Positions 1 through 64,000 of a stretch of 64,000 bases of DNA are shown here, piece by piece. This stretch comes from Candidatus Saccharimonadota bacterium. GTDB lineage: Bacteria > Patescibacteriota > Saccharimonadia > Saccharimonadales > DTSZ01. The translations under genes and the position numbers were made by a program. The notes below the pieces were generated by a model. The model was not told where the DNA came from, searched no databases, and was given only the letters and a program-made list of their open reading frames with translations. Numbering within the stretch: the stretch's first letter is position 1; every line of letters begins with the position of its first letter. Location of the stretch: positions 503,763 through 567,762 of the forward strand of contig DTSZ01000001.1 of assembly GCA_012965045.1 (NCBI GenBank). Direction: 5' to 3'.

Positions 1-3000
1 CCCGATCCAACTGTATCGAATTCAATGCCTCCTATATTACTGGCTCCTCCCGTTTTATTACCATCTATCTTAAGATCACGAACAGTAATATCACTGTTAC
101 CGCTAACTTGGTCGGAGTTTTCGATTATATTAAATCCGCTTGCGCTATTTCCGACTGTGATCACACTTCCAGTGCCTACTCCTGAAAGAGTAGTGTTGGA
201 AGGTACCGCGATTTGAGCATCAACGTCATAGGTACCAGCAAGTAGAAGAACCTTACCGCCACTTGCTGCAGTTAAGGCCGAATTAATTTCGTCTTCGTCA
301 CTGGTTCCGTCAGCTACGTAGTCAGCTGCATCTTTTTCGGCTTGGGTAGAGTCATTAGCGGCAACTATGGTGTATTCACCACTGTCTGCTTTCCATTTAC
401 CGTTAGCGTAAGTTAGTAGTTTGTCTGTTGTAGTGTCGAAGTAAACCATACCTTCGGTTGGGCTGGCTGGGCGAGATGCGGTGTTACCGCCGGTAATGGT
501 AAGACTATTGCCGGCACCAAGCACAACGTCGCCGTTGAAAGTACTTGTTCCACCGTCAGCTACTGTTAGCACTGCACTACCACCGTCTTGGACAATGAAT
601 GAACCTGTTCCAGTAATGTCTACAGTAAAGTTAGTTGCTTCACTAACAGTAAGGTCAATGTCTCCACCAGCATCGTCAGCCACAATGGTGTTGCCGCCGT
701 CGTAAGCTACTTGCAGAGTAACAGTAGAGGCAGTTAGGAAGGTAGAGTTACAACTTGCCAGTTGACCAGAGCTGTTTCGACACACCACTGCGTCGTTGTC
801 GGCTGCGGCTGCAGTGTAGCTTACTGTTCCGTTAACAGTAAGTGCACTGTTGGCTAGTTGTAATAGATCAGTATCGGCAGCGATTCCAATGTCGCCACCT
901 TCTACTTCTAGGTTGCCACTGAGTGCGGTAATTGCAGCAGTAATGTCTATTGTGCCGTTAGTGCTATTACTAATGACTTCGTCGTTTTCGAGAGTGATGT
1001 CTCCACCTTGAACGTCAAGTGCACCGGTGATGTCTACGTTCGCACCGAGGGTAATGTCGCCAGCTGGTTGGATTAGGTAGTCGCCGGTGGTTTGGTCTTG
1101 TATTTGACCGCCATAAATGGTGCCGGTGCCGCTATCGTTGATAGTCCAATCGTCGTCACCGTCACTATCCGAAACGTAGTTATCGGCAATGTAGTTGTTG
1201 TCTGAGCTAGCATTAAAAATATTAATGCCATAACAGTCAGTGTTACATTCAGTGTCTAATACACGGTTGCTAGTAATCTGGTTATTATCAGAGTTATTAA
1301 TATAGATTGCATTAAATCTGCTAGCTCCGCCGCTTACATTCGAAAGGTTGCCGGTGATGACGTTTGAATCACTGGTGTCGAGACGTATTGCTTCGTTTGT
1401 AGAGCTGTAAATACTGTTTCCAGATATAACGTTGAAGTCGTTGCTGCCAGCAAGATACATTCCACGGTTGCTACCATCTACGGTGTTGCTGCTGACGCTG
1501 TTGTTTTCTGAAGATGAGAAGTAGAGTCCATTACCCGTTACGTTTAACACCGTGTTGCCTGTGATAGTGTTGCTATCTGCATTAGCAAAATGCATTCCGT
1601 CTGTACTGTCAGCTACAGTGTTACCAGTAATAGTGTTGTTGTCAGAAGCAACGTAGAAACCTCGACTGCCACCTTCGGCATAGTTATCGGTAAAGGTGTT
1701 GCTTGTACTTGTAACAGTAACCGTATATTGGTACGTAGTGTTGTTTATAGAGGCGTTGTTCGTTATAGAGTTACTCACACTAGTGCTCGTTAGCGTAATA
1801 CCTTCAGCGTTATTAATAACTGTACTGCCCGACACACGACTGTTGTCGCTCGCAACAAGTTGGATACCGTTGTTCCTAAAGTCTTGTACGTGCACGTTAC
1901 TAATATTTGCCCCCAAACGACTACTAGCAAGATCTCCTACTCCGTTAAAATAAATACCACGTTGCGTCCCCACCGTATTCAAATCATCACGGCCATCGAG
2001 CTTTAGGTCACGGATAGTTACGCCAGTACCAGTTGTAGTGTCGCTGTTTTCAATTAGGTTGTCGGTGGCGTCTATGTCAGCTAGCTCAATGACTGTTCCA
2101 TTACCAACACCAGCCAAAGTAGTGTTGTTAGGTATAAGGATGGTTCCATCAGCTACGTAGGTACCAGCAAGTAGAAGAACCTTACCGCCACTTGCTGCAG
2201 TTAAGGCCGAATTAATTTCGTCTTCGTCACTGGTTCCGTCAGCTACGTAGTCAGCTGCATCTTTTTCGGCTTGGGTAGAGTCATTAGCGGCAACTATGGT
2301 GTATTCACCACTGTCTGCTTTCCATTTACCGTTAGCGTAAGTTAGTAGTTTGTCTGTTGTAGTGTCGAAGTAAACCATACCTTCGGTTGGGCTGGCTGGG
2401 CGAGATGCGGTGTTACCGCCGGTAATGGTAAGACTATTGCCGGCACCAAGCACAACGTCGCCGTTGAAAGTACTTGTTCCACCGTCAGCTACTGTTAGCA
2501 CTGCACTACCACCGTCTTGGACAATGAATGAACCTGTTCCAGTAATGTCTACAGTAAAGTTAGTTGCTTCACTAACAGTAAGGTCAATGTCTCCACCAGC
2601 ATCGTCAGCCACAATGGTGTTGCCGCCGTCGTAAGCACCCTGAAGGTTAAAGTTGGCAGTGCTTAGGAATGTAGAACTACAAGCCGCGAGTTGGTTAGAT
2701 GTGTTTCTACAGACCACGGAGTCGTTGTCGGCAGCGGCAAGAGTTGCTACCTGAACTGTGTCATTAAGGATAATTTCACCAGTACCATTAGCGACCACCG
2801 TTAGGTTCTCGTCGGTACCTGTAGTTATGTCCGTAACAACACCACTAATAGTCAATGAACCAGTGTCGAGTGTAAGGCTGTCTGCAGTCAGAGCATCTTG
2901 TATATCCACGTTGCCACCTGAGCTGTTGATAGTAAGATCTCCGTCGCTTGCGGTTGTAAGATCTGTGTAGTTGGCGGCTGAACCATCTGCGTCATTGTAA

Positions 3001-4616
3001 GTAAGACGCAAGTTACTGCCTGTAGCTGAATTTATTTCGACTTGGCTATCTGGGCCGTTAGTACCTATACCGACGCTTCCGCCGCCATCAATGACCAGCA
3101 CATCTGTAGTATCGGTTTGGTTGTAGACTCTAAATTTGCCGTTATTGTTTCCAAGCCTATACTCATCTCCTGCGGTGTCGGTAAATCTAATTTCTGGAAC
3201 GGTGCCAGAAAGATGAAGTAATTGCTGTGGGCTGGACGTCCCAATCCCTATCCTCTCATTAGTTGTATCTACATTTAAGATCGGTGTGCCGCCATCGGCA
3301 TCCAAGAACTGATAAGCCGTAGTTGAATCCGTTCCGTTCTGGAGCGTAAAGTTGTTGCCAGCGAAAGTCTTCGCCCCAGCAAAGGTTTGGGTGCCGGTTG
3401 AGACGAGTCCGGGGTAGGTTGCATCAGCCGTTTGCAGGAATAGTTCGTTCGCAGAAATAACGCCACCATTGGCATTCTTAGAAGCGCCATTTAAGGTACC
3501 AACTGCAGTAGCACCACTGCCCGCACCGTCAATGTTTGTGCCAACCCACACAGTTCCGTTCCAAATAAATGCTTGGCTGCGTTGACTGTTTATTGTTACG
3601 CCGTACATAGCAAAGCTTTCGGTACCGACGTTGTTAACATACACAACGCGACCACCTGTTGTGACGGTTGGATCTGGCAATGTTAGCGTTTGACCAGATG
3701 TAGTCTGATTAACATTTAGCGTACTGGCAATATCTACTGAATTTGCAGCCGTTTCTACATCGCCGCCACCGCTTACGTCGCTAATTGTGATCGCCGTAAA
3801 TAAGCTACTGCCAGCGTTGGTGAATTGGTTGCCTGCAGTTACCGACAGGTCGCCGTCAAACGTCGAATTACCAGTAACCGTTAGTACGCCCGCATTCGTA
3901 AGAGTAAGAATATCGCTACCGCCATTTTGCAGCTGAAGTAAATTACCAGTGTTAGTTTTGTTAATAAATATGCTGCTATTCGTAGTGTTGTCAGTTTGTG
4001 CGCTGCCTTGAGCCAGTTGAACGAAGTCTGTTGAATCTAAGTTGTCTAGCGTATCAGCGTTATCAGCTTGGAAGGCATACGGGCTAGCAGAGAATCTCAT
4101 GAATGGATCCATTTCGCCGTCGTAGCTGGCAGCACCACCACTGCCACCAATGTCGACAGTCAGCCACAAAGTATCTTCGGTGAAGTCGACGCCAGACAGT
4201 GACGTTAGTGATCCAAGTTGTACCGTAAAGTAACCATTTTCTACCCGAACAAGATTTCCGGTAGAGTGAGCCTCTGTCCATTCCAGTGTTTCATCGCCGC
4301 CGCCAAGATTACCGTCGCCGCCAGAATAGATTCTAAATCGAATGTGATAGTCGCCATCAGGAACAATTCCCTGCGCAGAGTTGCGTAAGCGACCCTGGAA
4401 GGTGAATTGTTCGTTAATGGCAGTTGCGGAGTGAGGGGCTAGTGCTACGAGAGCAGTCATTACAGAAAGAGCAACCAAAAGCACCCCTACACTGCCCAGG
4501 TAGCGGGCGCTTGCTACTGAGCAGTGTATGAATGCCTTAGTTTCTGAAAACGCAAAAACACTACCTTTAACCAAGGTAGTTAATGCATGTGCTAGTGATG
4601 AGAAAATTGTTCTCAT
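1..4616 (-). CDS. Giant secreted/surface protein, N-terminal >=1538 aa (3' end beyond left edge). Tail-fibre-like N-domain plus repeated Pectate_lyase_3/PbH1-type parallel beta-helix modules
   Basis: Absent from the supplied track because it has no stop inside the window. My hand translation of the reverse complement from ATG 4616 (GAGG just upstream) stays open to position 3. It starts MRTIFSSLAHALTT...VGVLLVALSVMTALVALAPHSATA (hydrophobic anchor/signal), then FTFQGRLRNSAQGIVPDGDYHIRFRIYSGG. ADGTSDEDEINSALTAASGGKVLLLAGTY follows, then beta-helix turns NNTITGNTVADS, SNTITGNTVLNV, NNSVSSNTVDGS, FNVISGNSIYSS, SNVITGNLSNV, NNQITSNRVLD. No track ORF occupies this minus frame. Confidence 0.8.
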   Translation of the reverse strand, partial: MRTIFSSLAHALTTLVKGSVFAFSETKAFIHCSVASARYLGSVGVLLVALSVMTALVALAPHSATAINEQFTFQGRLRNSAQGIVPDGDYHIRFRIYSGGDGNLGGGDETLEWTEAHSTGNLVRVENGYFTVQLGSLTSLSGVDFTEDTLWLTVDIGGSGGAASYDGEMDPFMRFSASPYAFQADNADTLDNLDSTDFVQLAQGSAQTDNTTNSSIFINKTNTGNLLQLQNGGSDILTLTNAGVLTVTGNSTFDGDLSVTAGNQFTNAGSSLFTAITISDVSGGGDVETAANSVDIASTLNVNQTTSGQTLTLPDPTVTTGGRVVYVNNVGTESFAMYGVTINSQRSQAFIWNGTVWVGTNIDGAGSGATAVGTLNGASKNANGGVISANELFLQTADATYPGLVSTGTQTFAGAKTFAGNNFTLQNGTDSTTAYQFLDADGGTPILNVDTTNERIGIGTSSPQQLLHLSGTVPEIRFTDTAGDEYRLGNNNGKFRVYNQTDTTDVLVIDGGGSVGIGTNGPDSQVEINSATGSNLRLTYNDADGSAANYTDLTTASDGDLTINSSGGNVDIQDALTADSLTLDTGSLTISGVVTDITTGTDENLTVVANGTGEIILNDTVQVATLAAADNDSVVCRNTSNQLAACSSTFLSTANFNLQGAYDGGNTIVADDAGGDIDLTVSEATNFTVDITGTGSFIVQDGGSAVLTVADGGTSTFNGDVVLGAGNSLTITGGNTASRPASPTEGMVYFDTTTDKLLTYANGKWKADSGEYTIVAANDSTQAEKDAADYVADGTSDEDEINSALTAASGGKVLLLAGTYVADGTILIPNNTTLAGVGNGTVIELADIDATDNLIENSDTTTGTGVTIRDLKLDGRDDLNTVGTQRGIYFNGVGDLASSRLGANISNVHVQDFRNNGIQLVASDNSRVSGSTVINNAEGITLTSTSVSNSITNNASINNTTYQYTVTVTSTSNTFTDNYAEGGSRGFYVASDNNTITGNTVADSTDGMHFANADSNTITGNTVLNVTGNGLYFSSSENNSVSSNTVDGSNRGMYLAGSNDFNVISGNSIYSSTNEAIRLDTSDSNVITGNLSNVSGGASRFNAIYINNSDNNQITSNRVLDTECNTDCYGINIFNASSDNNYIADNYVSDSDGDDDWTINDSGTGTIYGGQIQDQTTGDYLIQPAGDITLGANVDITGALDVQGGDITLENDEVISNSTNGTIDITAAITALSGNLEVEGGDIGIAADTDLLQLANSALTVNGTVSYTAAAADNDAVVCRNSSGQLASCNSTFLTASTVTLQVAYDGGNTIVADDAGGDIDLTVSEATNFTVDITGTGSFIVQDGGSAVLTVADGGTSTFNGDVVLGAGNSLTITGGNTASRPASPTEGMVYFDTTTDKLLTYANGKWKADSGEYTIVAANDSTQAEKDAADYVADGTSDEDEINSALTAASGGKVLLLAGTYDVDAQIAVPSNTTLSGVGTGSVITVGNSASGFNIIENSDQVSGNSDITVRDLKIDGNKTGGASNIGGIEFDTVGS
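229..707 (-). repeat. Intragenic repeat copy 1 (479 bp, identical to 2158-2636)
   Basis: Line-by-line comparison at an offset of 1929 bp. The shadow ORFs 481..705 and 2410..2634 give identical peptides. Flanks on both sides are homologous but clearly diverged. Confidence 0.85.
2158..2636 (-). repeat. Intragenic repeat copy 2 (479 bp, identical to 229-707)
   Basis: Same evidence as copy 1. Encodes ...LQxAYDGGNTIVADDAGGDIDLTVSEATNFTVDITGTGSFIVQDGG...RPASPTEGMVYFDTTTDKLLTYANGKWKADSGEYTIVAANDSTQAEKDAADYVADGTSDEDEINSALTAASGGKVLLLAGTY. Confidence 0.85.
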
Positions 4617-4675
4617 TAACCTCTTTTTACAAAAGACAGGTCAAATGAGAGCGCCCAAGGTATTATCTAAAATCT

Positions 4676-4715
4676 AAAAAAGACTACTTGGCTGGCAATA
4701 GCCAACCTCATAGTC
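4676..4715 (-). terminator. Rho-independent terminator after the PKD-protein gene and upstream of the giant gene
   Basis: On the minus strand: GACTA-TGAGG-TTGGCT-ATTGCC-AGCCAA-G-TAGTC followed by TTTTTT. Inner stem is 6 bp and outer stem is 5 bp. Confidence 0.6.
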
Positions 4716-4967
4716 TTTCCCCGAAATGATAACTCATGCGCGCCCTGCATGTGATACCTACTTTTTCTCTTTTTATTTTACTCCGCCTCAATCCGTAAAC
4801 TTTTTTTAGATTTTTGTTTATATCTTTATAAGTTTTTTATTTGGATATAAGGATGACATTATTTAAGCATATTCACTTTGGTAAAGCAATGACTTTATGC
4901 TTACTTTTCCACAGTTTGAATTTATATAGATCAAATGATTGATATCAACTTACTATAATAGTTACTT

Positions 4968-5945
4968 CTAAGCGTGTGACTGCTTGAATCCGCGGCTGCC
5001 GATTAGGTTGCCGCCATGACGTTGTTTGTGCTTGTCTGACCAGCGCTGGAAGGATCTACCGATAACAAACGCTACGAACACGCAGACGACAAGCGCGTAG
5101 ATTGGCCACAAGACGTACTGGTCACGTACCACAACATTGGCATTCGGGTCGGCCTCTTGGGTTATGCCACCTACTGCAGGGCCGTTAACAATAGTTAAAA
5201 CCTGCACAAAAGCCAATCGTCCATCTGCATCTGTCGCCTTTACAGTTACAGAATACGTGCCGGACTGATCATAGACATGAGTTGGATTGAATTCACCGCT
5301 ATCATCTAAGCTCAACAGGGTATCCTCGCTTCCGTCGCCCCAATCGATTGATATAGCGTACGGGGCAACACCGCCGCTTACTGATAACGGCCAGGTAATT
5401 TCGTCGCCGGGGTTTACACCCCGCGCACCAAAGTTAGATGTAATGACAAACGGCGATATAGTAGCGATATTTTGCCCGACATCAACACCACCATCTTGCG
5501 GTTGGTAGTTGACTATAACCGGAGCAGAATCTGGCCCCTGTTGGTTAAGAGCATCAAAGGTGCTGGCAATTATGGTATTTAATCCTGGCAGTAAGTCGAT
5601 TTGTAACTGGAAGGTACCATCTTCCAGACAAAGCACTGACCCAGCAAAGGCACCGTTACGACTGATTTGAATAATAGTCCCCGGTACACATTCACCACGA
5701 ACAGCTGTAGGAGTGGAGACAAGTACTTCTTGTTGAGAAGGTACATCAATAACTGCTGGAATATCTGGCGGCGGCCCTGGCACGGTGCCTGTTAAACCAA
5801 CTGATCCGCTTTGAGGATTTTCAACTGTCTGCGCGTTGACATTAGTGAGCGGAATAATAAAAACCCCGACAAACACTAATAGCACGAGTAGCATGTGAGC
5901 TAGCTCGTGCCATAGTTTTGTGTGTTTAGTGTATTCGTGTTGCAT
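4968..5945 (-). CDS. Membrane-anchored PKD-domain surface protein
   Basis: Track ORF of 325 aa. N-terminal hydrophobic segment MLLVLLVFVGVFIIPL, PKD-like module ISIDWGDGSEDT...HVYDQSGTYSVTVKATDADG, C-terminal TM (WPIYALVVCVFVAFVIG) plus a basic tail. Confidence 0.7.
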   Translation of the reverse strand: MQHEYTKHTKLWHELAHMLLVLLVFVGVFIIPLTNVNAQTVENPQSGSVGLTGTVPGPPPDIPAVIDVPSQQEVLVSTPTAVRGECVPGTIIQISRNGAFAGSVLCLEDGTFQLQIDLLPGLNTIIASTFDALNQQGPDSAPVIVNYQPQDGGVDVGQNIATISPFVITSNFGARGVNPGDEITWPLSVSGGVAPYAISIDWGDGSEDTLLSLDDSGEFNPTHVYDQSGTYSVTVKATDADGRLAFVQVLTIVNGPAVGGITQEADPNANVVVRDQYVLWPIYALVVCVFVAFVIGRSFQRWSDKHKQRHGGNLIGSRGFKQSHA

Positions 5946-5994
5946 TTTTGTTTATACGCTTATGCTATACAGCATACCACACTAGTAAAGTTGC

Positions 5995-6987
5995 TTAGAA
6001 TCGTCGTGATTTGTTTTGGACTTTTTTAGCATATGACTTAAGGAATAGTCGGCCGCCACCAATAATCACAATCAAACCACCGACAACACCAAGGATAATC
6101 GGCCACGGTAACACCCAAAAGGTTTCATTGACTGCAATAATATCACCACCATCACCATACGATAGGTTGCCCGCTATGGTATAGCGACCAAATTGATATT
6201 TTTCTGACAAATCATTTTCGAACCGACGAATACTGTCTGGCAGGGCAAAGCCGCGCCGAGTGTTGTCGCTATTAAACTCTACTACCTCTTTGACGTTGCC
6301 GACAAAGTTAGAAACTTCAATCCTACCAAACGGAGCTGCGTGAGTGTTACCATTATTTTGAATACGAGCAACAATTTGATCTGGGCTTGCTGTAAAGAAC
6401 GATCCCAATTCTCCATCTTTAGCTGCACCGATTTCTAGTAGACTCAGGTTCTCTACCTCTTCGCCTGCTACGTTTAGAAGAACGATAGTACCAACACTTG
6501 CTGCAAGTGTTACATCTTGATCTGGGTCTGCTTCATTGGCAGCTGTAAATCTTACAATTCCATAATGTCCGCCAGGTGTAGCGTTAGTTGGTACATCCAA
6601 GGTGACTGGGATATCTATAGTCTCGTCTGGTTGTAGCGTAAAGCTGTCAATTGGCTGGAAGTATGTTCTAATACCAAACTCATTTGGTTCTGTTGATTCC
6701 TTAACGATAATTTGCGGCGTACCACTCTCATCTTCTGATGGTAAGAAGTCATTAAAGTTAACCACTACCGTTAATGGGTTGGCTGTGACATTTTTAACTG
6801 TAATAGGGTTCTGGAGTGTTATCCTCTGCCCTGGCTCGGCTTCCGCCTCCTCGACAAGTGTCGACAGCGCAAGACCATTCCCTTGACTGTTCTGTCCGTT
6901 TGCTAAAGATGTAAATCCGAAAATACTTACTGTTGCTATCACTACCATCAACATCATTTTCTGTAGCACAGATAGACGTGAAACCAT
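5995..6987 (-). CDS. DUF916/DUF3324-like (CscA-like) cell-surface protein with C-terminal TM anchor
   Basis: 330 aa with a signal peptide. Two Ig-like halves carry PGGHYGIVRF and QFGRYTIAGNL motifs at the positions typical of DUF916/DUF3324. A single C-terminal TM (WPIILGVVGGLIVIIGGG) is followed by a basic tail KKVQNKSRRF. Assignment rests on remembered family architecture, not a search. Confidence 0.6.
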   Translation of the reverse strand: MVSRLSVLQKMMLMVVIATVSIFGFTSLANGQNSQGNGLALSTLVEEAEAEPGQRITLQNPITVKNVTANPLTVVVNFNDFLPSEDESGTPQIIVKESTEPNEFGIRTYFQPIDSFTLQPDETIDIPVTLDVPTNATPGGHYGIVRFTAANEADPDQDVTLAASVGTIVLLNVAGEEVENLSLLEIGAAKDGELGSFFTASPDQIVARIQNNGNTHAAPFGRIEVSNFVGNVKEVVEFNSDNTRRGFALPDSIRRFENDLSEKYQFGRYTIAGNLSYGDGGDIIAVNETFWVLPWPIILGVVGGLIVIIGGGRLFLKSYAKKVQNKSRRF

Positions 6988-7073
6988 TTTTCCTCCATTT
7001 TATTTATCAACTTCTGATAACTATAGCTAAACTACTTACGCTAAGCAAGAATATCAATTAATAACAGTTGGTT

Positions 7074-8174
7074 TTAAAACGTGGCCGTAGCTACATATGT
7101 AAGCGTTGTTGAATATATACCCTTTGGCTGGTTTTCGGGAATATTAACAATGTAGCTGGCTGTGAAGGTTTTTCTGTCGCTTGGGATTGGGCTGACAGCA
7201 ACAGTATCACCAGATATGAACTTATATACATTGGGTGTGTTGTAGTTACTGGCAACAGTTGCCGTACCCGGGCCAGCTGGCTCTAAACCAACGACTGGTT
7301 GTGTGTTTGCGCGAAGGTTGAGCCCAAACTGCTTCGTGCCTGTTTGACTTGCCGTCGGGGACGCCATGTTTGTAATTGTATTATTTCCAGATGTCATTGT
7401 AGTGCCAAGGACAGAAACTGCATACCCAAACTCGGCATTGGTATAGGCTAAGAATTTTGAAGTGCCAGTTTTTGTGGTGTTACTTGATAACTCACCAAAA
7501 CTCAGCTGAAATCCTGTAGCGGTACCACAATCATTGGCTAGGATTGTCGTACCAACACAAAATGTCAAAAACGGCGGAACATACGCTTGAATGTTAAAGC
7601 GAGTATTAAGCGCGAAAGCTAATCCACCTTGGTCAACCACATTACCGGTGATGCGACCATCAGTACTATCATAGGTCCGTATTCGAACATAATGAGATCC
7701 CGCTGTATCTGGATTTATCAAGTTCCCAAAATCGAAACTGGTCGTTGCGACGGTCGTATTTTGGGCGGCTACTCTATTTACAACAATGTAGTTGTTGTCA
7801 GTATATGTACCGTTATACGTACTCGGGTGAACCACAAAACTATCAGCTATAGGCTGGTCTGCCTCGCCTGATTGGTCGTCTATTGAAGCATTAGTCACAT
7901 CGATACCGCTCGGCGCAGTACAAGGTTCTGAAGGTATTGGACTGTTTGAGCAATATTCAAATTCAATTGATCCTACATTCCCCCCAAGTTCAAGGTCGAA
8001 CGTATAATCGTGGTTTACAGCTAGCTGGCTCGGCGTCGATGAAGATAGCTCTATGGATCGATCACCAATATCAGCCGCTGTGACATGTTTTGCGAAATAC
8101 GGAAACGGCACACTTGAAATCAAGAGTGCCGTTATTCCGATACTTGCTAGTGTTTGTGCAAGTCTATGTCGCAT
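7074..8174 (-). CDS. Secreted surface protein, paralog family (CSNSPIPS motif, C-terminus ...TLTYVATATF)
   Basis: 366 aa with a signal peptide. Shares RSI-x-LS...EFEYCSNSPIPSEPCTAPSGIDV with the two 450-aa paralogs and FGLNLRANT with the 248-aa protein. Ends in an aromatic residue. Confidence 0.7.
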   Translation of the reverse strand: MRHRLAQTLASIGITALLISSVPFPYFAKHVTAADIGDRSIELSSSTPSQLAVNHDYTFDLELGGNVGSIEFEYCSNSPIPSEPCTAPSGIDVTNASIDDQSGEADQPIADSFVVHPSTYNGTYTDNNYIVVNRVAAQNTTVATTSFDFGNLINPDTAGSHYVRIRTYDSTDGRITGNVVDQGGLAFALNTRFNIQAYVPPFLTFCVGTTILANDCGTATGFQLSFGELSSNTTKTGTSKFLAYTNAEFGYAVSVLGTTMTSGNNTITNMASPTASQTGTKQFGLNLRANTQPVVGLEPAGPGTATVASNYNTPNVYKFISGDTVAVSPIPSDRKTFTASYIVNIPENQPKGIYSTTLTYVATATF

Positions 8175-8186
8175 TACTATTCAATC

Positions 8187-9536
8187 TTAGAAGCTTGAAG
8201 TAGCTATGTAAACAATTGAGGTGTTATACACACCAGTAGGTGTTGTAATTGCAGCCGTACCACCAAAGTCAATTACTAACATTTCGTCGTCTAACACTGT
8301 AGAGCTTGAAGCAATTGTGTCAGCTGTTAGGTCGTTAGCAACGAATGTGTATTGAGCAGGTGTATCGTATTCTGCGTCTTCAGCTAGGTTCGAAGTCGTA
8401 CCGTTGGTTACGTCAATTGATGAAATTGTCATACCAAAGTTTTCAGTACCAGCTACGATCGCTGCTTCTGTAGCACCAACTGCGTTAATACAGCCGTTCA
8501 CTTGCGAGGCGGCGCCGTCAGTACAGTCTGCACCATTCTTAGAAAGGTAGCCGTCGTTGGTGTCGTTTGCACCACCAACACCACCACCGCCGTCGTCGTT
8601 GACGTCTTGGCCAGCGTCGGCGAAGTAGCTAATAGTTGCACCATTAGCAGCGTTGGTTCTAATCATGGCATAGGCGTTACTGTCTTCGGCTGAAGCAGTG
8701 TTAACGCTTGTTGAATCTAAGACACCCATGTCAATGTCATTGCCGCTTATGTCATCACAGTCGTTTGTGGTCGCTGCGTCAGTATCACCGACACAGAACT
8801 CTAAGACTTCCTGAACTCGAGCTGTAATAGTTAGCGTGTCAACAGTACTCATTGCGATACCGCCGTCATCTTCGTAAGAAGACGTTAAGTCTTGTGCATC
8901 AGCATCATTGTCTGCGTACAAACGAGCATAGAATGAACCAAAGTTGTTGGCACCAGCGGTGTCACTTGGGTTAATAATGTCCGCAGTTGCATCAACAGGA
9001 GAAAGAGTTATACGTACATATCGTTCAGTTGAATAGTTTGCACTTGTTGAATGTTCAATTACAAGCGTTGTTCCGTCTGATCGAAGCGTGTCAGTTATAG
9101 CTTCTTCATCAAAACTCCAGTCAGCAGAGACATCAGTTGGAGATGCAAAACCAGAGTTGTCGTCCGTTTCAACAGTTAGGGTGACGTTGTCTGACACATC
9201 ACCGTCGTTGTCGGTGTCAAAGTCCGGTACATCTAAACCTTCGGTAGCAGTACAAGCGTCAGATGGAATTGGACTGTTAGAACAGAACTCAAGCGTATAT
9301 CCTTCAAAGTCAGCCACGGTCGTTGTGTCGCCCGGGTTGAAGTAAAACTCGTGAGTATAGGTAACTCCAACCGCACTAACGCGGCTATCTGAGATCGCGA
9401 TAGATCGTTGGTCTAATTGCGCTGCGTCAACGCGTTGAGCGCTGAGCATAAATGGTGCGAAGCTAGCAAAAACTAATGCAGCTATCTGCAACCACGCAGC
9501 AACAGACGAATTTAAATTAATATTGAAGTGTTTCAT
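8187..9536 (-). CDS. Secreted acidic surface protein, tandem duplicate copy 1 (C-terminus ...SIVYIATSSF)
   Basis: The track ORF starts at 9545 (MSVMKHF...). ATG 9536 (MKHFNINL) matches the start of copy 2. Signal peptide, EFCSNSPIPSDACTATEGLDV motif, very Asp/Thr/Ser-rich. Confidence 0.75.
   Translation of the reverse strand: MKHFNINLNSSVAAWLQIAALVFASFAPFMLSAQRVDAAQLDQRSIAISDSRVSAVGVTYTHEFYFNPGDTTTVADFEGYTLEFCSNSPIPSDACTATEGLDVPDFDTDNDGDVSDNVTLTVETDDNSGFASPTDVSADWSFDEEAITDTLRSDGTTLVIEHSTSANYSTERYVRITLSPVDATADIINPSDTAGANNFGSFYARLYADNDADAQDLTSSYEDDGGIAMSTVDTLTITARVQEVLEFCVGDTDAATTNDCDDISGNDIDMGVLDSTSVNTASAEDSNAYAMIRTNAANGATISYFADAGQDVNDDGGGGVGGANDTNDGYLSKNGADCTDGAASQVNGCINAVGATEAAIVAGTENFGMTISSIDVTNGTTSNLAEDAEYDTPAQYTFVANDLTADTIASSSTVLDDEMLVIDFGGTAAITTPTGVYNTSIVYIATSSF
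8254..9536 (-). repeat. Tandem duplication block, copy 1 (1283 bp, identical to 9772-11054)
   Basis: Offset 1518 bp. The encoded proteins are identical from MKHF to ...IDFGGTA. Shadow ORFs 8502..8693/10020..10211 and 9088..9345/10606..10863 are identical. Confidence 0.85.
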
Positions 9537-9646
9537 GACAGACATGTCTCCTTATTTGTTTTTGTTTTAGCTAGGGTACTATCTAATTTAACACAAGCAT
9601 TTCACTAATAACAACTATTTATCCACAGGTACAGTAGTGAAACAGA

Positions 9647-9673
9647 AAGAACGACCAGGTCTTGGTCGTTCTT
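9647..9673 (-). terminator. Hairpin terminator between the two duplicated genes
   Basis: On the minus strand: AAGAACGACCA-AGACC-TGGTCGTTCTT (11-bp perfect stem) followed by T-rich TCTGTTTC. Confidence 0.5.
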
Positions 9674-9704
9674 GTATCCGTTAGATGGAGGTGGATATTG
9701 AAAG

Positions 9705-11054
9705 CTAGAATACTGCGGTAGCAATATACACGATAGACGTATTGTATACGCCAGTCGGTGTAGTGATGTTTGCCGTACCACCAAAGTCAATTACTAACAT
9801 TTCGTCGTCTAACACTGTAGAGCTTGAAGCAATTGTGTCAGCTGTTAGGTCGTTAGCAACGAATGTGTATTGAGCAGGTGTATCGTATTCTGCGTCTTCA
9901 GCTAGGTTCGAAGTCGTACCGTTGGTTACGTCAATTGATGAAATTGTCATACCAAAGTTTTCAGTACCAGCTACGATCGCTGCTTCTGTAGCACCAACTG
10001 CGTTAATACAGCCGTTCACTTGCGAGGCGGCGCCGTCAGTACAGTCTGCACCATTCTTAGAAAGGTAGCCGTCGTTGGTGTCGTTTGCACCACCAACACC
10101 ACCACCGCCGTCGTCGTTGACGTCTTGGCCAGCGTCGGCGAAGTAGCTAATAGTTGCACCATTAGCAGCGTTGGTTCTAATCATGGCATAGGCGTTACTG
10201 TCTTCGGCTGAAGCAGTGTTAACGCTTGTTGAATCTAAGACACCCATGTCAATGTCATTGCCGCTTATGTCATCACAGTCGTTTGTGGTCGCTGCGTCAG
10301 TATCACCGACACAGAACTCTAAGACTTCCTGAACTCGAGCTGTAATAGTTAGCGTGTCAACAGTACTCATTGCGATACCGCCGTCATCTTCGTAAGAAGA
10401 CGTTAAGTCTTGTGCATCAGCATCATTGTCTGCGTACAAACGAGCATAGAATGAACCAAAGTTGTTGGCACCAGCGGTGTCACTTGGGTTAATAATGTCC
10501 GCAGTTGCATCAACAGGAGAAAGAGTTATACGTACATATCGTTCAGTTGAATAGTTTGCACTTGTTGAATGTTCAATTACAAGCGTTGTTCCGTCTGATC
10601 GAAGCGTGTCAGTTATAGCTTCTTCATCAAAACTCCAGTCAGCAGAGACATCAGTTGGAGATGCAAAACCAGAGTTGTCGTCCGTTTCAACAGTTAGGGT
10701 GACGTTGTCTGACACATCACCGTCGTTGTCGGTGTCAAAGTCCGGTACATCTAAACCTTCGGTAGCAGTACAAGCGTCAGATGGAATTGGACTGTTAGAA
10801 CAGAACTCAAGCGTATATCCTTCAAAGTCAGCCACGGTCGTTGTGTCGCCCGGGTTGAAGTAAAACTCGTGAGTATAGGTAACTCCAACCGCACTAACGC
10901 GGCTATCTGAGATCGCGATAGATCGTTGGTCTAATTGCGCTGCGTCAACGCGTTGAGCGCTGAGCATAAATGGTGCGAAGCTAGCAAAAACTAATGCAGC
11001 TATCTGCAACCACGCAGCAACAGACGAATTTAAATTAATATTGAAGTGTTTCAT
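9705..11054 (-). CDS. Secreted acidic surface protein, tandem duplicate copy 2 (C-terminus ...SIVYIATAVF)
   Basis: 449 aa. AGGAG lies 8 nt upstream of ATG 11054. Identical to copy 1 apart from the last ~21 codons. Confidence 0.8.
   Translation of the reverse strand: MKHFNINLNSSVAAWLQIAALVFASFAPFMLSAQRVDAAQLDQRSIAISDSRVSAVGVTYTHEFYFNPGDTTTVADFEGYTLEFCSNSPIPSDACTATEGLDVPDFDTDNDGDVSDNVTLTVETDDNSGFASPTDVSADWSFDEEAITDTLRSDGTTLVIEHSTSANYSTERYVRITLSPVDATADIINPSDTAGANNFGSFYARLYADNDADAQDLTSSYEDDGGIAMSTVDTLTITARVQEVLEFCVGDTDAATTNDCDDISGNDIDMGVLDSTSVNTASAEDSNAYAMIRTNAANGATISYFADAGQDVNDDGGGGVGGANDTNDGYLSKNGADCTDGAASQVNGCINAVGATEAAIVAGTENFGMTISSIDVTNGTTSNLAEDAEYDTPAQYTFVANDLTADTIASSSTVLDDEMLVIDFGGTANITTPTGVYNTSIVYIATAVF
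9772..11054 (-). repeat. Tandem duplication block, copy 2
   Basis: See 8254-9536. Confidence 0.85.
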
Positions 11055-11175
11055 TTTGAAACTCCTTAATTTTTGTTTTTATTTTTTAAACCCACGCCTC
11101 AAAGGCATTGTTTTTTTATTTTTGCCTACGTGTAGTTACTTTTTACCATAAGTGTTTTATAAAAAGCAAATTATT

Positions 11176-11922
11176 TTAATACGTAGCTGTGGCTACTAAA
11201 ATATGATCCATTGAAAATTCTCCACCTTCTGTTAATGGACCCGCGTTTGCAATATAGCTAATTGTAAAGTCTGTTTGCCCAGTTGATTCAGTTGATTCAG
11301 CGATGGTTTCTCCAACGTTGTATCTAAATTGGTTAGCCGTACCATAGCCAGCCGCAACGGTAGCAAAACTAAAACTGGCATCCGGAACCTGAGTAGGGTC
11401 AGCGCCGAAGGTTGTTGGGCTCGTATTAGCAACTAAGTTCATGCCGAACTGCTCGGTGCCCGTAGAAGATGGCCCTGTTGATGTCATTGGGTCAAGTGTG
11501 GCTGGGCCATTGGAAGGTGGTTGGCTAAGCGTTTGCACCACCACGCCGTCGGCATTATAAGCACCAACACTAAACGTTGCTGTGCCCGTACCAGTAGTAG
11601 ATGTATCAATAAGCCCCAATCCTACTTCGCCACCGTTGACTGTAAACAACAGTGTTGGCTCAGCGTCCGTCGTAAAGCCAGCCAATAAGTTATAGCTAGC
11701 AGAGCTCGATTCGCCAGCCCCAATATCACCAAGATTACCTTGCAAGTTGTAGCCGGAGGAGTTTGCGTCACTGGTGCCAGCCGGACCAATAAAAAACTCG
11801 CCAAGATTATAGCTATTAGAGCTTGGCGCCTGTGCCAAGACGCTATTAATCGAGTTTAATGCAACTAGTAAAGCAATAAAAACGTATCTGGAAACCCTAT
11901 TAAACATAAGAACATTGTGCAT
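11176..11922 (-). CDS. Secreted surface protein, short paralog (three S-x-YNL repeats, C-terminus ...ILVATATY)
   Basis: 248 aa with a signal peptide (FIALLVALNSINSVLAQA). Contains SNSYNLGEFFIG / SSGYNLQGNLGDIG / SASYNLLAGF. FGMNLVANTSPT resembles FGLNLRANTQP of 7074..8174. Ends in an aromatic residue. Confidence 0.7.
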   Translation of the reverse strand: MHNVLMFNRVSRYVFIALLVALNSINSVLAQAPSSNSYNLGEFFIGPAGTSDANSSGYNLQGNLGDIGAGESSSASYNLLAGFTTDAEPTLLFTVNGGEVGLGLIDTSTTGTGTATFSVGAYNADGVVVQTLSQPPSNGPATLDPMTSTGPSSTGTEQFGMNLVANTSPTTFGADPTQVPDASFSFATVAAGYGTANQFRYNVGETIAESTESTGQTDFTISYIANAGPLTEGGEFSMDHILVATATY

Positions 11923-12005
11923 TGAACTGTCGAATCAATCAACCTAACTTGCAAGCTAACAGGCATAAGCAGTATTATTAATGTAATCGAGGAGTATTGT
12001 AAGAG

Positions 12006-12959
12006 GTGGCGGAAGAAGAAACAAAAACAACTGATAATTCGAATGAGCCAACTGGCGAGCAAAAACCTGGCTTAGATTCGCAGGTAGCGCTCGATTCTTT
12101 TGATAAAAAGGAAGAAAAGAAAAAGAAGGGCTTTTTAAGTAACTTTAAAACCTTTAATCCGTTCTTTATAGCAATTGGCGGGATCTTTGTCGTTGTTTTA
12201 GTTGTACTAATTATTGTTTTTACTGGCAGTGAACCAGACACTTTTATAGGAGCAGACTTAAGCGAAGACGAACTAACCTCATTGATATCTGACAGCAGCG
12301 AAAATGAATCAACCGGCCAAGTTCTGCGAATTGGCCCAGCTACAGAATTTTCTCAAGACGTATCAGTGCTCCAAGATGTCGAAATCGTTGGTAACTTAGT
12401 TGTAGCAGGTGAAATCATTAGTGCAAATTCATCGCTGGCTGGACAAAACGCCGAAGACCCAACACAGGCTGGCGGCGACGACTTGCAAGTTGACGGCGAC
12501 GCACTATTTTCTGGAAACATCGCCACTCAAGGGTCATTAACAGTTAACGGTACACTTACTGTTAATAGCTCTATAACTGCTACATCAATTACAGCCACAA
12601 CCATAAATTCTACTGGCGACGCCACATTCTCGCGCCACATAGTGTCTAACGCCACGCTGGTTGTAGTTTCAACTGGATCTGCCGCAGGTTCTGGCGGAAC
12701 AACATCTGCTAGTGGAAACGACATTGCTGGTACGGTCACAATCAATACTGGTAGCGCCACAACAGCCGGCGTTTTAGCAAACATTGGCTTCCAGCAAGCC
12801 TATGGCAGCACGCCGAGCGTAGTTATTACTCCAGTCACCTCAGCAGCCGCCTTAACAGAGTATTTTGTAACCAGAACTACCACAGGATTTACTATCCAAA
12901 CAAACATTGCACCACCTATCGGCTCTACACTACAGTTTGATTACCATATTATTGAATAA
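12006..12959 (+). CDS. Membrane-anchored hypothetical protein (charged N-terminus, one TM, Thr/Ser/Gly-rich ectodomain)
   Basis: 317 aa with a GTG start and GAGGAG 10 nt upstream. TM segment FFIAIGGIFVVVLVVLIIVF. The C-terminal ~90 aa (DIAGTVTINTG...GFQQAYGSTPSVVITP...YFVTRTTTGFTIQT...LQFDYHIIE) looks like a small beta-sandwich/lectin-like domain (inference). Confidence 0.6.
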   Translation: MAEEETKTTDNSNEPTGEQKPGLDSQVALDSFDKKEEKKKKGFLSNFKTFNPFFIAIGGIFVVVLVVLIIVFTGSEPDTFIGADLSEDELTSLISDSSENESTGQVLRIGPATEFSQDVSVLQDVEIVGNLVVAGEIISANSSLAGQNAEDPTQAGGDDLQVDGDALFSGNIATQGSLTVNGTLTVNSSITATSITATTINSTGDATFSRHIVSNATLVVVSTGSAAGSGGTTSASGNDIAGTVTINTGSATTAGVLANIGFQQAYGSTPSVVITPVTSAAALTEYFVTRTTTGFTIQTNIAPPIGSTLQFDYHIIE

Positions 12960-12960
12960 A

Positions 12961-13767
12961 CTAAATACGAATTACGCCGTAGGCGCTTAATATACCAACC
13001 GCAAAGACAACGATCACAAGCATTGTTACTTGTAGTAAGCTGCGGTATACAGCTTTTTTCGATAGAGGGTTACGACCAATAGAAACCAAAGCTGTTCGAA
13101 TAGCCCCAAGAAGCAACGCAACTGAGACAATGGTGCTAACCAAAATCAATATAACCGCACCAATAATTTTAGTCGTCGACACCGGTTTACCGGCTAGACT
13201 TTCACCAAGGCGTGTAACGAATGCCGGCAGTAAGCTCGCAGACCCTTCTGGTTGAACCTGAATCTGAATAGTCCCCAGCGCAACCTCGCGCGATGAACCA
13301 TCTTCAAGTTCGACGGTTTTACGGCTCTTTGCGTCCTCTGTGCCGGCAAAATCTTGCAAAGCAGTTCCAATACTAGCTTTATCGGTAGAAGCCCGTTGCG
13401 CAACGCCAGAGATCGGAGAAATAGACAATTGATCGCCAGCTTTAATCGGCCCGTTAGCGTCACTTACAAAGGCCATAGCTTGGCCGAGGGTCGTTACAAA
13501 TAAATTGTCATCTTGGTTTTGCAAGCGAATACTATTGTCGCTAATTGATGTCACGACTCCAAAGAGTTTCTCGGCATTGGTTGGTGCTGGTTCAACTGTT
13601 CGATCTGCTTCGTTTTTTAAAACTACAATGGTGCCGGGTGGTATTTCGGTTTCTGACTTATACGATGCTGACACATTAGCTTGAGCAACAACTAACCCAG
13701 TCGATGCCAATAGCCCAACGAGAACCAATAGGTACGGAATAGTAAACTGTTTAATATGTTTTTTCAT
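12961..13767 (-). CDS. Secreted-domain protein with a C-terminal two-TM hairpin (loop SIGRNPLSKK)
   Basis: 268 aa with a signal peptide, a ~190-aa soluble domain and two C-terminal hydrophobic helices separated by GRNP. Lies 69 nt downstream of atpC on the same strand. Confidence 0.6.
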   Translation of the reverse strand: MKKHIKQFTIPYLLVLVGLLASTGLVVAQANVSASYKSETEIPPGTIVVLKNEADRTVEPAPTNAEKLFGVVTSISDNSIRLQNQDDNLFVTTLGQAMAFVSDANGPIKAGDQLSISPISGVAQRASTDKASIGTALQDFAGTEDAKSRKTVELEDGSSREVALGTIQIQVQPEGSASLLPAFVTRLGESLAGKPVSTTKIIGAVILILVSTIVSVALLLGAIRTALVSIGRNPLSKKAVYRSLLQVTMLVIVVFAVGILSAYGVIRI

Positions 13768-13836
13768 TTTTGATTGCCTGTACCTATAGTAGCGTAAAAT
13801 AAGTGGTTGACAATAGTTATGCGTAATAAACTACTG

Positions 13837-14130
13837 TTAAACGTCGACAAAAACTGTTACCGCATTCGCATTAACATGAATCACGCCAAACTCAACGGGT
13901 ATTTTTTCTTCGTGGTCTTTGTCTTTGCGAACCAACACTTCACACGGCTCTAAAATAGATAAAAAGTTTGCATGGCCACCTAAAATATCGAACGGACCGG
14001 TTTTATTTAAGGCGCTGACGCTCTCGGCCTCACCTTCATAAAACACCTCAAATTGTGACTGCACTTTTACTTTGAGAACTGCATCAATATTTTTAGTATT
14101 TTTTTGCTCATACGCTTGGTCGTAACTCAC
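13837..14130 (-). CDS. atpC: F-type ATP synthase epsilon subunit, short form (beta-sandwich only)
   Basis: 97 aa with a GTG start. GPFDILGGHANFLSILEPCEVLV and FGVIHVNANAVTVFV match the epsilon N-domain pattern. Sits last in the operon. Confidence 0.7.
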   Translation of the reverse strand: MSYDQAYEQKNTKNIDAVLKVKVQSQFEVFYEGEAESVSALNKTGPFDILGGHANFLSILEPCEVLVRKDKDHEEKIPVEFGVIHVNANAVTVFVDV

Positions 14131-14168
14131 TGGTTAGTTCTCATTTCACCGTTTACAATTTTCATTTC

Positions 14169-14203
14169 TCTCTACTCTCTACTCTCTACTCTCTACTCTC
14201 TAC
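14169..14203. repeat. Heptanucleotide tandem repeat (TCTCTAC)x5 in the atpD-atpC spacer
   Basis: Read directly. Five perfect 7-mers fill 14169-14203. On the coding strand the unit is (GTAGAGA)x5. Confidence 0.95.
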
Positions 14204-14212
14204 TTAAGTAGC

Positions 14213-15514
14213 CTAGACTACTATTTCTTCAATCCCTTGTAAGGTTTGGTCGAGCTCAAAAAACTGTCCTTTTCGTCCGTTTAAACTTTCGGTAACAAAA
14301 AAATCTTGAGTAAAGAATTCGATTAGTTTCTTGGCTTTATTATAGTCAGCTCTGTCACCGGCACTCAGTTCGTTTTCACCGATGATGGCAATAATGTTTT
14401 TCAACGATTCATACTTTTGCAGAATGGCTTTCACTCGCCCAGCTAGCTGATAGTGACGCTCACCAACAATGTCTGGTGACAGTAGCGATGAGTTGGTTCG
14501 AATAATGTCTACCGCAGGGCGTATGCCTTGTTCGGCAACTTTACGACTTAGCACAATAACGCTGTCCAACTCGTGACTGATCATCTGTACCGCTGGGTCA
14601 GAAATATCGTCAGCTGGAACGTAAATAGTTTGTACAGCGGTGATTGATCCGTTGCTGTTAGAGCTCAAACGGTCTTGCAGTGATTTAATGTCAGAATAAA
14701 TGGTGGACTGGTAGCCACCTTGGCTCGGCACCTGCCCCAAAATGGTTGATAGCTCGTTTCGAGCCTGCACATACCGGTAAATGTTGTCCGCAAAAAACAG
14801 AATGTCTTTTTTCTCCTCGTCGCGGAAATACTCAGCCAAAGTCACAGCGGCGGTGGCGATCAATGACCGCATACCCGGGTTCTCGTTCATTTGCCCGAAG
14901 TACATGGCGGTATTTTGCAGTAGTTTTCGTTCTTTTAGGGTTTCATACAACTCGTGACCCTCACGAATACGCTCACCTATACCGGCGAACATCGCCAAGC
15001 CAGAGCCAGACTTCGACACGTTGTTAATCATCTCCATGGTAAGGACCGTCTTCCCAACACCGGCACCACCGACAATACCAATTTTTCGTCCTTTAACGAA
15101 TGGGGTAAAGAAATCAAGCACCTTAATACCGGTGATTAAGATTTCTGGTTTTTGGATACCAGCTTCACCCGACTTCCCAGTAGCTCCGTAAATAGGGCGT
15201 GTTTCGGTCATGTCGACTTCTGGGCCGTCGTCCATCGGTTGACCGAGGGCGTTAAATATCCGCCCCAAGGTGTGCATTCCAACCGGCACTTCAATGCCTT
15301 TCATGGTTCGTTTGGCCGCCATGCCTTTATACAAGGCTTTGTCGCCTTTAAGATTCAAGCAGACCGCCACGGTTTGGCTTGTAAATGACCTGACTTGTAG
15401 TGGTGGTTTTGTGTCGCAGTCGGCTTCTAGAAGTTCGTACAAATTCGGCATTTCATCGACAAATTCGACTTCTACCATTAAGCCTTTAATAGATCTAATC
15501 GTGCCTGCACTCAT
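14213..15514 (-). CDS. atpD: F-type ATP synthase beta subunit
   Basis: 433 aa. Walker A GGAGVGKTV, GERIREG, FFADNIYRY, YVPADDISDPA. Confidence 0.9.
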   Translation of the reverse strand: MSAGTIRSIKGLMVEVEFVDEMPNLYELLEADCDTKPPLQVRSFTSQTVAVCLNLKGDKALYKGMAAKRTMKGIEVPVGMHTLGRIFNALGQPMDDGPEVDMTETRPIYGATGKSGEAGIQKPEILITGIKVLDFFTPFVKGRKIGIVGGAGVGKTVLTMEMINNVSKSGSGLAMFAGIGERIREGHELYETLKERKLLQNTAMYFGQMNENPGMRSLIATAAVTLAEYFRDEEKKDILFFADNIYRYVQARNELSTILGQVPSQGGYQSTIYSDIKSLQDRLSSNSNGSITAVQTIYVPADDISDPAVQMISHELDSVIVLSRKVAEQGIRPAVDIIRTNSSLLSPDIVGERHYQLAGRVKAILQKYESLKNIIAIIGENELSAGDRADYNKAKKLIEFFTQDFFVTESLNGRKGQFFELDQTLQGIEEIVV

Positions 15515-15515
15515 C

Positions 15516-16358
15516 TTATGACTCCGCCAATCGCATAGAGTTAGTGATTTCTTTTAGGCGCTCGTCGGCAATCGCTCGTTTTGCACGAGAAAAGGTTAGT
15601 CGCAGTTCGGCTGAAGACTCTTTAGCTTTGTCGTTTGCAGCTGACATCGCTTTAAATCGCGATGCATACTGAGCCAGCTTTGATTCTAGAATAATTTGGG
15701 CTAAGGCCACACCAAGCATGGTTGACTCCAAATAACCGATTACTTCTGCCACCGATGGTTCAAAAATATAGGTTTGATCGGCGATTATATCCTCGTCGTC
15801 CTCAACATCTTCACTCAAATTCTTAACAGCAGCTTGCAAGCTTAGACGCTTAACGTCTTGAACTGTCAGCGACACATAGGTTTGGTAAAACGCGGTTGTC
15901 TTAGGGTACTTAATCACCTCCTGAATAATTGGCGTTACTTCAATGTTTTCGTCGTCTTTTGGTAGTTTCACATACTTTTCAATACTTACGCCGCGCTGCG
16001 ACAATTGCACCGCGCCGTGGTGACCAATAACGATAATGTCGGCTTTATCCTTGTCGTACTGCGTTAACATCCACTCAATAAGCTTTTGGTCAATGTCACC
16101 ACTAAAGCCACCTTCGGCCGTGATGACAATAAATAGTTCTTTTTCTTTGGTTGGTTTAACCGTAAATTCACTAATATCGTCGTCGGTTCGAAGCTTGGTA
16201 TATAGACGCCATAGATCATCAAAAAAACCCTTACTAGCTAATACTTGGTTCTTGACCTTGGCAATCTGCATACTAGCAATGGTTGAAAACACATTCGACA
16301 ATTTCGAAATGGTGCCAATCTGCTCAATCTCTGTGCCAATCTGTGCTAAACTGCTCAT
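15516..16358 (-). CDS. atpG: F-type ATP synthase gamma subunit
   Basis: 280 aa. C-terminal RFKAMSAANDKA...FSRAKRAIADERLKEI matches the gamma C-helix pattern. Located between atpA and atpD. Confidence 0.8.
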   Translation of the reverse strand: MSSLAQIGTEIEQIGTISKLSNVFSTIASMQIAKVKNQVLASKGFFDDLWRLYTKLRTDDDISEFTVKPTKEKELFIVITAEGGFSGDIDQKLIEWMLTQYDKDKADIIVIGHHGAVQLSQRGVSIEKYVKLPKDDENIEVTPIIQEVIKYPKTTAFYQTYVSLTVQDVKRLSLQAAVKNLSEDVEDDEDIIADQTYIFEPSVAEVIGYLESTMLGVALAQIILESKLAQYASRFKAMSAANDKAKESSAELRLTFSRAKRAIADERLKEITNSMRLAES

Positions 16359-17779
16359 TTTTTAACCTCTACCACGACTGCTTTAGAGATTTCTTCAATT
16401 ATTTTTTTATAGGACGCTTCATCAGTTGCTTGCGATGCTTTTTCGTTGGCCAATTTTTTGAGGTCATTAATATCTAGCAGGGTTTTTGTATCGGTGTTTA
16501 AAACAATATCCAGCATTATTTCTTGTGCCATAAGGCTATAGGCGTCGTTAATGCCCTGTGTAAACAACTCGGTTATTCGCTTACCCATCTCTAGATCAGA
16601 TTGGGCTTCCAAGGCCAACTCAGAACCAAAGTGCGCAAATTCAGCAGCTTGGTGATAGGCGGCAAGCCGTTTTAGGGCAACTGTCGCCAAAGTTTTGTGG
16701 TTTTTGGTCTGACCAAGGCCACCAACACGTGACACACTTAAACCAGTGTTCACAGCTGGCTTTATTCCCGACCTAAAAATATCCAAATCAAAAATAATCT
16801 GTCCGTCAGTAATCGACATAATGTTGGTTGGCAGGTAAGCAGTTGCGTCGCCACCTGGCACCAACACGACTGGAATCGACGACAACGTTTTGCCGTTACT
16901 AGCAACGCGCCCAGCCCGTTCTAAAAGGCTCGAATGAGCAAAGAACATGTCTCCTGGATAGGAATCTCGACCAGGGCTAACACCGGACAACAGTGAAATT
17001 TCTCGATATATTTGCGCATGAGTAGTGAGGTCATCATACATAATTATGACGTCGCGGTTTTCTTCCAGCCATAAGTGTTCGGCCATAGCACACGCCACAT
17101 AGGGGGTTAGATACGAGGTGACTAATGAATCAAAAATAGTCGACACAACAACGATGACGTTCTCCATTGCACCTTGCTCTTCGAGTTTTTGTAGCAGTGC
17201 GTCAATTTCGGCTTTTCGCTTTGCGACTAGCGCTAACACTACAATTCGATCAGTGTTTTTTTGGTTTATCGCAATTTGCGACAAAAAAGTCGACTTACCA
17301 GACTTGCTGTCACCCAAAATTGCAATACGCTGACCAAGCACCACTGGGAATAGCGTGTCAACTAAAGTCACGCCAGTTTCAAGCGGATCGGCTAGTTCTT
17401 GACGCTTAATAAGTGGCGGTGCTTCCCGAAACACCGGCCAGACTCCGTCTGGTGCAATGGCTTCTTTACCATCAAGTGGCTGACCAGTTGGCGAGACCAC
17501 TCGTCCAATAAAATCCTTACCAATTTTTGCGACAAGCTCATGGTGCTGTAGCACCACCGACATACCTGGTTTGACTGGATTAGTACCAAGATGCAACAGC
17601 ACAACGTGATCGGTTCGCACTTCGCGTACCAAGCCTTTGCTGCCATCTTCAAACATAACCAGCGCATTCAATTGAATTGGCTGTAACCCTTTTGCACGAA
17701 CCAAAAAATCCTCAACAGCTATAACTTCACCCAGGACCTTTTGACGCTCGACTAAATTTTTAAAGTGTTTGTCGCTCAT
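16355..17779 (-). CDS. atpA: F-type ATP synthase alpha subunit
   Basis: 474 aa. Walker A GDSKSGKST, PGRDSYPGDMFFAHSSLLERA, SITDGQI. Overlaps atpG and atpH by 4 nt each. Confidence 0.9.
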   Translation of the reverse strand: MSDKHFKNLVERQKVLGEVIAVEDFLVRAKGLQPIQLNALVMFEDGSKGLVREVRTDHVVLLHLGTNPVKPGMSVVLQHHELVAKIGKDFIGRVVSPTGQPLDGKEAIAPDGVWPVFREAPPLIKRQELADPLETGVTLVDTLFPVVLGQRIAILGDSKSGKSTFLSQIAINQKNTDRIVVLALVAKRKAEIDALLQKLEEQGAMENVIVVVSTIFDSLVTSYLTPYVACAMAEHLWLEENRDVIIMYDDLTTHAQIYREISLLSGVSPGRDSYPGDMFFAHSSLLERAGRVASNGKTLSSIPVVLVPGGDATAYLPTNIMSITDGQIIFDLDIFRSGIKPAVNTGLSVSRVGGLGQTKNHKTLATVALKRLAAYHQAAEFAHFGSELALEAQSDLEMGKRITELFTQGINDAYSLMAQEIMLDIVLNTDTKTLLDINDLKKLANEKASQATDEASYKKIIEEISKAVVVEVKK

Positions 17780-18285
17780 GCCGTTACCTTTGTTGATCCT
17801 GCCCGTAGTTTTTCACCAAGGGCTAATGGGGAATTGTGAAGAATTGTTCGCCACGAATGGTCGTAGCGTTGGCGGTCGGTCGTAAGCAAAAAACCACCAG
17901 CTATTTGCGGTTGGACAGAATATAAAATAATTGCTGACTGGTCGAGCTTACCACGCACCCATTCTATAAGTTCTTGCATAAAATCTGACTCAGGCTCACC
18001 AGCAAAAACGAACCGTAACACCGGCGCATGGTCAACTAAATAGCGAAGTTCACTAATGATTGCATCGATCCCGCTTTCATTCAGCTCAAGGCCTTCGTTT
18101 TCTTCTACGAACACCCGTAAACGCTCCGTTGGCTTAAGCGCCGCTACGGTTGAACCTTCAATAGACCGAGCAATAATATTTTCGCGTAAGGCTTCGACCT
18201 CACGAATCGTCTCAATAATGTCTCGTCGAGTAACGATCCGTTTAGGCAGTTTTAGTAGGGTTTTTTGTTTTGTGTTTTGGCTCAT
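17776..18285 (-). CDS. atpH: F-type ATP synthase delta (OSCP) subunit
   Basis: 169 aa. The C-terminal QPQIAGGFLLTTDRQRYDHSWRTIL matches the OSCP pattern (liGG...D.S). Operon position agrees. Confidence 0.7.
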   Translation of the reverse strand: MSQNTKQKTLLKLPKRIVTRRDIIETIREVEALRENIIARSIEGSTVAALKPTERLRVFVEENEGLELNESGIDAIISELRYLVDHAPVLRFVFAGEPESDFMQELIEWVRGKLDQSAIILYSVQPQIAGGFLLTTDRQRYDHSWRTILHNSPLALGEKLRAGSTKVTA

Positions 18286-18899
18286 CGCACGCTTCGTATA
18301 TCCTCTAGTATTGCTGCTTTTTGATCTTCAAGGTGCTGGAAAATAAACTCAGATTGACTACTCATGTCAACCTCTTCGCTTAAGGCTTCGATCAAGTAAT
18401 GGTTAACCACACTTGCCATGTCTTTATCGAGTTTTGTAAGCATTTCTTTCTTTTGTCGATCAACTTGTTCTTGCATTTCTTTCTGCAATACCGCTCGCTG
18501 CTCTTCCATGGCTTGTTGAGTCTTTGTAATCGATTCAATCGCCACCTGCTTAGCATCTTCAATAGACTTGGTGTAGGTTTTGAATTCTTCGTTTAAAGCT
18601 TTTTTAAGCGATTCACGCATATATTCGTTCAACTGACTTGCCGTTAGGTGTAAGTCTTGTTGCATAAACATAGCGTTTTCGTTAATTATTTTTTCGAAAT
18701 AAAGCCGGCCACGGTTACGCAGTTCTTCTCTAAATTCTTCAGAAAAAACTCGCTCTACTTCTTTTTTTGTCAGTTCAATTCGTGAATTATATTCACCAAT
18801 CTGAATATGCATGCGCCGCAAACTTAGCGCTAGCCACACAAAAGCCCCTAATACGCTCAACACTGCCAGTACGACAAAAATTGCTACTTGTCCGTCCAT
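18282..18899 (-). CDS. atpF: F-type ATP synthase b subunit-like (single TM plus long coiled coil)
   Basis: 205 aa. N-terminal TM VAIFVVLAVLSVLGAFVWLAL followed by a charged helical region. Lies directly upstream of atpH. Confidence 0.6.
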   Translation of the reverse strand: MDGQVAIFVVLAVLSVLGAFVWLALSLRRMHIQIGEYNSRIELTKKEVERVFSEEFREELRNRGRLYFEKIINENAMFMQQDLHLTASQLNEYMRESLKKALNEEFKTYTKSIEDAKQVAIESITKTQQAMEEQRAVLQKEMQEQVDRQKKEMLTKLDKDMASVVNHYLIEALSEEVDMSSQSEFIFQHLEDQKAAILEDIRSVR

Positions 18900-18957
18900 G
18901 AGCGAGAAATTCCCACCTGTTTATCTTACAAAAAGTATACCGCTTGTGGTTCCAGAT

Positions 18958-19578
18958 TCAAAGTGCTTCGCTTAACTGAATTGGCCTACTGTCGCCGCCT
19001 ACTAAATCTTGAGCGCCACTAATAGCGATTTTTGTGGCTTCTGTAAGCGTTAAATACCACCCTCGCGGCGTTACCCACCAGCGCGATCGGCGCCAGTTTT
19101 CGTCCTTAGCCGAGTAATTAATCTGCACGACAGATTCATCGACTACACGATCAAATTCAATCGAGGCTCGTCGCTGATGATAGGGTGATGTGACCAGTAT
19201 ATAACTGCGAATTTCTTCGCTGGCGATTATTTCAGCAACATGACGAGCATTTTCTTTGGTGTTACGCGATGTTTCATCCACAAAAATTACGTCTGGACTA
19301 ATACCGTCGGCTATTGCGAGTTGTTTCATGACTGCTGCATTTGAGGGGCTTGAAGGGTCATCGGCTGCGCCAGAAAATATCAAATAATCACCCCAACCCT
19401 CTTCGTATAGCTCAATGGCTTTTTCAAAACGTAAACCTTGGTCGCCACTAATTGCAACAATGGCGTCAGCTGGCCGCAATTGCTCTTGTGGGGCTAGCCA
19501 ATACCCAAGAATTGCCAGCCCAGCTACGCATATTAAAAAGAAGGTCCCGATTTTGTGAAATAAATGAAAAATCAGCAC
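18958..19578 (-). CDS. DUF218 (YdcF/ElyC-like) domain membrane protein
   Basis: 206 aa. N-terminal TM. AIVAISGDQGLRFEKAIELYEEGWGDYLIFSG and YILVTSPYHQRRA are typical of DUF218. Confidence 0.7.
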   Translation of the reverse strand: MLIFHLFHKIGTFFLICVAGLAILGYWLAPQEQLRPADAIVAISGDQGLRFEKAIELYEEGWGDYLIFSGAADDPSSPSNAAVMKQLAIADGISPDVIFVDETSRNTKENARHVAEIIASEEIRSYILVTSPYHQRRASIEFDRVVDESVVQINYSAKDENWRRSRWWVTPRGWYLTLTEATKIAISGAQDLVGGDSRPIQLSEAL

Positions 19579-20730
19579 TTAAACCAAACCTTTTAGGGTG
19601 TCGAGTAGGTAGTTAACATCCTCATTCGTAGTCTGTCGCCCCATGGCAATCCTAATAGTGCTTTGCGCTTCTGCTTTTGATAGACCAATTGCACTCAAGC
19701 TCTGCGATGGCTCGCCGCTAGCAGCATTACAGGCTGACCCACGGCCAAGCTCAATGCCAGCTTCGTCTAACTCCATCACTAAGCGCTCGGCGTCTACTCC
19801 ATCAAAATGGACACTGGTTAATGAAGGTACTCGTCGAGCCTTGGCGATATGCATGGTAGCGGTAGGTATGTGCTGTAATCCCTGTCGAAGCCGAGTATCA
19901 AGTTTTTCTAAACGCTCGTTCTCTGATTGTCTAGATTCTTGGGCAATTTTTAAGGACTCTGCCATCGCCACTGCCCCAGCAACATTCTGTGTTCCAGGAC
20001 GTAAGCCGTGTTCGTGCTCTCCGCCAAAAAACAACGGCGAAATCTCAGTACCACGAGCCACATATAGTACCCCGACTTGCTTCGGCCCATATAATTTTGC
20101 TGCGCTCAAGCTCATGGCATCCACACCAAGTGCAGAAACGTTAACGGATAAATAGTTAGCAGTCTGAGCAGCATCGGTATGCAGAAGCAGTGGTGTGTTG
20201 TTGCCCGATTGTATTCGTTGGTGGCGAACAGTTCGAATATGGCTAGCAATTGCTTTTAAATCTTGAATGGTGCCAAATTCGTTGTGAACATGAATGACGC
20301 TAATAGCCACGGTATTGTCGCGTATAAGTGCATGAAGTGCATCGAGTTGAATGTGGCCGTTGCTGTCGACGGGGGCAATATCAAAACTAAGCTGGCCGCG
20401 TTCTTGCAACCCTTCAATTACACCCCGCACTGATTCATGTTCGACGGCACTGATAATAAAATGGCTGTTTGGGTAGCGTAGAGCAATGCCTTGTAAGAAA
20501 ATATTGTTAGCTTCAGTAACTCCAGCTGTAAAGCTAATTGTTTGGCTTTGGGCGCCTAGCAATGCGGCAATATCATGGCGGGCCGTATTGAGGGTTTTTT
20601 TGGCATCTTGTGCCCGCAAATAGGTGGCCGATGGATTGTAAAAATCATCAACTAAATATGGCTCCATTGCCGAAAAAACTCGGCTATCGAGCGGGGTTGC
20701 AGCTGCATAATCAAAATAATAAGTTTTCAC
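19579..20730 (-). CDS. Cysteine desulfurase (class V aminotransferase, NifS/IscS-like)
   Basis: 383 aa. PLP-lysine region SLSAAKLYGPKQVGVLYV and active-site GSACNAASGEPS. Confidence 0.85.
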   Translation of the reverse strand: MKTYYFDYAAATPLDSRVFSAMEPYLVDDFYNPSATYLRAQDAKKTLNTARHDIAALLGAQSQTISFTAGVTEANNIFLQGIALRYPNSHFIISAVEHESVRGVIEGLQERGQLSFDIAPVDSNGHIQLDALHALIRDNTVAISVIHVHNEFGTIQDLKAIASHIRTVRHQRIQSGNNTPLLLHTDAAQTANYLSVNVSALGVDAMSLSAAKLYGPKQVGVLYVARGTEISPLFFGGEHEHGLRPGTQNVAGAVAMAESLKIAQESRQSENERLEKLDTRLRQGLQHIPTATMHIAKARRVPSLTSVHFDGVDAERLVMELDEAGIELGRGSACNAASGEPSQSLSAIGLSKAEAQSTIRIAMGRQTTNEDVNYLLDTLKGLV

Positions 20731-20733
20731 TAA

Positions 20734-21441
20734 TTATATTTTAGCGTACATCTCGTTTACATTGCGATAATAAGCCTTAACTGCGTCTTCGAATCGATTG
20801 AATTCTTCGCCGCGCAAAACGTTATCGGCGTAACCAACTTGTCGAGAAATGACGTACGATGGACTATCTTCAGGTTTAATTTTAAATGTAACCACCGCTG
20901 GCTCACCCACTGGGAACTGGCGTCGGAACATCCATGTGTTCTTGTCTACGCAAAAAAACGTAACTGTTTGGCCTTGAGGTTGTTCTCCAAATACTTCACC
21001 ACCAACTTCTGACTCTTTTTCGCGGAATAGAACCCGAGCTTCTGGATCGGGTATTTTTGGTTCAGAAATGTTTCTAAAACCGTTAAGAATCCTAGACACC
21101 AATGATCCTTTAGTGTAATCACGCCCACCGTATCGACTGATTGCTTCTTCGCGTTGTGACAGTACAGAATTAGCTAATAAAACAATGTCGCTACATCTGT
21201 TGGTTAGCATGGCTTCTTCAAAACTGCCATCGCTAGCGTGCTGACTTATTTGCTGTCGCAGGGCATTTTGGTGATCGGATTCAGGATCAACTAAAGCAGA
21301 TTGAGCCATTGCTTCATCTTGGCGCTGATTAACTGTGTGTGGGCTTGCAAACCTCTGCTCCACATAGCCACCGATAGGTGTTGGTTCCCGCACAACTCCT
21401 TCTTGGCTCTCTTCTGGTCTATCGATGGTTTGATTGTTCAT
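20734..21441 (-). CDS. Hypothetical protein
   Basis: 235-aa track ORF on the same strand, tightly packed between TatD and the desulfurase (4-nt overlap with TatD). No motif recognised. Confidence 0.55.
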   Translation of the reverse strand: MNNQTIDRPEESQEGVVREPTPIGGYVEQRFASPHTVNQRQDEAMAQSALVDPESDHQNALRQQISQHASDGSFEEAMLTNRCSDIVLLANSVLSQREEAISRYGGRDYTKGSLVSRILNGFRNISEPKIPDPEARVLFREKESEVGGEVFGEQPQGQTVTFFCVDKNTWMFRRQFPVGEPAVVTFKIKPEDSPSYVISRQVGYADNVLRGEEFNRFEDAVKAYYRNVNEMYAKI

Positions 21442-22190
21442 ATATTTAGTAATCTTTTGGCGTTGTTAGTTGTTGACTGCGCGATCTGCTCCCAAGATTC
21501 GTCTCGGATTTCTGCGATTCGCTGTGCCACCTCCACCACATATTTTGGCTCGTTTACTTTACCACGAAATGGCTTAGGTGTCAAAAATGGTGCATCTGTT
21601 TCTAGCAGCATTTTATCCAACGGACAGGCTTTAAGTGCAGCGAGCTGTTTATCGTCTTTTGTGAAACTCATAATTCCGTTAAAAGCGATGTATAAATTCC
21701 GTGCTAGTGCTTGATCAAGTTCAGTCTTTGTTGCCGAAAAGCTATGTATTGCACCCCGAAGTCCAGAATATTCATCAAAAATTGGCCAAAATTCAGTAAA
21801 GGCACTGCGAATATGAAACAGTAGCGGCAGGTTAGTTTCGGTAGCCAATTGCAAATGCCAGCGCAGCGCTGCTTCTTGGGCAGTTTTATCAGAATTATTG
21901 TAGTAATAATCAAGGCCGCATTCACCTATGGCAACTACAGAATCTTCATCCGTTAATGATCGAATACTTTCTTTTTCTGAGTCGCCAAACGTATCAGCAT
22001 CATGAGGATGCTGGGCAACAGCTGCCCATACGTCATGCTCAGCAGCAAATGCCGCCGCCTCCTGACTGTCTTTTGCGGTAGTTCCAATACAAACGACTGT
22101 CTGTACTCCAGCCTGAAAAGCTCGGTCTAGTACTACAGTGCCGTTTTCAAAAAACTCAGTATCGTGTATGTGGCAATGGGTATCAATCAT
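21438..22190 (-). CDS. tatD: TatD-family metal-dependent hydrolase/DNase
   Basis: 250 aa. MIDTHCHI start, GECGLDYYY, LETDAPFL. Confidence 0.85.
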   Translation of the reverse strand: MIDTHCHIHDTEFFENGTVVLDRAFQAGVQTVVCIGTTAKDSQEAAAFAAEHDVWAAVAQHPHDADTFGDSEKESIRSLTDEDSVVAIGECGLDYYYNNSDKTAQEAALRWHLQLATETNLPLLFHIRSAFTEFWPIFDEYSGLRGAIHSFSATKTELDQALARNLYIAFNGIMSFTKDDKQLAALKACPLDKMLLETDAPFLTPKPFRGKVNEPKYVVEVAQRIAEIRDESWEQIAQSTTNNAKRLLNI

Positions 22191-22262
22191 ATTAGCAATA
22201 TACTATCATTTGCTTTTTTTAGTAATTGTTCTACACTATAGTTTGTGAAATTTTAGGATCAA

Positions 22263-22706
22263 ATGGAGAATCTCAAGAAAACTACGGCAACATTGGTAGC
22301 AGCAGGTGCTATCTTAGGCGCTGGTTGTTCAGAGCCTGCTAGCAATACCAAAGACATACAGCAAATACACACCGCGCTGCATGCCAGTGGTGAGCTAAAT
22401 GCTACGTTAAAAGACAGACAATGCGAAGATCTATCAGGTGCGTATACTGCCAATAACCAAACCGAATATTACTTCCGGTCAGTAACGCCGTCTGCAATTA
22501 CCGAACTGGGCATGCTGGCAAGTACTATCACCCTTGTTACAGAGCAAATGCCTGACACTTTTGACCCTATCACGTTTAGTGAAATTGAGGAGTTTGTGAC
22601 GAGCAATTCAACCAGTACCGATTTGGGTGATGGCACGTTTTACCAATGCACCGACACTTACTATGGCGCGACAATCGAAGATATAACTATTGGATACAAT
22701 GATTGA
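22263..22706 (+). CDS. Putative lipoprotein
   Basis: 147 aa. Signal peptide ending ILGAGCSEP (near-lipobox). Confidence 0.55.
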   Translation: MENLKKTTATLVAAGAILGAGCSEPASNTKDIQQIHTALHASGELNATLKDRQCEDLSGAYTANNQTEYYFRSVTPSAITELGMLASTITLVTEQMPDTFDPITFSEIEEFVTSNSTSTDLGDGTFYQCTDTYYGATIEDITIGYND

Positions 22707-23052
22707 GAAAGCACCAAAAACTCGTGTGTCTCTGGCTGCTGCCATGCTGGTTTTAGCTGGCTGCGCTCCAAGTGCTCCCCGATCACCAGCCGAAATTGAA
22801 GCCTTGCAGTATTTAGCTGGCAGCACTGACCGTTCGGTCGAATTTGCGGGTGAATGCGGAACTGAGCAAGTTGCTCTAACAGACGACATATACGTAACCG
22901 ATCAAAACAGCATTACGTATATGGAAAATAAAATTGTCTCCGTAGGTTCAATGATAATTGCGGGCGGGATAACCGGTGAAATTACCTGCACTCAGCTAGA
23001 CGCTAATACAGCACGACTTACAGTCGGCAACTTTGGACTGGTAGAAGATTAA
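22690..23052 (+). CDS. Putative lipoprotein
   Basis: 120 aa. Canonical lipobox LVLAGCAPS. Confidence 0.6.
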   Translation: MDTMIEKAPKTRVSLAAAMLVLAGCAPSAPRSPAEIEALQYLAGSTDRSVEFAGECGTEQVALTDDIYVTDQNSITYMENKIVSVGSMIIAGGITGEITCTQLDANTARLTVGNFGLVED

Positions 23053-24509
23053 TTCCTGCTTGGCTCAGGCGTATATAGATACTTTTTAGGAAAGAGCGGT
23101 TGGTCGAGCCTTTGAACCACTCCACTGTTAAACACCGCTTTTACTTTCGCGGCTGTGTCTGGCAGCGCTGGCTCTAATAGTCGCACCGCTTGCAACAGTG
23201 AATTAACAGCGCTGGCTAGCACCTGCTGTAAATGGTCTTTGCTGTTAACTTCTTTAGAAATTTCCCACGGTTTTGTTTCTTCAAGATACTGGTTAACACC
23301 GCTAATTAAATTCCAACCAATTTCTATAGCTTGATCAAACTTAAAATTTTGCACTGCTTCGTGATACAAGCCTTCGTCATGTTCACTTTGCTGCATATCA
23401 CCAATAATTCCATCTTGGTAGCGTAGAATCATGGCACTAAGTCGCTGCACTAAATTCCCAAGATCATTGGCTAGCTCACCGTTATAGGCTCTCTCAAATC
23501 GTTGCCAGCTAAAATCACCGTCATCGGTTGTCGACACATGTCTCAGCAAATAGTAGCGCAGTGCATCCGCGCCATATTGTTCAACAACCTCCAGCGGATC
23601 GACGACATTGTCTAAGCTTTTACTCATTTTTTGTCCATCAACAGTTAAAAACCCGTTGATGATTATTTGCTTCGATGGCGGTAAACCAGCCGACAATAAC
23701 ATTGCCTGCCACATTGCACTTTGTTGACGCAGGTTGTCTTTACCGGCAATTTGGGTTCCTGGCCAAAAGGCCCTGTAGCTGTCATCAGGCCAACCGAGGG
23801 TAGAGATGTAATTAACAAGCGCGTCAAACCACACATACATAACGTGGTCTTTGTCGTGTGGCACTGGCACTCCCCATGGCATTTTTTCCTTAAGTCGTGA
23901 AATAGAAAAATCTTGTAAGCCACGTTCAACAAACGATGTTATTTCTTTCATGCGAGACTGTGGGTATACAAAATTTGGATTTTCTTGATACAACTCCAGC
24001 AGTGCTTGTTGGTATTTCGAAAACCTAAAAAAGTAATTTTCTTCTTCTTTGAATTCAATCTCTCTACCCGGGTGCAATGGACACTGACCATTAACAAGCT
24101 CTGAGTCAGTTTTTTCTAACTCACACCCAACACAATACTTAACTGCATATTCTTTTTTGTAGATATCACCATTGTCGTAGCAGCGTTTCCAAAACTCTTG
24201 AGCTGCTTTTTTATGATCAGGATTTGTGGTTCGAATAAAGTTAGTGACACTTAAATTGAGCGGTTCTTGTAGGTCAACAAACGTCTGGGCATTTGTATCG
24301 ACAAATTCCTGAGTACTAACTCCAGCTTCTTTTGCATTGTCGTGGATTTTTTGGCCATGCTCGTCGGTGCCGGTATTGAATATAACTTCATCGCCGATCA
24401 TACGATGGTATCGAGCAAGCATGTCTGCTCGAATAATTTCGAGCGCAAATCCAACATGGGGCTTCGCGTTTACGTAGGGTAGGGTGGTCGTAATATAGTA
24501 ATTTGCCAT
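23049..24509 (-). CDS. metG: Methionyl-tRNA synthetase
   Basis: 486 aa. PYVNAKPHVGF (HIGH-like region), KMSKSL, CVGCE...CPLH zinc knuckle. Confidence 0.9.
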   Translation of the reverse strand: MANYYITTTLPYVNAKPHVGFALEIIRADMLARYHRMIGDEVIFNTGTDEHGQKIHDNAKEAGVSTQEFVDTNAQTFVDLQEPLNLSVTNFIRTTNPDHKKAAQEFWKRCYDNGDIYKKEYAVKYCVGCELEKTDSELVNGQCPLHPGREIEFKEEENYFFRFSKYQQALLELYQENPNFVYPQSRMKEITSFVERGLQDFSISRLKEKMPWGVPVPHDKDHVMYVWFDALVNYISTLGWPDDSYRAFWPGTQIAGKDNLRQQSAMWQAMLLSAGLPPSKQIIINGFLTVDGQKMSKSLDNVVDPLEVVEQYGADALRYYLLRHVSTTDDGDFSWQRFERAYNGELANDLGNLVQRLSAMILRYQDGIIGDMQQSEHDEGLYHEAVQNFKFDQAIEIGWNLISGVNQYLEETKPWEISKEVNSKDHLQQVLASAVNSLLQAVRLLEPALPDTAAKVKAVFNSGVVQRLDQPLFPKKYLYTPEPSRN

Positions 24510-24563
24510 GTAGCTATGCTAACAGATGTAGGCTCGAGCTACTAGAGTTAAGTATGAAAAACT

Positions 24564-26312
24564 TTAGGGCTTTTTTAATAAGTCTTCAGCATCAACTTGA
24601 ATATCTTCATCAGCTTCGTGAACACGTACTGGCTCTTTTCGTTTTCGTCGCCAGACAATAAATCCATAGACACTAGCCGCTACGACAACCGCCAAAACAA
24701 TTGCCGGTATAAACGATAGATTTGAATCTGCTTCAGCAACAACATCAACCGCGTCATTCTGCAATAAACCTACTCCGACCGTGCTTGGACCCCAACTAGC
24801 CGAACCCAGTGCTAACCGCCAACGGGTCATTTCTTGTAGTGGAGCAAGTGAGCCTAAGCGGTAGGCGTTACCACCGTCTTCATAGCCAACACCATCCACA
24901 ACTGCACCGGCAAGCATGGTTATTGTCGTTTTTGTAAACGATAGCCCAGGAAGTAGTAAATACTTGGTTTGAGCTACCAATGGAATGAAGTCGTCGGGCA
25001 GGTCAGGTGTTTCGTTTAAAGCCAGTAGCTGTACCGTGTTATGGTTTTTTGGAGGTTTTTCGCTATCAATACCGCGGATAAATTCGGCAACATGAAACCC
25101 GTCACTAACCCCAAATTGCTCATACATTGTGTTCATTGCTGGATCAGCTGTCATCCAGCCTGTGCCCGGCAAATATACTTCCGCCCAATAATGTTGCGTT
25201 GGATTTTCTAATGCTTGAGCGCCGTTATGGGTGAGTGTTCCAGCAATTAACCGAGCAGGTAGGCCGCTAGCTCGAACATCGGCAATAAAACTATTCAGTA
25301 CATCCAGGTAGCTATCGCTGTTAGTTTGGCTTGCTGCTTCAGTCGCTGCTTCATACAGTGTTTCAATAGTTGCTTTGGCCGTGTCCTGGGTTTGTTCTTG
25401 CCCGCTAGCCCATAAACCAGTCTGAGAAACATACGCTTCAAGGGTGCCCGGGACTTCATCAACTCCACGATCGTCATCAATTGCATAGCGCACGCTCCGC
25501 ACAGTAGCAACTGCCGATGCTTCAACCTTAACGGATCGTTTTGGCCCCAAATTGTACATGGCAATTATATTGCCGTCGGTGTCTAAATGAATCGTTGTCG
25601 GCTTAGGGCTAATGTCCTCAATATGAACTACTTGCTGATTAGTGTCTGGCGCTAATACAACTTGCTTAGTTTGCCACCAAAAACTAGTGTTTTTTAGCTC
25701 TTCACTCCAGTTAAGTCGATAACTTTGGGTAGTAGCAAAATCTAATAGTACTGACGTGGTGCGGGCTTCGTCGAACCGAAAAACATAGGTCTGCATGCCG
25801 CCACCAACACTCGAATCATCGGCCTGCGTGCCTATTGCGACTGGCACTCCAAGGGTTAGTGGGGCAGTGATTTCTACCTGCTCAGTCACGTTCTGAGTGC
25901 TGTAATCTAAAGCAGCCACAGCGATGGTTTTCAATTCCCCATCTCCCAGCAACGACGTTGTGTCGTAGCTTAATTCGGCTTGCCAGCTAGCACTTGGAGG
26001 AGTGAATAAAACCTCGACAATATCGACTGTAAATGGGCCACGCTGTACTTGAGTTGCTTCAAGATCATACTCAACCGCAGTACCGTCAATCTCAACGCTC
26101 AGATTATTAGCTTCCTTCGTAGGCAGCGGAAAGCGAACCACGCCGTCTCCTGTTGATGCAGCTTCAACAGTCTGCACGACAGTCTGGGTGTCGTCTTCTG
26201 CAATAGTTATAGCAGTCGTAATATCAAGACTAGAAAGCTCAGCGGCATGCACCGATTGGTTAAAACCACCAAAAGCTAGCAGAAAAACAAAGGCCGTAAG
26301 AAATTTTTTCAT
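24564..26312 (-). CDS. Secreted, C-terminally anchored transglutaminase-like domain protein
   Basis: The track ORF starts at 26342. ATG 26312 gives MKKFLTAFVFLLAFGG (signal peptide). Core GLPARLIAGT...HYWAEVYLPGTGWMTADP. C-terminal TM plus basic/acidic tail. Confidence 0.7.
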   Translation of the reverse strand: MKKFLTAFVFLLAFGGFNQSVHAAELSSLDITTAITIAEDDTQTVVQTVEAASTGDGVVRFPLPTKEANNLSVEIDGTAVEYDLEATQVQRGPFTVDIVEVLFTPPSASWQAELSYDTTSLLGDGELKTIAVAALDYSTQNVTEQVEITAPLTLGVPVAIGTQADDSSVGGGMQTYVFRFDEARTTSVLLDFATTQSYRLNWSEELKNTSFWWQTKQVVLAPDTNQQVVHIEDISPKPTTIHLDTDGNIIAMYNLGPKRSVKVEASAVATVRSVRYAIDDDRGVDEVPGTLEAYVSQTGLWASGQEQTQDTAKATIETLYEAATEAASQTNSDSYLDVLNSFIADVRASGLPARLIAGTLTHNGAQALENPTQHYWAEVYLPGTGWMTADPAMNTMYEQFGVSDGFHVAEFIRGIDSEKPPKNHNTVQLLALNETPDLPDDFIPLVAQTKYLLLPGLSFTKTTITMLAGAVVDGVGYEDGGNAYRLGSLAPLQEMTRWRLALGSASWGPSTVGVGLLQNDAVDVVAEADSNLSFIPAIVLAVVVAASVYGFIVWRRKRKEPVRVHEADEDIQVDAEDLLKKP

Positions 26313-26356
26313 TATGTATAGTCTAAACCAAAGCACAACCAAGATAAACTAAAGCT

Positions 26357-27112
26357 TTACAGCTTTTCAGCCAAACTGCACCAATCATCTACAGAAAGCT
26401 CTTGGGCTCGAACATTTGGACCCCATCCTAAACTTTCTATTATTGTAGCTATGTGGTCTTTTGGCATGTGCAGCCCACCGCTTAACGAATTAACTAGTTT
26501 TTTACGTCGTTCACCAAAACCAGCTTTAACGACTCTAAAAAATTGTTTGTTATCAATATCATCGCGAGTGGGTTGTGGAATTAGCTGCACAATCTGTGAA
26601 TCTACTTTTGGCGGAGGAGTGAATAACCCGGCAGGGACTTCTGGACCCAAACTACAATCAGCATAAAACTGAGCGGCTACGCTCAATATCGACATTTTGC
26701 CAGGCTCAGCCACAATTCGCTGTGCCACCTCCTTTTGGATCAGTAGTCCAATTGCCGTTGGTTGATTTTTTAGCTCCAGTAAATTACGAATTAACTTAGA
26801 TGTCAGGTAGTAGGGGATATTGCCAACAACCTTAAAGTTTTTAAATTTACTAAAATCAAACTGCAAAATATCTTCGTTTACAATCGAAATATCCTCAGTA
26901 CTAAACTTTTTCTGTAAATCGGCAGCTAACATACTATCAAATTCAACAGCAGTAACTGTGGCCCCACGCGACAGTAACTCCTCGCTCAAAGTTCCTAAGC
27001 CGGGACCGATCTCAATTACCGTATCGCCAGCTTCTACCTGCCCAGCATCCGCAACAGCCCGCAAGCTTGGTTCGTCAAACAACCAGTGTTGACCAAGTGA
27101 CTTATTAGGCAT
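26357..27112 (-). CDS. rsmA: 16S rRNA (adenine1518/1519-N6)-dimethyltransferase
   Basis: LGQHWLFD, VIEIGPGLGTLSEEL, GNIPYY. The track start at 27148 is TTG. ATG 27112 (MPNKSLGQHW) is more plausible. Confidence 0.85.
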   Translation of the reverse strand: MPNKSLGQHWLFDEPSLRAVADAGQVEAGDTVIEIGPGLGTLSEELLSRGATVTAVEFDSMLAADLQKKFSTEDISIVNEDILQFDFSKFKNFKVVGNIPYYLTSKLIRNLLELKNQPTAIGLLIQKEVAQRIVAEPGKMSILSVAAQFYADCSLGPEVPAGLFTPPPKVDSQIVQLIPQPTRDDIDNKQFFRVVKAGFGERRKKLVNSLSGGLHMPKDHIATIIESLGWGPNVRAQELSVDDWCSLAEKL

Positions 27113-28067
27113 CGCCAAATTTTCCAAACCACTCTTCTGCGCGTTCAATAATCTTTCTTTGCTGCTTCATTGGTCCATCAAGTCGTTCTTTAGCTTCCTT
27201 AAACGTAAACCACAATGCTTCGTCATGCTCTGGATCAATTGGCTTATCTAAATCGTTCTGCCATTCAAATAAGTAATAGTGGGTGGACTTTATCATGGGG
27301 AATTTTTTTAAACTCAAAACTCTATCTTCCTGCGCTCCTAGATATGCTAATGGCTTTGATGATGTTGCGGTTTCTTCAGACACCTCCCTTGTGGCTGTTT
27401 GCTCAAGGTTCTCGCCGTTTTCTACAGTTCCTTTTGGTAAATGAAACTCTGGTCCCTCAATCTCATGCTTTCTCAATAAGATAGCCTCTTTGATTCCACC
27501 ATTCTCTCTAAAAACAAGCCCCCCGGCTGACACGTGAAAAGGGTTGTTTGGATCTGCATGAAGACTAATTAAGCCAGACGGTCCATTCATAGTTTTTTGT
27601 TGCCCACTTCCAAACCATTCCTCAGCCCGCGCAATAATATCTTCTTCTTGCTTTGGCTGTTTAGATAATTTTTGTATAGCTTCATCCGCCGGCAACCAAA
27701 CCACCTCATCATGTTCATCATCCATAGCATCTGCGTCACGATCTATATACTCCATTAAGTAGTAGTGAGTTGCGCGGTCGATAGTAATATGAATCGTAAA
27801 ACTCCGCTGAATTGCGCCCAAATAAGCAATTGGTTTTGCAGTTATACCTGACTCTTCTTTAACTTCGCGAAGAGCCGCTTGTTCTAGATTTTCATCACCA
27901 TCTACTCTGCCTTTTGTTAGGTTGTAGGTTTCGGTGTCTGCATCAAATTTATAGCCTCGTCGAATTAAAATTGCGTATACGCGTTGGTCGTTTTCTACTT
28001 TATATACAACACCGCCAGCATTTACTTGATACGGCCAGTCTGGTGATGCGTGTAAATTTATTGCCAC
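27105..28067 (-). CDS. Tandem double-Nudix-domain protein
   Basis: 320 aa made of two ~155-aa halves. Nudix boxes GRVDGDENLEQAALREVKEESGI (canonical) and GTVENGENLEQTATREVSEETAT (degenerate end). Both halves end in ...ERAEEWFG. Confidence 0.8.
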   Translation of the reverse strand: MAINLHASPDWPYQVNAGGVVYKVENDQRVYAILIRRGYKFDADTETYNLTKGRVDGDENLEQAALREVKEESGITAKPIAYLGAIQRSFTIHITIDRATHYYLMEYIDRDADAMDDEHDEVVWLPADEAIQKLSKQPKQEEDIIARAEEWFGSGQQKTMNGPSGLISLHADPNNPFHVSAGGLVFRENGGIKEAILLRKHEIEGPEFHLPKGTVENGENLEQTATREVSEETATSSKPLAYLGAQEDRVLSLKKFPMIKSTHYYLFEWQNDLDKPIDPEHDEALWFTFKEAKERLDGPMKQQRKIIERAEEWFGKFGDA

Positions 28068-28493
28068 TTAATCCTCTAAAGTAAGTAGCGGTAGCCCAAT
28101 TTCTGGATCAATCTGACGCTGCAACGATTTATCAAATGTTTGAATGTAGACTTCGCAGGTTCCACCGACAATCAATTCATTAATATGACCGCCGCGTGGT
28201 TTATTGTTGCTGTCGGTAACGACACCGTGTAAATGCAGCGCTACTTTATCACCAATTCGCGACACGTTACCTTGCAAACTAACCAGCTCGCGTACGTCCT
28301 TAACAGATCTAAAAATATACTTTTTCCTGCTCAAGTTGTAATAACCAACTCGTGCTTTGGTGGCTCCGCCGATGCCACTAATCCAACCCGCTTCTACACT
28401 ATTCTGTTCACAAAATTCAGTTAGTTTTTGCACTAACTCCTCACCTAATTCGAGTCTAATCATCCAGCCAGTCGGTGTTTGCGTCGATTTCAT
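28068..28493 (-). CDS. PPC (DUF296) domain protein
   Basis: 141 aa. ISGIGGATKARVGYYN...LVSLQGNVS...LHLHGVVTD...GGHINELIVGGTCEVYI fits the DUF296 pattern. Confidence 0.7.
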   Translation of the reverse strand: MKSTQTPTGWMIRLELGEELVQKLTEFCEQNSVEAGWISGIGGATKARVGYYNLSRKKYIFRSVKDVRELVSLQGNVSRIGDKVALHLHGVVTDSNNKPRGGHINELIVGGTCEVYIQTFDKSLQRQIDPEIGLPLLTLED

Positions 28494-28681
28494 ATATTAA
28501 GAAGAGTATAACAGGATTCATCCACAATCATTACTCTGCTACAACACATTCCTGCTCTTTACACAATAATTTCGACATGCTCAAAAAAATAAAAAAAACC
28601 ACTCCCCTGCCCCAGCTTGTAAAAAATTATTTTAAAATAGTTATTAAATAGTTATTAAATTATTTTAAATTAATTTTAAAC

Positions 28682-28710
28682 TTGTTTTAAAATAATTTTT
28701 TTAGTACAAT
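28682..28710 (+). promoter_or_regulatory. Sigma70-like promoter for the AbrB-like ORF, preceded by phased A/T tracts (28621-28704)
   Basis: TTGTTT (28682-28687), a 17-nt spacer, then TACAAT (28705-28710). Upstream lie repeated ATTATTTTAAA / TAGTTATTAAA units. Confidence 0.45.
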
Positions 28711-28847
28711 AGAGCAGTAGTGATGCAGGCGTGAGACTCAGGGATTACTCCCCTACTTCACACAAACAAAAACCCCGTTTGGGCGCAAAAATATGTAACC
28801 GTTTTAATCCCTATTAAGAAATTAATTGTTTAGGAGCACTTCCCTCT

Positions 28848-29015
28848 ATGGGTCGATCAACACTCGAAAACCGTAATCAACGCACGTTAACTAAAACCGC
28901 CAGCGGCAGCTATGTCCTCACCCTGCCAATCGAACTCGTCCGCGAACTTAACTGGAAAGACGGACAAAAAGTACAGGTCAGTAAATCTGGTAAAAAATTA
29001 GTGGTGGTTGATTAA
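28848..29015 (+). CDS. SpoVT/AbrB-domain DNA-binding protein (MazE/AbrB-like), 55 aa
   Basis: Below the track size cutoff and found by hand. Sequence MGRSTLENRNQRTLTKTASGSYVLTLPIELVRELNWKDGQKVQVSKSGKKLVVVD, stop TAA at 29013-29015. AGGAG at 28832-28836. Confidence 0.65.
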   Translation: MGRSTLENRNQRTLTKTASGSYVLTLPIELVRELNWKDGQKVQVSKSGKKLVVVD

Positions 29016-29033
29016 GCCAATTTCCATAAATAT

Positions 29034-29699
29034 CTAAAAAACTGCTGTCTTAGCACTGCACTTGGAAAAGTATGGTCTGCCTATTTCTTTGCATTCTAGA
29101 AAAAAGGTAGTGTCTTCATACACCCCTCCAGTTACAGATTCCAAATTACCATCATTGCAGCCATAGTAATTTCCAAGGTCACCATATGCTCTACCGACAG
29201 CACCACTTCTAAGTCTGCAAATTATATTTTTATCGTTATCTAAAACAACCAACCATGGCAAATCTTTATTATTACTATTATCTGTTTCTTGCTCCTCGCC
29301 GATGGTAATAAAACGCCTTTCAATGTTTTCGCTAGCAACTTTAATCACAACATCTTCTTTTGAGTCTTCTATGTTATTCGGGCAATAGAGGGTCTCTACC
29401 TCTGCCCCAATATTTTCTATGATGAAACAAGGATCATATAAAAAATTTTCATCAGTAGCACATCGGTACGCATCGGATCGCCCAGAGAGCAACGAACCCC
29501 AGCAAAGCTCTCCGTTCGAAAAATCACTCACAAATGAATCGGCGGCAGGTGGAGAGTAATTAACAATCTCAGTTTGAACAGGCTCTGAAAACCTAGTTTG
29601 TATTTTATTTAGTTCGTTTACTGCAGCAGGCAGTGAAACTAGAAATGCAAGTATAGCAACCGAGAAGTTGAGTATGTTAATTCTTTTTTGCGTCAACAT
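29034..29699 (-). CDS. Secreted/anchored Cys-rich hypothetical protein
   Basis: 221 aa. N-terminal TM ILNFSVAILAFLVSLPAAV and 11 Cys in the ectodomain. The stop of the RpfB-like gene lies 2 nt upstream of its start. Confidence 0.55.
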   Translation of the reverse strand: MLTQKRINILNFSVAILAFLVSLPAAVNELNKIQTRFSEPVQTEIVNYSPPAADSFVSDFSNGELCWGSLLSGRSDAYRCATDENFLYDPCFIIENIGAEVETLYCPNNIEDSKEDVVIKVASENIERRFITIGEEQETDNSNNKDLPWLVVLDNDKNIICRLRSGAVGRAYGDLGNYYGCNDGNLESVTGGVYEDTTFFLECKEIGRPYFSKCSAKTAVF

Positions 29700-29701
29700 T
29701 A

Positions 29702-30868
29702 TTACCTACACTCCCAAAGGCCAGCAGAACCATCTCGCCACATTCCCATTGTGACGTTCGCATTCGCAACAGGGTCAAACACTGAAGCACCTTCATAACC
29801 GTACTTTGCTGCACGTGCTGGCCAATAACCTTCAACATGTTGATACAAACCGGATGGATGTGTCCCTGTTGAAGGTTCCGTATAGTTATAGTTGACTGCG
29901 TAAGGATTGAATGTACTTTCACAGCGTGCAATACGAATTGCACGCTCTAAATCTATGTCGTATTTAGATGCAGCATCTTTTATGATGCGTAATATATCTT
30001 GATCCGCTCCTTGCGGGATCTTGCCACCGCGAACGATTACTTTATGCTGAACCTCTTTAACAATCGAATCCGAAACCAGCTTTCGCGATACTTCTTGGCC
30101 GTTATGCAGACTCACCTCGTAAGTTACGAGTCGAGTTCCGTTTTCGCCGGCTGATTTTTCTTCGTACAGCCCAAATGGTTTGTTGTAGTCTGTAATGGTT
30201 TTTACTTCAAACGGAATAGATTCTTCAATACTTACAACCTGGCTGCCAACCCGAACGATTTCTATGTTCATACTCTCTTTTACATGAGTACCAAGACTTG
30301 GACGAGTAAAATCTTGATCGCGCAGCGTTATACCGTATTCATCTAAAACTTGCTGGACTGTTTTAGTATGTGTACGCGCGTCAACAGTTTGGCCGTCGAC
30401 AACAATCTTAACCTGAGTTGCTTTGTCGATAGTAACCTGATTACCAGCAAAGTCATGCAGCAGAAAGTCGTCAATTACCGACGCCGTTACAATGTCTTTA
30501 CTGTGCAGGTCAAACCCAGCATGCTCCGCCACCAAGCGAGGGTTATGATATGCACTGTGCACCACTGTAGTTTCGCTCCCGTCAGACACTAAAACAGGTT
30601 TGGCTCGATAAACATTTATGTTGAATGTGGACAGGTTAATTGCGGACTCTTTAGCTGGCTCTACAAGGTCCCCTTCTTGAAGAGTAATTTCCATTTTTTC
30701 AAGCGCTTCACCAACAGTTGCTGCACTCGATACGATTGTTTCGTATTCGCCGTCGGCATAGACAGTGATAAGGCTTTTGTCGGATGCAACGAGTTGCTGG
30801 CTATTTGGGTATACAAATAAACTAATGGCAAGTGCAAACAAGCAAATCCACAGTGCAGGCGACCGCAA
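29702..30868 (-). CDS. RpfB-like peptidoglycan hydrolase (DUF348 repeats, G5 domain, C-terminal transglycosylase-like domain)
   Basis: 388 aa with a TTG start directly after an in-frame stop. G5-like ESIPFEVKTITDYNKPFGLYEEKSAGENGTRLVTYEV. C-terminal IARCESTFNPYAVNY...GLYQHVEGYW...MGMWRDGSAGLWEC. Confidence 0.75.
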   Translation of the reverse strand: MRSPALWICLFALAISLFVYPNSQQLVASDKSLITVYADGEYETIVSSAATVGEALEKMEITLQEGDLVEPAKESAINLSTFNINVYRAKPVLVSDGSETTVVHSAYHNPRLVAEHAGFDLHSKDIVTASVIDDFLLHDFAGNQVTIDKATQVKIVVDGQTVDARTHTKTVQQVLDEYGITLRDQDFTRPSLGTHVKESMNIEIVRVGSQVVSIEESIPFEVKTITDYNKPFGLYEEKSAGENGTRLVTYEVSLHNGQEVSRKLVSDSIVKEVQHKVIVRGGKIPQGADQDILRIIKDAASKYDIDLERAIRIARCESTFNPYAVNYNYTEPSTGTHPSGLYQHVEGYWPARAAKYGYEGASVFDPVANANVTMGMWRDGSAGLWECR

Positions 30869-30978
30869 ACTAGATCGAATCAGGTGTCGAATTATTGTAT
30901 CTACCCTTTTATTATTTAAGCTGTTGATGTGAGTTGGTTTTAACGTAGGATTTTTTTGTTGTACTAATCTTAGCTGGC

Positions 30979-31422
30979 TTAGCGTTTAACCTCAAGGGTT
31001 TTCATCACAACATCTACTAGTTCGTCACGGCGACGCGGAACTCCTTCAAGTTCGAACCAACGGGATTCCCTAATTTCTGTTTTATTGGCCTTATATTTAA
31101 GACTGTCGATAGCGGTGGCATAGACTACATACGACTCTTTATACAATCCGAATTGTTTTTTTTCAGTACTGAACCGCGTTAATTTGTTGTCGCCGATATC
31201 AATACTAAGCTCTTCTTGTATTTCTCGTTTAGCCGCTGTTGCTGGGCGCTCGCCTTTTTTAAGCCCGCCGCCTGGTAGTGTCCAGTTGTCATCGCCTAAC
31301 CGATTTTTTATTAGTAAAATGCGTCTTTCGCAAATAAGCGCAACCCGAACACGGCGTGTTGAAAGCGGCACAATAGATTGGGCCAACCGAACACATTTGT
31401 AGGTAATAGCATAAATACTCAT
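30979..31422 (-). CDS. Nudix hydrolase
   Basis: 147 aa. GGGLKKGERPATAAKREIQEELSI. 4-nt overlap with pcrA. Confidence 0.8.
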   Translation of the reverse strand: MSIYAITYKCVRLAQSIVPLSTRRVRVALICERRILLIKNRLGDDNWTLPGGGLKKGERPATAAKREIQEELSIDIGDNKLTRFSTEKKQFGLYKESYVVYATAIDSLKYKANKTEIRESRWFELEGVPRRRDELVDVVMKTLEVKR

Positions 31423-33584
31423 ATTTTTTGAAGGGGCGCGAAGGCAAGGTTTAATGTCTTTTTACCACCGCGGCTGAAGTTAATTGTAGCAACTTCACCG
31501 TCTAGCTCCACAACTGTTCCACTGCCAAAAACTGGGTGCATAACCGCCTGACCAGGCAAGATATCAATTTTAACTTCTGGTTCGTAGTCGGGTGTTGGTT
31601 GGTTAAATTGCGGCAAAGCTGGCGCATTGGTCTGGGCGTCAATTTCACTTAAAAAGCGTGACGGTGGATTGTGCTGCGATGTGCCATACAGCAACCGTGA
31701 AGAGGCATGAAACAGATGTAATTCTTCCTTAGCCCGAGTCATGCCGACATAGCACAAGCGACGCTCTTCTTCCATTTCTTCAACGTCATATAAAGCTCGG
31801 CTGTGCGGAAAAATGGTTTCTTCCATTCCTGCCATAAAAACCACCGGAAACTCTAAGCCTTTAGCGGCATGCAGAGTCATTAGTGTTACTGCATCGGCAT
31901 TTTCGTCATAGCTATCGATATCGCTCACTAAAGCAACTTCTTCTAAAAATCCGGCTAAGCCGAGGTCTTTATATTCGCGAGCCACAGAAATAAGTTCTTT
32001 CACGTTTTCTATGCGGTCTTGAGCTTGCACACTGCCGTCGTCTAGAAAATCAAGATAGCCCACTCTGTTTACGGTAAGTTCAACTAATTGATCGAGTGGT
32101 GTGTTTTCGGCGTGCAGAGCCTTTAAATTAGACAGTGTTTGCGCAAACCCCTCAAGGGCAGTAACTGCGCGGTTTTGTAAGCCTGGAGTCTGAGCTACGT
32201 GGTTGAGTGCCTCATGCAGGGTAGTTGGTGAGTCAAATTGCAGCCCTAACGCACCGCTGTCTTGGACACTCGAACTGTCGATCCAATTAAAAAAACGCTG
32301 CAAACTTGTTTTGCCAATGCCGCGGGTCGGGACGTTGACCACTCGCTCAAAACTGGCGCGATCGTTGGGCTGATGAATAAGCCGCAAATAGGCTAAGATG
32401 TCTTTGATTTCTTTTCGTTCATAAAAACGTGTACCGCCAACAATTCGATAGGGAATGTTATACCGCACAAACGATTCTTCTAGCGTTCTGGACTGAGCGT
32501 TGGTGCGGTATAAAACTGCATAATCATTAAGTTTTCGTGCTCCGAGATCATTGTGAGAGCGGATCATACGGATCATCATTTCACCTTCGTGGCGTTCATT
32601 CATTGCTTGGTGAACTTGCACCGGCTCACCCACTGCACCATCTGTCCAAAGCTTCTTTTTGGAACGCTGCTGGTTCTTGTCAATAATCTGATGAGCTGCG
32701 TCTAAGATTGCTTTAGTAGAACGGTAATTTTGCTCTAACTTAATGACTTCAACGTCTCTATAGTCGCGCTCAAAGTTAAGAATGTTACGAAAATCAGCAC
32801 CGCGCCAACTGTAAATACTCTGCCAGTCATCGCCGACAACACAAATATTATTGTGTGCTCGTGATAATAGTTTGGTCAGCTCATATTGGGCGCTGTTGGT
32901 GTCCTGATATTCGTCAACCATAATGTACTTAAATCGATCTTGCAGGGTGCTGAGCGTTTTTGATGATGTTTTAAGTAGTCGCACGGTCTGCATAATAAGA
33001 TCGTCAAAGTCCAGTGCGACAGCGTTTTTTAGAATTTGGGTATACACCGGAAACACCTGCGCTGCTTTTTTTTGAGTGGGTGTAGAAGCGGTTGACTCAT
33101 ATTGGTGGGCGTCGATTAATTCGTTCTTTGCTGAACTGATTAAATTACTGATTGAACGGGCGCTGTATTCTTTTTCAGATATTCCCACCACTTGCATGGC
33201 TTGCTTGATGGCACTTTGCGAATCAGAGGAATCGTAGATAGTGTAACTACGCGGAATGCCGATCTCTTCACCAAACTCACGCAGTAAACGAACACAAATA
33301 CCGTGGAAGGTCCCTAAATACGGCATAAAAGATCGCCCCATGTTTTCACTCATGCCTAAGAGTTCAGCAACTCGTTCGCGCATTTCACCGGCTGCTTTAT
33401 TAGTAAAGGTCACCGACAGTATTTGGTTAGGCTGTATGTGTTTTTCGTTGATTAAATAGGCAATTCGATGAGTAAGGGTTTTGGTCTTACCGCTCCCAGC
33501 GCCAGCTAGTATAAGCACCGGCCCTTCTGTTTTCAGGACAGCTCTTTGTTGGTCTTTGTTTAATTGACTCAAGTAGTCGTGCAT
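31419..33584 (-). CDS. pcrA: ATP-dependent DNA helicase PcrA/UvrD
   Basis: 721 aa. AGAGSGKTKTLTHR (Walker A), VDEYQDTN, QNYRST, TLHAAKGLEFPVVF, YVGMTRAKE. Confidence 0.9.
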   Translation of the reverse strand: MHDYLSQLNKDQQRAVLKTEGPVLILAGAGSGKTKTLTHRIAYLINEKHIQPNQILSVTFTNKAAGEMRERVAELLGMSENMGRSFMPYLGTFHGICVRLLREFGEEIGIPRSYTIYDSSDSQSAIKQAMQVVGISEKEYSARSISNLISSAKNELIDAHQYESTASTPTQKKAAQVFPVYTQILKNAVALDFDDLIMQTVRLLKTSSKTLSTLQDRFKYIMVDEYQDTNSAQYELTKLLSRAHNNICVVGDDWQSIYSWRGADFRNILNFERDYRDVEVIKLEQNYRSTKAILDAAHQIIDKNQQRSKKKLWTDGAVGEPVQVHQAMNERHEGEMMIRMIRSHNDLGARKLNDYAVLYRTNAQSRTLEESFVRYNIPYRIVGGTRFYERKEIKDILAYLRLIHQPNDRASFERVVNVPTRGIGKTSLQRFFNWIDSSSVQDSGALGLQFDSPTTLHEALNHVAQTPGLQNRAVTALEGFAQTLSNLKALHAENTPLDQLVELTVNRVGYLDFLDDGSVQAQDRIENVKELISVAREYKDLGLAGFLEEVALVSDIDSYDENADAVTLMTLHAAKGLEFPVVFMAGMEETIFPHSRALYDVEEMEEERRLCYVGMTRAKEELHLFHASSRLLYGTSQHNPPSRFLSEIDAQTNAPALPQFNQPTPDYEPEVKIDILPGQAVMHPVFGSGTVVELDGEVATINFSRGGKKTLNLAFAPLQKI

Positions 33585-33630
33585 TAGGGACTATTGTAGC
33601 AATTCGTATGCTATTTGGCCGTTGTAGTTA

Positions 33631-34383
33631 CTACAGTTGTGTATAAGCGTAATACGCACCCGCGATTGCACACAGTACCACTACTAGTACAAGGGTTTTG
33701 CCGAGCGGGAAGCTTTTTTGAGCACTAACATTTTTCGGCCCTTTTTTAAGTTTTTTGGGGTCGATTTTGTAATTTTTTTGGGGCACGGGTTTAGCGATTC
33801 TAGCGTTTTCATGCTCTGCAGGTTTGGCTGCTTGATCCTCGCCAGTCTTAGCTAGTTCGGCCACTGTAGGCTGTGAGTACGCAGCTGTCGCTGAGTTAGT
33901 TTCTGGCTGCTCGGCAGGCATAGATTCGTCGGGCTGAGGGTCGGCTGTGATTTCTGGAGTTGACGTAGCATCACTGACTGGATCTTCAGCTGGTTTAGTA
34001 GAAATGGGTTCGATTATATTTTTTCGTACAACTACTGGTTCATCTGTAGCGGCCTTAGTCTCTTCAGTCTCCACAGCCTCCTCAGTATCATCGCTATCAT
34101 CTTGCTCATCGGCCTCATCGACAATTATTTTCGATGACGTTTTTTTAATTTCTACTGGCTCGCTAGCCTCTACTGACGCTTCTGGTTCTGCATTCACCTC
34201 TGTATCTGTTTCAGGTGTTTTTTCGTCAGATGAATCACTGTCATGAGAGTCTAGCTGCTGGGCGGCTTGCTCGGCTAGCTCCTCAACGCTCGATTTTCCT
34301 GGCTCAATGTTCACAACTTTTTCTTGTGTCGACTCTTCGCTGTCATCAACACTTACTGTAATCTTTTTTTCTTCACTAGCCAC
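33631..34383 (-). CDS. Acidic low-complexity protein with C-terminal TM anchor
   Basis: 250 aa. Glu/Asp/Thr/Ala-rich. C-terminal LVLVVVLCAIAGAYYAY. Confidence 0.55.
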   Translation of the reverse strand: MASEEKKITVSVDDSEESTQEKVVNIEPGKSSVEELAEQAAQQLDSHDSDSSDEKTPETDTEVNAEPEASVEASEPVEIKKTSSKIIVDEADEQDDSDDTEEAVETEETKAATDEPVVVRKNIIEPISTKPAEDPVSDATSTPEITADPQPDESMPAEQPETNSATAAYSQPTVAELAKTGEDQAAKPAEHENARIAKPVPQKNYKIDPKKLKKGPKNVSAQKSFPLGKTLVLVVVLCAIAGAYYAYTQL

Positions 34384-34384
34384 C

Positions 34385-35158
34385 CTAGACCTCCTTGGTA
34401 CTTAGAATCATGTCACCAAATTGTTGATAATTTAGACTAGCGCCACCGATGAGCGCTCCATCGACACCAGAAATTTTAAGAATGTCTGCGATATTAGAGG
34501 GATTAACACTTCCGCCATATAAAACTCTTGTGTTGGTAGCAACGTGTCCACCAAATACTTCTCGAATGTTGTCTCTGATCACCCTAATTGCCGACTTAAT
34601 ATCGTCAGGTCGAGGCACAAGACCGGAGCCTATCGCCCACACTGGCTCATAAGCAACGACAAAACCATTGGCAAGATCTTGCGGTGTTAGCATGGTGAGC
34701 GCCACGTTAATTTGGCTATGGAGAACTCTGTTGGTAAAGCCCTCTTGCCTGTCTACGATAGATTCACCAACGCACAAAACTGGCACTAAGTCATGACGAA
34801 CAACCGCAGCAAGCTTTTTAGCTATTAGGTCGTCTTTTTCGCCATAAATATGTCGTCGTTCAGAGTGACCAATAATTACGTAGTCAACAATGCCCTTTAC
34901 CATTAAGCCAGATGTTTCGCCGGTATGGGCTCCTTCGTCAAATTGGCTGATGTTTTGTGCAGCAAGCTTGATGGAGCTAGAGTGAAGCTGTAATTTTAGT
35001 GGTTGCAGACTAATGAAACTTGGTGCAATTACTACCTCGGCTTCGCGCGGAAAGTGCTCTACGTACTTTTCTAATCGAATCAAAAAGTGGCTGGCTTGCT
35101 GCACTGTATTGTGCATTTTCCAGTTAGCTATAATCAATTTTTTAGGTTTGCCCGCCAT
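34385..35158 (-). CDS. tpiA: Triosephosphate isomerase
   Basis: 257 aa. IIANWKMH, IGHSERR, AYEPVWAIGSG. Confidence 0.9.
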   Translation of the reverse strand: MAGKPKKLIIANWKMHNTVQQASHFLIRLEKYVEHFPREAEVVIAPSFISLQPLKLQLHSSSIKLAAQNISQFDEGAHTGETSGLMVKGIVDYVIIGHSERRHIYGEKDDLIAKKLAAVVRHDLVPVLCVGESIVDRQEGFTNRVLHSQINVALTMLTPQDLANGFVVAYEPVWAIGSGLVPRPDDIKSAIRVIRDNIREVFGGHVATNTRVLYGGSVNPSNIADILKISGVDGALIGGASLNYQQFGDMILSTKEV

Positions 35159-35200
35159 ATCTTACCCCTAAGTGTAACTGCTTATGCTTGAATATTCTAG

Positions 35201-36376
35201 TTATTGACGAAGCGCTTCCACTGCTGGCAATTTTTTGCCGCTCAATAGTTCTAAGCTTGCGCCGCCGCCAGTTGAAACATGGCTAAATTTATGAGCAAGT
35301 CCAGCGTTATTTACAAATTCAGCAGTATCACCGCCACCTACAATTACTTCGGCATCAAGATTCGCTAGAAATTGAGCAACTTCAATTGATCCTTTAGCGT
35401 AAGCTGGATTTTCTATATATCCCAATGGCCCGTTCCAAATAACTGTTTTTGCTGTTGCCAGCCGTTGTTTGGTTTTTTCAATGCTGCGATGTCCGAAATC
35501 TAAAATTAAATCGTTATGAGCAACATGATTCACGGCAACTTCTCGACGATGAGTATCATTAACACCTATTCCTACAGCTACGTCCTGATCTGGTAGTACT
35601 AATTGTGTTTTTTGTTTACTGAGCCGTTTTTTAATGGCTGCGAGCGTAGATTCCTCGCCTTCTTCGAACACACTCGCGCCTATTTCTAGCCCACCAAAAC
35701 TACTGTCTTGCAAGAAAGTATTTGCCATTGCCCCGCCGACAACCAACAGATCCGCTTTTGCGATAAATCGTTCGATCATATCTATTTTGTCCGCGATCTT
35801 AGCTCCGCCAATAATTGCAGCAAATGGCGTAGCAGGATCATCAATGACTTGTGTGAGTGTTGTAACTTCTTTTTCTAGTAATAGGCCCCTGTAACTCGGC
35901 AAAAGTTTGGCTATAGCATCAGTGGACGCAACCTTCCTATGGGCCACCCCAAAAGCATCCTGTACAAATACCTCGCCGAGTTTTGCCAGTTGTTTTGCAA
36001 ACTCAACGTCATTGTCGGCTTCACCCGACCAATTACGAAGGTTTTCGTATAGAATAATTCGCTGCGCACTTGGCGAATTGTCAGAAATGTCTGTCCGAAA
36101 CTCGACTTTTTCCGACAAAAGATCTTCTAGTACATCTTTAACTGACCGAAGTGATTCGTTATCTGCAAGCTGGCCTGGAGTTGGTCGGCCTAAGTGAGCA
36201 ATAAGTGCTAAGCTGTTATTGTGTTCTAATAGCTGTTGTATGGTGGGTATAGCAGCTTTGATTCGAAAGTCATCTAATACCTTACCTTCTGACGAAATCG
36301 GAACATTAAAGTCAACTCGCACTAAAACTGTTGAATTTTGTACGTCCTGACAGTTTTGCATTGTGTCTGCGTTCAA
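35201..36376 (-). CDS. pgk: Phosphoglycerate kinase
   Basis: 391 aa. VRVDFNVP, HLGRP, GGAKIADKI, STGGGASLELL. Confidence 0.9.
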   Translation of the reverse strand: MNADTMQNCQDVQNSTVLVRVDFNVPISSEGKVLDDFRIKAAIPTIQQLLEHNNSLALIAHLGRPTPGQLADNESLRSVKDVLEDLLSEKVEFRTDISDNSPSAQRIILYENLRNWSGEADNDVEFAKQLAKLGEVFVQDAFGVAHRKVASTDAIAKLLPSYRGLLLEKEVTTLTQVIDDPATPFAAIIGGAKIADKIDMIERFIAKADLLVVGGAMANTFLQDSSFGGLEIGASVFEEGEESTLAAIKKRLSKQKTQLVLPDQDVAVGIGVNDTHRREVAVNHVAHNDLILDFGHRSIEKTKQRLATAKTVIWNGPLGYIENPAYAKGSIEVAQFLANLDAEVIVGGGDTAEFVNNAGLAHKFSHVSTGGGASLELLSGKKLPAVEALRQ

Positions 36377-37819
36377 TTAATTAACAGTAAACTGTTCAAC
36401 GCGGAGTCCGTCGATTACAGATTCGTTTACAGCAGCTTCCCCGCCGACTACAAACAATTGAACAGCCTTTAGTCGTTTTAGTTCTTTTGAAGTTCGGTCT
36501 GAATACGTGCTGTTGTTAACAAGTAAGATTGGTAAGCCGCCGCTTCCCTGAGATAGCACGCTAGCACTCAACATGTCTGGTGCTGAGTAACCGTTTACGA
36601 TTACGGCTGAGCCTTGGTGTGATAGGTAATTGCGGCGTGATACAGCCACGGCCGTTTCTAGTCGTGATTCACCAGCAAGTTGTGCAATATCTTTATAGCG
36701 GAAGAACTCAATACTAGACATGTCTTCACATTCTTGGGTAGTTGATGAAAATCCAGGTCGTCCTACTGGAGCGGCAATGCCTTCAAGAGCTGGAACGTCA
36801 ACCGCTTCCGGGCCACCAACCACAATCACTTTTGTGTCGTTAGTACCGAGTCGACAAATTTCATTTATTACTACGTCTTGAGCGCTGTCTTTGTCGGTAA
36901 TTAAGACTGGAACATTTGTGCCATTATTGGCAATCATTATGTCAGCGTACGATGATGCTGATGCTAAGTAGATAACATCTTGTGAGCCGTCAGATGGGAA
37001 AAGTTTTCGAGTGATTTTAGTGGCAGTTTCATAGCGGTTTGCCCCGCCCAAACGCGACTGTTTGCTGCTTGAGGTCGCCAAAGCATCGGCGGCATTTGCT
37101 TGGACAGTGACAGAGACAGCAGCAGAGCCACCAACCGTAATCAACTCTGGACTGGTATTTGCTCCAGCAATTCGCTGTAATTCTGTTCGTGTTTCTGTTG
37201 GTAATGTATCGGCCTCAACCAGTAGTATGGTCGTAGAACCGTTAGCAAAGCTCGATGCTAACCCCATATCAATCTCTGAGCCGCCATTTACAATTACAAC
37301 CCGGTCAATAGCCCCTGGGTTTGGAAATGTTTTCTTAGACACGTCGGCTGCGGTTGCATAGCGGTTTGAGCCACTGTATCGATATGGAGGGTATGCGTCA
37401 GATTCACATAAACCTTCTCGTACACAGCTGTCAAACTCGGCTATTTGCTCGGACTCGACGTCATTTACAGATGCTTCATCGGCAATATTTTGCGATACTT
37501 CAATTTCAATTTGTTCTAATCGTTCATCGGTTAAAACTGTGTCAGCATCCTCAACGTATTTTGAGGCTTGAGTCACAAGCTCGCTTGGTGCAACCGCTTC
37601 TTCAATTGTTGCATCGACAGATGCTGGTAGGTTTTCAGATAGGTTTGCATTGCTGTCGTCGGAACCACCCAGCGTAATAATGCTGACGATTCCCGCCACT
37701 ACCACAAGTGCAGCAATACCTATAACGACAAATTTATTATTCTTTTTATTTGTTGGCTCAGGACCAGACGGAACTCCACCAAAGTTCTGTGTTGGCACAT
37801 TTTGATTATTTGGATCCAT
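36377..37819 (-). CDS. Membrane-anchored protein with three putative cell-wall-binding repeat 2 (CWB2-like) modules
   Basis: 480 aa with an N-terminal TM. Three modules each open with GSNRYATAADVSKKTFP / GANRYETATKITRKLFP / GESRLETAVAVSRRNY, followed by ...VNG....D...AS. Confidence 0.65.
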   Translation of the reverse strand: MDPNNQNVPTQNFGGVPSGPEPTNKKNNKFVVIGIAALVVVAGIVSIITLGGSDDSNANLSENLPASVDATIEEAVAPSELVTQASKYVEDADTVLTDERLEQIEIEVSQNIADEASVNDVESEQIAEFDSCVREGLCESDAYPPYRYSGSNRYATAADVSKKTFPNPGAIDRVVIVNGGSEIDMGLASSFANGSTTILLVEADTLPTETRTELQRIAGANTSPELITVGGSAAVSVTVQANAADALATSSSKQSRLGGANRYETATKITRKLFPSDGSQDVIYLASASSYADIMIANNGTNVPVLITDKDSAQDVVINEICRLGTNDTKVIVVGGPEAVDVPALEGIAAPVGRPGFSSTTQECEDMSSIEFFRYKDIAQLAGESRLETAVAVSRRNYLSHQGSAVIVNGYSAPDMLSASVLSQGSGGLPILLVNNSTYSDRTSKELKRLKAVQLFVVGGEAAVNESVIDGLRVEQFTVN

Positions 37820-37882
37820 TATGTTTCCTATTTTTTAGCTTATGCTTAATAGTGTGCCAGTAATTTCTATAATTGCAAACTC

Positions 37883-39304
37883 TTAAGATAGGCGTCGGAC
37901 TTTAATGGTGTCGGTTCCGCCAATTTCGCCAGGATATTTACCAGACGTAATAACCACCACATCGTCTTTAGCAAGAATGTCATTTTTGCGAAGCCAGTCT
38001 GTCATGCGCTCCCCCACCTGTCGGCTTTGAGCTCGAACGTAACTTTTACCGCCGTAAACTAGCGCCAGTTGGTTAGCAACTTGCTGGTCGTGGGTAACCA
38101 TAATAATCGGCATATTTGGTCGATGGCTAGCAAGGCTACGGGCTGTGTTGCCGCTTGCGGTCTCGGCTACAATTGCAGCTGCTTGCACTTGGTGCGCTAA
38201 TGTCATAACAGCAGAGCTGATAGAACTTTGAATCGAATGATCTTCATCAATTAAATAGCGTGGCTCGACTGGTGCGTTGTCTTCGGTATAGCGAATAATT
38301 CGCTTCATATATTTTATAGAATCTTCTGGAAAATCACCGCTGGCGGTTTCGTCGCTTAACATAACGGCGTCTGTGCCCAAAATAACCGCCGTAGCGACAT
38401 CTGACACCTCGGCCCGGGTCGGCGACGGAGCGTCGGTCATGCTCGCTAACATTTGAGTAGCAACAATACTGACTTTGCCGTGCTTCTGACATAAACCAAT
38501 AATTTGTCGTTGCACAATCGGCACAGATTCTGGCTCGGTTTCGGTAGCTAAGTCACCACGAGCGACCATCACACCGTCAGACTCTTTTACAATTTCTTCA
38601 AGGTTTTGCGTGGCAGCTTTAGTTTCCACCTTAGTAATTACTTTAGCGTTGGAGCCAAGTTTTTTAAGTTCTTTCTTTAAAAGCCGAACGTCGTCGGCAG
38701 TTTGGACAAAGCTAAGCGCGACGTAATCTACGTCGTGTTCTTGACCAAAGCGAAGGTCTTCACGGTCTTTTTTAGTTAAAATGTCGCCTTCAAGATCGGT
38801 GTCTGGTAGGTTGATTCCTTTTCGACTACTAAATTTACCGTCATTTCGAATTTTGGCCTTTATAACACCGTTTTTTACATGCATAACTTCGGCATGCACC
38901 CGACCGTCGGCGATCAACATTCTGTCGCCAGCTTTTACTTTTTGAGTTAAGTCATATTGAATTGGAAGCTCATCGCTATCTTCAGCCTGTTCTTTTCCAT
39001 ACACACAGCTAATTGTGTTGCCAGCTTTTACTTCTATTTCGTCATTTAGTAGGCCAAAACGAATTTTTGGACCTTGTAAATCTTGTACAACTGCCACTGG
39101 TTTGCCAACAGTGCGGGCAGCGCTGCGTATCCAGGCTATTTGTTGAACTCGCTCTTGAAATGTACCGTGCGAAAAATTAAGTCGAATACCGTTTGCGCCG
39201 TTTTTAATCAGATTCTCAATCGATTTTCTGGAATTGGTTGACGGACCAACCGTGGCTAAAATTTTTGTACGTTTGTAGGAATGGATTGGTGTTTCTTTAC
39301 TCAT
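37883..39304 (-). CDS. pyk: Pyruvate kinase
   Basis: 473 aa. KILATVGPS, NFSHG, MVARGDL, typical length. Confidence 0.9.
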   Translation of the reverse strand: MSKETPIHSYKRTKILATVGPSTNSRKSIENLIKNGANGIRLNFSHGTFQERVQQIAWIRSAARTVGKPVAVVQDLQGPKIRFGLLNDEIEVKAGNTISCVYGKEQAEDSDELPIQYDLTQKVKAGDRMLIADGRVHAEVMHVKNGVIKAKIRNDGKFSSRKGINLPDTDLEGDILTKKDREDLRFGQEHDVDYVALSFVQTADDVRLLKKELKKLGSNAKVITKVETKAATQNLEEIVKESDGVMVARGDLATETEPESVPIVQRQIIGLCQKHGKVSIVATQMLASMTDAPSPTRAEVSDVATAVILGTDAVMLSDETASGDFPEDSIKYMKRIIRYTEDNAPVEPRYLIDEDHSIQSSISSAVMTLAHQVQAAAIVAETASGNTARSLASHRPNMPIIMVTHDQQVANQLALVYGGKSYVRAQSRQVGERMTDWLRKNDILAKDDVVVITSGKYPGEIGGTDTIKVRRLS

Positions 39305-39337
39305 ACTTTGTAGTCTACAAGGTAACGATTTTAGTAT

Positions 39338-39679
39338 CTAGTTAAGTTTTTTGCTTTTTACTTTTAGGTGTACGTAAGTCAACGCAATCGCTCCAAGCGT
39401 TAATGCGCTAATAGCTAGCTGAATGCTACGATCTTGCTCGGCTCTATCAAGCGTGCCGCAATCGTTTAAGGGCCTTTTTTGTTCTGAATATTCATTTTCC
39501 CAGTCAATTACGGTGTTTTCTGTCTCGCAGTTTTGAATCTCACATTCAATGGTGTCTTCTTCGCAATAAATAACACTTAGAGCCTGCGTCGGCGAATAGA
39601 TAGTGACTACAATGAGCAATGAAACGAGTAATTTAAGCATGAGGTTAGTATAGCAGCTAGCGTTTAGATGCGGGCTCAT
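39338..39679 (-). CDS. Small membrane protein, hypothetical
   Basis: 113 aa with N- and C-terminal hydrophobic segments. Confidence 0.45.
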   Translation of the reverse strand: MSPHLNASCYTNLMLKLLVSLLIVVTIYSPTQALSVIYCEEDTIECEIQNCETENTVIDWENEYSEQKRPLNDCGTLDRAEQDRSIQLAISALTLGAIALTYVHLKVKSKKLN

Positions 39680-39841
39680 ACATACAGACAGACACCTGCA
39701 CTTGGTGGTTAGAATCTTTGCTTTTTATATGTCTACTGAAATATTAAAAAATACGATCTATCCACAGATTATGTAAAGAAATCAACAGAACCTTTACGCT
39801 CAGAAGCTTATAATGGTTTTTGAAATAAAGGGGGATTTTTA

Positions 39842-40690
39842 ATGCATCATACCAATGCAGTTCGCACGAGCTGGCTTAAACTAACCGCCACTGCGACAAC
39901 AGTACTGGCTTTAATGTTATCAATGACAAACTCGGTAGGAGCAACTCATTTAATTAATTATCAGTCAGTGCCGTTTACGCCTGATGAGATTTCTAATAAC
40001 TGGGTAGTTGATCGAGCGACACCATCAGGTGGCCACGGGTCCGTTTCTTATGCTGATCGAGATAATGTAATGGAAATGAATATTGATGTTGAGAACAGAA
40101 GCGAACTTGGTGGATTCTACTTCACTGAGGGTTTGCAGCGCGACCTCGCTGACGAAACATTCGCACTCAGCAACGATCTATTTGTTGAATCCAGCTGGTC
40201 AGAAATTGATGTACGCGCTGGACTATGGGGAGTAGGAAACAATGCCGGTGATGATGTGTCAGCTTACCCAATAACAGAATTTACAACTGCAGGAGAAGGT
40301 GATTTCACTGGTTGGAGAGTATGGGACGGCGTGCTCGGAGGTTGGACAAATCTACCAGAAGTTGAATACAAATCAGATGAATGGAATAGTCTACAAATTA
40401 TATTAAATAATGACACTCTGATGTTTGATCATTACATAAATGGCGAACTAGTTGCTGCAACAACCGCTGGTGACTCTGTTGATTTCGGATCAATAATCCT
40501 AAACAACTTTAACTACGGCTCAGAAGCATCTAACTACAGCGTTCATTGGAGTGAGTTTGCATTTGCTACTGATATATATGAATCACCAGTATCAAAAAAC
40601 GAGTGTAAAAAAGGCGGATACGAAACGTTTGGATTTAGTAACCAAGGTCAATGTATTCAATACGTAAATACTGGTAAAGACAGTCGCTAA
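39842..40690 (+). CDS. Secreted hypothetical protein (jelly-roll/lectin-like, C-terminal CKKGGY...NQGQCIQYV motif)
   Basis: 282 aa with a signal peptide (ATATTVLALMLSMTNSVGA). RBS AAAGGGGGA. Followed by a strong terminator. Confidence 0.65.
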   Translation: MHHTNAVRTSWLKLTATATTVLALMLSMTNSVGATHLINYQSVPFTPDEISNNWVVDRATPSGGHGSVSYADRDNVMEMNIDVENRSELGGFYFTEGLQRDLADETFALSNDLFVESSWSEIDVRAGLWGVGNNAGDDVSAYPITEFTTAGEGDFTGWRVWDGVLGGWTNLPEVEYKSDEWNSLQIILNNDTLMFDHYINGELVAATTAGDSVDFGSIILNNFNYGSEASNYSVHWSEFAFATDIYESPVSKNECKKGGYETFGFSNQGQCIQYVNTGKDSR

Positions 40691-40708
40691 GTCGTCGCGT
40701 AACTCCTT

Positions 40709-40740
40709 AAAAAACCGAGCTAGCTAGAGCTCGGTTTTTT
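40709..40740. terminator. Bidirectional rho-independent terminator
   Basis: AAAAAA-CCGAGCT-AGCTAG-AGCTCGG-TTTTTT. Confidence 0.8.
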
Positions 40741-40889
40741 AATTGGTGACCCTAACCTGCCTGCCGGTAGGAAGGGAAAATATCTAACGATATAATCTGC
40801 GTAACTTTTCGAAGCTAGGAGGTAGCTTCTGTGAGAGCACTTGATTATCTGAACTCTAGAGTTCGTGCTCTCTTCGAGAGCTAACCACG
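40741..40889. other. Structured non-coding region between two terminators (candidate small RNA, strand unresolved)
   Basis: Contains TGGTGACCC (a copy of the tRNA-Glu 3' end), hairpin CCTGCCTGCCGGTAGGAAGG, hairpin GAAGCTA-GGAGG-TAGCTTC, palindrome GAACTCTAGAGTTC, and mutually exclusive pairings GAGAGCAC/GTGCTCTC versus GCTCTC/GAGAGC. Confidence 0.4.
40756..40775 (+). repeat. Hairpin motif copy A (CCTGCCTGCCGGTAGGAAGG+GAAA)
   Basis: 22 of 24 nt identical to 61171-61194 in the same orientation. Confidence 0.7.
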
Positions 40890-40912
40890 AAAAAACCCAC
40901 CGCAAGGGTGGG
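40890..40912 (-). terminator. Terminator of tRNA-Glu
   Basis: On the minus strand: CCCACC-CTTGC-GGTGGG followed by TTTTTT. Confidence 0.75.
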
Positions 40913-40920
40913 CATTTTCG

Positions 40921-40995
40921 TGGTGACCCCAAGGAGGATCGAACTCCTATTTTCAGGATGAAAACCTGATGTCCTAACCATTAGACGATGGGGCC
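40921..40995 (-). tRNA. tRNA-Glu (anticodon UUC), CCA encoded
   Basis: Reverse complement folds as GGCCCCA-TC-GTCT-AATGGTTA-GGAC-A-TCAGG-TTTTCAT-CCTGA-AAAT-AGGAG-TTCGATC-CTCCT-TGGGGTC-ACCA. Hand-folded cloverleaf. Confidence 0.85.
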
Positions 40996-41082
40996 AATTT
41001 ACTCGGGAAATACTATCATTTTCACCTCTGTTTCGCAAGATTAAAAATTTACAAGCCAGCGTTGTCGATTATTATGTAGGTT

Positions 41083-41640
41083 ATGAACAAAAATATAAAA
41101 CTACTACTCACTGCCAACTATTGGCATACATTTGGCTTTACTCTGCTATCGCCTCTGTATGCCGTGTACGTAACACAGCAACTAAACGGCTCGGAATTCG
41201 AAATTGGCCTGTCCTACTCGGTCTATGGATTCTCGGCAGGCATTTTAATGATTATTGCGGGCCGTGTAGAAGATTCAATCTCTAAATACGCCAAACAGAT
41301 TTTAACCTTTGGCTACGTCCTCTTAGCAATTGCTTCATTTGGCTATTTGCTGGTGGATAGCATTTACCAACTTATGTTTTTGCAAATGATATACGCAATG
41401 GCCGTTGCCATATACGTGCCTATGTCAAAAACCTTGTTCTCGAAACTGGAAGACGACGGCAAAGAGTCGTCAGAATGGGCGATCATGGATGGCGGCAACT
41501 TTTTAATTATCGGTTTCTCGTCTTTAATTGGAGGCTACTTATTGGCAAACTATTCCTTTGATGTGATCTTTATCGGCATGGGCATAAGCCAATTATTTGC
41601 AGCCCTATTAGTTTCTCGGGTGGCGCCTTCTAGAATATAA
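41083..41640 (+). CDS. Half-size MFS-like membrane protein (about 6 TM), possibly a truncated remnant
   Basis: 185 aa. Hydrophobic pattern and the loop AGRVEDSISKY resemble one half of an MFS transporter. Confidence 0.5.
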   Translation: MNKNIKLLLTANYWHTFGFTLLSPLYAVYVTQQLNGSEFEIGLSYSVYGFSAGILMIIAGRVEDSISKYAKQILTFGYVLLAIASFGYLLVDSIYQLMFLQMIYAMAVAIYVPMSKTLFSKLEDDGKESSEWAIMDGGNFLIIGFSSLIGGYLLANYSFDVIFIGMGISQLFAALLVSRVAPSRI

Positions 41641-41683
41641 AGTCGAGGCAGTAGCTAATCAGTATATATGTTGTATCTAGCCC

Positions 41684-42280
41684 TTAAGGAGTGAGTGCCT
41701 CGGCATATTCAACAATAGAACGGGCTAAGTCTTGATACGTACGATTTCGTAAATTTCTATCTGTTATATCTGGTGTAGTTATTTGCAGCTCTGCCTGCTC
41801 TAAAACTGCTCCGGTATTTAGGGGTGGCAATGCTCCATTTAATTCCGCATTTCTCAACACCATAAATTTGTCGTAGTCTACTGTATCGCCTAATCGGCCC
41901 CGAAGTTTCATGCGATTAAATTCAGTCTGTGGGTCAGGTGCATGCACCCCAACAATCACACCCCTGTCACTAATAACACCCGCTGTGTCATCAGGATCTC
42001 GTAACCCATCAACTACACAGCCAATTGCATTAGCAGCTCGGGCCTCTTTTATAGCTTGCCTGTAAATAAAATCGCTACCGCGCTCTTGTTTTTGACGTTG
42101 CACAAACTCGCGCATACTATAACGATCTCCTTGATGATGACCGTATTCTTTTAAATACTCCCCTTTTAGCCAAGTACTATCAAAAAGCTGATAGCCATGT
42201 TCAACTTGGATTGCCTTAGATAGTTCAGACTTACCCGAACCGGGCAAACCAACAACTGCAATAATTGGAAACTCGTTCAT
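41684..42280 (-). CDS. P-loop nucleotide/nucleoside kinase-like protein
   Basis: 198 aa. Walker A VVGLPGSGKSE near the N-terminus. Size and layout fit small NMP/dNMP-kinase-like proteins. Confidence 0.6.
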   Translation of the reverse strand: MNEFPIIAVVGLPGSGKSELSKAIQVEHGYQLFDSTWLKGEYLKEYGHHQGDRYSMREFVQRQKQERGSDFIYRQAIKEARAANAIGCVVDGLRDPDDTAGVISDRGVIVGVHAPDPQTEFNRMKLRGRLGDTVDYDKFMVLRNAELNGALPPLNTGAVLEQAELQITTPDITDRNLRNRTYQDLARSIVEYAEALTP

Positions 42281-42321
42281 AATAAATTATATAATATGTC
42301 AATAATCTATTCTGGTCAATT

Positions 42322-42759
42322 TCAAAGTTCGCTTAGAATTTGGCCTTTGGCAATAAATCGAAGAATCTCTTTGAAGTAATCGTAGGTATTATCAGGAAGT
42401 GACTGTTCATTAAACCAACCTATCTGCGTACACTTGTCTGGCTCGGCATTTACTACCTCGCCTTGCCAATTGGTGATTTCATAAAATAAGTCCAGTCGGT
42501 CTTCGTCAGAATCATCTACTAATCTATGCGAGACATGAACAAGGGTGATGTCGTCTTTGTTGACGCTTACACCGACTTCTTCTTGTAACTCGCGAACAAC
42601 GGCATCGCTAAAATGTTCGTCTTTTTCAACATGGCCTGACGGAACAATATATTCGTTGTCTTTATAGCCAGTATTTTGACGCAGCAACATAGGAAATGTA
42701 CCGTCTTCGCGCCGTAAAATCATATACACAGCAGCTATATGTGAGTGTCGTTTTGTCAT
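42322..42759 (-). CDS. Nudix hydrolase
   Basis: 145 aa. SGHVEKDEHFSDAVVRELQEEVGV. Confidence 0.8.
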   Translation of the reverse strand: MTKRHSHIAAVYMILRREDGTFPMLLRQNTGYKDNEYIVPSGHVEKDEHFSDAVVRELQEEVGVSVNKDDITLVHVSHRLVDDSDEDRLDLFYEITNWQGEVVNAEPDKCTQIGWFNEQSLPDNTYDYFKEILRFIAKGQILSEL

Positions 42760-42772
42760 TCTAATCTCGTTT

Positions 42773-42991
42773 CTAACTTAAACTATTTAGTTCTGTGCCT
42801 ATATCACTTGGGCCTAAATTATCTAGACCGTTTTGATGAGAACTGCCTACCTGCTGTCTTCTTTCTCGGCGATTTTGTTGTTCCATGCCCACAGCCGCAC
42901 TAAGCGCTCGTAAATCTCCGTCCGACAAATCTGGCACTGCCTCTATCGCGTCTGAAACCGACAGTATGTTTTTGTTTTGTGGTTCACCCAT
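42773..42991 (-). CDS. Small hypothetical protein
   Basis: 72-aa track ORF on the same strand, 13 nt upstream of the Nudix gene. Confidence 0.4.
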   Translation of the reverse strand: MGEPQNKNILSVSDAIEAVPDLSDGDLRALSAAVGMEQQNRRERRQQVGSSHQNGLDNLGPSDIGTELNSLS

Positions 42992-43245
42992 ATTGCTTGA
43001 ATTGTAGCAAAGCCCACAACCGCATAGCCAGGGTTTTTTTATATATGCCCTGCACCCAAAACAAATAGCTTTTTCCGCAGCTGTTATTCAATTATAATTA
43101 AGCTAAGCAATCATCCTCCGGGCCCTGTGCGCTTTTAAAACAAGCTTTAGTTTGTCTGTTTACGATAGTTCTAGCGGCGGACGGCCACGCTATCTACCAG
43201 CAAGCTCTTTTCTAAAAAATCCGTTCACCTCTACCAATCAATTCC

Positions 43246-43530
43246 TTGGAGCTTGTTTTAATGGATCCGACAATAGTTATTAATGAACGTGTTGATGTGA
43301 TCGCCCTGTACCGTAAGGGCGGTGATATCAGTGCGCTCGCGTTCCCAGCCAAAATGCGCTACAACGGCCAAGATATAGTTTTTACGAAACTCGGCATGCG
43401 CCACCCTACAAGCAAAGGCAAGCGCATGATTCATGTGTTTGACGTGTCAGACGGAGTAAACGACTACCGCCTAGAATTTGATGCCGAAAACCTAACCTGG
43501 ACGCTGGTAGCTATGATCGGGGGTGCATAG
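43246..43530 (+). CDS. Small hypothetical protein upstream of the Y-family polymerase
   Basis: 94 aa with a TTG start. Its stop lies 2 nt before the polymerase start. Confidence 0.5.
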   Translation: MELVLMDPTIVINERVDVIALYRKGGDISALAFPAKMRYNGQDIVFTKLGMRHPTSKGKRMIHVFDVSDGVNDYRLEFDAENLTWTLVAMIGGA

Positions 43531-43532
43531 CT

Positions 43533-44792
43533 ATGACACAACTTGATCTTAATACCGAAAAGCCAGCCGTAATGTGGATTGATTTAAATAGCGCGTTTGC
43601 CAGCGCCGAACAGCAAGCCCATCCGTCACTACGCGGTAAGCCCATGGGCGTGACCAATCGGCTGTCTAAAGAATGTTGCGTAATCGCTGCCTCATACGAA
43701 GCTAAGGCTTTGGGCATAAAAGTTGGTGTGCGTCGCAGTGAAGCGCTGGCTTTGTGTCCTGAATTTATTATGCTCGAAACCGACCCGCCCAAGTACCACA
43801 ACGTCTATAAAAAATTACTTAACATCCTGCTCGATTATTCGCCTCATGTAAAAATGAAAAGTATCGATGAAGGTATTATTGATTTCCATGGCATGGAGAG
43901 CTTCAACAAAGGCCAGTCGCTTCAAGACATTGGCCATGAAATTAAACAGCGTGTGTACCGCGAAATTGGCGACTACACTCGCATAAATGTTGGTATTGCA
44001 CCCAACAGGTTTTTAGCTAAAACTGCCGCTGGTCTACATAAACCAGACGGGCTTGATACCATTGACCACACTAATTTATTAGACGTCTACGGCCAGCTTG
44101 AATTGCAGGACCTAAATGGCATTGCCGACGGTTACGGCAGTCGGCTGCGTGCCTACGGAATCACTACGCCCTTGCAATTTTTAAATGCTCCTCAAAACCT
44201 TCTGCAAAAACGAGTATTTAAAAGTATTAATGGCCTGCACTGGTATCGTCGTCTGCGTGGCTATGAAGTTGACGACTACGACACGAACCTTGGCATGATT
44301 GGCCGGCAATGGGTGGTGGGAAATGTCACAAATAACGAAACGTACCTGCGCTCTTGTTTACATTTCTTAACCGAAACTACCGGCATGAAACTGCGGTTCA
44401 GAAACGTAGAGGCTCGTGGTGTTTGCGTCTGGCTGGCCTTTAATAATGGTGAGAGTTTTTACGACAAAAAAACCTATAAAACCACCTGTTATTCCAACCA
44501 AGACATTTGGCTAAGGGTATTGCGATTATTTGAAAAGCGCCCCACTCATCTTAAGGTGCGCACCATGGGGTTGTATTTGTATAATTTAGAGCCCTCTACG
44601 CGCAGTCAATTGAGCTTGTTCGAAGAGGACGCTAAAAAGGAATTTTTAACCAAAGCCGTCGATGAAATTAATGATTTTTACGGCACGTTCACGGTGTTTT
44701 CAGCCGACACGTTAACTGGTACCAAACATATTAAACAAAAAATACCGTTTGGCGGAACAGAGTATTTTAACTTACTACTAAAACGACAGTAA
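43533..44792 (+). CDS. Y-family DNA polymerase (DinB/UmuC-like)
   Basis: 419 aa. VMWIDLNSAFASAEQQAHPSLRGKPMGV, SIDEGIIDF, IAPNRFLAKTA. Confidence 0.85.
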   Translation: MTQLDLNTEKPAVMWIDLNSAFASAEQQAHPSLRGKPMGVTNRLSKECCVIAASYEAKALGIKVGVRRSEALALCPEFIMLETDPPKYHNVYKKLLNILLDYSPHVKMKSIDEGIIDFHGMESFNKGQSLQDIGHEIKQRVYREIGDYTRINVGIAPNRFLAKTAAGLHKPDGLDTIDHTNLLDVYGQLELQDLNGIADGYGSRLRAYGITTPLQFLNAPQNLLQKRVFKSINGLHWYRRLRGYEVDDYDTNLGMIGRQWVVGNVTNNETYLRSCLHFLTETTGMKLRFRNVEARGVCVWLAFNNGESFYDKKTYKTTCYSNQDIWLRVLRLFEKRPTHLKVRTMGLYLYNLEPSTRSQLSLFEEDAKKEFLTKAVDEINDFYGTFTVFSADTLTGTKHIKQKIPFGGTEYFNLLLKRQ

Positions 44793-44813
44793 TTGGACGC
44801 ATTTTGCTAAACT

Positions 44814-45452
44814 GTGGGCATGCAAATACATTTTGATTCATACTCGGATGACTTTAAAACTAAATTACAACAATGGGCGCCTGAATGCTGGAGCGAGCTT
44901 AGACAAATACTGCCTCAGCTTCCAGAAAATATTACGTTTCATTTTAATAATCAGTTTTTGATCGAAAGCATTGGAGTAGGCGGATTTGCACTCAGTGATA
45001 ATGAAATAGTCCTCGCTGCTGCAGTCGACAAACCGTTTGAAGAATTACAAAAAGAGCTACGAGCAACAATATTTCATGAAGGTTATCACCTGGCCCAAGG
45101 CTTTATTGGTAGCGACAAAGACTATGACATGACAGCCTTGCAAAACGGAGTATGGGAAGGTGCCGCTACGGTATTTGAACGAGAGTTTGCGGGCGTGGAC
45201 CATGTATGGGGCAAATACGACGATGAATTTGTGAAACTATGGCTGCCGCAGGTAATTAGCCTTGGGACTAACTGGCACGAGACTGCGGCGAAATGGAAGT
45301 TTTGGGACCCAGAAACTAATACGTCGAATATTTTATACAGACTTGGCACCTCTATTGTCGATGAAGCTATCAAAAAATCTGGCCTAAGCATATGTGAACT
45401 GGTTGATAAAAGTGCTCAAGAAATAATTGATATTTCTAAGGTAAACACCTGA
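44814..45452 (+). CDS. Putative Zn-dependent protease-like protein (HExxH, DUF2268-like)
   Basis: 212 aa. ATIFHEGYHLAQG. ATG at 44820 is an alternative start. Confidence 0.55.
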   Translation: MGMQIHFDSYSDDFKTKLQQWAPECWSELRQILPQLPENITFHFNNQFLIESIGVGGFALSDNEIVLAAAVDKPFEELQKELRATIFHEGYHLAQGFIGSDKDYDMTALQNGVWEGAATVFEREFAGVDHVWGKYDDEFVKLWLPQVISLGTNWHETAAKWKFWDPETNTSNILYRLGTSIVDEAIKKSGLSICELVDKSAQEIIDISKVNT

Positions 45453-45468
45453 TATACTCAAATAGAAT

Positions 45469-45654
45469 ATGAAAATAAATTTCGATAATCGATATACCCG
45501 TTTGTTTGTTTTATGGCTTTGCGGTGTGGCAATTTTGATGATTCCTTTGTTTTACATCGGCAAAACTATTGATGCACCGATACTTGGTCTACTTGGTTTT
45601 TCTGCACTTGTTTCGGGCATTGCTGTAAACTGGATATCGTGGAAAATATTCTAA
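45469..45654 (+). CDS. Small two-TM membrane protein
   Basis: 61-aa track ORF, strongly hydrophobic. Confidence 0.4.
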   Translation: MKINFDNRYTRLFVLWLCGVAILMIPLFYIGKTIDAPILGLLGFSALVSGIAVNWISWKIF

Positions 45655-45779
45655 AATAACGTCTGTATATATGAAACGTTCTGTGCGAAAACTAATTCAA
45701 AAAACCAAACATATAACCGCTACTCATTTTCATTTATTGGTCGTATTTTTGTTCCGTCAGTAAATAGTGAACTAAATTT

Positions 45780-45787
45780 TGTATAAT
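45780..45787 (+). promoter_or_regulatory. Extended -10 promoter element (TGTATAAT)
   Basis: TG-n-TATAAT lies ~24 nt upstream of ATG 45811. RBS AAAGAGGTG lies between them. Confidence 0.4.
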
Positions 45788-45810
45788 ACGTACATAAAGA
45801 GGTGTTTTAT

Positions 45811-46017
45811 ATGGCGAAAAAACGTAACAAAAAATACCAAGGCAAAGATGCCAAGCTTGAAAAGCCAAAAATTGTGCGATACAAGGTTGAAGACAAATCT
45901 AAGTTTCAACGATGGAAAGAAGACAACAAGCCTGAGTTAATTTTACGTGCAGTGCAGTTGGGCGGTATCGGGTTGTTAGGGTTGGTTATTTGGGGTCTTG
46001 TTTCGTTGATTTTTTAG
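45811..46017 (+). CDS. Small basic protein with C-terminal TM
   Basis: MAKKRNKKYQGK...GGIGLLGLVIWGLVSLIF. The track start at 45802 is GTG and sits inside the RBS. ATG 45811 is preferred. Confidence 0.5.
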   Translation: MAKKRNKKYQGKDAKLEKPKIVRYKVEDKSKFQRWKEDNKPELILRAVQLGGIGLLGLVIWGLVSLIF

Positions 46018-48148
46018 CTGCCCCAGCTGCCGCTAAGCTAAACCTAAATCCGAACGTCGAGCCTTTTCCTTCGGTAGACTCGTAAATCATTGATCCACCT
46101 TGGTCTTTGATGACTTTTTGTGCCATGTATAGCCCTAGTCCCGTGCCATCAGGTCGGGCACTTTTGGCATTTTCTGCACGATAAAATTTTGTAAACAATT
46201 TGTCTTTGGCGTCTTCCGGTACACCGATTCCATTGTCTGTTACTTTAAATTCAAAGCTGTCTTCATTTAAAATTAACTCTACCTCAACACGCCCCTCTGC
46301 CGGTGTGTAGTAAATTGCATTGTCGATCAAATTCATAATTACCTGCCTGGTTTTGGTTTCGTCTAGTTGCGCATCAGGGAAGCGGTCTGGGGTGCGCACA
46401 GTTAATGCCTGGCTTTTAGCCTCGGCTGCACGCTGCAACTGCTCTACCTCACTCTTAATAACCTTCGCAAGGTTTACTGTTGTTTTTTCGATGATAAATT
46501 TACCAGTAGCAATTCGTGAAACATTTAAAAGGTCGGCTATTAAATACACCATTCTCTCTGAACTAGTGTAGGCGAGCTCAATAATATTCTGTTGTTTTTC
46601 TTGTAGAGCCCCGAAGTCACCTTCTTGCAGCATCGAAAGATAGCCCTTTATAGTCGTCAAAGGGGTTCTGAGTTGATGTGAAGCCATAGAAATAAAGTCG
46701 TCTTTGGCTTGGTCGAGCTCTTTAAGTTTTAGATTCTTTAAACGAAGCTCCTGAGTGGCTTTTTCTATTTTTAGCTCAAGTGTTTTTGTGAATTGTTTTA
46801 TTTCTTCATAGCGCAGAGAGTTCTGCAATGCGATCGCTATCTCATCGCTAATAATATCGATAATTTGTAGGTCGCGAGCGCTAAAAGCATTGCCGCTTTT
46901 TTTATCACCAAAAATCAATAACCCTAATATGTTATTGTCTTGGTCCTTTAGCTTAGAAACAACAGCTACATCAGCTTGAATGAATGCATGCTTAATGCCG
47001 TTGACTTGATCCTCGATAAGATCAAGTTCAACTACTTTTTGCTGGTCGGTAAGAAACGTTTTTAAAAGGCCCTGACTTTCGGCATCTGGCTTCACCGCCC
47101 GCAAAGGATACTGCTCTAATTCTAAAAACCTAAGCTTTAACTGCGATTTCACCAGATCTATAACACCACGCTTTAACTCAACTACATCAAGTGACGAAAC
47201 TAAGATATCATTCAATTTGTCGAACAGCTCTTGAGTGTCATAGGCGTCCTGATAGAAAAGTCTATTCGTACACTTATCGAAGAAAGAGCGCAGAGGCTGG
47301 AAAATTACAGCGCTTATAACAGCAAGTGCACCGTAGAGAATGTGGGGTGTTCTTGCAGTGTCATTAGCGTCAAAGAATAGGCTACCCAGAATAATCACTA
47401 CAGCGATGTAGCCACCAAGCAACGTCACTAACAGCAAAGCATATGCAATTGACCTCGCTACAATTGCTCGGATTTCAAGCAAGCGATGCTTAATGATGGC
47501 GTATGCGGCAAAACTCGTAAATATAAGGGTGAAGCCGGGCCCAAAATTTATGAAGAAGGTAGTATTAAATATTAGAACTGCAATCAGATTTGTGGCTAGA
47601 ATTGCACTAAGAGACAGCACTATGCCGAGCAATAAATAGCGCAGTTGCAGGCGGGTCAGTCCTCGGGATTTTCTGAATTTACTAAATAATTTAAACGAGC
47701 CAAAGCCGATTAGTACCACTGTTTGTAGAAGAAAAAGCACTATGCCAGGACCGGGAATTGGCGATACTGTCTCGGTATTTGTAGCATCAATGCCGCTAAA
47801 AACCAGCGGCGTTAATGTCAGGATCGACACAAAAACTGTAAAATACAGAGCCCATTTATACTTAAACGATGTGGCGGTAGTTTTATCCGGGAAAACACTC
47901 AATGTAAAAAAAGCCATAAAGTTCAGCCAGGCTGCAGAAAACATTACTATCCGAATAGTCGTAATTTGACTAAAAATTTCGAGAGACTGAACGGATAAGT
48001 AATTTGCGATGGACCATGCGGCGAATGCAATTGTAAGTCCAAAAAAAGATTTGTTAGTTACACTGCGTGGGTTCTTTATGAAAACACCGTAGCCTAGTAT
48101 TAGGTTTACGAAAGCAGCTATAAAAAGTGATACAAGTTGTATGGTCAT
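45986..48148 (-). CDS. Sensor histidine kinase (multi-TM N-terminal sensor, GAF-like region, HisKA, HATPase_c)
   Basis: 720 aa. H-box FISMASHQLRTPLTTIKGY, N-box NLIDNAIYYT, G-boxes DNGIGV / GTGLGL. Confidence 0.85.
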   Translation of the reverse strand: MTIQLVSLFIAAFVNLILGYGVFIKNPRSVTNKSFFGLTIAFAAWSIANYLSVQSLEIFSQITTIRIVMFSAAWLNFMAFFTLSVFPDKTTATSFKYKWALYFTVFVSILTLTPLVFSGIDATNTETVSPIPGPGIVLFLLQTVVLIGFGSFKLFSKFRKSRGLTRLQLRYLLLGIVLSLSAILATNLIAVLIFNTTFFINFGPGFTLIFTSFAAYAIIKHRLLEIRAIVARSIAYALLLVTLLGGYIAVVIILGSLFFDANDTARTPHILYGALAVISAVIFQPLRSFFDKCTNRLFYQDAYDTQELFDKLNDILVSSLDVVELKRGVIDLVKSQLKLRFLELEQYPLRAVKPDAESQGLLKTFLTDQQKVVELDLIEDQVNGIKHAFIQADVAVVSKLKDQDNNILGLLIFGDKKSGNAFSARDLQIIDIISDEIAIALQNSLRYEEIKQFTKTLELKIEKATQELRLKNLKLKELDQAKDDFISMASHQLRTPLTTIKGYLSMLQEGDFGALQEKQQNIIELAYTSSERMVYLIADLLNVSRIATGKFIIEKTTVNLAKVIKSEVEQLQRAAEAKSQALTVRTPDRFPDAQLDETKTRQVIMNLIDNAIYYTPAEGRVEVELILNEDSFEFKVTDNGIGVPEDAKDKLFTKFYRAENAKSARPDGTGLGLYMAQKVIKDQGGSMIYESTEGKGSTFGFRFSLAAAGAAKKSTKQDPK

Positions 48149-48195
48149 GCTTATGGTTCTTCCCAGTTATCATAGCATGCTGATATGCTAATAGC

Positions 48196-49158
48196 GTGAC
48201 TGAAAAAATTGAAAAACTTATACAACTCGCGCGTCTTGCTCCATCGGTGCATAACACTCAACCGTGGCGCGTATTGGTCAAGGATAATACTTTGAATGTA
48301 TCCGTTCATGAGCCAAGTGTCTTAGATCACGGAGACCCGACGCTACGGGAGCTGTGGTTAAGTGTTGGTTGTTTTATGTACTGTTTAGAGCAAATTAGCC
48401 CAGAATGCGGCCTCCAACTCACGCCGCTGGAAACACAAACTAGCAACCTAAGTTCTGTAGTTTGCACCTACACAATCAAGCAAATTGAGCCCACCGCACC
48501 GAAGATAAGCATACTATTGCAAACCCGCCGTAGTGATCGACGTTTATATGCCAAAGATCCACTTTCGAAAAAAAATAAATCTTTACTACAATCGCTTATT
48601 TGCCCTGAAGGCACGGCTGTTTCAGTCGTGGATGATAAAGTCATTCTCGCTAAAGCTGCTAGCCTTACAGCCACCGGACTTAGAATGGCCTTTTCCATGC
48701 CTGACTTTCGAAAAGAACTGTCAGATTTAATTATCGCTACTAATAGTCGGCAAAATACCGGCCTCTACTACTACGCCCTCAACCGTACTAGAGTAGGTGG
48801 GTGGATGGAAAAGCTCTCTATCCGAACAGGGATCAATACCCAAAAACTCGTCCAAAATGACTATGATCGAATCCTCAACAGTTCGGCTTTGGTGTTTATT
48901 TTAAGTGATGGTGACACCCCGAAATATTGGACTTCAGCCGGCAAGACATATATGGCAGCTAGTATCAAAATAGAGGATCTCGGTCTCGCCCAGTCAACTA
49001 CAGCTGCACTGGTAGAAGCTGGAGATTTACATGAAGAAATTGAAAATTTGATCGGAACCAAAAATCGAATTCAGGCAGTAATTCGTATAGGAACACCTCG
49101 ACATAACGGTAGACCTAAAAGGACTCCTCGTTTAAGTGTCAGCGAAATTTCTACATAG
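48196..49158 (+). CDS. Two-lobed nitroreductase-family (Acg-like) protein
   Basis: 320 aa. LARLAPSVHNTQPW. The size fits a duplicated nitroreductase fold. Confidence 0.65.
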   Translation: MTEKIEKLIQLARLAPSVHNTQPWRVLVKDNTLNVSVHEPSVLDHGDPTLRELWLSVGCFMYCLEQISPECGLQLTPLETQTSNLSSVVCTYTIKQIEPTAPKISILLQTRRSDRRLYAKDPLSKKNKSLLQSLICPEGTAVSVVDDKVILAKAASLTATGLRMAFSMPDFRKELSDLIIATNSRQNTGLYYYALNRTRVGGWMEKLSIRTGINTQKLVQNDYDRILNSSALVFILSDGDTPKYWTSAGKTYMAASIKIEDLGLAQSTTAALVEAGDLHEEIENLIGTKNRIQAVIRIGTPRHNGRPKRTPRLSVSEIST

Positions 49159-50395
49159 AATCAAGTGTGTCCTGGACCAGCTTAGTGTGTTTCTTGTGCT
49201 CTTTTCTATTCTTGCGCGAAGTAGCACCTGCGAGGAGTAGATCATCGAGATTGATCGAATACCTTCCAGTTTTTAGTGGTTGCCCAAGACAGATCATGCG
49301 GACAGCGTAAGCAAGAACGCCACCAGCTCGTATAGCTGTCACCCCAAGCTGTGGCTGAGTTACAAGTTTAGTGCCAATTTTGAGTAATGACTGCTGCATT
49401 CGGAGTGGTACATTTTTTGTATTGATAATACTGGTTGCGAACTTTAACCATTCGCGCTGTGTCATGTCTTTTCTTTCAAGCACTTTCTCAATATCACCAG
49501 CAAGGCCATGAAATAGCGGTAGATTTTCGTCAGTATCGAATCGTTCAACATCTAGCATAACTGAATCACCTAAATCAGTTACCATAAGCACAGGAATGCC
49601 TCGGCGACGAGCCTCAATACGCAAACGAATTTTTGTCTCTAAATCATCTACCTCATCGACAACCACATCTAAACTCCATGGATCTTCGAAAAATGATTTG
49701 AGATTTTTTTCTGTAATGCTTGGGTAAATAATAAGCTCTTGGTATGGATTCATTTCATAGAGTTGTCGCGCAATCACTTTTGACTTAACTTCTCCAATAT
49801 CATGGACAGCGGCACGAATGCGATTAAGATTAGAACCACTAATAACAGCCCCATCTGCAATTTTAAGCTTATTAGATGTACCTTCGATAGCAATTGAGGT
49901 TGCCGCATTGCTGCCAACACTCATTCCCAGACACCCTACGCGGATATCGCTGAGTTGTTTCTGTTCATCTTGAGTTATTAAGTCCTTGTTTCTAATTGTC
50001 CTCATTTCGCCAAATAGTTCTTTGTTTAAAATATGTATGAGCTTCCCATTCCATGGAAAATACACCCAACTACCTTTTTTCCAGGAATCGACGCCATCAT
50101 AGTGCTTATCGACATATTCTTTAACTGATGCTCGTTTCACTTGGATATTCGCTCGATAAACCTGAGGATTTCTACTGATCACAAGCTCTGCAAGCTGCTC
50201 ATCGTAGTTATCATGAATAGATGTTATAGGCGTGGATGCCACAAATTTTAACAACTTTTTTTGATTTGCTTTGTCTGACACATCAAAGACGATCGGCTCA
50301 CATGATGAAGTGTTTAAGGCTGATGCTGCAGCCTTTTGCAGCTCAGACGGCCATTCTTGATAATAATCAGTTTGAGTTATTTTTTGACTACCCAC
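49151..50395 (-). CDS. ThiF/MoeB/E1-like adenylyltransferase-family protein (Rv1355c N-domain-like)
   Basis: 414 aa. IRVGCLGMSVGSNAATSIAIEG...IADGAVISGSNLNRI (Rossmann/ThiF pattern), VVDEVDDLETKIRL. Confidence 0.65.
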   Translation of the reverse strand: MGSQKITQTDYYQEWPSELQKAAASALNTSSCEPIVFDVSDKANQKKLLKFVASTPITSIHDNYDEQLAELVISRNPQVYRANIQVKRASVKEYVDKHYDGVDSWKKGSWVYFPWNGKLIHILNKELFGEMRTIRNKDLITQDEQKQLSDIRVGCLGMSVGSNAATSIAIEGTSNKLKIADGAVISGSNLNRIRAAVHDIGEVKSKVIARQLYEMNPYQELIIYPSITEKNLKSFFEDPWSLDVVVDEVDDLETKIRLRIEARRRGIPVLMVTDLGDSVMLDVERFDTDENLPLFHGLAGDIEKVLERKDMTQREWLKFATSIINTKNVPLRMQQSLLKIGTKLVTQPQLGVTAIRAGGVLAYAVRMICLGQPLKTGRYSINLDDLLLAGATSRKNRKEHKKHTKLVQDTLDSM

Positions 50396-50397
50396 TA

Positions 50398-51837
50398 CTA
50401 CTCACCTCTCTTTAGCCAGCTATGTTTCACTGTACCGGAAAAAAAATCCGAATCACCATACGGTTTTAAAATAATATGCAGGTCAGCTTTATTACCGATC
50501 GCAGTTCTTAATTTCCTATATTCAGCATTTAGTTCTACTAACCGATCAGTAACTGCACGCTTAATTAAAACCGATGTTGATTCGTTAGGGGTAGAATTCG
50601 GGGCTAGCTCTACGACCACCTCTAAGTATTGATCTTGTTGAGGTGTGGTTTTTGTTATCATGCTAAATTTTCCGGTGGTTTGCCGTGCAATTGTATTGTC
50701 GAGCAAACCAGCTTTTATATTTTCTGGGTAAATATTGACTGCATAGATAGTAGCTGTAAAGTCTTTTCGGCCATTAATTGTTACATAAGGAAGATCTGAC
50801 CAATCTTGAATATGACGCGGACTAATTTCGTTGAGTCGTGGCCCTAGCTCGGTCGCTAGCTCTTCGAAGTCAGTAAAAACCTTTCCTTTATCATGAATAT
50901 TGTATCGAATAAGCGGAATTCCAGAATTAGTCGTAAACACTAATTCTTCGTTCACCTCCTCTATAAAACGCTTCTGGGGGTAAAAATTTACTAATGTCGG
51001 TTGAATATCAGTGCCGAATACTTGTCTGCTTGTCTGTAAGTCACTTGCAACTGCTTGTCGAATGTTTACCGACAACGGTGTTTCGTGCCCGATAATCGCC
51101 GCATCTGCGGTGCCATATATATTCACACTAAACTTTTGGATATTAGTTGCTCCAACCAGCTCTGCCATATGCGATCTCCAGTCTTCACTAAAGGATTCAC
51201 CTGCAAATAAAAATTTTATTACATGATCGGTCCACTGTATGTGTTCTTGACCTTCCAAAACAATATCTCGAACAAACGGTGGATAACCAGCAATAATTAT
51301 CTGGTCAAAGTTGTGCGCTAATTTACTAATTGCGCGGATTGCATCTTTTTTGTCGATCCCAGGAGTGATAACCATAAGGTCATTGGAGTTTTTTTCTGCT
51401 ATTTTCATTGCTGAAAATAAAGTAAAAGATCCAGCAATCCACGTTCCCATTGAAAAACAAATTACAACCAGAGTACTTTTTTGATGAATATCTAGTATTT
51501 TTGTAAAGATCTGCTCATGAATCTCGGCTCCCTCTGCATGATGCTCCGCTCCACGTGGCCAAAAAAACGGCTCCCCTGAAGAACCCGAACTAACAGATAT
51601 TATTTGGTTAGTGAAAAGCTCACCGTTCCAGCACAAATCTTTTAAAGGATATTGGCGTAAATAATTATCTTTATCAACTGGTGGGACGTTTTTGAAATCT
51701 TTAAATGTCTTAATTTTTTGCGGGACTATACTCTCCCTTGAAAGAAAATCTTTGTATGCGGGTATATTGTGGGCCGCTTTGTGGAATAACTCGACGGCCT
51801 TGGCGGAAGCGATTGTATAACGTGTATTTGTTTTCAT
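50398..51837 (-). CDS. PaaK/CapK-like adenylate-forming enzyme
   Basis: 479 aa. SVSSGSSGEPFFWPRG (SSGxxGxP adenylation motif), YGTADA, overall PaaK-like length. Confidence 0.55.
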   Translation of the reverse strand: MKTNTRYTIASAKAVELFHKAAHNIPAYKDFLSRESIVPQKIKTFKDFKNVPPVDKDNYLRQYPLKDLCWNGELFTNQIISVSSGSSGEPFFWPRGAEHHAEGAEIHEQIFTKILDIHQKSTLVVICFSMGTWIAGSFTLFSAMKIAEKNSNDLMVITPGIDKKDAIRAISKLAHNFDQIIIAGYPPFVRDIVLEGQEHIQWTDHVIKFLFAGESFSEDWRSHMAELVGATNIQKFSVNIYGTADAAIIGHETPLSVNIRQAVASDLQTSRQVFGTDIQPTLVNFYPQKRFIEEVNEELVFTTNSGIPLIRYNIHDKGKVFTDFEELATELGPRLNEISPRHIQDWSDLPYVTINGRKDFTATIYAVNIYPENIKAGLLDNTIARQTTGKFSMITKTTPQQDQYLEVVVELAPNSTPNESTSVLIKRAVTDRLVELNAEYRKLRTAIGNKADLHIILKPYGDSDFFSGTVKHSWLKRGE

Positions 51838-51915
51838 GCCAGTGTTAAACTTATGTTTAAAGTATAGTAAAAACTAGCACAATACAATTAAAGCTATATA
51901 ATCAAAGCTATAATT

Positions 51916-52287
51916 ATGACTAAAATCGCTATAATCGAAGATGATATCGCAATAGTGCAGATGTATTTAATGAAGTTCGAGTCCGAAGGGTTCGAAGTCT
52001 ATACGGCTGGCGATGGCGAACAAGGTTTAACGCTTATAAAAGACAAAAAACCAGATATTGTTTTGCTGGACCTTATGATGCCAGTTATGCGCGGTGACGA
52101 AATGCTGAGCCAGCTCCGAGCAGAAGACTGGGGCAAGGATGTTCCGGTGATCGTCCTTACGAATATGGGCGAAAGTGAAGCACCTGATTCAATCAAGAAA
52201 AACGGCGTATCTGGGTTTATTGTTAAGGCCCATATGACCCCTAAAGAGGTAGCAAATCTCGTTAAAGAAAAACTAAATATTACCTAG
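51916..52287 (+). CDS. Single-domain response regulator (CheY-like receiver)
   Basis: 123 aa. IEDD..., PDIVLLDLMMP (phospho-acceptor Asp), VLTNMG, KA. Confidence 0.85.
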   Translation: MTKIAIIEDDIAIVQMYLMKFESEGFEVYTAGDGEQGLTLIKDKKPDIVLLDLMMPVMRGDEMLSQLRAEDWGKDVPVIVLTNMGESEAPDSIKKNGVSGFIVKAHMTPKEVANLVKEKLNIT

Positions 52288-52288
52288 T

Positions 52289-52696
52289 ATGGCAGACGAT
52301 AAAGTTCAAAAACTTGAAAACTCTTCACCTGGCGGACTGAAAGGCTTGATCGGTTTGATACTGCTTGGGATTTTTGTCTTTATAATTTATTTTGCTTTTG
52401 TAAGTTCAAACGAACTACCGGCGGAAGAGTCACTAACACGTAGCCAGGCAGAAATCGCAGCAATCGCCGAGTTCAAAGAACTAACTACTGAAGAAACCAC
52501 TGCCACTATAGAAACAAGCGAAGAACAGACCTGGCCAGATGGTTGTCTTGGACTGCCAGATGTTGACCAGATATGTACCCAGGCGCTGGTTGAGGGATAC
52601 AGGATAACAGTAGTAAGCGATGAACATACAGCAGTATTTAGAACTAATTTAACTGGCTCAAACATAGCGCTGGAGTCCTTCGACGAAGCAAACTAA
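52289..52696 (+). CDS. Membrane-anchored hypothetical protein
   Basis: 135 aa. TM segment LIGLILLGIFVFIIYFAFV. Tightly coupled to its neighbours. Confidence 0.5.
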   Translation: MADDKVQKLENSSPGGLKGLIGLILLGIFVFIIYFAFVSSNELPAEESLTRSQAEIAAIAEFKELTTEETTATIETSEEQTWPDGCLGLPDVDQICTQALVEGYRITVVSDEHTAVFRTNLTGSNIALESFDEAN

Positions 52697-53346
52697 TGGA
52701 ACTTGCGTTTCTGCGAAAAAGCCAAGAAGCCGAGTCAATTTGGAGTTTCTATTTTACAAAACCGCCGGCGCTGCAATTTGAAGCTGGTGATTACGTAGAC
52801 GTAGAGATCGAAACCAGCTCAGTCCTTGGCGACCGTCGGTGGCTAACCATATCGTCTAGTCCAACCGCCGACCATATTCGGTTTAGTCTTAAAGTTCCGG
52901 TTTCTACAAGCGAATTTAAGCGTGCATTAATGAACCTCAAAAAAGACGACACCATTCAGGTATCGCCGCCAATTGGTACCTTCCATCTACCTAGACGTAA
53001 AGACGCACCGATTGTTTGGGTAGCCGGCGGCATTGGTATAACCCCATTTTTATCACAATCCCAATGGTTAATTGACACTAATCAAAATCGAACTATTGAA
53101 TGCCTTTATGTAGCAAAACCGAACGAACATGTTTTTGTCGATCAGTTAGTTAAAGTTAGTGAATTGACAACTACCACAGAACGACCAGCGCAGTTAGACC
53201 ACCTTTATACTAATCTAGTAAACAAACAAATATTTTTAAGCGGACCCCAGCCATTTTGCATGCATTACTATGATCAGCTCCAAAAAATGGGGCTATCTCG
53301 GCAGCAATTACACCTTGATTATTTTCCAGGTTACCAAACTATCTAA
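52696..53346 (+). CDS. FNR-like FAD/NAD(P)-binding oxidoreductase
   Basis: 216 aa. RWLTISSSP (RxYS-like FAD motif) and VWVAGGIGITPFLS (NAD motif). Confidence 0.7.
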   Translation: MELAFLRKSQEAESIWSFYFTKPPALQFEAGDYVDVEIETSSVLGDRRWLTISSSPTADHIRFSLKVPVSTSEFKRALMNLKKDDTIQVSPPIGTFHLPRRKDAPIVWVAGGIGITPFLSQSQWLIDTNQNRTIECLYVAKPNEHVFVDQLVKVSELTTTTERPAQLDHLYTNLVNKQIFLSGPQPFCMHYYDQLQKMGLSRQQLHLDYFPGYQTI

Positions 53347-53363
53347 CTTGGTATACTAAGCGA

Positions 53364-54323
53364 ATGAACATTGCAGTATTACGCGGCGGCCACCATAGCG
53401 AGCACGACGTTTCTATCAAATCTGGACAGACAATCATAGATGCTTTAGTAAGCAACAACACTGTCATCGATGTAGTTATTTCAAAAGATCTCAAAAGCTG
53501 GAATATTGATAATCAAAAACTCAGCGCCACTGAAGCCCTGCAACTGTTAACAAAGCAATGCGACATAGTCGTGCCAGTGCTTCATGGGCCATTCGGAGAA
53601 GACGGCACCATTCAAGGGGCGCTGGAGGCTGCTGGTTTGCCATATATCGGCTCTGGTGTACGGGCGAGCGCAATCGCCATGGACAAATTCACCACTAACC
53701 ATATGTTTTCTAGCTTAAACGAATTTAATATCCCAGATTTCTGCGCCATCAATGCCGCCGATCCATTAGGATCGTATCAAAATAGTATGGAGTCGATTGG
53801 GTTTCCATTAGTACTTAAGCCAGCACGCGGTGGCTCTTCGTTTGAGACCCAGTTTGTAAATACTGCTGCCGAGGCTGCGGAATTTTTGAAAGACGCCAAA
53901 AGTGATTTTTTTATTGCGCAAAAAGCAATTAGTGGCATGGAATTAACCTGTGGAGTTGTAGAAATTAGCGGCAAAGTAACAGCCCTCGAGGTCATTGAAA
54001 TTGTTCCGCCACATGGGTCGTTTTTTGACTACGATGCAAAATATACGCCAGGGGCAAGCCAAGAAATAATCCCCGCTCGTATAGAAAAAAACACTGCAAA
54101 CAGTGTTAAGCAACTGTCAGTAGCTGCTCACAAATATCTTGGCTGCAGCGGCATCACCAGGAGTGATTTTATTGTCGATGACCAGGACGTCGTGTGGTAC
54201 TTAGAAACAAACACAGCTCCAGGTATGACGGCAACTAGCTTGGTGCCCCAAGAACTTGCATATGCAAACATTGAGCTAGCTGACACAGTACAACAACTAT
54301 GCGCTGAAAGGTTGGCACAATGA
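53364..54323 (+). CDS. ddl: D-alanine--D-alanine ligase
   Basis: 319 aa. VLHGPFGEDGTIQGALEAAGLPYIGSG, ATP-grasp region, ETNTAPGMT. Confidence 0.9.
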   Translation: MNIAVLRGGHHSEHDVSIKSGQTIIDALVSNNTVIDVVISKDLKSWNIDNQKLSATEALQLLTKQCDIVVPVLHGPFGEDGTIQGALEAAGLPYIGSGVRASAIAMDKFTTNHMFSSLNEFNIPDFCAINAADPLGSYQNSMESIGFPLVLKPARGGSSFETQFVNTAAEAAEFLKDAKSDFFIAQKAISGMELTCGVVEISGKVTALEVIEIVPPHGSFFDYDAKYTPGASQEIIPARIEKNTANSVKQLSVAAHKYLGCSGITRSDFIVDDQDVVWYLETNTAPGMTATSLVPQELAYANIELADTVQQLCAERLAQ

Positions 54324-55612
54324 AAAATAAATTTAATACATTGATTACCTACGTGCTTCGCACTCTTGCTCGTTCGCTGCTAAAAAAGCACTCCCCTAAA
54401 GTAATTGCCATAACCGGCAGTGTCGGAAAAACCAGTACTAAGCGTGCAGTCGCTGCGGTAGTCGAGCAAACCTACAGAACGCAGTACCACAGCGGGAACT
54501 ACAACACGTCCATTGGTTTACCTTTAGCAATTTATGAGATCGAACTGCCTAAAAATATTTTTAACCCGTTGGCCTGGGTATCGGTGCTAGCGCGTATGGT
54601 TATTAAACGATTCACTTGGCGCTACCCGTATGAGTTATTAGTCTTAGAATATGGTATCGACACAGTTGGCGAAATGGACTTTTACTTAGGCATAGCAAAA
54701 CCAGACATTGGCGTAGTAACGGCTATTCAGGGTGCCCACTTAGGGGCGGGCCTCGGTGATATAGACACAGTCTATGTAGAAAAAACAAAACTCGCCAAAG
54801 CCGCCAAGGTTGCCATTGCAAACGGCGATGATAAACGACTGCAAACAACCCTACTCAAAGAACTACCGCAACTAGTTTTATATGGGCAAAACTCCGCCGC
54901 TACATACCCTGCTCACTTCTCTCAAGACTCGTCTGGCTATCTAGTAATAACGTTTGAGTCGGCAATAACAGTAAAAACTCAGTTTGTTGGTATGCATAGC
55001 GGTAGCGCGTTTGCAGCCGCTTGGTCTGTTGGTCGAGAGCTGGGCATTGATGAAACAATTATGGCGACGGCTCTAGAAAATCTACAACCTTACAGTGGTC
55101 GCATGAACCTGTTGACTGGCAAAAAATCGAGCATTATTCTGGACGACTCGTACAACAACGTCAGTGTGACTGCCGCAAAAACAGCAATAGATTCCCTGGT
55201 CGCCTTCCCGGCAACTAAGAGCGGTCGAAAAATTGTAGTTTTTGGCATGATGAATGAAATGGGTCAGGCTTCGGCCGCAAATCACAAAGAACTCGCCCGC
55301 TATCTTGTTAGCCAATTAAAAAATAAGTCGCTTGATCAAGTGCTACTGTTAGGTGATCATCCAAAGAAATATATGCTGCCAATACTTGCCCAGTACGACT
55401 CCTCAACCAAAGCATTCTTGTCACCGTACGAGCTCGGTAATTTCTTGAGTCATACATTAAAAAAAGGCGATGTGGTATTGATTAAGGGCAGTCAAAATGG
55501 AGTGTTTTCAGAAGAAGTAACCGCCCTGCTCCTTAAAAACGAATCGGACCGATCAAAGCTAGTGCGTCAAACTGCCCAATGGCAAAAAATAAAACACCAA
55601 CAGTTTTCTTAA
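54320..55612 (+). CDS. murF: UDP-MurNAc-tripeptide--D-Ala-D-Ala ligase
   Basis: 430 aa. ITGSVGKTSTK, LEYGID, DDSYN. Directly follows ddl with a 4-nt overlap. Confidence 0.8.
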   Translation: MKNKFNTLITYVLRTLARSLLKKHSPKVIAITGSVGKTSTKRAVAAVVEQTYRTQYHSGNYNTSIGLPLAIYEIELPKNIFNPLAWVSVLARMVIKRFTWRYPYELLVLEYGIDTVGEMDFYLGIAKPDIGVVTAIQGAHLGAGLGDIDTVYVEKTKLAKAAKVAIANGDDKRLQTTLLKELPQLVLYGQNSAATYPAHFSQDSSGYLVITFESAITVKTQFVGMHSGSAFAAAWSVGRELGIDETIMATALENLQPYSGRMNLLTGKKSSIILDDSYNNVSVTAAKTAIDSLVAFPATKSGRKIVVFGMMNEMGQASAANHKELARYLVSQLKNKSLDQVLLLGDHPKKYMLPILAQYDSSTKAFLSPYELGNFLSHTLKKGDVVLIKGSQNGVFSEEVTALLLKNESDRSKLVRQTAQWQKIKHQQFS

Positions 55613-55812
55613 TGGCGCTCTAATGCCTCGTATTTACTTATAAGGATTTCGCCAAGCTCGCCTAGAACTTTCTGCCATTGAGCCATATCAAGCTCTCTCA
55701 CAGATTCATCAACGGCATTGTTGTATGCTTCGTTTACTTCTTCGATTGTTTTTGCATTGCGCAAGTCTGATGCATAACGCGCATACGGCGACCAGTATAA
55801 TTCGTCATTCAT
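55609..55812 (-). CDS. Small hypothetical protein
   Basis: 67-aa track ORF. No motif recognised. Confidence 0.35.
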   Translation of the reverse strand: MNDELYWSPYARYASDLRNAKTIEEVNEAYNNAVDESVRELDMAQWQKVLGELGEILISKYEALERH

Positions 55813-55842
55813 AGATTAATGACAATATGGTAAATGAAAATA

Positions 55843-56658
55843 TTAGTCAATAAATTCTGCAGTTTTTAAAACATTCTCGAATAACGAGCACACGGTTAAC
55901 GGCCCGAGCCCGCCCTTAGCAGGTGTAATTGTTAAGTCATCTCGCAGCAAGGCTGTTTGTTCAATGTCGCCCACTAGTTTGCCTTTTTCGCCAGCTACAC
56001 CGGCGTCAACCACAACCGTACCAGACTGTATCCAAGCATTTTTTATTAATTCAGGTTGCCCAGTAGCTGAAATTATTACTTCAGCAGCCTCTACTTCGGC
56101 CTGTAAATTTTTGGTGCTCTCATCCACTCGCACGACGTGTAAGCCAGATGATTCTAGCGCATCTGCGACTGGTCGGCCAACTAATCGCCCCTGACCGACA
56201 ACAACAATTGATTTCCCAGCTAGATTGACGTTGTAGCCAGCCAAAAGCCATAGAATTGCATTCGCGGTTGCTGACTCGTAGCTACTTGCAGGATTTAAGC
56301 CGTCAACATCTTTTTTAGGCTCAACGGCACTCAGCAAAACATCTGTTTGCGTAGAGTCCGCTAGCGGTAACTGAATAATTATCGCATCTGTTGCTAAGTC
56401 ACTATTGAGTTGTTTTATGACTTTTTCCGCTTGGTTTTGCTCTATGTCATATATCTCAACCTCTACGCCAATATCACTGCCGTAGCGTTTTTTTAAATTT
56501 ACGTATGTTTCAATAGTTGGGTCATCGCTGGTTTTAACAATTGCCAATCGAGGGGATCGTTTATGTTCAGCAAAAAACCGACGCGTCTGCTTAGCGTGGC
56601 GTTCTTTAATAAAACCCGCTAGTTCAGACCCGTTTAGTTGTTTTCCTTTTTTACTGAT
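55843..56658 (-). CDS. folD: Methylenetetrahydrofolate dehydrogenase/cyclohydrolase FolD, start uncertain (proposed non-canonical ATC at 56658; track start TTG at 56547)
   Basis: IIQLPL, KDVDGL, VVVGQGRLVGRPVA, TPAKGGLGPLTV. The frame stays open upstream to a TAG at 56698-56700. It encodes ...SKKGKQLNGSELAGFIKERHAKQTRRFFAEHKRSPRLAIVKT, which looks like the FolD N-terminus. Confidence 0.8.
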   Translation of the reverse strand: MSKKGKQLNGSELAGFIKERHAKQTRRFFAEHKRSPRLAIVKTSDDPTIETYVNLKKRYGSDIGVEVEIYDIEQNQAEKVIKQLNSDLATDAIIIQLPLADSTQTDVLLSAVEPKKDVDGLNPASSYESATANAILWLLAGYNVNLAGKSIVVVGQGRLVGRPVADALESSGLHVVRVDESTKNLQAEVEAAEVIISATGQPELIKNAWIQSGTVVVDAGVAGEKGKLVGDIEQTALLRDDLTITPAKGGLGPLTVCSLFENVLKTAEFID

Positions 56659-56731
56659 TTCAAATCCTTTACTGCAGTTATCTACATTGTTTCGTATCTA
56701 CGATAGCACAATATTTCTGACCGTATCGCCG

Positions 56732-57862
56732 CTAGGTACGGCGTCGAGGACCTCTTACATTATTTTCGACTGAAACTAAGGCATTACGCACTCGTGCTTG
56801 ATCGCTAATAAATTTCTTACCTTCTTCTAGAAGTATTTCAGTAAGGTCAGGGTCGTCTTCATCAAGATATAGTAATGACGAAACCAATATCTCAGCAGCA
56901 TGCTTGAATGGGTCGCTCAGACTATAAAGAAAATTAACCCTATCTGTCATGCGTGGATGCCTGTCTCGCACATGGGGAATTCGCATTACATCACCTTGGT
57001 CGCAGATGCGGTTTAGCGCCAGTACAATAAGACGACGTTGCTCATGCGCTTGCTTGCCGGAAAATCTAGCATCTTTAATATGGGCTTTTGCTAGCTGCTC
57101 GATGTCCTCTAATGTAAATTCATTCTGTTCAAATGGCAGGGTATTGATAGCTTCTCTGACGGCAGTGCTAATGGCTCCACTCGAAGGGTGGACTTCCAAT
57201 GACGAGCCTGTACGTAGGTATTTTCTTGGTGGCATTGGTTTTTTTGTTAGCACTCCTTTACGAACAAGAAAGTCAAAGTCTTGAGCGGACGCAGAGTCCT
57301 TGCTGGACTCATCTGGTTCAACAGCTTCAACTTTAGCAATACCTTCTTTATAGCGGTCTGTAAGCAGTTCTGCATACAGTCCTATCCGGCGCATGGCCAC
57401 TCCGCTAGTACTTGTACCTAAAAAATCTTTATTAGATATTCCAGAGATTTCTGCTGTCCGCAGCATTAACGCTGCGACAGCACTCGCCTTTGCAAGATCT
57501 GCCGAGGGTTGTTTTTGAACTGATTGAAGACCTTCTTCACTACCGCTAACTGCGGCTAGGCCCAGTTCTGCTGCGCGTCGATAAAACGAAAGAACTGTCT
57601 CTGGTTTTGGTATATATCCATCATAGCCTTCCCCCACCACTGCTTTGTATCTTTCAATGGTTTCAGAAGCAATGTAACTTGCTCCAGAATCGTCAGCCAA
57701 CATTAACCAGAAAATAGGTTTGTGTTCACCGCCTGTAAATAACTCAACTCTCTCTCTAGTGCCGGTATTTTCAGGCATAGGTAACTCGGGAATATTCTTC
57801 ACTAAACTAGAACCTATATTTGTCATATTATATATTATATTGTAAAAGTGAGTTATTTGCAT
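56732..57862 (-). CDS. Hypothetical protein
   Basis: 376-aa track ORF. The first 12 codons are AT-rich and promoter-like (TACAATATAATATATAAT), so ATG 57826 (MTNIGSS) may be the real start. Confidence 0.55.
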   Translation of the reverse strand: MQITHFYNIIYNMTNIGSSLVKNIPELPMPENTGTRERVELFTGGEHKPIFWLMLADDSGASYIASETIERYKAVVGEGYDGYIPKPETVLSFYRRAAELGLAAVSGSEEGLQSVQKQPSADLAKASAVAALMLRTAEISGISNKDFLGTSTSGVAMRRIGLYAELLTDRYKEGIAKVEAVEPDESSKDSASAQDFDFLVRKGVLTKKPMPPRKYLRTGSSLEVHPSSGAISTAVREAINTLPFEQNEFTLEDIEQLAKAHIKDARFSGKQAHEQRRLIVLALNRICDQGDVMRIPHVRDRHPRMTDRVNFLYSLSDPFKHAAEILVSSLLYLDEDDPDLTEILLEEGKKFISDQARVRNALVSVENNVRGPRRRT

Positions 57863-57905
57863 AACTTCTTACACAATTTCATACATTCTGCTAGTATATT
57901 TTCAC

Positions 57906-57982
57906 GCACCCGTAGCTCAGCTGGATAGAGCGCCTGTCTTCGGAACAGGAGGTCATAGGTTCGAATCCTATCGGGTGTACCA
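57906..57982 (+). tRNA. tRNA-Arg (anticodon UCG), CCA encoded
   Basis: GCACCCG-TA-GCTC-AGCTGGATA-GAGC-G-CCTGT-CTTCGGA-ACAGG-AGGTC-ATAGG-TTCGAAT-CCTAT-CGGGTGT-ACCA. Hand-folded, 77 nt. Confidence 0.85.
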
Positions 57983-57990
57983 TATTGCAA

Positions 57991-58016
57991 GTCGTCAATC
58001 GAGACGACTTTTTTTA
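57991..58016 (+). terminator. Terminator of tRNA-Arg
   Basis: GTCGTC-AATCGA-GACGAC followed by TTTTTTT. Confidence 0.7.
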
Positions 58017-58126
58017 ATGGTTATACCTAGATCACACTTAACCCGTCATGGGAGTAAACTAAATAAACTGCAGTTTCAATTTTTTACTACGTTTTTACCC
58101 CGCTTATAATTCACGCTAACTGTAGT

Positions 58127-60514
58127 ATGATTACTACTACCGTGAAGCGATATCTTAATAAACTGGTTAAACTATTAACCGACACCTACCGTGACCCTCG
58201 ATTTATTATTACGAGTTTATTTGCGCTCGTTGGGTTTTTAATAACTACTGCACAGGTTGTAGAAGCTGATGAACTCGATAATTTTGAGAAGTATATATTT
58301 GAACTGATCAACCAACTGGGCGATGGGTTATATTCATTTTTTTATATAATTACTCAGTTTGGCTCATTATTATCACTAGTGGTCTGGGCGGCTGCTATAG
58401 CTTTTTATTTTAGAAAACGAGCAGCGCTAGCCGCTGTTGTATCAGGTTTTTTAGGTTGGCTAATCGCAAAGCCTTTAAAAGCGTATATCGGGCGAGCCAG
58501 ACCAGGCGAAATTCTTGACAGCTTGAATATCTTTACAGATGAAAAATTTAGTGGATTGGGATACCCTTCGGGTCACGCCACCTTATCTGCCGCTGTTGCA
58601 ACAGCAGTTTTTTTGTACCTTAAGCCAAAAAATCGCAAGTACTTGCTTATATTTGTAGCGCTAATCGGCATAAGCCGAGTTTATCTCGGTGGCCACTTCC
58701 CTCGTGACATTATAGGTGGCTGGTTCCTTGGTGTTCTCGCAGGCTGTATTGGTTCATTTTTAATCGGCAGCTCTAGAGACGCTGCCTCTAACAAGTACAT
58801 CAAAAATGTATTAAATAAGAATGGTATAAAGGCTGCAGCAATTAAAGAGTTCAGCGGGGATGCTCGTGGGTCAAGACCTATTTTTATTACACTTGAAGAT
58901 AAAACTAAACTGTTTGGCAAAATAGTAACTAGCCAAGAGCAGGCTGCCGACTGGTTGTTTAAAACGTTTCGTTTTTTTAAATACAAGAACTTCAAAGACG
59001 AGGACCCCTACCTTAACCCAAAACGACACACCGAACATGAAGCGTTCGTAGCAGAATGGGCTCGTAAATTTGGCGTCAACACACCTCAAGTTATTAAGAT
59101 CGTTCATGTCAAAGATAGCCAGTGGTTATTAGTACAAGACATGGTAGACGCTGAGCCACTCGACAAGCAAAAAAAAGTAAGTCAAAAAACTTTAGAGCAA
59201 ACCTGGCGACAAATTTTAAAACTTCATGATGCAGATATTGCTCACCGTGATTTACGAGCAAGCAACGTACTTGTCGATAAAGACAAGCAGCCATGGATTA
59301 TAGACTTTGGTTTTGCAGAAGTGGCTGGTGATGAGATGAGGAAAAGAGTTGATATTGCCGAATTCTTAACAACCACCAGTATGCTATTTGGTGTTAAAAA
59401 ATCTCTTGCTGCTGCTCTGGCAGTTTTAGAGAAACAAAAACTGCAAGAAGCTGCTCCGTATGTTCAGCCGGCAGCTCTCAGTGGAGCCACTACTAGTGCT
59501 ATTAAAAACGACAAGCAAACTTTCGAGCAACTACAAACTGCCTTAAAAGACATGCATGATAATCAGGAAGTTTTTGAACATCAAGCCCTATTACGAATAA
59601 CAAAGAAACAAATTATAAACCTGGCCTTGGTCGCAGTGTTATTCTTCATAATTATTCCTCAATTTAATGTATTTAAAGACTCGTTCGCATCGCTATCTGA
59701 TATAAATTTTATTTACATACCAGCGGTCATAGTAGCTTCCATGACAACATATATCTTTGCAGCAGGCACCATAACTACCATTCCCTCTGTACCTGTTAGC
59801 TACCGCAAGGCAGTTATGGCGCAGTTGGCCGGTTCGTATGCAAGTAAGTTAGCGCCTCGTGGGCTTGGTTCGAGTGCGGTTAATTTACAATTTTTGCGCA
59901 AACAAGGCATGTCGCTGTCGCGTGCTACGTCTGTTATGCTAACCGACAAATTTCTTGGCTTCTTGCTGTTTGTTATTCCGTTTGGTTCGGTTGTAGTAAT
60001 TAGCGGTCAATCATCACTTTCACAGCTACTACCGGATATGAAAACGTACTACGTTTATATAGCGCTGGGGATAATTTTGGCCGGCATTACTGTATTGGTC
60101 GCAAAACGAACCTGGCAAGAAAAAATTATTCAATCGCTAAAAAAGAGCTACTTTGAAATAAAGCAACTTGCCTATAGACCGCGATCGTTGCTGCTTGCTG
60201 CTTTATTTTCTCTCGGGGTAACGGTAAGCTACCTCCTCACTTTATATTTGTGTTTCACAGCATTACAAGTCGACATATCGATACTACAAATAATCGTCAC
60301 GTATGCTGCCGCTACCTTCGCGAGTTCGGTCACACCGACGCCAGGTGGCTTAGGTGGTTTCGAAGCTGGATTAATTGCAGCAATGGTAAGTTTTGGCGTG
60401 GAACAGTCTGCGGCTTACTCGGTGGCTATCCTCTATCGTTTAGCTACCTTTTGGCTACCTATTCCTTTAGCTCTAGCCGCTTTTAAGTTTGCTAGGTCTA
60501 AAGACATTATTTGA
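58127..60514 (+). CDS. Three-domain membrane protein: PAP2 lipid phosphatase, protein/lipid kinase-like domain, flippase-like (LPG_synthase_TM/UPF0104) domain
   Basis: 795 aa. PAP2 motifs KPLKAYIGRARP / PSGH / SRVYLGGHFPRD. Kinase motifs HRDLRASNVLV and IDFGFAE. C-terminal multi-TM region with TPTPGGLGGFEAGLIAAM. Confidence 0.75.
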   Translation: MITTTVKRYLNKLVKLLTDTYRDPRFIITSLFALVGFLITTAQVVEADELDNFEKYIFELINQLGDGLYSFFYIITQFGSLLSLVVWAAAIAFYFRKRAALAAVVSGFLGWLIAKPLKAYIGRARPGEILDSLNIFTDEKFSGLGYPSGHATLSAAVATAVFLYLKPKNRKYLLIFVALIGISRVYLGGHFPRDIIGGWFLGVLAGCIGSFLIGSSRDAASNKYIKNVLNKNGIKAAAIKEFSGDARGSRPIFITLEDKTKLFGKIVTSQEQAADWLFKTFRFFKYKNFKDEDPYLNPKRHTEHEAFVAEWARKFGVNTPQVIKIVHVKDSQWLLVQDMVDAEPLDKQKKVSQKTLEQTWRQILKLHDADIAHRDLRASNVLVDKDKQPWIIDFGFAEVAGDEMRKRVDIAEFLTTTSMLFGVKKSLAAALAVLEKQKLQEAAPYVQPAALSGATTSAIKNDKQTFEQLQTALKDMHDNQEVFEHQALLRITKKQIINLALVAVLFFIIIPQFNVFKDSFASLSDINFIYIPAVIVASMTTYIFAAGTITTIPSVPVSYRKAVMAQLAGSYASKLAPRGLGSSAVNLQFLRKQGMSLSRATSVMLTDKFLGFLLFVIPFGSVVVISGQSSLSQLLPDMKTYYVYIALGIILAGITVLVAKRTWQEKIIQSLKKSYFEIKQLAYRPRSLLLAALFSLGVTVSYLLTLYLCFTALQVDISILQIIVTYAAATFASSVTPTPGGLGGFEAGLIAAMVSFGVEQSAAYSVAILYRLATFWLPIPLALAAFKFARSKDII

Positions 60515-61043
60515 CCTTTTTATAGGTTCTCTTGAGATGTTTCATAATTTTAATCTCAATAAAACTAAAAAATTTGTCAATCCCCGTTACTGGTCCAAAT
60601 TTTTCAACTGCTAAAGTTGTCATGCCTGCCTTGTTAGCTCCGTAAATGTCTTGAATGAATCTGTCGCCTACCATAATGAGTTCCGACGGAGTGTACCCTG
60701 TTTCAGCTTCAGATCGCCGGTAATAGGCGGGGAGAGGTTTTCCTTTAAGTCCTTCGGGCTGCATGGCGCCCTGAGCGCCGAGAGCCTTAACTATTACTGA
60801 CACGTCTTTCGACTTCGGCCTGTTCGTGGCAACGAAAAAAGGCAATGGTTGGTTTTTCAAGGCTTCAAACACCCAGTCTTCAACAGTTTCGGTTCCGTAA
60901 TGAACGACAGTGTGGTCAAGGTCTACTAGAAAGGCTTTGATGCCGGTTGACTGTAAATACGTAAAATCTACCTTCGAAATATTCTCTGCAATGTAATCTG
61001 GGAGTAGATTATTGGATCTCTTGCTGCTGGGTTTTTTGTACAT
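60507..61043 (-). CDS. HAD-IIIA family phosphatase (YqeG-like)
   Basis: 178 aa. FLVDLDHTVV (DxDxT) and MVGDRFIQDIYGANKAGM. Confidence 0.7.
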   Translation of the reverse strand: MYKKPSSKRSNNLLPDYIAENISKVDFTYLQSTGIKAFLVDLDHTVVHYGTETVEDWVFEALKNQPLPFFVATNRPKSKDVSVIVKALGAQGAMQPEGLKGKPLPAYYRRSEAETGYTPSELIMVGDRFIQDIYGANKAGMTTLAVEKFGPVTGIDKFFSFIEIKIMKHLKRTYKKVK

Positions 61044-61095
61044 GTTGTGGGTGGTGACCTTTCGTAACGCATATCTCTTGACTGTATAAATAATA

Positions 61096-61355
61096 TCAGC
61101 TGTATAGAGCGCCTGTCTTGAGCAACTGTTAAGGCCATAGGGGCGAAATGACTAAAAATCACTTCGCAAGCCTGCCTGGCGGTAGGCAGGGAAATTTTCT
61201 TCTAAAAGCTGGTTTTCAATAATGAAATTTAGGGTGAGACGAGCCAGTGGCTCGTTGCAAGGAGACTTTCTTCATCAAATTTTGTTTGATAGAAGGAAAT
61301 CGCGGGCTCGCAGGATGTGAGTGCAGAATGTGACCGAATCCTATCGGGTGTACCA
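61096..61355 (+). pseudogene. Split, 5'-truncated tRNA-Arg-derived sequence carrying a ~190-215 nt structured insert
   Basis: 61096-61119 reads TCAGCTGtATAGAGCGCCTGTCTT (23 of 24 nt match tRNA-Arg positions 12-35). A degenerate anticodon/variable region runs to ATAGG (61137-61141). 61335-61355 reads CGAATCCTATCGGGTGTACCA, identical to 57962-57982. The 5' acceptor strand GCACCCG is absent. Confidence 0.6.
61171..61190 (+). repeat. Hairpin motif copy B (CCTGCCTGGCGGTAGGCAGG+GAAA)
   Basis: Perfect 6-bp stem CCTGCC/GGCAGG with loop TGGCGGTA. 22 of 24 nt match 40756-40779. Confidence 0.7.
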
Positions 61356-61505
61356 CAAAGTTATCATGAGTGAGACGACTTTTTTAATTTGCGATATGAT
61401 TTGATCAGAAACACAAACCACAACGCAATATATACTGACATTTATCCCAAGTAAAAATATATAATCTTGACTTTTAATCCAAAAAACTAGTGCTATTATA
61501 TAAAC

Positions 61506-61961
61506 ATGATAAGAGCCCTAGTCGGTGTTTTCACCGTAATAATTGGTGTAGTAGCGTTATGTGTCTACTTATACCAACCAGCTGGGGTGCCCGCTCAGAT
61601 TGGAATCCTGCAAATCGACGACCAGTATGGATGGGAGAAAATAACCGGCCAAGGCAACCATAGCGAAGTTGGTAAACTGATTCACAGCAAAGCAGTTCTT
61701 GACTATGACTACGGCGAATCCGTTCGGACTGATCCTTCTGGTGATTTTGCATTAATTAGCGAAATACCGGTCGAAGGCGAAAACGGCTATACGGCACGTG
61801 TGTATGAATTTGACGACAATATTGAATTAGTTGTAAACGTTGACAGTGTAGATACTCGACTGGATGTACTGCCCCGGACCCTCTACGCTTTTGGTCATTG
61901 CGAAGACGCACAGTGCAAACAAGCAATTATTACGCTGGCAACCAACTTAAAAGAGATCTAA
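61506..61961 (+). CDS. Membrane-anchored hypothetical protein
   Basis: 151 aa. N-terminal TM ALVGVFTVIIGVVALCVYLY. Confidence 0.5.
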   Translation: MIRALVGVFTVIIGVVALCVYLYQPAGVPAQIGILQIDDQYGWEKITGQGNHSEVGKLIHSKAVLDYDYGESVRTDPSGDFALISEIPVEGENGYTARVYEFDDNIELVVNVDSVDTRLDVLPRTLYAFGHCEDAQCKQAIITLATNLKEI

Positions 61962-61969
61962 AAAGTAAA

Positions 61970-62015
61970 ACGCCAGCTTGTTGTTTCGTTCCAAAAGGAA
62001 CGGGTAAGCTGGCGT
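61970..62015 (-). terminator. Two-tier hairpin between convergent genes
   Basis: ACGCCAGCTT...AAGCTGGCGT (10 bp) encloses CGTTCC-AAAA-GGAACG. On the minus strand it is followed by TTTACTTTTT. Confidence 0.55.
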
Positions 62016-62088
62016 AGGCCCAAGAATTTCCCGGGGCTTAAATTTGAACGATTGAACTACATCACTTCCTTTCGATCGTATATCGACT

Positions 62089-62742
62089 CTAGCAAGGCTC
62101 GCCGTTGGGGCGAGTGCAGGGTGCCGGAGCAGCGCCGCAACCTCCGAGGGCACAATCGCCCGTCGAACAGCCGCGTGGGTTTGAATGTGGCCCGTACAGT
62201 CCGTATACTTCCTGCGCCGTATCAGTACGCGTTGCTGCACCAACCGTCAGGATCCACATCGAATCAGGGTTAGAACTTCCAGCTTGAATGTGGTAGTAAA
62301 TGTCGAGCGTTGCCTCTGGCGATATCTCGTTACCGAGTATATCGATGCGGCGAGCTCCACTTGCGATCAAGTCGCGCTCCATGTCTTCCGACACGTCAAA
62401 GGTGCCTGAAGCTGGACCGTCCTCGTAGGTCAGCATCCAGACCTGGCAACCGGTAGCCTGGTAGTTGGTCAAGCTCGCATAGTCTGGCCCGGAGTTGTCC
62501 TGGCCTCCATGGAGGTTCACGACAACGTGCGACGGCACGTAGGACTCGATGCTCGGATCAGATCCGAAGCCAACGAGCTTGCCGTCGTCATCGTCCCTGC
62601 AAAGCAAGCTCTGGTCGAACTCGCAGTAGTAGTAATCGCCGTCGATGGCGTTGGCCGCCCCAGCGTTACCCCAAAGGGCAAGGAACACCAGAGACAACAC
62701 AACCAAGATCGGAATGAAGTAGTTCCTGTAAACGTTCAACAT
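62089..62742 (-). CDS. Secreted Cys-rich hypothetical protein encoded by a high-GC block
   Basis: The track ORF starts at 62829. ATG 62742 has GGAGGT 4 nt upstream and gives MLNVYRNYFIPILVVLSLVFLALWGNAGAANA (signal peptide). C-terminus GCSTGDCALGGCGAAPAPCTRPNGEPC. Confidence 0.7.
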   Translation of the reverse strand: MLNVYRNYFIPILVVLSLVFLALWGNAGAANAIDGDYYYCEFDQSLLCRDDDDGKLVGFGSDPSIESYVPSHVVVNLHGGQDNSGPDYASLTNYQATGCQVWMLTYEDGPASGTFDVSEDMERDLIASGARRIDILGNEISPEATLDIYYHIQAGSSNPDSMWILTVGAATRTDTAQEVYGLYGPHSNPRGCSTGDCALGGCGAAPAPCTRPNGEPC

Positions 62743-62800
62743 GTTACCTCCTAAAGGTAAAGTGAATGAGAATTTCCCATTCAATAAACATGCTGACATT

Positions 62801-62829
62801 AAATTAACACGATTATGCTTATTTGTCAA
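62801..62829 (-). promoter_or_regulatory. Candidate promoter of the high-GC gene
   Basis: On the minus strand: TTGACA (62829-62824), a 17-nt spacer, then TAATTT (62806-62801). Confidence 0.35.
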
Positions 62830-63014
62830 TATAAGTATATAATCGGTAATCTGTTTATTGACAATAAAAAGAGCAGACTAGCTGTCTTTATTCATTATCC
62901 ACCTCACATCTTTTGGATAATAACGATTACACCCAATCCGCTCATGTCTATTTTACCAAGCCGTTATATAAAATCAACAACGCTTGTGGATAACTGCTTT
63001 GCTAGACTAGAGTA

Positions 63015-63464
63015 ATGAACGTCCATTTTATATGCCGCGGTAATGCATTTCGAAGCTTTATTGCCGAGACTTACCTTCGGTCTTTGCAATTGCCAGACGT
63101 ATCAGTTTCGTCGTCTGGTACCATCGCCGCCGACTACAAGCAGCCCAACGAAAAGTATCATGCACTTGTTGTGGCAGAGCTCGAAACCCTAGGCTACTCA
63201 GACTTTATTAACCCCAAATGGGCCAAAACAACAACCCAAGCCATGCTTGATACCGCAGACATATGCATTTTAGTTAATAGCATTGTTTTAGAAGAATTAC
63301 ACGGCAAACACTTTGCGGTCAGCAATTACCACGTTTGGGATATTGACGATTACGACGAGGGGGCGAACCGCACCGACCAGTCGCGAACACATTTGTCGGT
63401 CATTAAAAAAACAATTCCCAAAATCATTCAAAGAGTTGATGATTTTGTAGCAGATCAGCTTTAA
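63015..63464 (+). CDS. Low-molecular-weight protein-tyrosine phosphatase / ArsC-family protein
   Basis: 149 aa. N-terminal VHFICRGNAFRS (C-X5-R-S P-loop). Confidence 0.75.
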   Translation: MNVHFICRGNAFRSFIAETYLRSLQLPDVSVSSSGTIAADYKQPNEKYHALVVAELETLGYSDFINPKWAKTTTQAMLDTADICILVNSIVLEELHGKHFAVSNYHVWDIDDYDEGANRTDQSRTHLSVIKKTIPKIIQRVDDFVADQL

Positions 63465-63467
63465 AGA

Positions 63468-64000
63468 CTACAAGCTAAAACGCTCTGAATGTATTCGTGA
63501 GTCTGGAATTCCTGCCTGTCGCAATCCGTTTTCGACTGTATTCATCATCACTGGTGGCCCGCAAATAAAATATTGAGCTTTTTTAAAAGTTTTACCGGTT
63601 TGCTTTTTTATGAGCTCTGTCTTTATGTAGCCCTGCTCGTAGTTGGTGCTTTCTTCGTCGCTCAACACATGAGTAAGATTTGCTATATTTTTTTCGAGCA
63701 CATCCTTAAATGCAATGTCGTTTAGTGTTCTGTTGCCATAGAATAAATAGTCGATTTTACCCTGTTTTGCCCACCGTAAAAACGGCGTAATACCTATACC
63801 ACCAGCCACTACCACAACCGGCCTGCGAGTGTTGGCTATTTCGGTAGTAAAAACTCCGTACGGACCATCAATAAACACCTTATCACCTACTGCAAGCTCG
63901 CTATGCAACTGCCGGGTCCAATCACCCGAGGCTTTTATTGAAAAACTTAACTGTTTGGTTTGTTTGTTAACATGCGACACAGTAAATGGATGCGCTTGAC
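63468..64000 (-). CDS. FNR-like FAD/NAD(P)-binding oxidoreductase, C-terminal part (5' end probably beyond right edge)
   Basis: VVVAGGIGITPFLRWAKQ, YFICGPPVMM, SERF C-terminus. The frame is still open at 64000. Paralog of 52696..53346. Confidence 0.7.
   Translation of the reverse strand, partial: QAHPFTVSHVNKQTKQLSFSIKASGDWTRQLHSELAVGDKVFIDGPYGVFTTEIANTRRPVVVVAGGIGITPFLRWAKQGKIDYLFYGNRTLNDIAFKDVLEKNIANLTHVLSDEESTNYEQGYIKTELIKKQTGKTFKKAQYFICGPPVMMNTVENGLRQAGIPDSRIHSERFSL

What the first reader, a model, noticed from the sequence alone, without database searches (positions are those of the whole stretch)
1..4616. Giant beta-helix surface protein gene hidden from the ORF track
The track shows only short plus-strand ORFs across the first 4.6 kb. 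The minus strand nevertheless carries one frame that stays open from ATG 4616 to the window edge, >=1538 codons by my hand translation. The product has the following parts:
- a hydrophobic N-terminal anchor/signal
- a tail-fibre-like N-domain (FTFQGRL...DGDYHIRFRIY...LWLTVDIGG)
- Cys-bracketed linkers (AAADNDxVVCRNxSxQLAxCxSTFL)
- an RPASPTEGMVYFDTTTDKLLTYANGKW motif
- Pectate_lyase_3-like starts followed by PbH1-type turns

A multi-kb adhesin or depolymerase-like protein sitting next to a surface-protein locus is a strong candidate for host or substrate attachment in a small-genome bacterium.
Basis: partly seen in the sequence, partly recalled or inferred. Interest (0 to 1): 0.6.

Follow-up and report, generated by a model that had tools for sequence, protein, structure and literature searches.

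The report
Giant mosaic surface fibre of Saccharibacteria
The window's first 4.6 kb holds the front half of a real 3045-residue secreted fibre protein from an ultrasmall Saccharibacteria bacterium; it is built from phage-tail-like modules, including two tailspike-like beta-helices, and is a good candidate for how this parasite-like cell grips its host.

Summary
The minus frame from ATG 4616 to the window edge has 1538 codons and no stop. A 930-kb public scaffold that is identical to the window where they overlap extends it to 3045 aa (NCBI HIA91974.1, "hypothetical protein", Candidatus Saccharibacteria). It was "hidden" only because the ORF list omits ORFs that run off the window.

The protein has these parts:
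- a Sec-type leader
- a conserved ~115-aa beta-sandwich N-domain
- fibre shafts with phage-tail-fibre / Bdellovibrio-MAT capping-loop motifs
- two [adaptor + cap + right-handed parallel beta-helix] cassettes
- a CBM-like module and a conserved C-terminal tip

The two cassettes share a 479-nt block that is 100% identical, 1929 nt apart and in frame.

The N-region defines a very large unannotated family (25,476 representative clusters). The ends are conserved and the middle is mosaic, and some members end in Peptidase_S74.

The best reading is a cell-surface host- or glycan-binding fibre that works like Bdellovibrio MAT fibres and phage tailspikes. Membership of MAT is below threshold. AlgE-type catalysis is excluded. 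Whether the helices bind only or also cleave glycans is open. I class it as a new variant of a known kind, of moderate interest.

The parts
3..4616 (-). First 1538 codons of a 3045-codon gene (NCBI HIA91974.1). The remaining 1507 codons lie to the left of the window.
4620..4624 (-). Shine-Dalgarno AGAGG, 3 nt upstream of start codon ATG 4614-4616. The 351-nt intergenic region 4617-4967 holds promoter-like and terminator-like sites (consensus scan only).
4419..4616 (-). Leader, aa 1-66: a long basic n-region, the only hydrophobic segment in the protein (aa 39-62), and ATA|INEQ, an AXA-type cleavage site directly before the N-domain.
   Evidence: paralogue and homologues show the same AXA-then-N-domain layout
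4077..4418 (-). Family-defining N-domain, aa ~67-180: a beta-sandwich with invariant Q, R, DG.Y, F, W, G, L.G and D.EM residues.
   Evidence: AF2 pLDDT >90; present at the N-terminus of 80-86 of 117 homologues; invariant columns
4014..4109 (-). Neck motif aa 170-201 (PFMRFSASPYAFQADNADTLDNLDSTDFVQLA). It matches positions 129-160 of the NCBIfam Bdello_MAT_N model, below that model's cut-off.
3540..3782 (-). Small beta-domain, aa ~279-359 (TLPDPT...GRVVYVNNVG...FIWNGTVW). A second copy lies at aa ~2526-2582, outside the window, where Pfam gives a weak Phage_depo_C hit.
   Evidence: pLDDT 82-92
2757..3329 (-). Fibre shaft, aa 430-620, with two 'xVGIGTxxPxxxL' capping-loop motifs (aa 456 and 515).
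   Evidence: Best PDB hits are Bdellovibrio MAT fibres Bd3182 (8OJN, E 0.002) and Bd1334; tail fibre proteins of Roseobacter, Pelagibacter and cyanophages (E down to 2e-8)
2637..2741 (-). Cys-bracketed hairpin 1 (C636/C646) and the diverged start of adaptor 1.
2158..2636 (-). Copy A of the 479-nt perfectly identical block (aa 661-819): the adaptor, the RPASPTEGMVYFDTTT...W motif, and the beta-helix N-cap up to LLLAGTY.
   Evidence: contigs of three other assemblies end 30, 91 and 127 nt into this block
1077..2309 (-). Beta-helix 1 with both caps (aa ~770-1180): a right-handed parallel beta-helix of CASH/NosD/AlgE type. The caps are conserved; the central coils are variable.
813..1076 (-). Inter-cassette fibre linker, aa 1181-1268.
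708..812 (-). Cys-bracketed hairpin 2 (C1279/C1289) and the diverged start of adaptor 2.
229..707 (-). Copy B of the 479-nt identical block (aa 1304-1462), 1929 nt (643 codons, in frame) from copy A.
3..380 (-). Start of beta-helix 2 (aa ~1413-1538; it continues to aa ~1770 outside the window, where Pfam Beta_helix scores best).

Best explanation
The gene encodes a Sec-exported, very acidic, disulfide-stapled giant fibre of a Saccharibacteria cell. It is most likely a trimer. The conserved N-domain, which becomes the mature N-terminus once the leader is cut, is inferred to dock the fibre on the bacterium's own envelope. From there a shaft made of phage-tail-fibre-type modules projects outward. 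The shaft carries two tailspike-like beta-helix cassettes in series, then a CBM-like module and a conserved C-terminal tip. These outer parts are inferred to bind surface glycans of the host bacterium, and possibly to cut them. Diversity arises by module shuffling. Both the cassette ends and the protein ends are conserved while their centres vary. The 479-nt perfect in-frame direct repeat gives a ready substrate for homologous recombination that would delete or duplicate cassette 1 without breaking the frame. What is shown: the gene, the leader, the domain folds, the mosaic family and the repeat. What is inferred: trimer state, surface retention, orientation, the ligand, and recombination in vivo.
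For: The gene is real: 1538 and 3045 codons open, an SD is present, and the same sequence appears in four independent assemblies. Export: there is a single hydrophobic segment followed by AXA directly before the N-domain, 8 Cys pairs, and 351 D+E against 97 K+R. Beta-helix: Pfam and NCBIfam hits; AF2 pLDDT >90 and pTM 0.73; the profile hits AlgE4 at 5e-26 and NosD at 1e-17; Foldseek hits AlgE6/AlgE4, lyases, the Sf6/HK620/Det7 tailspikes, phi29 gp12 and the PfbA adhesin. Phage-module homology: the cap matches minor tail/tailspike proteins of seven Streptomyces phage records, and Frankenweenie gp166 itself has tandem beta-helix cassettes with the same cap (E 3e-13). The shaft matches tail fibres of marine phages and the MAT fibres Bd3182 and Bd1334 in the PDB. 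MAT-like layout: a ~115-aa beta-rich domain directly follows the leader, as described for all 21 MATs (PMC10769870). Bdello_MAT_N hits 9 of 22 family members, with a best E of 4.7e-8. P0082 aa 35-116 aligns to model positions 8-76 and the query's aa 170-201 to positions 129-160, so the matches are collinear. Some homologues end in Peptidase_S74. The family is mosaic, with conserved ends and 1-6 cassettes per protein. There are several paralogues in this 930-kb genome. Cassette caps are conserved while the central coils keep only the Asn ladder. The repeat is described. Published Tn-seq work shows that Saccharibacteria need multiple surface adhesins for epibiotic growth (PMC10633639).
Against: Nothing here shows surface localisation, trimerisation or ligand binding. 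The Bdello_MAT_N scores (17.6-27 bits) are far below the curated 60-bit cut-off. An N-domain profile search of the annotated database returned only Saccharibacteria/Patescibacteria proteins and no Bdellovibrio protein. No anchoring device was found: there is no LPXTG motif and no second TM segment, so if the leader is cleaved the means of retention is unknown. The shaft regions were modelled at pLDDT <50 as a monomer. The host of this hydrothermal-plume organism is unknown. The perfect identity of the two repeat copies could partly reflect an assembler using one consensus for both.
Confidence: 0.6

Rival explanations
1. The beta-helix cassettes are active polysaccharide depolymerases (lyase or hydrolase), as in phage tailspikes. 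On this reading the protein's main role is to digest host capsule or wall glycans for access or for food, with binding only a by-product. This overlaps with the best explanation rather than excluding it.
For: The closest solved folds are enzymes: AlgE epimerases, an alginate epimerase/lyase, the RbmB lyase, tailspike endoglycosidases and inulin lyases. There is a weak PHROG tailspike hit. A CBM_4_9-like module (E 1.2e-4; PDB 2zez, E 0.0015) is typical of glycan-active enzymes.
Against: The AlgE catalytic motif YG(F/I)DPH(D/E) is absent. It aligns to FRNNGIQLVAS, and no such motif occurs anywhere in the 3045 aa. Across 16 cassettes, no acidic or His residue in the central coils (aa ~920-1100) reaches 60% conservation; only the Asn ladder and Gly are kept. 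The non-catalytic adhesin PfbA matches about as well.
Confidence: 0.3
2. It is a structural envelope component, such as an S-layer-like coat, sheath or matrix protein, with no role in partner recognition.
For: NosD/CASH beta-helices occur in archaeal and bacterial surface-layer proteins (general knowledge). The protein is very acidic and Thr/Gly/Ser/Asn-rich. The neighbouring genes are other secreted surface proteins.
Against: Structural coat proteins are usually conserved and single-copy. This family is highly mosaic, with variable middles, 1-6 cassettes, several paralogues per genome, and alternative S74, Kelch or CBM parts. Its modules are shared with phage receptor-binding proteins.
Confidence: 0.08
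3. It is a prophage or phage tail fibre gene, not a cellular gene.
For: Shaft and cap modules match phage tail proteins. Foldseek against viral models returns tail fibre, minor tail and S74 proteins.
Against: It has an N-terminal Sec leader with an AXA site, which virion proteins do not need. The N-domain and the C-terminal tip have no phage match. Its neighbours are the ATP synthase operon and secreted cellular proteins, with no phage genes. The same N-domain heads 25,476 representative clusters, and those that carry names are from Saccharibacteria or Patescibacteria.
Confidence: 0.03
4. The two-cassette architecture, or the perfect repeat, is an assembly artefact (a chimeric join or a collapsed consensus).
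For: Three short-read assemblies break inside the repeat. Only one assembly (the 930-kb scaffold, identical to the window) spans it.
Against: There are no Ns in the gene. The break points lie 30, 91 and 127 nt into the block, consistent with k-mer-sized repeat breaks (Logan unitigs; a k127 contig name), so a branching repeat exists in independent read sets. Each copy has its own diverged left and right flanks, and these give one linear path. Tandem cassettes are the norm in homologues. An NCBI MAG carries the same 3045-aa protein.
Confidence: 0.05

Closest known systems
Bdellovibrio bacteriovorus MAT (mosaic adhesive trimer) chimeric fibre proteins (Caulton et al. 2024, PMC10769870)
   Same: Both have a signal peptide followed directly by a conserved ~115-130-aa beta-rich N-domain. 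Both have a fibre shaft with the same capping-loop motif: the query's RIGIGTSSPQQLLHL aligns to Bd3182 RVGVGTTAPTSALHV. Both families are mosaic, include S74 and non-S74 members, and have several paralogues per genome in an organism that lives off other bacteria.
   Different: This protein is about three times longer, whereas MATs are ~1000 aa. It carries tandem single-chain right-handed beta-helix (tailspike/pectate-lyase-type) cassettes, which the cited text on MATs does not describe. The organism is a monoderm Patescibacterium, and no Patescibacteria appear in the paper's list of MAT-bearing lineages. N-domain similarity is below NCBI's cut-off, and no Bdellovibrio protein was retrieved by the profile search.
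Phage tailspikes and minor tail proteins with beta-helix receptor-binding/depolymerase domains (e.g. Streptomyces phage Frankenweenie gp166; Sf6, HK620 and Det7 tailspikes)
   Same: The cap sequence (AADYVxDGTxDExxI...G.V.L..GT) and the P..P..GM..DTT...G.W motif are shared with gp166. Like this protein, gp166 has several beta-helix cassettes in tandem. The beta-helix fold matches tailspikes.
   Different: It has a Sec leader and a cellular N-domain in place of a virion-attachment domain. It sits in a cellular genomic context. The N- and C-terminal domains have no phage match.
AlgE4/AlgE6 mannuronan C5-epimerase A-modules, and NosD (CASH-type parallel beta-helices)
   Same: These are the best sequence-profile and fold matches for the cap plus beta-helix (E 5e-26 and 1.6e-11).
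   Different: The catalytic YG(F/I)DPH(D/E) motif is absent. There are no R-modules, and the beta-helix is embedded in a 3045-aa fibre.
Gram-positive beta-helix adhesins such as Streptococcus pneumoniae PfbA
   Same: It is a surface protein with a right-handed parallel beta-helix used for binding rather than catalysis, and Foldseek matches it at E ~1e-6.
   Different: PfbA is LPXTG-anchored and has one helix. No LPXTG motif occurs here.

Membership tests
Right-handed parallel beta-helix / CASH (Pfam Beta_helix PF13229, NosD PF05048, TIGR03804) | Significant match to the family HMMs above the curated cut-offs | tested here: met
   In the window part: NosD 80.3 bits (cut-off 23.6), Beta_helix 46.5 bits (25.9), TIGR03804 48.6 bits (19.45). 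Full length: Beta_helix 140.5 bits.
Right-handed parallel beta-helix / CASH | Predicted three-dimensional beta-helix with stacked coils and an Asn ladder | tested here: met
   The AF2 model has pLDDT >90 over aa ~729-1180 and regular 3-strand coils. Invariant Asn residues recur about every 22-25 residues. 179 PDB matches have E<=1e-3, all of them beta-helix proteins among the 50 listed.
Pectate_lyase_3 (PF12708) | Match to PF12708 | tested here: not met
   There is no PF12708 hit at E<=1 on the 1538-aa part or at E<=0.1 on the full length. Some homologues (P0012, P0014, P0048) do carry it.
AlgE-type mannuronan C5-epimerase/lyase | Catalytic motif YG(F/I)DPH(D/E) in the A-module | tested here: not met
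   AlgE4 'sgYGFDPhEQT' aligns to the consensus 'segiklvasdn', which is FRNNGIQLVAS in the query. A regex search finds no YG[FIVL]D[PA]H or G.D.H anywhere in the protein.
MAT (mosaic adhesive trimer) superfamily | Conserved ~130-aa beta-rich N-terminal domain immediately after the signal peptide (NCBIfam NF053851 Bdello_MAT_N) | tested here: inconclusive
   Position and size fit. NF053851 hits the query at 17.6-24.9 bits and 9 of 22 family members (best E 4.7e-8), and the matches are collinear, but all are below the 60-bit cut-off. No Bdellovibrio protein was retrieved with the N-domain profile.
MAT superfamily | Fibre shaft with capping-loop motif (V-G-G/N-pi-x-x-P-x-x-x-L as published) | tested here: met
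   There are five xVG[IL]G[TVA]xxPxxxL-type motifs, at aa 456, 515, 1971, 2291 and 2396. The aa 440-484 segment aligns to both capping loops of Bd3182 (8OJN, E 0.002) and to Bd1334 (8OML, 8ON4). These are 3 of the 5 PDB hits. The E-values are marginal.
MAT superfamily | Intertwined trimer | not testable with these tools
   Only monomer AF2 was available, and the shaft regions come out at pLDDT <50. The indirect hint is that homologues with the same N-domain end in Peptidase_S74, a trimer-folding chaperone.
MAT superfamily | C-terminal S74 chaperone or an alternative adhesive tip | tested here: met
   This protein is of the non-S74 type. It has a CBM_4_9-like module (E 1.2e-4, below the gathering score) plus a conserved C-terminal domain shared by 58 of 117 homologues, always at the C-terminus.
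Phage tailspike / tail fibre (virion protein) | N-terminal virion-attachment domain and a phage genomic context | tested here: not met
   The N-domain has no match in 50,697 phage records. It has a Sec leader. The neighbours are cellular.
Trimeric autotransporter adhesin (a JGI name given to homologue P0029) | C-terminal YadA-type outer-membrane anchor | tested here: not met
   No such Pfam domain appears on the full-length protein. There is no hydrophobic or beta-barrel anchor signal. Saccharibacteria being monoderm rests on general knowledge.
LPXTG sortase-anchored adhesins | C-terminal LPXTG motif followed by a TM segment and a basic tail | tested here: not met
   There is no LP.T[GAS] motif and no hydrophobic segment after aa 80 (maximum KD 1.39). 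The C-terminus is ...INFTYTND.

The most novel reading that the evidence does not exclude
Saccharibacteria, and perhaps Patescibacteria more widely, possess a very large and so far undescribed branch of the MAT-type chimeric fibre superfamily. These fibres would act as the cells' receptor-binding proteins and set host range, in the way tail fibres do for phages. They would diversify by exchanging tailspike and tail-fibre modules with phages (actinophage-like caps, marine-phage-like shafts). They would also vary within populations through RecA-mediated, frame-preserving gain or loss of whole beta-helix cassettes at perfect repeats such as the 479-nt block seen here.
Probability: 0.25. Interest if true: 0.75.

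Novelty: new variant of a known kind. Interest (0 to 1): 0.5.

Why it matters
How ultrasmall epibiotic bacteria recognise and hold on to particular hosts is largely unknown. Type IV pili and a few "adhesins" have been implicated genetically in two cultured strains (PMC10633639, PMC11623550). This protein belongs to a very large unannotated family whose design parallels the prey-recognition fibres of Bdellovibrio and the receptor-binding proteins of phages. That makes concrete, testable candidates for host-range determinants in Saccharibacteria. It also suggests that predators, epibionts and phages draw on one shared toolkit of fibre modules. On the practical side, the internal perfect repeat explains why this gene is truncated in most short-read assemblies.

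Tried and rejected
- A PDB sequence search with the whole 1538-aa part found nothing. Only domain-level queries and profiles were informative.
- The search for related loci with alignments A1 and A2 failed because no stretch was conserved enough.
- I assumed P0070 (2456 aa) was the downstream Kelch gene. It is from another genome.
- The afdb50 library was unavailable, so a direct structural comparison with Bdellovibrio MAT N-domains could not be made.
- The N-domain model against the PDB gave only generic Ig-like sandwiches, plus one low-TM tailspike hit (TM 0.2, rmsd 23 A), which I do not count as evidence.
- Viral Foldseek hits all have TM <=0.23. I use them only as a weak trend.
- The N-domain and the C-terminal tip have no match in phages. 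The far C-terminal shaft has no match in the PDB.
- Rejected: AlgE-like enzyme function, trimeric autotransporter, LPXTG anchoring and prophage origin (see the membership tests and rivals).
- Literature searches found no paper linking 'mosaic adhesive' fibres or tailspike-like proteins to Saccharibacteria.
Full report
**Observation.** The reverse-strand frame from ATG 4616 to base 3 translates into 1538 codons with no stop. The other two reverse frames contain 82 and 155 stops over the same span. An AGAGG ribosome-binding site lies 3 nt upstream of the ATG. The ORF lister shows nothing longer than 85 aa here simply because it omits ORFs that run off the source, so the gene was 'hidden' only for a technical reason.

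**Extension and identity.** An exact-match look-up of the neighbouring 325-aa PKD protein returned four assemblies from hydrothermal-vent and plume metagenomes. One of them, L001, is a 929,678-bp scaffold. It is identical to the window at all 15,945 shared bases, and the gene runs to a stop after 3045 codons with no Ns. The protein is in NCBI as HIA91974.1, 'hypothetical protein', Candidatus Saccharibacteria bacterium. Neighbouring proteins carry the same organism name. The other three contigs match with no mismatches and end inside the gene at nt 2010, 2071 and 2107.

**Internal repeat.** Residues ~626-890 and ~1269-1538 are homologous. Within them, a 479-nt block (aa 661-819 and aa 1304-1462; window 2158-2636 and 229-707) is 100% identical at the DNA level. 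Identity drops sharply to 60-70% and then to background on both sides. The spacing is 1929 nt, which is 643 codons. The three truncated contigs end 30, 91 and 127 nt into the block. This is what k-mer-limited assemblers do on entering a repeat, so independent read sets appear to see the repeat too. Perfect identity at synonymous sites next to old, diverged homologous flanks points to recent gene conversion. An assembler consensus is the alternative. Recombination between the two copies would remove or duplicate cassette 1 in frame; that step is inferred and was not observed.

**Architecture.**
- *Leader.* There is one hydrophobic segment (aa 39-62), followed by ATA|INEQ. The same AXA-then-N-domain layout appears in a paralogue and in homologues.
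- *N-domain.* The following ~115 aa fold as a confident beta-sandwich with pLDDT >90 and have a set of invariant residues.
- *Small beta-domain.* A small beta-domain at aa 279-359 also models well.
- *Shaft.* The shaft regions are modelled poorly as a monomer. They contain five 'VGIGTxxPxxxL' motifs.
- *Cassettes.* Each cassette has a Cys-bracketed hairpin, an adaptor, the RPxSPTEGMxYxDTxT...W motif, an alpha-helical cap (AADYVADGTxDExEINxAL...GGKVxLLxGTY) and a right-handed parallel beta-helix. The Pfam and NCBIfam hits are well above their cut-offs. The AF2 model has pLDDT >90 over aa ~729-1180 and pTM 0.73.
- *Outside the window.* There lie the rest of helix 2, more shaft, a CBM_4_9-like module (E 1.2e-4, below threshold; PDB 2zez at E 0.0015), a third YYDT...W motif and a C-terminal domain.
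- *Composition.* The protein is very acidic, with 351 D+E against 97 K+R. Sixteen of its 17 Cys form eight close pairs, as expected for an extracellular protein. There is no LPXTG motif and no second membrane segment.

**Relatives.**
- A full-length search found 117 giant proteins (1.7-5.2 kaa), none aligning over more than 40% of the query. Their source names are Saccharimonadales, Saccharibacteria or Patescibacteria.
- Mapping their matches shows that the N-terminal ~400 aa are shared by ~80 homologues and are N-terminal in 85 of 86 cases. The C-terminal ~600 aa are shared by ~58 and are always C-terminal. The middle is variable.
- Homologues carry 1-6 cassettes. Others carry Kelch propellers, CBMs or a C-terminal Peptidase_S74 chaperone.
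- A profile of the N-region scored against 1.84 billion representatives gives 25,476 hits at E<=1e-3 and 1,809 at E<=1e-30.
- An N-domain-only profile returns only unannotated proteins. Nearly all that carry an organism name are from Saccharibacteria or Patescibacteria.
- The same 930-kb scaffold holds further giant genes: a 2456-aa Kelch protein directly downstream, a 2016-aa paralogue, a 2826-aa gene with S74, and a partial gene with a 73%-identical N-domain.

**What the beta-helix is like.** The cassette profile hits the AlgE4 and AlgE6 A-modules (5e-26), then NosD, AlgG, alginate lyases and tailspikes. Foldseek agrees and adds the Sf6, HK620 and Det7 tailspikes, phi29 gp12, the RbmB lyase and the adhesin PfbA. 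The AlgE catalytic motif is absent. Across 16 cassettes both caps are strongly conserved, but the central coils (aa ~920-1100) keep only the Asn ladder and glycines. That pattern fits a scaffold whose working surface is diversified. It does not settle whether the cassettes only bind or also cleave.

**Phage links.** The N-domain and the C-terminal tip have no match in 50,697 phage records. The cap module matches seven records, all Streptomyces phages and annotated as minor tail or tailspike proteins. The best hit, Frankenweenie gp166, itself contains tandem beta-helix cassettes with the same cap, and one of them has the same preceding motif (E 3e-13). The shaft (aa 430-549) matches tail fibre proteins of Roseobacter, Pelagibacter and cyano-phages. 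Identities are 34-44%, so this is shared ancestry of modules and not recent transfer. Cultivated Saccharibacteria grow on Actinobacteria (PMC10633639), which makes the actinophage link suggestive. The host of this marine lineage is unknown.

**Link to Bdellovibrio MAT fibres.**
- NCBIfam's Bdello_MAT_N model gives sub-threshold hits to the query (aa 170-201 against model positions 129-160) and to 9 of 22 family members, with a best E of 4.7e-8. In P0082, aa 35-116 align to model positions 8-76, directly after the leader.
- For the shaft segment, 3 of the 5 PDB hits are the MAT crystal structures Bd3182 (8OJN/8ONB/8ONC, E 0.002) and Bd1334 (8OML, 8ON4). The alignment falls on the published capping loops.
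- The MAT paper describes a ~130-aa beta-rich domain right after the signal peptide, S74 and non-S74 subfamilies, chimeric tips and obligate trimerisation. It proposes that the N-domain binds a predator surface element. Its table of MAT-bearing lineages contains no Patescibacteria.
- The layout therefore matches and some sequence signals point the same way. Membership is not proven, because the scores are well below the 60-bit cut-off and no Bdellovibrio protein was retrieved.

**Mechanism proposed.** I propose Sec export, leader cleavage, docking of the conserved N-domain on the cell's own envelope, and a trimeric shaft that presents two beta-helix cassettes, a CBM-like module and a tip to the host surface. 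Family-level diversification would come from module exchange, and population-level variation possibly from recombination at the perfect repeat. The gene, leader, folds, mosaicism and repeat are shown. Everything about localisation, oligomer state, ligand and recombination is inferred.

**Rivals.**
- A primarily catalytic depolymerase is compatible with the best explanation and remains open.
- A structural coat protein is unlikely given the mosaicism.
- A prophage gene is contradicted by the leader, the genomic context and the distribution of the N-domain.
- An assembly artefact is unlikely given the k-mer-consistent break points, the distinct flanks and the tandem cassettes in homologues.

**Verdict.** Its account of the N-domain and of PF12708 needs correcting, and the 'hidden' aspect is an artefact of the ORF list. 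The gene is already public as a hypothetical protein. What is new is the reading of it as a MAT-like, phage-module-built host-recognition fibre, representing a very large uncharacterised Saccharibacteria family. I rate it a new variant of a known kind, of moderate interest.

Noticed in passing
window 4968-11922 (minus strand): A run of secreted or anchored proteins lies directly upstream of the giant gene. It comprises a 325-aa PKD protein with a C-terminal TM, a 330-aa protein with a weak WxL-interacting-protein PGBD match (E 0.022, covering nearly the whole model) and a C-terminal TM, and then 366-, 452-, 449- and 248-aa proteins. The last four all end in ...Y(I/V)ATA(T/S/V)(F/Y). The layout resembles the WxL/Csc cell-surface clusters of Firmicutes.
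   Followed up: partly
window 8187-9545 and 9705-11054 (minus strand): Two tandem, almost identical paralogues of 452 and 449 aa differ mainly in their last ~20 residues. This is a second recent duplication in the same surface locus. NCBI has them as HIA91978 and HIA91979.
   Followed up: no
window 12006-12959 (plus strand): This is the only plus-strand gene in the locus. It encodes a 317-aa protein with a charged N-terminus, one TM segment, and a weak bactofilin-like beta-helical repeat (E 0.008, below threshold).
   Followed up: no
L001 20656 onward; L011 1-16829 (same 930-kb scaffold): The genome carries several more giant genes: a 2456-aa Kelch/beta-propeller protein directly downstream with a different TM-type N-terminus, a 2016-aa paralogue (P0064), a 2826-aa gene with Peptidase_S74, and a partial gene of at least 848 aa whose N-domain is 73% identical to the query's. 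The four complete genes alone take up about 3% of a 930-kb genome.
   Followed up: partly
L002, L003, L004 (contig ends): Three independent short-read assemblies end 91, 127 and 30 nt into the 479-nt repeat. This gene family is therefore likely to be truncated systematically in metagenome assemblies. Many of the N-domain hits are in fact short 'partial' proteins at contig ends.
   Followed up: yes
L001 20468-20655: A long GC-rich inverted repeat (GACGGGGCAGG...CCTTGCCCCGTC) followed by a T-run lies just after the stop codon of the giant gene. It looks like an intrinsic terminator separating it from the Kelch gene.
   Followed up: no
L009 (another Saccharibacteria contig, JGI 3300026283): Another genome clusters a 6168-aa gene with Peptidase_S74, a 2456-aa family member (P0070) and a 1490-aa Kelch protein next to parA/parB. 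Clusters of giant fibre and Kelch genes therefore recur in this lineage.
   Followed up: no

What the first reader, a model, noticed from the sequence alone, without database searches (positions are those of the whole stretch)
229..2636. Perfect 479-bp identity block inside two otherwise diverged 1929-bp modules of the giant gene
Segments 229-707 and 2158-2636 appear identical base for base. The sequence immediately to the left (100-228 versus 2029-2157) and right (708-900 versus 2637-2830) is homologous but heavily substituted. Sharp identity boundaries inside an older duplication point to recent intragenic gene conversion. Selection for sequence identity is the alternative. The conserved piece encodes the linker plus the start of the beta-helix, which may be the functionally constrained part or a recombination hotspot for module shuffling.
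Basis: seen in the sequence. Interest (0 to 1): 0.55.

Follow-up and report, generated by a model that had tools for sequence, protein, structure and literature searches.

The report
Gene-conversion tract in giant surface gene
Two old, diverged modules of a 3,045-residue surface-protein gene of a Saccharibacteria bacterium share a 479-base stretch that is identical to the letter; this is best explained by one module recently overwriting the other by recombination, a known process that relatives show at the same junction.

Summary
Window 229-707 and 2158-2636 are 479/479 identical, 1,929 bases apart, and the boundaries are sharp. The gene is on the minus strand. It starts at 4616 and runs off the left end of the window. 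The full 3,045-aa gene was recovered from the source scaffold (HIA91974.1, Candidatus Saccharibacteria).

The block encodes aa 661-820 and aa 1304-1463. This is the end of a fibrous linker, a small YFDT..GKW hairpin unit, and the cap and first rung of a right-handed beta-helix of the NosD/tailspike type.

Inside the block, synonymous differences are zero. In the flanks they are saturated (pS 0.66-0.9). The two helices are only 37% identical to each other, yet helix 1 is 66% identical to a helix in another species. So the modules are old and only the junction was homogenised recently. That is segmental intragenic gene conversion.

Four other assemblies break exactly at the block edges, so it is a genuine repeat. 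Identity of the interior rests on one assembly.

Five relatives show low-pS tracts at the same junction. All tracts end within about 15 bases of the same GTY codon.

This is a new example of a known process, of moderate interest.

The parts
1..4616 (-). 5' half (aa 1-1538) of a 3,045-aa surface-protein gene. It starts at ATG 4616 and runs off the left end of the window.
   Evidence: Only minus frame 3 is open from 4643 down to 1. Translation. The full gene is L001 11330-20467, whose DNA is identical to the window. It is HIA91974.1, Candidatus Saccharibacteria bacterium.
4437..4499 (-). N-terminal hydrophobic segment (aa 40-60, LGSVGVLLVALSVMTALVALA). Inferred signal peptide or membrane anchor.
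   Evidence: Read from the translation. No predictor was run, so this is inference.
2637..2939 (-). Linker 1 (aa 560-660), with a Cys-Cys loop at C636..C646. It is the diverged homologue of linker 2. The 102 bases next to the block (2637-2738) are still detectable by blastn.
   Evidence: Protein alignment of aa 560-902 with aa 1203-1546. Over 40 codons pS is 0.69 and aa identity 0.62. blastn.
2158..2636 (-). Identity block, copy 1 (module 1, codons 661-819 plus 2 bases of codon 820).
   Evidence: 479/479 identical to 229-707. Contigs of three other assemblies end 30, 91 and 127 bases into this copy.
229..707 (-). Identity block, copy 2 (module 2, codons 1304-1462 plus 2 bases of codon 1463).
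   Evidence: An independent NCBI assembly contig (DQSK01000005.1) starts 95 bases before the end of this copy and is identical downstream for 5,356 bases.
2289..2375 (-). YFDTTT..LLTY.NGKW beta-hairpin unit inside block copy 1 (aa 748-776). The same unit lies at 360-446 in copy 2.
   Evidence: AlphaFold strands at model residues 149-177. Weak DUF2793 match, E = 0.065-0.17, below the cut-off. This is the best conserved part of the block among relatives.
1110..2183 (-). Right-handed parallel beta-helix 1 (aa 812-1169). Its cap helices and first rung lie inside block copy 1.
   Evidence: Pfam NosD 80 bits and Beta_helix 46 bits, both above their cut-offs. The AlphaFold model has pLDDT above 90 over the helix. 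Foldseek matches AlgE4/AlgE6 epimerase, Det7 and Sf6 tailspikes, PfbA and RbmB. PHROGs gives tail spike families.
708..1049 (-). Linker 2 (aa 1190-1303), with a Cys-Cys loop at C1279..C1289.
3..228 (-). Start of beta-helix 2 after the block (aa 1464-1538), cut by the window edge. It is strongly diverged from helix 1.
   Evidence: Over the 40 codons after the block pS is 0.67 and aa identity 0.48. The helices are 37% identical over 120 aa.

Best explanation
The 479-bp block is a recent gene-conversion tract: a non-reciprocal homologous-recombination event that copied the junction segment of one module over the matching segment of the other.

The gene encodes a 3,045-aa surface protein of a Saccharibacteria bacterium. 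It has an N-terminal anchor and a fibrous stalk. Two modules follow, each built as linker, junction, then tailspike-like beta-helix.

Shown here:
- The modules are ancient paralogues. Their helices are more similar to helices in other species than to each other.
- The junction is identical down to synonymous sites.
- The block edges lie inside structural units: the 5' edge in a low-confidence linker and the 3' edge in the first helix rung. That is what a recombination tract would give, not a domain.
- Relatives show independent tracts of different ages at the same junction, all stopping where the helix sequence begins to diverge.

Inferred:
- The junction is kept similar by purifying selection on the protein. 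It therefore retains enough DNA homology for recombination to start there.
- The tract cannot extend into the helix, either because homology collapses there or because homogenised helices are selected against.
- The two perfect direct repeats, 643 codons apart and in frame, are now substrates for in-frame deletion or swapping of a helix module.
For: - Identity is 479/479, with sharp edges.
- pS is 0 in the block and 0.66-0.9 in both flanks. Flank aa identity is 0.31-0.62.
- Incongruence: junction identity is about 1.0 within the gene and at most 0.74 to any other genome. Helix identity is 0.37 within the gene, but helix 1 reaches 0.66 with L005.
- Family-wide, the nearest neighbour of a junction lies in the same genome for 26 of 59 modules. 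For helices it is 9 of 59.
- There is no nucleotide-level constraint in the family. Junction pairs in most relatives have aa identity 0.7-0.98 but pS 0.5-0.8.
- Independent low-pS tracts occur at the same place in L075 (pS 0.13/0/0.17), L079 (0.31/0.14/0.11), L076 (0.28/0.17), L018 (0.28) and L065/L055 (0.19-0.35).
- Every mapped tract (window gene, L075, L079, L076, L018, L077) ends 0-15 nt after the GTY codon, while the 5' ends range from -80 to about -520 nt.
- The repeat is real. Contigs of four other assemblies stop 30, 91, 127 and 95 nt inside the block edges. The 127-nt and 30-nt overhangs fit the k of 127 in the megahit contig name and, from my recollection, k = 31 for Logan.
- The reading frame is continuous through both copies for 3,045 codons.
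Against: - Perfect identity of the block interior rests on one scaffold (ERZ23486381). A short-read assembler that resolves a repeat can place the same consensus twice and hide a few differences between copies.
- The number of repeats of the middle piece (helix 1 plus linker 2) cannot be verified without reads.
- Donor and recipient could not be determined, so non-reciprocity is assumed, not shown.
- The relatives with low pS were picked because their junction aa identity was high, so the frequency of such events is not estimated.
- No recombination gene was looked for, so the enzymology is inferred.
Confidence: 0.8

Rival explanations
1. Assembly artefact. Either the true copies are similar but not identical and one consensus was written into both places, or the tandem two-module arrangement is itself a mis-join of strain variants.
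For: Every short-read assembly other than the 929-kb scaffold breaks at the block, so the scaffold had to resolve a 479-bp repeat with reads shorter than the repeat. Two metagenome scans for the block interior and for the piece between the copies found no independent contig.
Against: The contig breaks fall exactly at the two block edges with k-sized overhangs. That requires at least the first 127 and the last 95 bases to be shared by two contexts in several data sets. The piece between the copies is unique sequence that enters and leaves the block. It keeps one open frame of 3,045 codons. It also has the same linker-junction-helix order as multi-module genes assembled in many other genomes. 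L075 shows a near-identical tract at the same place, with a 247-nt perfect core, in an unrelated 209-kb contig.
Confidence: 0.12
2. Selection alone keeps the two segments identical, either on the protein or on the DNA/RNA sequence (an embedded RNA, an antisense gene or a binding site), with no recent recombination.
For: The C-terminal two thirds of the block are the best conserved part of the module across species. Junction pN is low in all relatives.
Against: Protein-level selection cannot remove synonymous differences, and the flanks and most relatives are saturated at synonymous sites. Rfam finds no match in 1-5000. There is no convincing antisense or alternative-frame ORF. The first 55 codons of the block are variable among species yet identical here.
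Confidence: 0.03
3. The block is half of a template/variable repeat pair of a diversity-generating retroelement, or of another programmed variation system.
For: Diversity-generating retroelements are, from my own knowledge, common in this group of bacteria and target surface proteins. The gene is a surface protein with repeats.
Against: The copies have no mismatch at all. The flank mismatches show no adenine bias: 7 of 23 and 8 of 31 fall at A in module 1, with a similar share in module 2. Both copies are in frame within one coding sequence. At 479 bp the block is much longer than typical template repeats (own knowledge). No reverse transcriptase was looked for.
Confidence: 0.01

Closest known systems
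Segmental gene conversion and concerted evolution between paralogous surface-protein sequences in bacteria. An example is Brucella omp2a/omp2b (PMC7050475, which cites the review by Santoyo and Romero 2005).
   Same: Non-reciprocal homologous recombination copies a segment between diverged paralogous sequences. The result is a mosaic of identical and diverged stretches, with copies ranging from 82 to 100% identical.
   Different: Here the two partners are modules inside one open reading frame, in direct orientation and 1,929 bp apart. The tract is confined to a domain junction while the functional beta-helix domains stay diverged. The host is a Saccharibacteria bacterium, for which a search found no report of gene conversion.
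Modular receptor-binding proteins of phages: a conserved N-terminal anchor followed by an exchangeable beta-helix depolymerase or tailspike domain (PMC6872550).
   Same: A conserved segment immediately upstream of a right-handed beta-helix marks the point where sequence similarity stops abruptly. The helix resembles the Det7 and Sf6 tailspikes and phi29 gp12 and PHROGs tail spike families.
   Different: The protein is cellular and membrane-anchored, and it carries two helices in tandem on one chain. No relative of the junction was found in IMG/VR viral contigs. What is shown here is homogenisation of the junction, not exchange of helices. No sequence match to any solved structure was found.
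Right-handed parallel beta-helix carbohydrate-active or carbohydrate-binding domains (Pfam NosD PF05048, Beta_helix PF13229, Pectate_lyase_3 PF12708). Structural neighbours include the AlgE4/AlgE6 A-modules, the RbmB lyase and the PfbA adhesin.
   Same: Pfam scores are above the cut-offs. The predicted fold is confident. Foldseek gives E = 3e-10 to 1e-6.
   Different: Sequence identity to solved structures is only 10-20%. Catalytic residues were not examined, so enzyme versus pure binding domain remains open.

Membership tests
Segmental (intragenic) gene conversion / concerted evolution | A tract of much higher identity than the homologous flanks, with sharp boundaries | tested here: met
   479/479 identical against about 64% in the adjacent flanks and 45-51% further out.
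Segmental (intragenic) gene conversion / concerted evolution | Synonymous sites are homogenised in the tract while the flanks are saturated | tested here: met
   pS is 0 in 159 codons and 0.66-0.9 in the flanks.
Segmental (intragenic) gene conversion / concerted evolution | Phylogenetic incongruence: the tract groups by genome, the flanks group by orthology | tested here: met
   Junction identity is 1.0 within the gene and at most 0.74 elsewhere. Helix identity is 0.37 within the gene, and 0.66 between helix 1 and L005.
Segmental (intragenic) gene conversion / concerted evolution | Identifiable donor and recipient (non-reciprocal transfer) | tested here: inconclusive
   Block similarity to junctions of other species that precede helix-1-like (70-73%) or helix-2-like (67-71%) helices does not discriminate.
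Segmental (intragenic) gene conversion / concerted evolution | Both copies are present and identical in the DNA molecule, not only in an assembly | tested here: inconclusive
   The block edges are confirmed as repeat boundaries by four other assemblies. The interior and the copy number need reads, which are not available here.
Right-handed parallel beta-helix domain (NosD / Beta_helix / pectate-lyase-like) | Profile match above the curated cut-off, and a beta-helix fold | tested here: met
   NosD 80-100 bits and Beta_helix 46-140 bits. AlphaFold pLDDT is above 90 over aa 812-1169. Foldseek probability is 1.00 to beta-helix enzymes and tailspikes.
Right-handed parallel beta-helix domain (NosD / Beta_helix / pectate-lyase-like) | Catalytic residues of a lyase, hydrolase or epimerase | not tested
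   No active-site comparison was made.
Diversity-generating retroelement target | Template and variable repeats that differ at adenines, with a nearby reverse transcriptase | tested here: not met
   There are no differences in the block and no adenine bias in the flank mismatches. A reverse transcriptase was not searched for.
Phage receptor-binding protein (tailspike) | Encoded in a viral genome, or homologous to viral junction or anchor domains | tested here: not met
   No relative of the junction in IMG/VR. Only the helix matches PHROGs tail spike families, weakly (E = 3e-9). The gene lies near ATP synthase genes on the bacterial chromosome.
Tandem-repeat contingency locus (copy-number phase variation) | Head-to-tail identical units whose number varies between cells or strains | not testable with these tools
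   There are only two interspersed copies 1,929 bp apart. Population variation needs reads.

The most novel reading that the evidence does not exclude
The junction may be more than an occasional conversion tract. It could be a maintained recombination cassette for the giant multi-module surface proteins of Saccharibacteria. Repeated homogenisation would keep perfect homology just upstream of each beta-helix. Helix domains, the likely host-surface glycan binding or cleaving units, could then be deleted, duplicated or swapped in frame within and between genes. That would give these episymbionts a way to shift host range or vary antigens, in the manner of the modular exchange seen in phage receptor-binding proteins.
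Probability: 0.15. Interest if true: 0.65.

Novelty: new member of a known kind. Interest (0 to 1): 0.33.

Why it matters
Saccharibacteria live attached to host bacteria, and how they recognise the host surface is poorly understood. This gene family encodes huge proteins that carry one to six tailspike-like beta-helices, which makes it a plausible host-contact apparatus.

The junction before each helix is repeatedly homogenised while the helices stay diverged. This marks where such genes recombine and predicts in-frame loss, gain or exchange of helix modules.

There is also a practical point. These junction repeats break short-read assemblies: four contigs of this organism end at the block, and several relatives' contigs begin or end inside the junction. 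Such genes are therefore under-represented and truncated in genomes assembled from metagenomes.

As a mechanism, gene conversion between repeats is textbook, so the finding extends known biology and does not change it.

Tried and rejected
- Two exact-match scans of JGI metagenome contigs, one for the block centre and one for the piece between the copies, found nothing. No independent contig spans the repeat.
- A second word-indexed protein search with helix 1 returned no fragments of the same gene from other assemblies.
- The donor direction could not be inferred from which helix type follows the most block-like junctions in other species.
- Rfam on window 1-5000 gave no hit. The other five reading frames of the block hold nothing convincing. 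An embedded RNA or second gene was therefore rejected.
- A diversity-generating retroelement was rejected because there is no adenine bias.
- A sequence search of the PDB gave no match.
- A scan of viral contigs found no relative, so a direct phage origin of the junction is not supported.
- I considered whether contig ends falling inside the junction in relatives (L010, L035, L042, L047, L049, L062, L066) are more frequent than chance. A rough hand estimate expects about 4 and I observed 7. The excess lies mainly in contigs longer than 10 kb. This is suggestive only and is not used as evidence.
- A recent whole-module duplication was rejected because flank synonymous sites are saturated.
- Unequal crossing-over was rejected because it would duplicate helix 1, which is not seen.
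Full report
**Observation**

Window 229-707 and 2158-2636 are identical at all 479 positions, at an offset of 1929. Identity at that offset falls to 0.6-0.74 in the adjacent 50-base windows and to background (0.2-0.4) beyond about 100 bases. blastn joins 167-809 with 2096-2738 at 91.8% over 646 columns and finds no other copy of the block in the window. The codons touching the block already differ: CTT/CTG, CAG/CAA and GGT/GTA before it, and TAC/TAT, GTA/GAC and GCT/GTT at its end.

**Context**

Only minus-strand frame 3 is open across 1-4643. The gene starts at ATG 4616 (MRTIFSS...) and leaves the window at its left end.

An exact look-up of the neighbouring 325-aa gene recovered the source scaffold, ENA ERZ23486381 scaffold_1 of 929,678 bp. 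It matches window 1-5945 without a mismatch and contains the whole gene, L001 11330-20467, 3,045 aa. The protein is HIA91974.1, a hypothetical protein of a Candidatus Saccharibacteria bacterium. The samples are hydrothermal-vent metagenomes.

The block encodes aa 661-820 (copy 1, window 2158-2636) and aa 1304-1463 (copy 2, window 229-707). Only these two copies exist in the 21-kb locus.

**Anatomy**

The protein has an N-terminal hydrophobic segment, then a long Gly/Thr/Asn-rich region, then two modules. Protein alignment shows homology from aa 560-902 to aa 1203-1546 and on through both helices. Each module has three parts:

- a linker with a Cys-Cys loop (VVCRN.S.QLA.C.STFL);
- the junction;
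- a right-handed parallel beta-helix (Pfam NosD and Beta_helix above their cut-offs).

Module 2 has a shorter helix with several indels. So 1929 bp is the spacing of the blocks and not a common module length. A third linker with the Cys loop follows at about aa 1790-1880, without a further junction.

An AlphaFold model of aa 600-1200 has mean pLDDT 79.6. It gives:

- no confident structure for aa 600-704;
- short strands at aa 748-776 (the YFDTTT..LLTY.NGKW motif);
- two cap helices at aa 782-807;
- a beta-helix with pLDDT above 90 from aa 812 to about 1169.

The block therefore starts inside the unmodelled linker and ends inside the first rung of the helix. Its edges are not domain edges.

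Foldseek places the helix with the AlgE4/AlgE6 mannuronan epimerase A-modules, an alginate epimerase/lyase, the Det7 and Sf6 tailspikes, the PfbA adhesin, the RbmB lyase and phi29 gp12. PHROGs gives tail spike families. No solved structure matches by sequence.

**Conversion or selection?**

Codon-aligned comparison of the two modules:

| Region | pS | pN | aa identity |
|---|---|---|---|
| Block, 159 complete codons | 0 | 0 | 1.0 |
| 40 codons upstream | 0.69 | 0.25 | 0.62 |
| 40 codons downstream | 0.67 | 0.39 | 0.48 |
| Further out | 0.80-0.85 | - | 0.34-0.45 |

Purifying selection on the protein cannot erase synonymous differences. The identity therefore reflects recent copying.

The modules themselves are old. 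Over the first 120 helix residues the two helices are 37% identical, yet helix 1 is 66% identical to a helix in another species (L005). The junctions are identical to each other and at most 74% identical to any other genome. This incongruence between junction and helix is the signature of gene conversion.

A constraint at the nucleotide level is unlikely for four reasons:

- Rfam finds nothing in 1-5000.
- The other reading frames hold nothing convincing.
- In most relatives the junction pairs keep their amino acids (identity 0.7-0.98, pN 0.01-0.2) while pS is 0.5-0.8.
- tblastn hits in other species usually cover only block residues 52-159, so the first third of the block is not even well conserved as protein.

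A diversity-generating retroelement is excluded by the absence of mismatches in the block and of adenine bias in the flanks.

**Is the repeat real?**

Four other assemblies of the same organism break at the block.

- The JGI contig Mariner_1000006 ends 91 bases into copy 1.
- A megahit k127 contig ends 127 bases into copy 1.
- A Logan contig ends 30 bases into copy 1.
- The NCBI contig DQSK01000005.1 starts 95 bases before the end of copy 2 and is then identical for 5,356 bases.

Overhangs of about the k-mer length are what de Bruijn assemblers leave at a repeat. The 127-base overhang equals the k in the megahit contig name, and 30 fits k-1 for Logan if its k is 31, as I recall. So both outer edges of the block are true repeat boundaries in several data sets.

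Two things cannot be verified without reads: the letter-perfect interior, and the single copy of the middle piece. Both rest on one scaffold. Two metagenome scans for spanning contigs found nothing.

**Relatives**

A profile scan of one genome per species returned 69 loci, almost all Saccharibacteria/Saccharimonadales. Many carry 2-4 junction-plus-helix modules per gene.

An exhaustive HMMER search with the block found 500 representative proteins (234 at E <= 1e-10). Many are 1,500-5,171 aa long with 2-6 matches.

Across 59 modules that have a partner in the same genome, the nearest junction lies in the same genome for 26. The nearest helix does so for only 9. In 61 within-protein module pairs the median identity is 0.66 for the junction and 0.40 for the helix.

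I fetched DNA for the five pairs with the highest junction identity. pS is given for the bins -160..-105, -105..-50 and -50..0 codons before the block end:

| Locus | Junction pS | Flank pS |
|---|---|---|
| L075 | 0.13 / 0 / 0.17 | about 0.7 |
| L079 | 0.31 / 0.14 / 0.11 | 0.69-0.8 |
| L076 | (0.83) / 0.28 / 0.17 | 0.79-0.88 |
| L077 | (0.65) / 0.40 / 0.49 | 0.61-0.92 |
| L078 | saturated | saturated |

L075 has a 247-nt perfect core. L018, L065 and L055 also show reduced junction pS of 0.19-0.35.

Mismatch maps show that every one of these tracts ends within 0-15 nt after the GTY codon that closes the block. The 5' ends vary: about -80, -195, -318, -340, -479 (this window) and about -520 nt.

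These cases were chosen for high identity, so the rate of such events is not estimated. They are nevertheless independent events at the same place. Other mosaic identities occur in the family. One is a perfect 519-nt repeat at the 5' ends of two separate paralogous genes in L043.

**Mechanism**

Shown:

- the duplication is old;
- the junction alone was homogenised recently;
- the same junction has been homogenised independently in other lineages, with a shared 3' limit.

Inferred:

- Purifying selection keeps the junction protein, and hence its DNA, similar enough for homologous recombination to start. In relatives the junction is 76-86% identical at DNA level while the flanks are undetectable by blastn.
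- The tract stops where helix homology collapses, or where homogenised helices would be selected against.
- The enzymology, RecA-type recombination or break repair using the other module as template, is assumed.
- The two 479-bp direct repeats are 643 codons apart. Recombination between them would delete helix 1 plus linker 2 in frame. Recombination with junctions of paralogous genes could swap helices. The wide range of module numbers in the family is compatible with this but does not prove it.

**Comparison with known systems**

The process matches segmental gene conversion between bacterial surface-protein paralogues such as Brucella omp2a/omp2b (PMC7050475). It differs in acting between modules of one reading frame and in being confined to a domain junction.

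The architecture recalls phage receptor-binding proteins, where a conserved N-terminal part precedes an exchangeable beta-helix depolymerase (PMC6872550). But the gene is chromosomal, near ATP synthase genes, and no viral relative of the junction was found. A literature search found no report of gene conversion in Saccharibacteria.

**Verdict**

This is a new example of a known process, with a modest added point: the stalk-to-helix junction of these giant proteins is a recurrent conversion tract. Interest is moderate to low. The main open issue is read-level confirmation of the repeat interior and copy number.

Noticed in passing
window 8187-9545 and 9705-11054 (minus strand); repeat 8200-9568 vs 9718-11085: Two tandem genes (452 and 449 aa by ORF call; no Pfam hit on record; N-terminal hydrophobic segment, Asp/Thr-rich) are 97.9% identical over 1,372 bases, including sequence upstream of the start codons. 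The proteins differ only near the C-terminus. This is a second recent duplication or conversion, a few kb from the giant gene.
   Followed up: partly
L002 end (13400), L003 end (5871), L004 end (5677), L074 start: Four independent assemblies of this organism break at the edges of the 479-bp block, with overhangs of 91, 127, 30 and 95 bases. As a result the giant gene is truncated to 670-702 aa or to its last 1,614 aa in those records.
   Followed up: yes
L043 3706-4224 and 7730-8248: A perfect 519-nt direct repeat in a related Saccharibacteria genome covers the 5' ends of two separate paralogous genes (3676-5562 and 7685-12028). This is conversion between genes, not within one.
   Followed up: partly
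L075 6804-6967 and 9671-9834: A 164-nt stretch is 99.4% identical between the third module region of a 2,228-aa relative and the next gene downstream. Mosaic identity therefore also crosses gene borders.
   Followed up: no
window 2679-2711 and 750-782 (minus strand); also aa 1862-1876 of the full protein, outside the window: A short Cys-Cys loop motif (VVCRN.S.QLA.C.STFL; third copy LLCLNAAGQIDSC) recurs three times in the stalk, each time about 25 residues before a junction or a domain change. Its role is unknown.
   Followed up: no
L010, L035, L042, L047, L049, L062, L066 (contig ends): Contigs of several other Saccharibacteria genomes start or stop inside the junction-equivalent segment. 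This suggests near-identical junction repeats break those assemblies too, which would bias any survey towards diverged junctions. A rough estimate gives 7 observed against about 4 expected, which is not conclusive.
   Followed up: partly
window 4620-4967: The intergenic region upstream of the giant gene has markedly low G+C (0.36 in the 4501-5000 window, against about 0.46-0.50 inside the gene). It is presumably the promoter region. The gene upstream (4968-5945) has a weak PKD-domain match, and the gene after the giant gene (outside the window) is a 2,456-aa Kelch/beta-propeller protein. Together they look like a cluster of surface proteins.
   Followed up: no
L046 (junction end at 10306) and L071 (junction end at 10312): Two different contigs of one genome bin carry helix segments that are 100% identical over 120 aa, with junctions 86% identical. 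This is the reverse pattern to the window gene. It may be a recent whole-helix duplication or a binning or assembly duplicate.
   Followed up: no

What the first reader, a model, noticed from the sequence alone, without database searches (positions are those of the whole stretch)
8187..11054. Tandem gene pair: 1283 bp of perfect identity, while the last 21 codons differ at nearly every third position
Genes 8187..9536 and 9705..11054 are identical from the ATG through codon ~427. The final ~21 codons encode almost the same peptide (A/N-ITTPTGVYNTSIVYIAT-SS/AV-F) yet differ at nearly every third position. Examples are ACA/ACT, CCT/CCG, GGT/GGC, GTG/GTA, TAT/TAC, AAC/AAT, ACC/ACG, TCA/TCT, ATT/ATC, GTT/GTG and TAC/TAT. 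Upstream regions also differ from the first base before the ATG. The duplication is therefore old. A conversion tract with precise ends has since homogenised most of the coding sequence, while the C-terminal strand stays conserved only at protein level. This indicates purifying selection on the C-terminal motif and concerted evolution of the rest. A hairpin terminator between the copies suggests they are transcribed separately.
Basis: seen in the sequence. Interest (0 to 1): 0.6.

Follow-up and report, generated by a model that had tools for sequence, protein, structure and literature searches.

The report
Duplicated pilus-subunit gene kept identical
Two side-by-side copies of the main pilus-subunit gene of an uncultured Saccharibacterium are letter-for-letter identical except for their last 67 bases, which is best explained by an old gene pair recently homogenised by recombination: a clean but ordinary case of concerted evolution.

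Summary
On the minus strand, genes 9705..11054 and 8187..9536 share exactly 1283 identical bases from the ATG. The last 67 bases then differ at 23 positions. Fifteen of the 19 codons that keep the same amino acid differ, which matches synonymous saturation.

The genes are tandem copies of a two-domain Pam pilin, pamA-like by position. They lie in a CPR "Pam pilus" operon (pamT, pamA x2, pamE-like, chaperone-like, pamR) next to the ATP synthase genes.

The conserved C-terminal peptide is a family-wide motif, seen in 120 homologues. It ends the Ig-like acceptor domain.

Other Saccharibacteria carry tandem pamA pairs with the same layout of terminator, A-rich leader and RBS between the copies. 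These pairs range from uniform ~80% nucleotide identity, through mosaic identical patches, to a 1163-nt identical tract. Paralogues cluster by genome, while the gene ends and leaders keep signs of position-specific ancestry.

Old duplication plus recent gene conversion is therefore well supported.

Caveat: four other assemblies of the same strain are the window minus exactly one 1518-nt repeat period; three run through a single copy and one begins at the ATG. A Logan contig independently contains body-tailB-spacer-ATG. Copy number therefore still needs read-level confirmation and may be polymorphic.

The parts
9705..11054 (-). pamA-like major pilin gene, copy 1 (449 aa, tail ...TANITTPTGVYNTSIVYIATAVF; NCBI HIA91979.1)
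   Evidence: ORF. NCBIfam CPR_Pam_pilin_C scores 45.8 bits, below the cut-off of 55. hhalign gives 99.8% probability against the neighbouring Pam pilin. Exact protein found in NCBI and ENA.
8187..9536 (-). pamA-like major pilin gene, copy 2 (449 aa, tail ...TAAITTPTGVYNTSIVYIATSSF; NCBI HIA91978.1). An in-frame ATG lies 9 nt upstream at 9545.
   Evidence: The tail peptide is identical to that of the single orthologue in L006.
9772..11054 (-). 1283-nt tract of copy 1 (ATG to second base of codon 428), identical to 8254..9536
   Evidence: exact, not extendable
8254..9536 (-). 1283-nt tract of copy 2, identical to 9772..11054
9705..9771 (-). Diverged 3' tail of copy 1 (67 nt including TAG), a relic of the old divergence
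   Evidence: 23 of 67 nt differ from tail A. Over the last 69 nt, 19 positions differ from the L006 tail.
8187..8253 (-). Diverged 3' tail of copy 2 (67 nt including TAA), orthologous to the tail of the L006 gene
   Evidence: Over the last 69 nt, 14 positions differ from L006, and the peptide is identical
9537..9704 (-). 168-nt spacer between the copies, unique in the window, 37% G+C
9647..9673 (-). Intrinsic-terminator-like hairpin after copy 1 (11-bp stem, 5-nt loop, TCTGTTT tail)
9559..9570 (-). Leader motif CTAAAACAAAAA upstream of copy 2. It is invariant upstream of the second pamA copy in four other lineages.
   Evidence: 10 occurrences in about 300 kb, all next to pamA-like genes, all on the gene strand
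9548..9553 (-). AAGGAG ribosome-binding site of copy 2 (11 nt before the ATG at 9536)
11055..11175 (-). pamT-pamA intergenic region with the A-rich leader and AAGGAG (11062..11067) of copy 1. It is homologous to the upstream region of the single L006 gene.
11176..11922 (-). pamT (tip pilin, single Ig-like domain)
   Evidence: NCBIfam NF058579, 295.5 bits against a cut-off of 240
7074..8174 (-). Second two-domain Pam pilin (366 aa), pamE-like by position
   Evidence: NF058581, 183 bits against a cut-off of 55; hhalign
5995..6987 (-). Putative membrane-anchored Pam chaperone (signal peptide, C-terminal TM helix)
   Evidence: Only a weak Pfam WxLIP_PGBD hit, E = 0.022. Position in the operon. This assignment is inferred.
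4968..5945 (-). pamR (RbmA-like anchor/terminator protein)
   Evidence: NCBIfam NF058578, 355.7 bits against a cut-off of 300

Best explanation
The two genes are an ancient tandem pair of the pamA-like major pilin gene. They sit in the Pam pilus operon of a hydrothermal-vent Saccharibacterium. Each copy has its own leader and ribosome-binding site, and a terminator-like hairpin follows copy 1.

A very recent non-reciprocal recombination event, or a run of such events, copied one gene body onto the other. This would be intrachromosomal gene conversion, presumably RecA-dependent. On the 5' side it reached the end of usable homology at the ATG. On the 3' side it stopped where the sequences were already too different to pair. 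That left the last 67 nt as a relic of the old divergence.

The relic still encodes almost the same peptide because it is the family-wide C-terminal motif (TTPTG-x-Y ... [FY][IV]AT-x-[TS][FY]-COOH). This motif closes the Ig-like C-terminal domain, which by analogy with the published Pam pilin structures accepts the donor strand of the neighbouring subunit.

Functionally, the pair most likely raises the supply of a very abundant structural protein. The 1.3-kb perfect direct repeat also makes the locus prone to loss or gain of a copy.

Shown here: the sequence facts, the family assignment, the motif conservation, and the comparative pattern in other genomes. Inferred: the recombination mechanism, its direction, the structural role of the last strand, and the dosage role.
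For: The identity and its sharp ends are exact.

The tail is synonymously saturated. A mutational burst could not leave most of the changed codons synonymous.

The operon is identified by NCBIfam PamT, PamR and Pam_pilin_C hits. It matches the operon and ATP-synthase neighbourhood described for Ca. Mycosynbacter amalyticus (bioRxiv 10.64898/2026.03.03.709456). hhalign gives 99.8% probability against the neighbouring bona fide Pam pilin.

The AlphaFold model has a confident C-terminal domain (pLDDT 85-96) whose last strand is residues 441-447. The conserved linker (233-240) is disordered in the monomer.

The C-terminal motif is near-invariant in 120 homologues.

Tandem pamA pairs or arrays occur in nine further loci: L009, L010, L011, L014, L015, L022 (four copies), L023, and L029, L031 and L032. 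L010 has a 1163-nt perfect tract that leaves the signal-peptide codons and the last 7 nt diverged. L029 and L031 are mosaics of identical patches within 50-85% identical sequence.

Paralogues cluster by genome. In contrast, the second-copy leaders share an invariant 12-mer across five lineages. The L010 and L009 second copies share the most similar signal peptides and a terminal Y, against a terminal F in both first copies.

The single L006 gene has copy 1's upstream region and copy 2's tail and downstream region. This is what a deletion between two ancestral copies would leave.

Independent support for the tandem junctions comes from Logan contig L028 of run SRR1217567. It equals window 11054..9530 exactly: body, tail B, spacer, then the first 7 nt of the next copy.

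Against: Four other assemblies of the same strain (L002, L003, L004, L005) equal the window minus exactly one 1518-nt period. L002, L003 and L005 run through as a single copy, and L004 begins at the ATG.

The JGI metagenome contig collection holds neither a tail B nor a spacer 30-mer. The two-copy state could therefore be a minority haplotype, and copy number is unverified without reads.

The 5' end of the identical tract falls exactly at the ATG, while 67 nt escaped at the 3' end. This asymmetry is explained only by assumption.

The tail is too short to date the duplication firmly (P = 0.03 against orthologue divergence, P = 0.15 against saturation).

Positional orthology of the leaders is not universal. 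L022 and L031 carry the 12-mer on the first copy, and L006 has it farther upstream.

The closest relative has one copy.
Confidence: 0.72

Rival explanations
1. Assembly artefact. The strain has a single pamA (upstream B, body, tail A). The second tail and spacer come from another co-occurring strain or locus and were threaded into a loop by the assembler.
For: L002 (205-kb JGI contig), L003 and L005 pass straight through as a single copy. They are 100% identical to the window minus one period. No JGI contig holds tail B or the spacer. The nearest relative L006 has one copy.
Against: Tail B and the spacer are real sequence. They are joined on one side to the body's 3' end and on the other to ATGAAAC in an independent Logan contig from another assembler. 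The spacer leads into the start of the same gene, which a strain variant of a single-copy locus would not do. L004 and L028 both begin exactly at the ATG, as expected for a branch or a step in coverage at a repeat boundary. No homologue between 75% and 98% identity exists in about 5.8 billion proteins that could be the body of a different gene carrying tail B. Short-read assemblers routinely collapse a 1.3-kb perfect repeat.
Confidence: 0.1
2. Real copy-number polymorphism. Both a two-copy and a one-copy haplotype coexist in the vent population. The one-copy form is generated from the two-copy form by recombination between the 1283-nt direct repeats. This is an addition to the best explanation, not an alternative to it.
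For: From the same run, SRR1217567, MEGAHIT produced upB-body-tailA (L005) and Logan produced body-tailB-spacer (L028). Single-copy contigs come from several samples. A one-copy form can arise from two copies by one crossover, whereas the reverse cannot create tail B and the spacer.
Against: Exactly the same contigs are expected from repeat collapse or from pruning of a 235-nt loop at low coverage. No coverage data are available.
Confidence: 0.3
3. The tail difference is kept by selection. The two pilins are functional isoforms whose C-termini (ATAVF against ATSSF, plus N429) give different chaperone handling or a different order of incorporation. Conversion into the tail is therefore selected against.
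For: All three amino-acid differences lie in the C-terminal hairpin. Valine at the penultimate position is unique among 121 sequences. In L010 the only 3' difference is the terminal residue (F/Y), and the same F/Y pattern by position is seen in L009. The Pam paper reports stretches of different pilins within one filament.
Against: In L029 the last 156 nt are identical between the copies. In L031, L011 and L032 the C-terminal residues are the same. There is therefore no general rule that the tails stay different. An edge effect of homology explains the relics without selection. Three substitutions cannot support a test for selection.
Confidence: 0.12
4. Recent whole-gene duplication, followed by replacement of one tail through recombination with DNA from a diverged relative.
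For: Saccharibacteria are naturally competent (title and abstract of PMC10633639). The tail B peptide shares lineage-specific residues (VYNTSIVYIAT) with tail A and L006, so the donor would have to be a fairly close relative.
Against: A recent tandem duplication would make a spacer out of the downstream and upstream flanks. The spacer matches neither. It has the terminator-leader-RBS layout and the 12-mer typical of second-copy spacers in distant lineages. This rival needs two unrelated events where one suffices.
Confidence: 0.05

Closest known systems
Pam pili of Candidatus Mycosynbacter amalyticus (PamA/PamB/PamE pilins, PamT tip, PamC/PamD chaperones, PamR anchor; Troman et al., bioRxiv 10.64898/2026.03.03.709456)
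   Same: The operon parts match: PamT and PamR score above the NCBIfam cut-offs, and two-domain pilins carry the Pam C-terminal domain. The ATP-synthase neighbourhood and the conserved cysteine pairs also match. The host is a CPR/Saccharibacteria bacterium.
   Different: Here the pilin next to pamT is present twice and nearly identical. No pamB or pamC is seen in this locus. The paper does not mention duplicated pilin genes, paralogues or gene conversion. No direct sequence comparison with M. amalyticus PamA was possible here.
Concerted evolution of duplicate bacterial genes by gene conversion (tufA/tufB in Salmonella, PMC5485169; long-lasting recurrent concerted evolution in prokaryotes, PMC6053082)
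   Same: Paralogues within a genome are far more alike than orthologues. Tracts are bounded by the limits of homology. The pattern recurs in several lineages.
   Different: The tuf copies are dispersed and inverted, whereas these are adjacent direct repeats. Deletion or amplification is therefore also possible. The gene encodes a surface filament subunit rather than a core cellular component.
Neisseria pilE/pilS pilin antigenic variation
   Same: Non-reciprocal recombination among pilin gene copies (my own knowledge, not tested here).
   Different: That system uses promoterless, truncated silent cassettes to diversify one expressed gene. Here both copies are complete and have an RBS, and recombination has erased differences rather than created them.
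Chaperone-usher pilins (Pap/Fim) and their conserved C-terminal strand
   Same: Both have an incomplete Ig-like fold completed by a donor strand (paper). Both have a conserved C-terminal beta-strand motif with alternating hydrophobic residues, an aromatic residue at or next to the C-terminus, and a glycine about 14 residues upstream. The Pap/Fim motif is from my own memory.
   Different: There is no usher and no outer membrane. The donor strand is an internal linker, not an N-terminal extension. The chaperones are membrane-anchored. No sequence homology is detectable.

Membership tests
Pam pilus system pilin (NCBIfam NF058581 CPR_Pam_pilin_C; Troman et al. 2026) | C-terminal domain scores above the curated cut-off of the family model | tested here: not met
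   45.8 bits against a cut-off of 55 for the duplicated protein. The neighbouring 366-aa pilin scores 183 bits and PamT 158 bits.
Pam pilus system pilin (NCBIfam NF058581 CPR_Pam_pilin_C; Troman et al. 2026) | Demonstrable homology to a bona fide Pam pilin over both domains | tested here: met
   hhalign of the 33-sequence family profile against the 366-aa pilin: probability 99.8%, E = 4e-29, 348 columns. hmmsearch gives 136.6 bits.
Pam pilus system pilin (NCBIfam NF058581 CPR_Pam_pilin_C; Troman et al. 2026) | [quoted passage not shown] | tested here: met
   In the AlphaFold model, helix 2-31 is the signal sequence. The N-terminal domain is rich in beta-strands. The linker 233-240 has pLDDT below 50. 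The C-terminal domain has pLDDT 85-96. Conserved columns include L235, T236, A239, R240, V241, Q242 and E243, and the cysteines C85, C95, C248, C260, C338 and C349. No signal-peptide predictor was run.
Pam pilus system pilin (NCBIfam NF058581 CPR_Pam_pilin_C; Troman et al. 2026) | Located in a pam operon (pamT, pamR, membrane-anchored chaperone) beside ATP synthase genes | tested here: met
   PamT scores 295.5 bits and PamR 355.7 bits, both above their cut-offs. ATP synthase Pfam hits lie next door. The chaperone assignment rests only on a weak WxLIP_PGBD hit and a C-terminal TM segment.
Pam pilus system pilin (NCBIfam NF058581 CPR_Pam_pilin_C; Troman et al. 2026) | Polymerises into a filament by donor-strand exchange | not testable with these tools
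   Needs cryo-EM, biochemistry or multimer modelling.
Orthologue of M. amalyticus PamA specifically (rather than PamB or PamE) | Best reciprocal similarity to WP_260763287.1 | not tested
   That sequence could not be retrieved here. The assignment rests on the gene's position next to pamT and on my reading of accession order in the paper.
Concerted evolution by gene conversion between paralogues | Paralogues within a genome are more similar than orthologues between genomes | tested here: met
   In the neighbour-joining tree and the best-hit table, the pairs of W, L009, L010, L022, L023, L029, L031 and L032 each cluster by genome.
Concerted evolution by gene conversion between paralogues | Abrupt switch between an identical tract and anciently diverged flanks, with mosaic patches in related pairs | tested here: met
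   0 differences in 1283 nt against 23 in 67 nt. L010 has a 1163-nt tract. L029 has identical runs of 71, 123, 86 and 156 nt within 50-78% identical sequence.
Concerted evolution by gene conversion between paralogues | Flanks or relic ends show position-specific orthology across genomes, meaning the duplication is older than the homogenisation | tested here: inconclusive
   In favour: the 12-mer CTAAAACAAAAA lies upstream of the second copy in five lineages; the L010 and L009 second-copy signal peptides are the most alike and share the F/Y terminal pattern; L006 combines copy 1's upstream region with copy 2's tail. Against: L022 and L031 carry the 12-mer on the first copy, and the segments are short.
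Concerted evolution by gene conversion between paralogues | Homologous recombination machinery (RecA) present in the genome | not tested
   Not looked for. Only 64 kb of a roughly 930-kb genome is in the window.
Pilin antigenic-variation cassette system (pilE/pilS type) | Silent, promoterless or truncated donor copies and sequence-variable regions between copies | tested here: not met
   Both copies are full-length with a start codon and RBS, and they are identical over 95% of their length.

The most novel reading that the evidence does not exclude
Tandem pamA arrays (one to four copies across Saccharibacteria) may be a recombination-driven variation module for the host-contact pilus. Crossovers between the repeats would switch copy number (1, 2 or more) and so pilin dosage. 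Patchy conversion would shuffle surface-exposed N-terminal domains between copies. The relic ends (signal peptide, C-terminal strand) and the conserved second-copy leader CTAAAACAAAAA would give each copy its own regulation or its own route of assembly. [quoted passage not shown]
Probability: 0.15. Interest if true: 0.6.

Novelty: new member of a known kind. Interest (0 to 1): 0.35.

Why it matters
Pam pili were described only in 2026. They are thought to be how these ultrasmall episymbionts reach their hosts.

The major pilin gene often sits in tandem arrays that are repeatedly homogenised or patched by recombination. This matters in three ways. It is relevant to pilin dosage and to variation of the host-contact surface. 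It has a practical consequence, because short-read assemblies collapse these loci: four of six assemblies here lack one repeat period, so copy number in CPR MAGs is underestimated. It also means that pilin phylogenies will group paralogues by genome and hide old duplications.

The relic tail gives an internal, natural demonstration that the C-terminal strand motif is under strong purifying selection.

As an evolutionary mechanism, however, this is textbook concerted evolution.

Tried and rejected
- Pfam gave nothing for the duplicated protein.
- A PDB sequence search with the family profile gave no hit.
- Foldseek against the PDB gave only generic Ig-like adhesins and Gram-positive pilins at TM of about 0.2, which is not informative. 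The PamA structure is not in that copy of the PDB.
- Rfam found nothing between 7000 and 12500.
- Two exact-match scans of the JGI metagenome contigs, one for a tail B 30-mer and one for a spacer 30-mer, found nothing.
- The idea that the tail differs more than saturation allows, which would mean selection for DNA dissimilarity, was rejected: 15 observed against 12.4 +/- 2.0 expected, P = 0.15.
- A simple recent tandem duplication was rejected. The spacer is not made of the flanks, and the tails differ.
- A mutational burst in the tail was rejected. Most of the changed codons are synonymous.
- A second source of tail B or the spacer elsewhere in the window was not found.
- The literature searches found no report of gene conversion in Saccharibacteria pilins.
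Full report
**Observation.** The region holds two 449-codon ORFs on the minus strand: 9705..11054 (upstream copy, here copy 1 or "B") and 8187..9536 (downstream copy, copy 2 or "A").
- In gene orientation the two are identical for nt 1-1283. They differ at 23 of the last 67 nt.
- The identical tracts are 9772..11054 and 8254..9536. Neither can be extended by a single base on either side.
- Of the last 22 sense codons, 19 keep the same residue and 15 of those differ, all at third positions.
- Three codons are non-synonymous (A429N, S447A, S448V), and the stop codons differ.
- The flanks are at random-level identity (26-30%).
- The 15/19 figure is compatible with synonymous saturation and does not exceed it. 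The expectation from local codon usage is 12.4 +/- 2.0 (P = 0.15). The NG86 dS is undefined and dN is 0.13.

**What the genes are.** NCBIfam identifies the neighbourhood as a CPR "Pam pilus" operon.
- 11176..11922 is PamT (295.5 bits, cut-off 240).
- 4968..5945 is PamR (355.7 bits, cut-off 300).
- 7074..8174 carries the Pam pilin C-terminal domain (183 bits, cut-off 55).
- The duplicated protein hits the same domain below the cut-off (45.8 bits).
- A profile of 33 homologues of the duplicated protein aligns with the 366-aa pilin over both domains, with hhalign probability 99.8%.
- The system was described in 2026 for Ca. Mycosynbacter amalyticus. Its pilins have two domains and polymerise by donor-strand exchange of an internal linker strand into a truncated Ig-like C-terminal domain. 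The operon also has a tip pilin PamT, membrane-anchored chaperones and an RbmA-like PamR, and it sits beside ATP synthase genes (bioRxiv 10.64898/2026.03.03.709456).
- The window shows the order pamT, pilin x2, pilin, chaperone-like, pamR, with atpD and atpC next door.
- The duplicated gene is pamA-like by its position next to pamT. I could not compare it directly with M. amalyticus PamA.
- The AlphaFold model has mean pLDDT 74.9 and a confident C-terminal domain (pLDDT 85-96). Its last strand is residues 441-447. The highly conserved linker (residues 233-240) is disordered in the monomer, as expected for a donated strand.
- Across 120 homologues the C-terminus reads A-[SA]-x-T-T-P-T-G-x-Y-x-[VT]-T-x-[TN]-[FY]-[IV]-A-T-x-[TS]-[FY]-COOH. 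P, G and Y occur in 119 of 120 sequences.
- This explains why the tail peptide is held constant while its codons drift.

**Is the pair real?** The window is identical to a 929-kb ENA scaffold (L001). Both proteins are in an NCBI TPA Saccharibacteria MAG (HIA91978.1 and HIA91979.1).
- Four other assemblies of the same strain equal the window with exactly one 1518-nt period removed: a 205-kb JGI contig (L002), L003, L004 and a MEGAHIT contig (L005). L002, L004 and L005 are 100% identical to that one-period-deleted sequence, and L003 differs from it only by a 2-nt T-run indel. L002, L003 and L005 run through upB-body-tailA as a single copy, and L004 starts exactly at the ATG.
- Two exact scans of the JGI contigs, one for tail B and one for the spacer, found nothing.
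- Against a pure artefact, a Logan contig from run SRR1217567 (L028, 1525 nt) matches window 11054..9530 exactly. It runs from the ATG through the body, tail B and the spacer to the first 7 nt of the next copy. MEGAHIT produced the single-copy path from this same run.
- All four junctions therefore exist in reads, and the spacer leads back into the start of the same gene.
- No 75-98% identical homologue exists that could be a different gene carrying tail B.
- The simplest reading is a real tandem repeat of at least two copies that short-read assemblers often collapse.
- A genuine mixture of two-copy and one-copy genomes cannot be excluded, and it would be unsurprising for a 1.3-kb perfect direct repeat.

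**How old is the duplication, and what homogenised it?**
- The nearest relative (L006; PamA 75% and AtpD 93% amino-acid identity) has one gene. Its upstream region is homologous to that of copy 1. Its downstream region and its tail peptide match copy 2. A deletion between two ancestral copies, or an assembly collapse, would leave exactly this.
- Between the window and L006, 0.55-0.59 of same-residue codons differ in six genes. The fraction is 0.55 for tail A against the L006 tail and 0.79 for tail A against tail B (binomial P = 0.03).
- Tail B is therefore at least as old as that split, although 22 codons cannot date it firmly.
- The 168-nt spacer is not built from the flanks. It is unique in the window and has its own terminator-like hairpin, A-rich leader and AAGGAG. 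A recent simple duplication is thus excluded.

**Comparative evidence.** A scan of species-representative genomes plus contig look-ups gave tandem pamA pairs or arrays in L009, L010, L011, L014, L015, L022 (four copies), L023, L029, L031 and L032.
- Where I read the spacers (L010, L029, L031, L032), they contain a hairpin followed by an A-rich leader and an RBS.
- The pairs span a continuum:
  - L032 is uniformly about 80% identical at the nucleotide level.
  - L029 and L031 are mosaics in which runs of 53-156 identical nt interrupt 50-85% identical sequence.
  - L010 has a 1163-nt perfect tract that leaves only the signal-peptide codons and the last 7 nt diverged.
- In L029 the identical patch includes the 3' end. 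Escape of the tail is therefore not a general rule.
- Paralogues cluster by genome in a distance tree.
- The leaders behave differently. The second copies of W, L010, L029, L014 and L009 share the invariant 12-mer CTAAAACAAAAA. First or only copies share an ATTAAAAA-type leader.
- This 12-mer occurs 10 times in about 300 kb of loci. Every occurrence is on the gene strand and next to a pamA-like gene.
- The second copies of L010 and L009 have the most similar signal peptides and both end in Y. Both first copies end in F.
- Taken together, this is the signature of an old tandem pair whose bodies are recurrently homogenised.
- Position-specific orthology is not perfect. L022 and L031 carry the 12-mer on the first copy.
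- In Salmonella tuf genes, conversion tracts run until they meet the bounds of the gene (PMC5485169). This fits the 5' end at the ATG and a 3' end where the sequences were already too diverged to pair.
- Long-lasting recurrent concerted evolution is reported as rare in prokaryotes (PMC6053082). pamA may be a further example.

**Mechanism and function (inferred).**
- Intrachromosomal gene conversion, presumably RecA-dependent, copied one body onto the other very recently. There are no differences in 1283 nt.
- The two products differ at only three residues in the C-terminal hairpin.
- The likeliest consequence is a higher supply of a major structural protein. PamA was the second most abundant protein in M. 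amalyticus.
- A functional difference between the tails is possible. Valine at the penultimate position is unique among 121 sequences. It remains unsupported.
- Separate transcription is plausible, given the hairpin and an extended -10-like TGnTAAATT that I saw by eye about 45 nt upstream of the ATG. The consensus scan reported no promoter in the spacer.

**Verdict.** This is a clean example of concerted evolution in a newly described pilus system. It is not a new kind of element. The main open point is copy number at the read level.

Noticed in passing
window 9559..9570 (minus strand); also L006:5448, L009:1923, L010:5928, L014:7480, L018:3905, L022:5454, L025:7542, L029:3974, L031:2405: The 12-mer CTAAAACAAAAA occurs 10 times in about 300 kb of pam loci. 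It is always on the gene strand and always in an intergenic region next to a pamA-like gene, usually 15-35 nt before the RBS of the second copy. It occurs once in the 64-kb window. Its function is unknown; it could be a leader or translation enhancer, or a regulator site. In L025 it lies in a 536-nt gap after the only pamA, which may be a trace of a lost second copy.
   Followed up: partly
window 1..4616 (minus strand); repeats at 229..809 and 2158..2738: A giant gene runs off the start of the window. In L001 it encodes 3045 aa with NosD and beta-helix Pfam hits, directly downstream of pamR. It contains an internal 584-nt direct repeat at 94.9% identity, 1929 nt apart.
   Followed up: partly
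L002, L003, L004, L005 compared with the window: Four public assemblies of the same strain equal the window minus exactly one 1518-nt period. L002, L003 and L005 run through the locus as a single copy, and L004 begins at the ATG. This is a concrete example of tandem pilin copies being lost in short-read MAG assemblies.
   Followed up: yes
L022:5497..11432: One Saccharimonadales MAG carries four tandem pamA-like genes that are 57-68% identical to each other, followed by the pamE-like gene.
   Followed up: partly
L010:4543..7257: This is an independent second case of a perfectly identical tract (1163 nt) in a tandem pamA pair. Here the relics are the signal-peptide codons and the last 7 nt (terminal F against Y).
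   Followed up: yes
window 12006..12959 (+) and 12961..13767 (-): Two conserved genes lie between pamT and the ATP synthase genes. One is a 317-aa protein with a weak bactofilin-like repeat hit, possibly the 'tail fibre-like' protein of the Pam paper's neighbourhood analysis. The other is a 268-aa membrane protein. Both are also present in L006.
   Followed up: no
window 9537..9545: Copy 2 has an extra in-frame ATG 9 nt upstream (MSV-MKHF...), only 2 nt after the AAGGAG. The homologous ATG at 9536 is 11 nt from the RBS, against 7 nt for copy 1. Translation initiation of the two copies may therefore differ.
   Followed up: no
window 5995..6987 (minus strand): The chaperone-like protein gives a weak Pfam hit (E = 0.022) to WxLIP_PGBD (formerly DUF916). 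This is the peptidoglycan-binding domain of WxL-interacting proteins of Firmicutes surface-protein clusters. It may hint at a distant link between Pam chaperones and those clusters.
   Followed up: no
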